From Candidatus Jordarchaeia archaeon (GTDB lineage: Archaea > Asgardarchaeota > Jordiarchaeia > Jordiarchaeales > Jordiarchaeaceae): a DNA stretch of 13,478 bases. The position numbers and the translations under genes are program-made. The stretch is taken from assembly GCA_029856435.1 (NCBI GenBank), contig JAHQXB010000053.1, forward strand, positions 1 through 13,478. Reading direction: 5' to 3'. Shown piece after piece: positions 1 to 13,478 of this stretch (its first letter is position 1; every line of letters starts with the position of its first letter). The notes under the pieces are model-generated. The model ran no database searches, had not been told where the DNA came from, and worked only from the letters and a program-made list of their open reading frames with translations.

Positions 1-84
1 CATTCGGAAAGTGTTCTAAGCTCCCCTGATGGGAGCCTGCTGGCAGTTGTTCCACAGACAAAAACGCCGAAATACGTCCAATAA
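1..84 (+). CDS. Possible 3' end of an upstream CDS (HSESVLSSPDGSLLAVVPQTKTPKYVQ*), partial
   Basis: Frame 1 is open from base 1 to TAA at 82-84, while frames 2 and 3 stop within 30 nt. SPDGSLLAV resembles a beta-propeller blade turn. Only 27 codons are visible. Confidence 0.3.
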   Translation, partial: HSESVLSSPDGSLLAVVPQTKTPKYVQ

Positions 85-157
85 GAAGGATGTTTGAGCC
101 GAAAAATGTACAGAGCACAACAGGTGCCACCCAGTTAACAGTGCCCACAATTTATGC

Positions 158-172
158 TAAAAAATTTATATA
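158..172 (+). promoter_or_regulatory. Putative BRE/TATA box of the permease gene
   Basis: TTTATATA at 165-172, preceded by an A-run, about 55 nt upstream of ATG 227. Confidence 0.5.
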
Positions 173-226
173 CAAGAAAAATAGTATAATACTCCGTTTT
201 AAACCAAAGAAAGTGGCTAAAGGGAA

Positions 227-1978
227 ATGTCTAGTAAGAAATCTTCATCTACGGGTGGTCGTAGAATAGTTTTCTCTCGGGACGCTACAGGTCTGGTCAG
301 AGAAATAAGCATTGCAGATGCTGTGGTTATTGTTTTCTCCTTTATTGTGGGCGGAGGCATCATGTTCTTATCGGTGCAGAGTTTGGCTCCCCACTATTTT
401 CCGGGTGCCAATTTGCCTTTGGGTTACCTTTTGGCTCTATTCTTGTGGCTTCCCATCGCTCTCATTTACTCCATTCTGGCTAGGGCGATGCCGCGGAACG
501 GGGGCGACTATATTTACGTGAGCAGAATTCTGGGTCCGGGCTACGGTTTCCTTGCTTCTTGGGGAGTTTGGTTCATGCTTATGTTCACCATTGGGGCTCT
601 AACCTTCCAGGCGGTTTCCTTCGGAAGCCTCTTTGTAATGTACTATGGCCTGCTCACCTATAACTTGGGCCTTTTGGGCTGGTCCATTCAGTTAACTGAC
701 CCGTTTTGGGGTGTTATCTTCGGCATTTTCGTGGTTCTCTTCTTTGGAAGTATTCTAATAGCTAGCACTAAGGGTTCCCTATGGATTATGCGTTTTCTGT
801 TCATCATTCCCCTCTTGGGTGGAATAGCGACAATCTGGATACTGTTCACTCACTCCCCGATGGACATGATCTGGGCTTGGAATAACATCTTCGGCTGGGG
901 ACAAAATCAATTCGGAGCATATGGAGACCTGTTCAGACTAGCCTATCAGAATTACTGGTGGCTCCACGCTTTTAGAGATTCCACAACTGGGCTCACCAAC
1001 ACTATTGGCATAATGTTGATTGCAATGTTTGCCTTTGGAGGTGTTTACAGCATCACCATTGTGGGCGGCGAGGTTCGAGACACAAAACGGACATTCTACA
1101 TATCCATGGTTTTGGGCCTGTTCTTCATAGCTGCCTTCTACATTGGATTGCTTTACCCTCTCCAGGCAAATTATGGAACATTCATCCACATGTACGATTT
1201 CCTCACTTATTCTAAAGACCCATTTGGACTGCTGGTGTGGTCTCTGCCCCATCTAAACGCAGAATGGTCTTGGGTTCCCTCCGGGTTGGGCAGTCTTCTG
1301 CCTCAAGACACCTTGCAGTACTGGATTCAATATGGTCTCTGGCTCTACGCTGGCAAAGTTCCCGTACCTATTCCCGCCAGTATACCTCTATTCGCCGCTC
1401 CTCTCGCCGGTTTAAGCTGGCTGGGACTGTTCATAATCGGTTCCGGTGCACTGTGGCTTGTCAACTCGGTTATGCCCATGTTACTGTCAACCTCAAGGTA
1501 CATGTTTGCCTGGAGCTTCGATAGGATTATTCCCACGAAGATTAGCACCATTAACGAGAGAACAACTACCCCCATGTATGCCATTGGCGTATCCATAGTA
1601 CTTGCCTGTATTGGAGTCGTTCTGAGCTACTGGAGTGCCTTTCAAGCCATCATGAATACGGTTTTCTTAAGTGTTCCCGCATTTATACTGACTATATTCG
1701 CAGCCACTAGATTCAAAGCTAGGAGACCGGATCTGGCTGAACAGACCTACAGTCCTAAAATTGGTAAAATTCCCGTGCTAAGCGTATGCGGAATAATAGC
1801 AATATTTACCATACTACCTTTGATGATTGCTGGTATAGCCACATTTAACCTCGGTTCCCTGCTTCTCATAATTGTTGTTTACTCCATTGGAGCAGCAATA
1901 TACCTAGTGATGAGGAGAAAGAACAGAAAAGCTGGAGTGGACTTGGAAGCCATCTTCAAAAGCATTCCTCCCGAGTAA
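227..1978 (+). CDS. APC-superfamily amino acid/polyamine permease, 583 aa
   Basis: N-terminal FSRDATGLVREIS motif typical of archaeal APC permeases. Also TM1 IVGGG, MPRNGGDYIYVSRILG, TM6 FAFGGVYSITIVGGEVRD, SRYMFAWSFDRIIP and about 12 hydrophobic segments. Confidence 0.92.
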   Translation: MSSKKSSSTGGRRIVFSRDATGLVREISIADAVVIVFSFIVGGGIMFLSVQSLAPHYFPGANLPLGYLLALFLWLPIALIYSILARAMPRNGGDYIYVSRILGPGYGFLASWGVWFMLMFTIGALTFQAVSFGSLFVMYYGLLTYNLGLLGWSIQLTDPFWGVIFGIFVVLFFGSILIASTKGSLWIMRFLFIIPLLGGIATIWILFTHSPMDMIWAWNNIFGWGQNQFGAYGDLFRLAYQNYWWLHAFRDSTTGLTNTIGIMLIAMFAFGGVYSITIVGGEVRDTKRTFYISMVLGLFFIAAFYIGLLYPLQANYGTFIHMYDFLTYSKDPFGLLVWSLPHLNAEWSWVPSGLGSLLPQDTLQYWIQYGLWLYAGKVPVPIPASIPLFAAPLAGLSWLGLFIIGSGALWLVNSVMPMLLSTSRYMFAWSFDRIIPTKISTINERTTTPMYAIGVSIVLACIGVVLSYWSAFQAIMNTVFLSVPAFILTIFAATRFKARRPDLAEQTYSPKIGKIPVLSVCGIIAIFTILPLMIAGIATFNLGSLLLIIVVYSIGAAIYLVMRRKNRKAGVDLEAIFKSIPPE

Positions 1979-2006
1979 ATGTTCTCCCACCAGATAATTC
2001 AAGCAA

Positions 2007-2042
2007 CCTCCCTCCTTTTTTTTAAATATTTAATTTCTTTTT
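2007..2042 (+). terminator. Putative oligo-T terminator of the permease gene
   Basis: Pyrimidine tract with T8 at 2016-2023 and further T-runs, starting about 30 nt after the stop codon. Confidence 0.5.
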
Positions 2043-2328
2043 CTGTATTGCATAATTTTACTTTTTAGTATATTTATATATTATTTTAAAAATTTTTTAA
2101 ACTAACAGTGTAAAGTTAAAAATTAAATAAAATAAATTAATAAAATGAAAAAGGAATTATGCGACACAGCACATCCTTTCTTGAGCAATTTAACCAAAAA
2201 CATTTTTCTGGCACAGCAATTTTTCGGAAAAAAAGGGGAGATACAGACTTAATTCTCAAAATCGGTGGACAGAGAGTTTGAGTGCAAATAAAAAACTCCA
2301 AAAATAGAAATAATAGGAAAAGGGTAGT

Positions 2329-2362
2329 GTTATCTCAAGAGCCCACTTAATGTTGAGATAAC
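2329..2362. promoter_or_regulatory. Perfect 10-bp inverted repeat upstream of the radical SAM gene (operator or RNA hairpin)
   Basis: GTTATCTCAA (2329-2338), 14-nt spacer, TTGAGATAAC (2353-2362). It ends 4 nt before a GGGAG ribosome-binding motif. Confidence 0.5.
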
Positions 2363-2379
2363 TTTTGGGAGTAGCTTTT

Positions 2380-3105
2380 ATGCCCTACGATCCATTAGAG
2401 TTGGCTAGAAGAACTGAGCAAATTGTGTTGCGGGGAGAGGACAAACTATACTATCGTTTCAGGGGAGGACAATGGTATGGGGGAATCGCCACCGCAGACT
2501 GTTGCGGATGCCCCCTAAGATGCGTCTTTTGCTGGGGAGCTGAGCCCCGAGATAATCCCAAGGGCTACGGGCGTTTCTACTCCCCAGAGCAAGTCTTCCA
2601 AAATTTGATCCACATAGCAGGGAAGAGGGGGTACTCTCTGATTAGAATTAGCGGCAACGAACCCACATTGGGAAGAGAGCACCTCATCAAAATCTTGGAG
2701 ATGGTCGAAAAAACACGTTACACATTTATTTTGGAAACTTCAGGAATATTGCTGGACAGGGACTACGTTAGCCAGCTATCCCAGTTCAAAAACCTGCATG
2801 TAAGAGTCTCTTTGAAGGGGGCCTGCGAGGAAGAATTCTCAAGACTCACAGGCGCAAAACCCGAAGGATTCCAGCTACAGCTGAAGGCACTAGAGAACCT
2901 TGTGGAACTCGGAGTTTCCTGCAACGCAGCCTTGATGTCCTCATTCAGCACCAAAGAAAACATAACACAACTAATCATCCGGCTCTCCCAAATAAGCGAC
3001 AAACTATCCTCAGAACTAGAAGACGAAATCGTCATCCTCTATCCCAGAGTCCAAAAAAGACTACGAGAAGCAGGAATACACCCCTTCACCTTCTGCACAC
3101 CATAA
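2380..3105 (+). CDS. Radical SAM protein of unknown function (resembles the COG5014-type archaeal family)
   Basis: CxxxCxxC motif (CPLRCVFC) within RFRGGQWYGGIATADCCGC. Also RISGNEPTL, FILETSGILL and VRVSLKG. Start moved to ATG 2380, which has GGGAG at 2367-2371; the track uses TTG 2365. Confidence 0.88.
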   Translation: MPYDPLELARRTEQIVLRGEDKLYYRFRGGQWYGGIATADCCGCPLRCVFCWGAEPRDNPKGYGRFYSPEQVFQNLIHIAGKRGYSLIRISGNEPTLGREHLIKILEMVEKTRYTFILETSGILLDRDYVSQLSQFKNLHVRVSLKGACEEEFSRLTGAKPEGFQLQLKALENLVELGVSCNAALMSSFSTKENITQLIIRLSQISDKLSSELEDEIVILYPRVQKRLREAGIHPFTFCTP

Positions 3106-3167
3106 AAATAACAAGTTAAAGAAATTTTTATAGAAATCTTAAAAAAAAGGCCACCACACCTCCACAC

Positions 3168-3234
3168 TAGAAAATTTTCGAAAGGGTACTTTGCGTATCT
3201 AGAATTTTTTCTAAAGATGGGCAAAAAGTTATAA
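3168..3234 (+). promoter_or_regulatory. Two near-palindromic sites plus BRE/TATA of thiolase 1
   Basis: TAGAAAATTTTCGA (3168-3181) and TAGAATTTTTTCTA (3200-3213), 32 bp apart, followed by GCAAAAAGTTATAA (3221-3234). Confidence 0.4.
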
Positions 3235-3317
3235 GGATATCGGCATCAACGGATTTCCGTACCAAAAAATCAAAAATTTGCGCTAGAATCTGATTGAGAT
3301 GTTGGAGGAAACCTGAA

Positions 3318-4493
3318 ATGAAGGAACCAGTAATTGTGGGTTACGTAAGAACACCCATTTCAAGGTCACGTCCAAGAGAGCCGGAAAAAGATGTTTTCAA
3401 CAGCATTCGAGCAGACGACATGGCAGCCATGGTAATTAGAGAAGTAGTGAAGAGATCCGGAATAGACCCCAAAAATATTGACGATTGCATTTTTGGATGC
3501 GCCAACCAGACCGCTGAACAATTTGCCTATGGAGGACGCATGTTTAGCCTCATGGCAGGCCTGCCACTTGAAGTAGCAGCACTAGCTTGTGACAGACAGT
3601 GCGCCTCAGCCATGTCCTCAATCCACATTGGTGCCATGGAAATAATGACTGGCTTTTCGGATGTGGTGGTTGCTGGTGGAGTTGAACACATGACCCACGT
3701 ACCCATGGGACATGGAGTAAATCCCAACCCGAACGCTTTAAAGATGGAGAAAAGGTTCGACTGGCTGGTAGCCATGAACATGGGCCTAACAGCTGAAAAA
3801 CTGGCGGCAGAGTCAGGAATACCGAAAAAGGAGCAAGATGAATGGTCTGTAAGAAGTCACCAGCTAGCTGCAAAAGCCCTGAAGGAGGGCTTCTTCAAAG
3901 GCGAAATAATGCCCGTTGAAGTGACGCTGCCTGACGGAAAGAAAACAGTGATTGAAACAGACCAAAGCATTAGGCCAGACACCACACTGGAAAAAGTCGC
4001 TTCTCTGCCTCCCGCATTTAAGCCGGATGGAATAATAACTGCTGGCAACTCCTCTCCTCTAAACGCTGGTGCCGCCGCTGTAATGTTGATGAGTAAAGAG
4101 GCAGCCAAAAAATACGGATTAGAACCTATGGCAACCATTAAATCTATGGCCTGGGCGGGCGTCGACCCTAGCGTAATGGGTAAGGGCCCAGTACCCGCAA
4201 GCCAAAAGGCGTTAAAGGCGGCAGGCCTCAAAGTGAAGGACATAGACTTCTGGGAAATAAACGAAGCCTTCGCAATAGTAACTCTATACGCCATAAAACA
4301 GTTGGGAATAGACCCCGAAAAAGTGAATGTTAAAGGCGGAGCCATAGCCCTCGGACACCCACTGGGAATGTCCGGAACCAGAATAACAGGAACCCTAGCC
4401 CGCATACTGGAAAAAGAAGGAGGCACCTACGGCCTGGCAACACTGTGTGTGGGCGGAGGACAGGGCGCAGCTACCATAATTAAAAGAGAGTAA
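3318..4493 (+). CDS. Acetyl-CoA C-acyltransferase (thiolase), catalytically intact, 391 aa
   Basis: Nucleophile Cys in DRQCASA (TGC 3600-3602), NEAF, GGAIALGHP and second Cys in LCVGGGQG (TGT 4446-4448). ATG 3318 has GGAGG at 3304-3308. Confidence 0.95.
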   Translation: MKEPVIVGYVRTPISRSRPREPEKDVFNSIRADDMAAMVIREVVKRSGIDPKNIDDCIFGCANQTAEQFAYGGRMFSLMAGLPLEVAALACDRQCASAMSSIHIGAMEIMTGFSDVVVAGGVEHMTHVPMGHGVNPNPNALKMEKRFDWLVAMNMGLTAEKLAAESGIPKKEQDEWSVRSHQLAAKALKEGFFKGEIMPVEVTLPDGKKTVIETDQSIRPDTTLEKVASLPPAFKPDGIITAGNSSPLNAGAAAVMLMSKEAAKKYGLEPMATIKSMAWAGVDPSVMGKGPVPASQKALKAAGLKVKDIDFWEINEAFAIVTLYAIKQLGIDPEKVNVKGGAIALGHPLGMSGTRITGTLARILEKEGGTYGLATLCVGGGQGAATIIKRE

Positions 4494-4530
4494 GTAAAAA
4501 CCATCCTCCGAAGAAAAATACGCTTCAAAC

Positions 4531-4559
4531 ATTTTTATTTTTTAAAGTATTATTTTTTT
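4531..4559 (+). terminator. Putative oligo-T terminator of thiolase 1
   Basis: Three T-runs (T5, T6, T7) starting about 38 nt after the stop codon. Confidence 0.45.
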
Positions 4560-4700
4560 AGCGAAAAATCTGGAAAGGTTTATAGCGGGTTCTTTGCAAC
4601 TTGCGATTTTTTAGGGTTTTCTTTATTAGGAACATTGTTACAAGTATGTAGTTTGTTGACATGGTATGTGTGCAGGGTTAGCCAGTCTTGCCATTTTTTT

Positions 4701-4793
4701 GGGCTTATTTGGAAAGAAGCCTTGTAGAGTGTTAGGCGGCCCAAAACGTATAACTTCCATATATGGGGCTTCATATTTGGAATGAAGCCTTGT
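4701..4793. repeat. Two-copy palindromic direct repeat with a 40-nt spacer
   Basis: GGGCTT---ATTTGGAAAGAAGCCTTGT (4701-4725) and GGGCTTCATATTTGGAATGAAGCCTTGT (4766-4793). The 19-nt cores match at 18 of 19 positions. Confidence 0.65.
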
Positions 4794-4869
4794 TAAGCCT
4801 CCCTTTTTTTGGAGGATCAAACGATTATGTATGGAGGGAAGCCACACACTTAAAGACTAGGTCCCTCTC

Positions 4870-5005
4870 GGCTTTGGGACAAAGTTATGTTTCCCGATGC
4901 GTAATCCCAAATGACGTAGTGAAAGAGTATTGTTTTTCGTCGCTGATACGACCCCTAGTGACAAAAAAGCTAAGAAGAAGCTAAAACCAATTTTGTCCCA
5001 AAGCC
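4870..5005. mobile_element. MITE-like non-autonomous element, 136 bp
   Basis: Perfect 14-bp terminal inverted repeats GGCTTTGGGACAAA (4870-4883) / TTTGTCCCAAAGCC (4992-5005). Flanks GTCCCTCTC (4861-4869) and GTCCTTCTT (5006-5014) match at 7 of 9 positions. No transposase inside. Confidence 0.7.
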
Positions 5006-5114
5006 GTCCTTCTTTATTAGTTAAAAACAAATATAAGAGGAGTGGCTCCAGAATTCTATAGCTGTGACGGTATTTTTGGTTTCCCTTTTGGATGTGGTAG
5101 TAGGAGGAAGTTTT

Positions 5115-6281
5115 TTGAGAGAAGCGGTTATTGTGGACTATCTGAGGACGCCCATTTCCAAGGCTGATCCTCAGCAGGATTTCTACAAGAATATGCGTAT
5201 GGATGATCTCTGCGCTCTGGTCATTAGGAAGTTGGTTGAGAGAGCAGGTGTGAGGGCGGAGGAAATAGAGGAGTGCATCATAGGGTGCTCTAATCAGGGT
5301 GGGGAGCAGTGGACTTATGGTGGCAGAATAATTAGTCTTATGGCGGGTCTTCCCTTCTCTGTGGCGGCTTTGGGTGTGGATAGGCAGGGTGCCTCCTCTC
5401 TGGAATCTGTTTCCATAGCTGCTATGGAGATAGCCCAGGGATACGCAGACATAGTGGTCGCAGCAGGTATGGAACACATGTTACATATGCCCATAGGGGC
5501 GGGTGTGAATCCCAGCCTACAATTTTTAAATATTGGCTCCTTTGACGCCTTAACCTCTCTAAGTATGGGATTATCGGCGGAAAAACTTGCTCAGAAATTT
5601 TCTGTTTCAAGAGAGGAGATGGACCGGTTTTCTCTCCAAAGCCACATGAAGGCCGTTAAGGCTCAGAGGGAAGGATTCTTCAAAGAAGAAATACTCCCCA
5701 TAGAAATCATACTGGACGATGGAAGCAGAAAAATTGTTAGCTACGACCAAAACGTTAGACCAGACACCAGCCTAGAAAAATTGTCAGCTCTGCCGCCAGC
5801 ATTCAAGGAAAATGGGCTGATAACTGCGGGAAACTCCACCTCCCTAAACGATGGTGCAGCAGCATGTATCCTCATGTCAAAGCAGAAAGCCCAAGAGTAT
5901 GGACTTAAACCACTGGCAAAAGTAAGAACTATGGGCTGGGCGGGAGTTGACCCCACCCTAATGGGTTACGGGAACATACCTGCAATTAGAAAAACTTTGG
6001 AGAGAGCAAAACTTAAGGTGGAGGACATTGATTTCTGGGAAATAAATGAGTTATTCGCAGTCATAGTGCTGGTCGCTATTCGGGAACTAAACATAAACCC
6101 TCAGAGGGTCAATGTTAAGGGAGGAGCCATAGCCCTAGGACATCCCACCGGAATGAGCGGAGTGAGAATAGTGGGAACGCTGGCAAGAATACTAAACAAG
6201 GAAAATGGCAAATATGGAGTAGCCTCAACTGCGGCCGGAGGTGGACAGGGCCAAGCAATCCTCCTAGAAAAGAGTGACTAA
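5115..6281 (+). CDS. Thiolase-family paralogue lacking both catalytic cysteines, 388 aa
   Basis: Collinear with thiolase 1 end to end. DRQG replaces DRQC, STAAGGGQG replaces TLCVGGGQG, NELF replaces NEAF, and GHP is retained. TTG 5115 has GGAGGA at 5103-5108 and gives MREAVIVDYLRTPIS, matching MKEPVIVGYVRTPIS. Confidence 0.92.
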   Translation: MREAVIVDYLRTPISKADPQQDFYKNMRMDDLCALVIRKLVERAGVRAEEIEECIIGCSNQGGEQWTYGGRIISLMAGLPFSVAALGVDRQGASSLESVSIAAMEIAQGYADIVVAAGMEHMLHMPIGAGVNPSLQFLNIGSFDALTSLSMGLSAEKLAQKFSVSREEMDRFSLQSHMKAVKAQREGFFKEEILPIEIILDDGSRKIVSYDQNVRPDTSLEKLSALPPAFKENGLITAGNSTSLNDGAAACILMSKQKAQEYGLKPLAKVRTMGWAGVDPTLMGYGNIPAIRKTLERAKLKVEDIDFWEINELFAVIVLVAIRELNINPQRVNVKGGAIALGHPTGMSGVRIVGTLARILNKENGKYGVASTAAGGGQGQAILLEKSD

Positions 6282-6310
6282 CTAACCTCACAAAATATCC
6301 GTTAAATGGG

Positions 6311-6333
6311 TGGGGGCTTATACCATACCCCCA
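6311..6333. terminator. GC-rich stem-loop between convergent genes
   Basis: TGGGGG (6311-6316), 11-nt loop, CCCCCA (6328-6333), lying in the 57-nt gap between two stop codons. Confidence 0.3.
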
Positions 6334-6338
6334 AAGAG

Positions 6339-7031
6339 TTAGTGTGAGGGCTTGTTTCTGGTTATTATGTCTGGCTTGTTTGTGACTATTCCATCCACTC
6401 CCAACATGATAAGGTTCTCAGCGGTATTTGCATCGTCTACGGTCCAGGCAAAGATGTTTAATCCATGACCGTGAACATTTTGCACCATTTCCCAAGACAC
6501 ATATTTATAGAATGCGCAGATGTTTTCCGCTCTGGCGTCCAGTGCCAGCATACTGGGGTTGATGGGAGAGGAGCGAATTATCACCCCGGTCTTGGCTCTA
6601 GGGTTCAACTCCTTTACCCTCTTCACACTTCCATGTATAAAGGAACTAAACATAACCCTATCCAAGGCATCGTACTTTTCCACTATACTTAATACACGCT
6701 CCTCTATCCCCCCAGTTTTTAACTCAATTATCAACATTGCTTTATTTCCCACTAACCCAATAACTTCTTCAAGAAGAGGGATTTTTTCTCCCTTACCTGC
6801 ATCCAGACTCCGAAGCTCCACTAAAGACATGTCTCTGACTCTTCCACTTCCATTCGTGGTTCTGTCCACAGTTTCATCGTGTATCACCACAATGTTTCCC
6901 TCTATGGTTGACCTTACGTCAATCTCTACGCCGTCCACCTCAAAATCCAGAGCTCGCCTCACAGCCCTCAGAGTGTTTTCCGGCTCATAAAAACTCGCAC
7001 CCCTATGAGCAATTACAAGCGGCTTTTTCAA
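6339..7031 (-). CDS. Glycerophosphodiester phosphodiesterase (GDPD; GlpQ/UgpQ family), 230 aa
   Basis: IAHRGAS..PENTL, EIDV, VVIHDETVDRTT, IIELK, AWTVD and DGIVTNKPD motifs. TTG start. Confidence 0.95.
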   Translation of the reverse strand: MKKPLVIAHRGASFYEPENTLRAVRRALDFEVDGVEIDVRSTIEGNIVVIHDETVDRTTNGSGRVRDMSLVELRSLDAGKGEKIPLLEEVIGLVGNKAMLIIELKTGGIEERVLSIVEKYDALDRVMFSSFIHGSVKRVKELNPRAKTGVIIRSSPINPSMLALDARAENICAFYKYVSWEMVQNVHGHGLNIFAWTVDDANTAENLIMLGVDGIVTNKPDIITRNKPSH

Positions 7032-7067
7032 GCAAACACACCCACTTCAAAAGTTTTTACTGCTTGT

Positions 7068-7478
7068 CTATGGTGTTCCTATCACTTGCATAATTATTCT
7101 ACGAGTTCTGGGGCCGTCTAGTTCCAGGTGTAGGATTCTTTGCCATGTGCCTAGTGCCAGTTTTCCGTTCTCGACTGGTATGGTGAGTGAGTTTTTGGCG
7201 AAGCTTGCTGCTATGTGGGCTGCGGCGTTGGTGTCGATTTTGTCGTGGTTGTAGTCCTTTCTGGTGAAGGTTTCCTGTATCCATCTTTTTATGTCTTTTA
7301 GGAGTCCGCTCTCATTTTCATTTATTATTAGGGTAACGGTTGTGTGGAGTGTGTGGATGAAGGCTATCCCCTCAGTTATTTTTGACTCCTCTACCAATGA
7401 TTGAACTTCACTGGTTATGTCCCTTAGCTCAACTCGTTCGCCCGTTTTAACCTCAACTTGTTTGGTAAATATCTTCAC
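7068..7478 (-). CDS. yjbQ: YjbQ/UPF0047 family protein (secondary thiamine-phosphate synthase-like)
   Basis: HTT..LIINE, YNH...NAAAH and LALGTWQRILHLELDGPRTR motifs. Start set at GTG 7478, with GGAGG 10 nt upstream; the track starts at 7508. It ends 36 nt before the GDPD start, so the two are probably co-transcribed. Confidence 0.9.
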   Translation of the reverse strand: MKIFTKQVEVKTGERVELRDITSEVQSLVEESKITEGIAFIHTLHTTVTLIINENESGLLKDIKRWIQETFTRKDYNHDKIDTNAAAHIAASFAKNSLTIPVENGKLALGTWQRILHLELDGPRTRRIIMQVIGTP

Positions 7479-7640
7479 TCCTTCTAAGCCTCCAACAATT
7501 ATTAACACATATTTTTAGGTGGGTCTCTTTATTCAGTTTTTTGTTTTGCGCCCAATTTTTATGTTCTCTTTGAGGTATTTCTTAAATAGTTGTTGGGAGG
7601 ATACTAACCTATGGATTAAAAGTATCAGGATGTATTTTTG

Positions 7641-7835
7641 ATGGTGACTGAAGGATTCGCAGTTATGAAATGTCCCCACTGCCAAAACAGCATAGGCATC
7701 TACTATGTAATGAGCTTAAAAAAGGGCAAGGCGGCGGAAAACACAGATTTCAACTGTCCCCACTGCAACGAAAACGTAGCACTGGAAATAAGCAAGGTAG
7801 CAGTTGACAAATTTAACGGCTTCCAATCCCCATAG
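7641..7835 (+). CDS. Small Zn-finger protein (CPHC-x24-CPHC); start uncertain (7611, 7641 or 7665)
   Basis: Two identical CPHC knuckles in a 56-64 aa ORF that fills an otherwise empty region. Confidence 0.7.
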   Translation: MVTEGFAVMKCPHCQNSIGIYYVMSLKKGKAAENTDFNCPHCNENVALEISKVAVDKFNGFQSP

Positions 7836-8070
7836 AGCGCAACTAGATCCTGCCGCACAACCTTTTAAGTTGCAAAACGGGCATCAAAATAAATAAGAAC
7901 TTTCCAAAGAAAAAACAAAATTATGCAACGAGGCACACAATTGGAAAATTTAATAAGCTCAATTTTGGGAAACTGAAACTAAAAGACCTCTACAAATTCG
8001 GGAGTTAAAAGATACCCTTAGAAAAATGGGAATCGAGAGATTGAGCTGTTCCTACTCTTTATGATAAGAG

Positions 8071-8694
8071 GTGAAAAAATTGAGATTCGTGGTTTTGGCA
8101 GACATTCACAGCAATATGGAAGCCGTGGAAAACGCCAAGAAATATATTGAAGAAAAGAAGCCCAACGCTGTGCTCATCTGCGGAGACATAACACACTCGG
8201 GAAAAGAGGAGGAGGCCAAAAAAATAATTGGGAAGCTTGCTTCAAGTGGAATACCTGTATTATATGTTTGGGGGAACATGGACCGCGTAAAACCCGACAC
8301 CCAACTCCAGGGAGTCAACGCCACCTGTCTCCACGGCAAAAAGACCGAGTTTGGGGACATCGAACTCCTGGGACTAAGTGGCAACGCATGGGGCTACGAT
8401 TTCCTCAGCACCATAGAAAAGTCACAAAAACCCCTAATAATAGTGTCACACGAACCACCCGAAGGCTGCCTAGACGTGACTTGGAACGGAAGCCACGCAG
8501 GAGACCCTCAAATTAGAAACTTCATAGAAAAAGTGCAACCAGACCTAATGGTTTGCGGCCACATACACGAAGCCCGCGGAGAAGCAAACATCGGCAAAAC
8601 CTTGGTGTGCAACGTGGGAAAACTGGGCAGCGGAAACATACTAACCATAAATATAAAAAACAACCACATCAGCGTGCAAAGAGACAGAATCTAA
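8071..8694 (+). CDS. Calcineurin-like metallophosphoesterase (Icc-related), 207 aa
   Basis: DIH, CGD, GNMD, SHEPP and CGHIHE metal-binding motifs in the canonical order. GTG start. Confidence 0.92.
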   Translation: MKKLRFVVLADIHSNMEAVENAKKYIEEKKPNAVLICGDITHSGKEEEAKKIIGKLASSGIPVLYVWGNMDRVKPDTQLQGVNATCLHGKKTEFGDIELLGLSGNAWGYDFLSTIEKSQKPLIIVSHEPPEGCLDVTWNGSHAGDPQIRNFIEKVQPDLMVCGHIHEARGEANIGKTLVCNVGKLGSGNILTINIKNNHISVQRDRI

Positions 8695-8821
8695 AACAGC
8701 AAAAAAGCTGGAACCAAAAAATTTTCTACACAATAGTATGATCCCAGCAATCACCAATATCTACCCACAAAAAATATTTTTAACAGTGGGGTACACACAT
8801 TTTTAGCAAACGAAAATTGAG

Positions 8822-9460
8822 ATGCTAACCATGAGGAAATCCTACATTTTCAACACCAATGTTGAAATACCCTTCCTAAAGAATGCCCTAGAAACCTACT
8901 TCACAAACCTTGGCTTAACCGTGAGTGAAGGAACAGGAGAAAACCAGTTCACCTTAACCAGCGGACCCCACTACTACTTGCCGGCCCAAATAGCAGTTTC
9001 CATGGAGTTGAGAAAAACAGGGCAAATAATGGTTAAACTAGACTATCCCGGAGACATACTAGACACACAAATCGACGCCCTCAAAATAGTAAATAACACC
9101 GACAAAATCGTTAAAAAAATACTGCAAACCGGAAAAATTCCCACCGAAAGCCTCATACCCGGCCACACAATGCCCATACCACCACCCAAACTGTGCACAA
9201 AATGTAAACAGCCAATAAAAGAAGAGTGGAAACTCTGCCCAAACTGTGGCACACCCTTGGAAACCGCCAAAAAACCCAGCTGCCCCAACTGCGGAAAACA
9301 AATGGAACCCTCCTGGAAAATATGCCCCTACTGCGGCGAAAAGCTAGTCGAAAAAACATATTCAAAACAAGAAGAAACCACAAAACTATGCCCTAAATGC
9401 GGTGCTGAAATGCCATTTAACGCAATTTACTGCGCAAAATGCGGAAACCTCATGGACTAA
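8822..9460 (+). CDS. Protein with an uncharacterised N-terminal domain, a Pro-rich linker and three double-zinc-ribbon modules
   Basis: Three CxxC-x10-CxxC modules (CTKC/CPNC, CPNC/CPYC, CPKC/CAKC). An alternative ATG lies at 8831. Confidence 0.85.
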   Translation: MLTMRKSYIFNTNVEIPFLKNALETYFTNLGLTVSEGTGENQFTLTSGPHYYLPAQIAVSMELRKTGQIMVKLDYPGDILDTQIDALKIVNNTDKIVKKILQTGKIPTESLIPGHTMPIPPPKLCTKCKQPIKEEWKLCPNCGTPLETAKKPSCPNCGKQMEPSWKICPYCGEKLVEKTYSKQEETTKLCPKCGAEMPFNAIYCAKCGNLMD

Positions 9461-10166
9461 AGAGGAAAACACATCTTAACAGACAACTTTTTCCAAAAAA
9501 GTTTCCCAATTCCCTCTAAACCCTCTCTCACAGTGTTCCAAGTGCGTCTAATAACAGAAAAAAGTCTTTGTATTTTAGGTTCAGGATGTTTACCCACCCA
9601 GAGAGCTGATGTTACAAGTCTAACCCGAAAAAACCATGAAGGCTATATGTTAATAAGTATCCCTAAAATAAACCTCTTGCACTGCCAAGAGTAAACCCTC
9701 TGTAAAGCCCTCATCGACCCCGGCACACATTATACCTTTTTTTAACAAATTATCAGATTTTTGCTATAAAACTATTTATTTATATTTATTTGATGGAAGT
9801 TATTTTTATATCTGGAGGGATGCTAAATAGAAGGAGTTTCTGGTACTTGCAAGTTGGCTAGTGACTCAATTAACAGTTTAAATTGGTTTAAAGCGGGATA
9901 TTTTTAATCATCTCCTTGTTCTTGAAGGCTATATGAGATTCATTAGCATCAGTATTTGTTTCTACATCTTCTGTTTCTGCTTTGCTAATGTTGCGGTGAT
10001 TTACATTTTCAAACTTTCTAGGGAGTGGGCTAGTGATGGTTCGTTGTGGGGTGTTTCTCCGTTCGCGGCTGTTGTTCAAATTTTTTGGTCAGGTTTTTGG
10101 GCGGGTAGTTTTAAAAAGTTTTTCTGGTAAATCTATTCTGGCTTGTACTTGTGGAGTTGGTTTTTT

Positions 10167-11639
10167 ATGAAGGTTAGGGTTCCTCGGTGTATGAGTTCGC
10201 AGCATCCGGATAATGTGAGGACTCCCTTTTTTGCTGGTCACAGTGTTATTGGTGGGGATGATGAGATAAGGGAGGCTTACTATGTTTTTTCGCATTTGGG
10301 GTGTGATGAGCAGATGTGGGATGCGGAGGGGAAGGAGGTGGACGATTTTGTGGTGGTGAAGCTTTTATCTAACTATGATTACTTTTTCAGGGAGAAAAAG
10401 CTGGGGAAGGATGTTTTTCTCACTCTGCGTGTACCCAACCCCGCAGTTGAGAGAGCGGAGGGCAAGGTGCTTATTGAAACACTGGACAGTATACCCCGCT
10501 CCTTTGACGTTTCCAAAATTTTTTATGGTGAAGATTTAGCACCTATATTTGAAGTCATTCTTCCCATGACCCAATCCCCTGAACAACTTAACAGAGTCTA
10601 TTTCTACTACAGGGAGTTCGTGGTGGGCAAACAGCACAAGTCCTGCTTCAAAGGGGACATTCCCCTTAAAGAGTGGATAGGCGAGTTTAAACCCGAAGAA
10701 ATCCACGTAATACCCCTAGTTGAAGACATGGTCAGCATGCTTAAAGTGGACCAAATAGTTAGAGGGTACCTCAAAGATAAAGGTTTTGAGTATCAGAGGG
10801 TTTTCCTGGCCAGAAGCGACCCTGCCTTGAACTATGGCTTGGTTTCGGCAGTGTTACTAAACAAGATAGCCCTCCACAAATTGAGTTTGCTGGAAGAAGA
10901 ACTGTCGGTGGACATCTATCCCATACTGGGTGTGGGCTCGCCTCCATTCAGAGGAGGAATGACACCCCTATCGGAAAGTCAGGTTCTGGAAGAGTATCCC
11001 AGCGTGCAAACCTTCACTCTCCAGTCAGCCTTCAAATATGATTACGCCGAACAACAGATTGTGGAGTCAATAAAAAGAATAAAGGAGAAAAAAAGGGGAA
11101 AACCACAAGAGTTAGACGTGGAATACTACCAAAAAATATTGGAAAACTTGACGAGGGAGTATGAGGAGGAAATAGTGGAAATAGCTCCCCTAGTAAATCG
11201 ATTGGCACCATACATTCCACAGAGAAGGAAAAGAAAGCTGCACATAGGTCTCTTTGGATATTCTCGAGGAGTAGGAAGAACCACTCTACCCAGAGCTATA
11301 ACTTTTTGTGCCGCACTCTACTCTCTGGGCATCCCCCCAGAGGTCTTGGGTCTCTCTGCGCTGAGCCCGAAACAAAGGGAGGCAGTAACCGAGATTTACA
11401 AATGTTTCGAAGAACACATTTCCTCCGCCCTACAATACCTGAACCAAGACAACCTCAAACTTCTGCTTCCCAGCTTAGCAGAAAAAATCCGAGAAACGGC
11501 CAAAGAATTCGAATACGAAACCAACCAAGAACACAAAAAACTAACTACGCAAATCGTAAAACTTTTCAAACAAAACGAAGCCGCAAAAATGCAAGAAAAA
11601 ATCATTGAGGCCGGAGCCCTAAGAGGATTCTTGGGATAA
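10167..11639 (+). CDS. ppcA: Phosphoenolpyruvate carboxylase, archaeal type
   Basis: PRCMSSQHPDN, DEQMWDAEGK, LRVPNP, FEVILPMT, IPLVED, RVFLARSDPALNYG, GVGSPPFRG, QSAFKYD, HIGLFGYSR and LPRAITFCAALYSLGIPPE. ATG 10167 has GGAG at 10153-10156. Confidence 0.96.
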   Translation: MKVRVPRCMSSQHPDNVRTPFFAGHSVIGGDDEIREAYYVFSHLGCDEQMWDAEGKEVDDFVVVKLLSNYDYFFREKKLGKDVFLTLRVPNPAVERAEGKVLIETLDSIPRSFDVSKIFYGEDLAPIFEVILPMTQSPEQLNRVYFYYREFVVGKQHKSCFKGDIPLKEWIGEFKPEEIHVIPLVEDMVSMLKVDQIVRGYLKDKGFEYQRVFLARSDPALNYGLVSAVLLNKIALHKLSLLEEELSVDIYPILGVGSPPFRGGMTPLSESQVLEEYPSVQTFTLQSAFKYDYAEQQIVESIKRIKEKKRGKPQELDVEYYQKILENLTREYEEEIVEIAPLVNRLAPYIPQRRKRKLHIGLFGYSRGVGRTTLPRAITFCAALYSLGIPPEVLGLSALSPKQREAVTEIYKCFEEHISSALQYLNQDNLKLLLPSLAEKIRETAKEFEYETNQEHKKLTTQIVKLFKQNEAAKMQEKIIEAGALRGFLG

Positions 11640-11692
11640 AAACAAACTAGGAGTTTAAAATTTTTAACTTTTAAGGAAAGACAAGACCGGTG

Positions 11693-12814
11693 TTAATCTT
11701 CGAATTTCGCTATCTCCACATTGGATACTTCTGTGTTCCACCAAGGCTTGCTCCATTTTTCTGGAGATTCGGGAATTATTCTCAAGAGCTCCTCCACTCT
11801 AGAGAATATGGTGTTGATTTCCTTGTTTTTAGCACCAAACTTTTTCAGGACGCCTTCATTGTTAAGGATCATTTCTAGGTTCAGCCTTACCGTTTTCCTG
11901 AACTTTTTGTCCTTTTCTAGGATTTTTGCAATTCTTTTACCATTTATTTCCTCGTTGCCCCCTTCCCCGATGGGGTGGTCTAGCAGTTCTGCACAGACAT
12001 CCTTTATATCCTTGTCCTCCATCCCGATGACTATCTTGTTGTGGTCGTAGTGGCTGTTACAGGAGAGTATCCTGTGTTTTAGCCCCTCCTGCTCCAACTG
12101 CTCCAAAACGCTTCTGGGATGATCCTCAATGAATTGGCACTTGGTCAGAAGCATGTTTTCAAGCCCGATGGTGTAAAGGGTTTTTTCAGGGGGCTGGGAT
12201 AGTTCTGGTCTTACATCTATCTTGTGACGCATGTTTATCTCTTCGGTGAGTATATCCATGTAGCCCGCTACTGGAAGGCCCTCCCCATCTATGGAGTCAA
12301 TGGCCCTCACCCTCCACCTTTCTCCCCTCCGCATAGCGCTGAAAACCTTGTCAGAGAGCAGCATAAAGTGGGTATACATGCTTCCATACATTTCCCCAAG
12401 GCACAGTAGTAGGTTCTTCACTGTGGCTCCCTGTTTCTTAGAACAAATGAGGTCTACATCCTTCATAACTCGGTTAAAGGCACTACCCTCCACGTTGGTG
12501 CTGGGACAGTGAATTTTGAAGGCTCCACCACCGAAGAGTAAAATGTTTAGAGACTCGTTGCTGATTTTTGATTTTCCAATACACCCCTTTATCACATTTG
12601 GAAATTCTAGGTGGAGTTGACCCGCATGTTTCGCTGCCCAAATTGAAACCAGAGCTCTTTTCATGGGGAGATAATCCAAGTTGATGTAGTCTGGTAGGTT
12701 TAACTCTTTGAGAATTTCGGCGGGGTCCACACGCGACACTAGTGGAACTTCAATTTCTATGATTGTTCCTCCCAATTCTTCACATAACCTAACTTTTCTT
12801 GTCTTAGGATTCAA
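11693..12814 (-). CDS. Nucleotidyltransferase-fold protein (Pol-beta superfamily; AbiEii/MenT-like motif layout), function unknown
   Basis: ILLFGGGAF...NRVMKDVDLI (hGG-xn-DxD), a candidate third Asp in YMDIL, and LLTK...KDIKD. 373-aa ORF with a TTG start. Confidence 0.7.
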   Translation of the reverse strand: MNPKTRKVRLCEELGGTIIEIEVPLVSRVDPAEILKELNLPDYINLDYLPMKRALVSIWAAKHAGQLHLEFPNVIKGCIGKSKISNESLNILLFGGGAFKIHCPSTNVEGSAFNRVMKDVDLICSKKQGATVKNLLLCLGEMYGSMYTHFMLLSDKVFSAMRRGERWRVRAIDSIDGEGLPVAGYMDILTEEINMRHKIDVRPELSQPPEKTLYTIGLENMLLTKCQFIEDHPRSVLEQLEQEGLKHRILSCNSHYDHNKIVIGMEDKDIKDVCAELLDHPIGEGGNEEINGKRIAKILEKDKKFRKTVRLNLEMILNNEGVLKKFGAKNKEINTIFSRVEELLRIIPESPEKWSKPWWNTEVSNVEIAKFED

Positions 12815-13478
12815 CTGTTCTCACGCCTTTGACAGGTGACCTTTTTTTCAGTCTTTAAAGTATTTATTATTATTACCGAACAAAGATTTATATTTTATAT
12901 AAACATTTTGCCCTTCTAATCCCGAATTTTTTTTATGGTACTTATAAAATCATCTCAATATATATATTTTGCGTAAAAAGAAACACAATATATTACCTTG
13001 AAGAATATTTTAGAAAAGGCGATTCATTTCCTTTGTGGATGGAAATTCCATATGTTTAAAGCAGCACTCCTACCTGTAAGGATCTGTTTTTGTAGCTGGC
13101 TTTGAGAGAAACCATCTCCCCACCTTTTTTTAAACACCTTAGTGTAAATAAGTGGAGGTGGGAAGGGGATGCGGATGCAGGCTAAGGCAAGGTCACCACA
13201 AAAATTCAGCCCCCCAGAGTACTGTTTAAACTATGGTTATAAACACCCCTTTTTTTGAGGCGAAATCGAATGATTCTACATCACAGCCCCACACGCAAAG
13301 CAACAAGAATTTCTTAGAACCCCCGCGTCTAAACGGCTTTCAGAGAGACAAAGGGCCTCCCCGCGAAAGCCCAAGAAGACGGAAAAACACAGGAAACCCA
13401 AACACCACCCAAAAAACGCCAAGCACAGCCCAAAGCACTAGGAACAGAAACCCTAACAAACCCACACCACCCATAAAA

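Follow-up and report, generated by a model that had tools for sequence, protein, structure and literature searches.

A conserved FadA-type thiolase paralogue without catalytic cysteines beside an intact thiolase in Asgard archaea: a candidate inert partner

Thiolases are the textbook case of covalent cysteine catalysis. To our knowledge, the FadA-type and biosynthetic thiolases characterised so far are all homo-oligomers whose subunits are active, and we know of no FadA-type thiolase with any catalysis in the absence of the cysteines. The thiolase superfamily does contain a heterodimer, namely KS-alpha/KS-beta (ketosynthase/chain-length factor, KS/CLF) of type II polyketide synthases. CLF is a conserved and needed paralogue without the nucleophilic Cys, encoded beside the active KS and co-transcribed with it. 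It has Gln at the Cys position, and the substrates are ACP-bound.

The chemistry of thiolases requires an acyl-Cys intermediate (PMC3406046), and CurH, a non-thiolytic member of the family, still needs both cysteines (PMC11407993). Several proteins related by fold or by principle have been described. In TLP1 of Mycobacterium smegmatis, a thiolase-fold protein without thiolase activity, Gly occupies the place of the nucleophile; the protein is monomeric, approximately 15% identical to thiolases, has lost the five fingerprints and carries an extra C-terminal beta-barrel domain (PMC3406046). The Ltp2/Sal steroid side-chain retro-aldolases use the thiolase fold for C-C chemistry without the canonical nucleophile, with Tyr/Tyr or Tyr/Cys as catalytic residues and a DUF35 domain that is needed (PMC12329534). 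Judging by the residue numbering, these residues probably replace the Asn/His positions. Outside the thiolase fold, prozymes are dead paralogues which activate a live partner, as described for Trypanosoma AdoMetDC (PMC5201418) and PRMT1 (bioRxiv 10.1101/776112).

Gene order and transcription signals of the T1-T2 locus

We analyzed a stretch of 13,478 nt (the window) from an Asgard archaeon (Freyarchaeia/Jordarchaeia), which contains two genes for FadA-type thiolases, T1 and T2 (Table 1). A preliminary description of the window had ascribed the full Cys/Asn/His/Cys set to T1, and we confirmed it at 3318-4493. The motifs DRQC-AS, INEAF, GHPLG and TLC-VGGGQG were present, none of 110 family-invariant residues was missing, and the catalytic set was intact in 8/8 orthologues. 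The score of T1 against NCBIfam PRK06445 was 606 (cut-off 511). Both proteins are small and soluble-looking. The start of T2 is TTG in all orthologues, and the GTG at 5064 given in the list of open reading frames lies upstream of this conserved start. The open frame of T2 and its own ribosome-binding site (GGAGG), both described before, were found as well.

Table 1. Features of the T1-T2 locus, with positions counted from the first nucleotide of the window.
Feature	Position	Strand	Remarks
T1 promoter-like element, BRE/TATA-like, CAAAAAGTTATAAG	3222..3235	+	conserved, 8/8 orthologous loci; ~95 nt 5' of ATG
Inverted repeat ACGGAtttCCGT	3249..3260	+	directly 3' of T1 TATA-like box
T1	3318..4493	+	391 aa, FadA-type, intact Cys/Asn/His/Cys; Pfam Thiolase_N + Thiolase_C; ATG at 3318, stop TAA 4491-4493
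Two oligo-T tracts	4532..4559	+	right 3' of T1 stop; also in close relatives G008, G010
Direct repeat TTCTTTATTAG, two copies	4619-4629 and 5010-5020		bracketing the insertion in the T1-T2 spacer
~380-nt insertion, two multicopy repeat elements	4630..5009	.	flanked by direct repeat TTCTTTATTAG
18-nt terminal inverted repeats	4869-4886 and 4989-5006		in the spacer insertion
T2 promoter-like element, BRE/TATA-like, AAACAAATATAAG	5025..5037	+	AAATATAAG identical, 8/8 orthologous loci
Palindrome AGAATTCT within conserved block CCAGAATTCTATAG	5050..5057	+	at expected transcription start
Shine-Dalgarno GGAGG of T2	5103..5107	+	7 nt ahead of TTG; 8/8 loci
T2	5115..6281	+	388 aa, Cys-less FadA-type thiolase paralogue; Pfam Thiolase_N + Thiolase_C; TTG at 5115, stop TAA 6279-6281
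Gly92 codon GGT, nucleophilic Cys position	5388..5390	+	Gly 12/12 T2 orthologues; Cys 127/127 active homologues
Ser243, pantetheine loop (AGNSTS)	5841..5843	+	Ser 12/12 T2 orthologues; Pro 127/127 active homologues
Asn311-Glu312-Leu313 (NELF) of NEAF fingerprint	6045..6053	+	Asn 12/12 T2 orthologues; Asn311 = AAT 6045-6047
His343-Pro344-Thr345 of GHP fingerprint	6141..6149	+	His kept 12/12 T2 orthologues; His343 = CAT 6141-6143
Ala373 codon GCG, acid/base Cys position	6231..6233	+	Ala 12/12 T2 orthologues; Cys 127/127 active homologues

T1 was followed by T2 in 8/8 loci with enough DNA, four from genomes of the genus (G000, G006, G008, G010) and four from metagenome contigs. In G009, a fifth genome from this genus, T1 and T2 lie apart at contig ends, and in G007 neither T1 and T2 nor the flanking GDPD gene was found. 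The spacer between the two genes measures 621 nt here and 183-284 nt in the relatives. The insertion in our spacer is missing from G010, and G008 has a different insert of 60 nt at that site. Both halves of the insertion have many copies in the genome, and the T2 promoter was left intact by it.

By archaeal consensus, CAAAAAGTTATAAG would serve as the promoter of T1. The inverted repeat ACGGAtttCCGT is kept with variation across the loci and has a single copy in the genome; it might conceivably act as an operator. The palindrome AGAATTCT is conserved in 6/8 loci and nearly so in the remaining 2, and a search of the genome gave no further copy of it in a promoter context. We did not observe signs of a shared regulon: T1 and T2 have different promoter-proximal boxes, and neither box has other promoter-context copies in the genome. 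The oligo-T tracts after T1 are likely an archaeal terminator. Because the two genes have separate promoters, different promoter-proximal repeats, a likely terminator and, in this genome, the 380-nt insertion between them, we consider that they are not co-transcribed. A T1-T2 operon was ruled out on the separate conserved promoters, the T-tracts and spacers of 183-621 nt. The pairing proposed before therefore holds for adjacency and not for an operon (621-nt spacer, separate conserved promoter-like elements).

Further, T2 had been called a thiolase paralogue. T1 and T2 share 55% identity across 390 residues. T2 is not a local duplicate of T1. The T2 clade lies outside the clade that contains T1, and a T1+T2 clade was rejected by the AU test (p = 0.011), in which the exact set of rows was chosen after the first tree had been seen and the hypothesis came from the earlier word "paralogue". 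In the tree T2 groups with other thiolases located in beta-oxidation clusters. We also checked substitutions in T1 for clade-specific co-adaptation and found none of note. We considered and rejected a connection in function with the radical SAM gene upstream: synteny is kept within the genus, but in the sister family the T1 orthologue has other neighbours, namely genes for acyl-CoA dehydrogenase, for enoyl-CoA hydratase or for SCP2-thiolase/DUF35. The radical SAM protein itself matched no specific family.

Residues, fold and selection of T2

Both catalytic cysteines are replaced in T2, by Gly at the nucleophile (Cys89 of CXS) and by Ala at the acid/base position (Cys378 of CXG; Z. ramigera numbering). 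The two codons given in the preliminary description were confirmed to the base, and the NELF Asn, the GHP His and the ITAGNS segment that it listed as kept were all present. The double loss recurs: all 12 distinct T2 orthologues (79-100% identity) carry the Gly/Ala pair. Two of them have a Cys one residue downstream of the acid/base position, which is non-canonical. Gly is encoded by GGT or GGG and Ala by GCG or GCA among the orthologues. This variation is synonymous, therefore the amino acids themselves are maintained and do not come from a read error, as had been argued from the Ala codon (two bases must change between GCN and TGY).

The pair forming oxyanion hole 1 (Asn of NEAF, His of GHP) is kept in 12/12 orthologues, while residues around it have changed. 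At the Ala of NEAF, found in 127/127 active homologues, all 12 T2 orthologues have Ile or Leu, and GHP is followed by Thr in 12/12 versus Leu in 127/127. Judged by position, the bulkier Ile/Leu could fill the space of the two sulfurs. Newly fixed polar residues near the pocket are Thr242, Ser243, Tyr285, Asn/Asp287, Thr345 and Ser371. Of the family positions conserved at 95% or more, T2 keeps 105/114, and 5 of the 9 lost belong to the catalytic fingerprints or the pantetheine loop (Fisher p = 0.016). The position 8 residues past the nucleophile is His in T1 and Ser in T2; in a second Asgard pair described below it is His in the dead and Ser in the live copy. Ser stands there in 12/150 representatives of the wider family, and the asymmetry, being post hoc, carries no weight as evidence.

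The Pfam E-values of T2 were 3.7e-64 and 8e-43 (Thiolase_N + Thiolase_C architecture). Its score against PRK06445 (acetyl-CoA C-acetyltransferase) was 520.1 bits, above the curated equivalog cut-off of 511; therefore annotation pipelines call T2 a thiolase, and NCBI records do so, under the name acetyl-CoA C-acetyltransferase. AF2 was run on single chains only. The model of T2 had a pLDDT of 89.9 and its top PDB match was FadA of the P. fragi complex (1wdk_C, TM 0.94, rmsd 1.7 A). Since the model is confident and matches FadA, the fold of T2 is predicted to be intact.

We compared selection on the two genes in identical genome pairs. NG86 dN/dS was 0.03-0.08 for T2 and 0.04-0.20 for T1. On its sequence, T2 is best described as a maintained, selected and presumably expressed protein that combines loss of catalytic residues with purifying selection, the two features by which a pseudoenzyme is defined. 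The view that T2 is a maintained non-thiolytic protein was thus supported, and the tests on recurrence, adjacency and dN/dS all came out in its favour.

Possible roles of T2

Our best explanation, for which we regard the case as evenly balanced, is that T2 is a thiolytically inert FadA-type pseudoenzyme which partners an active thiolase, most plausibly its neighbour T1. With neither the acyl-accepting Cys (Gly) nor the acid/base Cys (Ala), T2 would, by the established covalent mechanism, perform no thiolysis and no Claisen condensation, and it probably lacks catalysis of any kind. Its active centre appears rebuilt and its role is most likely non-catalytic. T2 would then work through the parts it has kept under a constraint typical of the family, namely its fold and dimerisation surface, the loop domain that binds CoA, and the oxyanion hole of Asn and His, and it probably retains CoA-ester binding. 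Presumably T2 associates physically with T1, and the two would form a heterodimer of a live and a dead subunit, comparable to KS/CLF pairs or "prozyme" pseudoenzymes. The separate promoter of T2 speaks for conditional expression and a modulating role more than for an obligate partner in fixed stoichiometry.

The constancy of Gly/Ala, the low dN/dS, the T1-T2 order, the focused remodelling, the intact fold and a second Asgard pair speak for this reading. Against it, adjacency within one genus amounts to one evolutionary event; the genes are not co-transcribed, T1 shows no clade-specific signs of co-adaptation and T2 is not its duplicate. Cys-less thiolases also occur without a thiolase neighbour, in two further clusters that stand alone. 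The strict Asn311/His343 and the newly fixed polar residues fit a new catalytic activity as well.

The second pair was found in another Asgard family. There, a gene for enoyl-CoA hydratase is followed by a thiolase without the nucleophile (Asp; Trp in a second copy) and, 42-56 nt further downstream, by its intact sister paralogue. The dead copy has also lost the His. This pair is conserved in 3 genomes (4 pairs) and in metagenome contigs, with dN/dS of about 0.1 for both genes, and in the tree its loss of the nucleophile is separate from that of T2. A second, independent dead/live pair suggests a recurring design and not an oddity. We tentatively propose, with more doubt than confidence, that Asgard archaea evolved mixed live/dead FadA-type thiolases at least twice independently (T1/T2 and the enoyl-CoA-hydratase-linked A/B pair). 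Among longer proteins we found none in which a dead and a live thiolase are fused in Rosetta-stone fashion; the sole double thiolase was a nematode gene model with both halves active.

It is possible, although we think it unlikely, that T2 is a stand-alone enzyme with new CoA-thioester chemistry that proceeds without a covalent acyl-enzyme. The Asn311/His343 oxyanion hole would be used, perhaps with a His-activated water at the site of the former Cys thiol. Candidate reactions would be hydrolysis of 3-ketoacyl-CoA at a C-C or the thioester bond, decarboxylation of a CoA ester of the malonyl type, and enolisation or isomerisation. Asn and His are indeed kept in 12/12 orthologues while nearby invariant residues moved to a fixed new set, and the clade-invariant Pro243Ser, Leu345Thr, Ala313Ile/Leu, Ser242Thr, Tyr285 and Asn/Asp287 look like a re-optimised pocket and not like drift. 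The loop domain shaping the CoA site is nearly unchanged, the gene has its own promoter, and selection on it is as strong as on an enzyme. However, no candidate nucleophile or general base is evident among the new residues (Ser, Thr, Tyr, Asn, and Glu on helix N-alpha-3), and Glu at that helix position is common in ordinary thiolases. The acyl pocket may be blocked by the bulky Ile/Leu that stands in for the NEAF Ala. Cysteine-free catalysis would be without precedent known to us in FadA-type thiolases, even CurH depending on both cysteines, and the dead copy of the second Asgard pair, with Asp/Trp at the nucleophile site and without the His, points to non-catalytic use.

We find it improbable that T2 is a stand-alone non-catalytic homodimer with no link to T1, whether a binder, buffer or sensor of acyl- or 3-ketoacyl-CoA or a FadA-like core on which a FadB-like hydratase/dehydrogenase docks. 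The nearest structural relative of T2 is the FadA dimer, the core of the FadB2-FadA2 complex, FadB-FadA fusions occur in the thiolase family, and the genome has genes for many enzymes of beta-oxidation and for a fused 3HCDH-type protein of 661 aa. The separate promoters of T1 and T2 and the retention of family-invariant residues outside the catalytic centre agree with such a role. Nevertheless, it would leave unexplained both the constant position of T2 directly 3' of an active thiolase of another subclade and the independent dead/live pairing in a second Asgard lineage. Moreover, there is no FadB-like gene near T2 in the window and no regulon motif tying T2 to other acyl-CoA genes.

That T2 is a decaying pseudogene, or its Cys losses errors of sequencing or assembly, has practically no probability left and is already refuted: solely the missing catalytic residues favour it, whereas the frame is open in all orthologues, none of the 12 carries the cysteines, both substitutions recur in independent assemblies (JGI, NCBI, Logan, ENA), dN/dS is far from 1 even at dS up to >1.5, conservation extends to the promoter, the Shine-Dalgarno site and the TTG start, and two base changes separate the Ala codon from Cys.

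If Asgard archaea do have mixed live/dead thiolases, a textbook enzyme of beta-oxidation would occur in a quaternary form not described before. The dead subunit would hold or hand over the CoA ester, for which T2 has kept the Asn/His oxyanion hole, or would tune the live subunit, much as CLF does for ketosynthases. T2 would also be the first pseudoenzyme described within the FadA-type/biosynthetic branch of thiolases: it is 55-61% identical to active enzymes, both cysteines are gone, and its conservation is as tight as that of the active neighbour. The score above the cut-off and the name acetyl-CoA C-acetyltransferase also have a consequence, as counts of the capacity for beta-oxidation and crotonate fermentation may come out too high for these Asgard archaea. 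A published Freyarchaeia reconstruction gives two ACAT (K00626) genes, and the only gene identifier that it lists falls, by position, at the T1-T2 locus (PMC11291895 supplement).

Comparison with known systems

Among the options listed in the preliminary description, a lyase like Ltp2 appears the least likely for T2, because Asn/His are kept and there is no DUF35 partner; no DUF35 gene was found in the window or in any orthologous locus. An aldolase of the Ltp2/Sal type was rejected on these grounds. Ltp2/Sal belong to the SCP2-thiolase-like branch, whereas T2 is FadA-type and has FadA-type thiolases as its nearest relatives. T2 was likewise rejected as a TLP1-type protein, as it shows neither the loss of all five fingerprints, nor the beta-barrel, nor identity as low as 15%. 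Unlike TLP1, T2 is 55-61% identical to active thiolases, has no extra domain and keeps the Asn, the His and the glycine-rich loop.

Both in sequence (E 4.5e-91) and in structure (43% identity), T2 is matched best by FadA of the P. fragi complex (1wdk_C). The two have equal length and the same Thiolase_N/Thiolase_C architecture, and T2 keeps the NE-F, GHP and GGGQG motifs. FadA differs from T2 in having both catalytic cysteines and in being encoded with FadB, whereas T2 has Gly/Ala and changes in all five fingerprints. Prozymes resemble T2 in being dead paralogues under selection alongside a live enzyme of the family; they have other folds and come from other organisms, and activation by T2 is our hypothesis.

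In summary, the closest parallel to the arrangement proposed here is CLF. T2 differs from it in having Gly at the Cys position, in belonging to the CoA-dependent thiolase branch, in its own promoter and in not being a duplicate of its neighbour, and the heterodimer, established for KS/CLF, is for T2 a proposal. Like CLF, T2 is a dead copy encoded beside an active paralogue and conserved there, in 8/8 loci, with a second such pair in Asgard archaea.

Catalytic residues and conservation of T2

We analyzed T1, a thiolase with intact catalytic residues, and T2, the FadA-type paralogue encoded next to it (55% identity in a pairwise comparison). The source genome, that of an Asgard archaeon, comprises 3.54 Mb in 181 contigs; the names given in public records to near-identical proteins assign it to Freyarchaeota/Jordarchaeia. 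T1 carries the full Cys/Asn/His/Cys set. The preliminary description had reported this complete set, the absence of both cysteines from T2 and a ribosome-binding site of T2's own, and all of this proved exact to the base (Gly92, Ala373 and His343 codons; GGAGG). T2 scored 520 bits against an NCBIfam equivalog cut-off of 511, and is therefore a member of the thiolase family by sequence; both cysteines, the two defining catalytic features of thiolases, are missing from it. The TTG start of T2 (5115-5117) was kept in all eight orthologous loci, and some gene callers lengthened the frame upstream to 393-404 aa.

Features of the T1/T2 locus and of the second Asgard pair of a nucleophile-less (dead) and an intact (live) thiolase gene
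Feature	Position	Strand	Remarks
Conserved T1 element, CAAAAAGTTATAAG	3222-3235		different from that of T2
Inverted repeat, ACGGAtttCCGT	3249-3260		after CAAAAAGTTATAAG, T1 promoter-proximal
T1	ATG 3318 to TAA 4493	+	391 aa; Pfam Thiolase_N + Thiolase_C
Direct repeat, 11 nt, TTCTTTATTAG	4619-4629 and 5010-5020		flanks the 380-nt insertion
Extra ~380 nt in spacer	4630-5009		two adjacent multicopy repeat elements
BRE/TATA-like element upstream of T2, AAATATAAG	5029-5037, inside element 5025-5037		common to 8/8 loci
Conserved block with palindrome AGAATTCT, upstream of T2	5050-5057		common to the loci, with GGAGG and TTG start
Shine-Dalgarno GGAGG of T2	7 nt 5' of TTG start	+
T2	TTG 5115 to TAA 6281	+	388 aa; Pfam Thiolase_N + Thiolase_C
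T2 Gly92	GGT 5388-5390	+	nucleophilic Cys position
T2 His343	CAT 6141-6143	+	retained
T2 Ala373	GCG 6231-6233	+	acid/base Cys position
Second Asgard dead/live pair	L056:6001-8687 (genes 6001-7335 and 7377-8687)
Second Asgard dead/live pair, other copies	G206:C2:24267-26943; G218:C293:2063-4739; G275:C120:5496-8171; G275:C17:27578-30240

Changes in the T2 protein were assessed against 127 active homologues. At family positions conserved in at least 95% of sequences, T2 kept 105 of 114 residues and T1 110 of 110. Five of the nine positions lost in T2 belonged to the catalytic fingerprints or the pantetheine loop (Fisher p = 0.016), namely Cys92Gly, Pro243Ser, Ala313Ile/Leu (the Ala of NEAF), Leu345Thr (following GHP) and Cys373Ala. 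Further changes fixed in the clade were Ser242Thr, Met127Ile, Ser97Glu, His100Ser, Glu20Gln and Thr371Ser, together with Tyr285 and Asn/Asp287 beside the VMG fingerprint. Asn311, Glu312, Phe314, Gly342, His343, Pro344 and the GGGQG loop were unchanged. The AlphaFold2 model of T2 was confident (pLDDT 89.9, pTM 0.91), and its best PDB matches were FadA of the Pseudomonas fragi beta-oxidation complex (TM 0.94, rmsd 1.7 Å), also the best match by sequence, and Salmonella FadA. T2 retains the fold and most constraints of the family, with a catalytic centre that has been specifically rebuilt.

Searching 5.8 billion proteins for homologues of T2, we observed a sharp gap between 8 cluster representatives at 79-100% identity and all others, at 61% or less. 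Every member of the close group had Gly and Ala at the two Cys positions, and all other full-length matches among the best 120 had Cys/Asn/His/Cys. Pairwise dN/dS (NG86, DNA of 8 loci) was 0.03-0.08 for T2 and, in the same genome pairs, 0.04-0.20 for T1, with dS reaching saturation. The codons at the lost cysteines varied synonymously among T2 orthologues (GGT/GGG for Gly, GCG/GCA for Ala). Since Gly and Ala are common to the orthologues, dN/dS is low and these codons vary, a decaying pseudogene or a sequencing error is ruled out with hardly any doubt.

Distribution, gene neighbourhood and transcription

We compared 11 species-representative genomes of the class, and T2 was limited to the window's own genus. 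It was whole in four genomes (G000, G006, G008 and G010) and divided over contig ends in G009. In G007 we found neither T2 nor T1 nor the flanking GDPD gene. Wherever a locus had enough DNA (4 genomes and 4 metagenome contigs), T2 lay directly 3' of T1 on the same strand. The preliminary description had seen T2 as a maintained non-thiolytic protein, and had suggested looking for recurrent double Cys loss, recurrent adjacency to an active thiolase and dN/dS well below 1. We observed all three, and the proposal of maintenance is supported by dN/dS and by the Gly and Ala of the close orthologues.

A T1 orthologue is also present in the sister family, which lacks T2. In that family the T1 gene is found amid genes for acyl-CoA dehydrogenase and enoyl-CoA hydratase, or beside a pair of SCP2-type thiolase and DUF35 genes together with methylmalonyl-CoA mutase; no radical SAM gene was found beside it. 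The other genes flanking T1 and T2 encode a radical SAM protein, GDPD, YjbQ and a metallophosphoesterase, and show no evident link to acyl-CoA metabolism. The radical SAM protein (2365-3105) is small (246 aa), is syntenic with T1/T2 across the genus and matched no specific NCBIfam family above the cut-off. Further along the window there is an archaeal-type phosphoenolpyruvate carboxylase gene (10143-11639; Pfam PEPcase_2, E = 4.8e-192) and, convergent with it on the minus strand, a 373-aa ORF (11693-12814) with no Pfam match. Beta-oxidation genes are abundant in the genome: acyl-CoA dehydrogenase gave 13 matches and the 3HCDH domain 11, the latter spread over 7 open frames, one of which (661 aa) has two.

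The spacer between T1 and T2 was 621 nt in the window versus 183-284 nt in relatives, and the T1 stop codon is followed by oligo-T tracts. Judging from archaeal consensus, we infer promoter roles for the conserved upstream elements of the two genes and a terminator role for these tracts. The separate promoter elements, the oligo-T tracts and the spacer therefore suggest that T1 and T2 are separate transcription units. The promoter-proximal palindromes of the two genes are unlike each other, and a search of the window's genome gave no second promoter-context copy of either; if they are operators, they would serve single-gene regulators. One repeat element of the insertion spans 4630 to about 4870 and occurs dozens of times in the genome; the other, at 4869-5006, carries 18-nt terminal inverted repeats and occurs about five times. 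Directly 3' of the insertion comes the predicted T2 promoter, which is undamaged. At the same site G008 has a different insert of 60 nt, duplicating part of the promoter, which makes this position immediately 5' of the TATA box an insertion hotspot.

Origin of T2 and other nucleophile-less thiolases

In a maximum-likelihood tree the T2 clade had support of 100 and a long stem (0.39 substitutions per site). It grouped (support 99) with active thiolases encoded beside acyl-CoA dehydrogenase, 2-hydroxyacyl-CoA dehydratase and 3-hydroxyacyl-CoA dehydrogenase genes; the organisms carrying these thiolases were not found among the 301 Asgard representative genomes searched. A second tree again placed T2 outside the clade containing T1. 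Origin of T2 as a local duplicate of T1 is ruled out by tree placement and by rejection of a T1+T2 clade (AU test, p = 0.011).

Of the 150 nearest representatives of 50%-identity clusters, we surveyed 149. All four catalytic residues were present in 133 of 152 aligned sequences, T1, T2 and P0033 included. Besides T2, four clusters lacked the nucleophile, and each of them lacked the His too. Two stand alone. Another, a FadA-like thiolase (Gly/Asn/Asp/Asn; L058:6001-7137), lies in a phenylacetate-type (PaaABCD-type) cluster, along with genes for a 4HBT thioesterase, a KAS-III-C/DUF35 fusion, an SCP2-type thiolase and an acyl-CoA dehydrogenase. The fourth is an Asgard protein of 444 aa with Asp for the nucleophile, Asn for the His and Ser for the acid/base Cys. 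Its gene follows an enoyl-CoA hydratase gene and precedes, by 42-56 nt, the gene of an intact 436-aa thiolase. This pair is kept in 3 species-representative genomes of another family, one of which has an extra pair whose dead copy carries Trp for the nucleophile and Asp for the Asn. In the loop domain both members carry about 23 inserted aa; dN/dS of ~0.1 for both genes indicates purifying selection. They are sister paralogues (support 100), far from T2 in the tree, and a dead thiolase beside a live one thus arose at least twice in Asgard archaea. Across the tree the nucleophile was lost independently at least 5 times.

Two T2 orthologues (P0007 and P0008, from L037 and L039) have a Cys one residue past the lost acid/base Cys (SSACGGGQG), where the others have Ala, Thr or Ser; Ser-Cys at this site also occurs in the dead copies of the second Asgard pair. 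On helix N-alpha-3, at the eighth residue past the nucleophile (T2 100/T1 103), one pair member has His and the other Ser: His in the live and Ser in the dead thiolase of the window, reversed in the second Asgard pair. Such a difference could be the sign of an asymmetric contact in the dimer; it was noticed post hoc, and 12 of 150 wider representatives have Ser at this residue as well.

Possible role of T2 and comparison with known systems

Thiolase chemistry needs an acyl-Cys intermediate and a second Cys as acid/base (PMC3406046), and CurH, a C-C hydrolase of the thiolase family, requires both cysteines (PMC11407993). Given this need for both residues, T2 is predicted not to act as a thiolase, and the best-supported reading is that of a pseudoenzyme paralogue within the thiolase superfamily. 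It may act through the parts that it retains, namely the fold that forms the dimer, the loop domain that binds CoA and the oxyanion hole, and would most likely work as the partner of an active thiolase. We consider the chances evenly balanced that T2 is such a non-catalytic subunit, in putative association most plausibly with T1. The conserved adjacency of T2 and T1 and the independent second pair argue for a partner role. So does the tolerance of Gly, Asp or Trp at the dead nucleophile position across lineages, which also speaks against a shared new chemistry. The partner role is weakened by the separate promoters and by T1 itself, in which we found no co-adapted changes. It is further weakened by the strictly kept Asn and His and the newly fixed polar pocket lining of T2, which would also fit a new CoA-ester enzyme, a possible but unlikely alternative. 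That T2 is a stand-alone binder or scaffold seems improbable.

T2 orthologues are named acetyl-CoA C-acetyltransferase in NCBI. For K00626, the supplement of a Freyarchaeia metabolic reconstruction lists two genes (PMC11291895), and the sole gene identifier it gives there (number 3261) probably maps to this locus, going by gene numbering.

In a full-text literature search we found neither a Cys-less FadA-type thiolase nor a live/dead thiolase pair described. T2 is not like TLP1, which shares about 15% identity with thiolases, retains none of the fingerprints and carries an additional domain (PMC3406046). Nor is it like Ltp2/Sal, members of the SCP2 branch whose catalytic residues are Tyr/Tyr or Tyr/Cys and which depend on a DUF35 partner (PMC12329534). 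The closest functional analogies of T2 are the ketosynthase/chain-length factor heterodimers and the trypanosomatid prozymes, dead paralogues that activate a live enzyme (PMC5201418).
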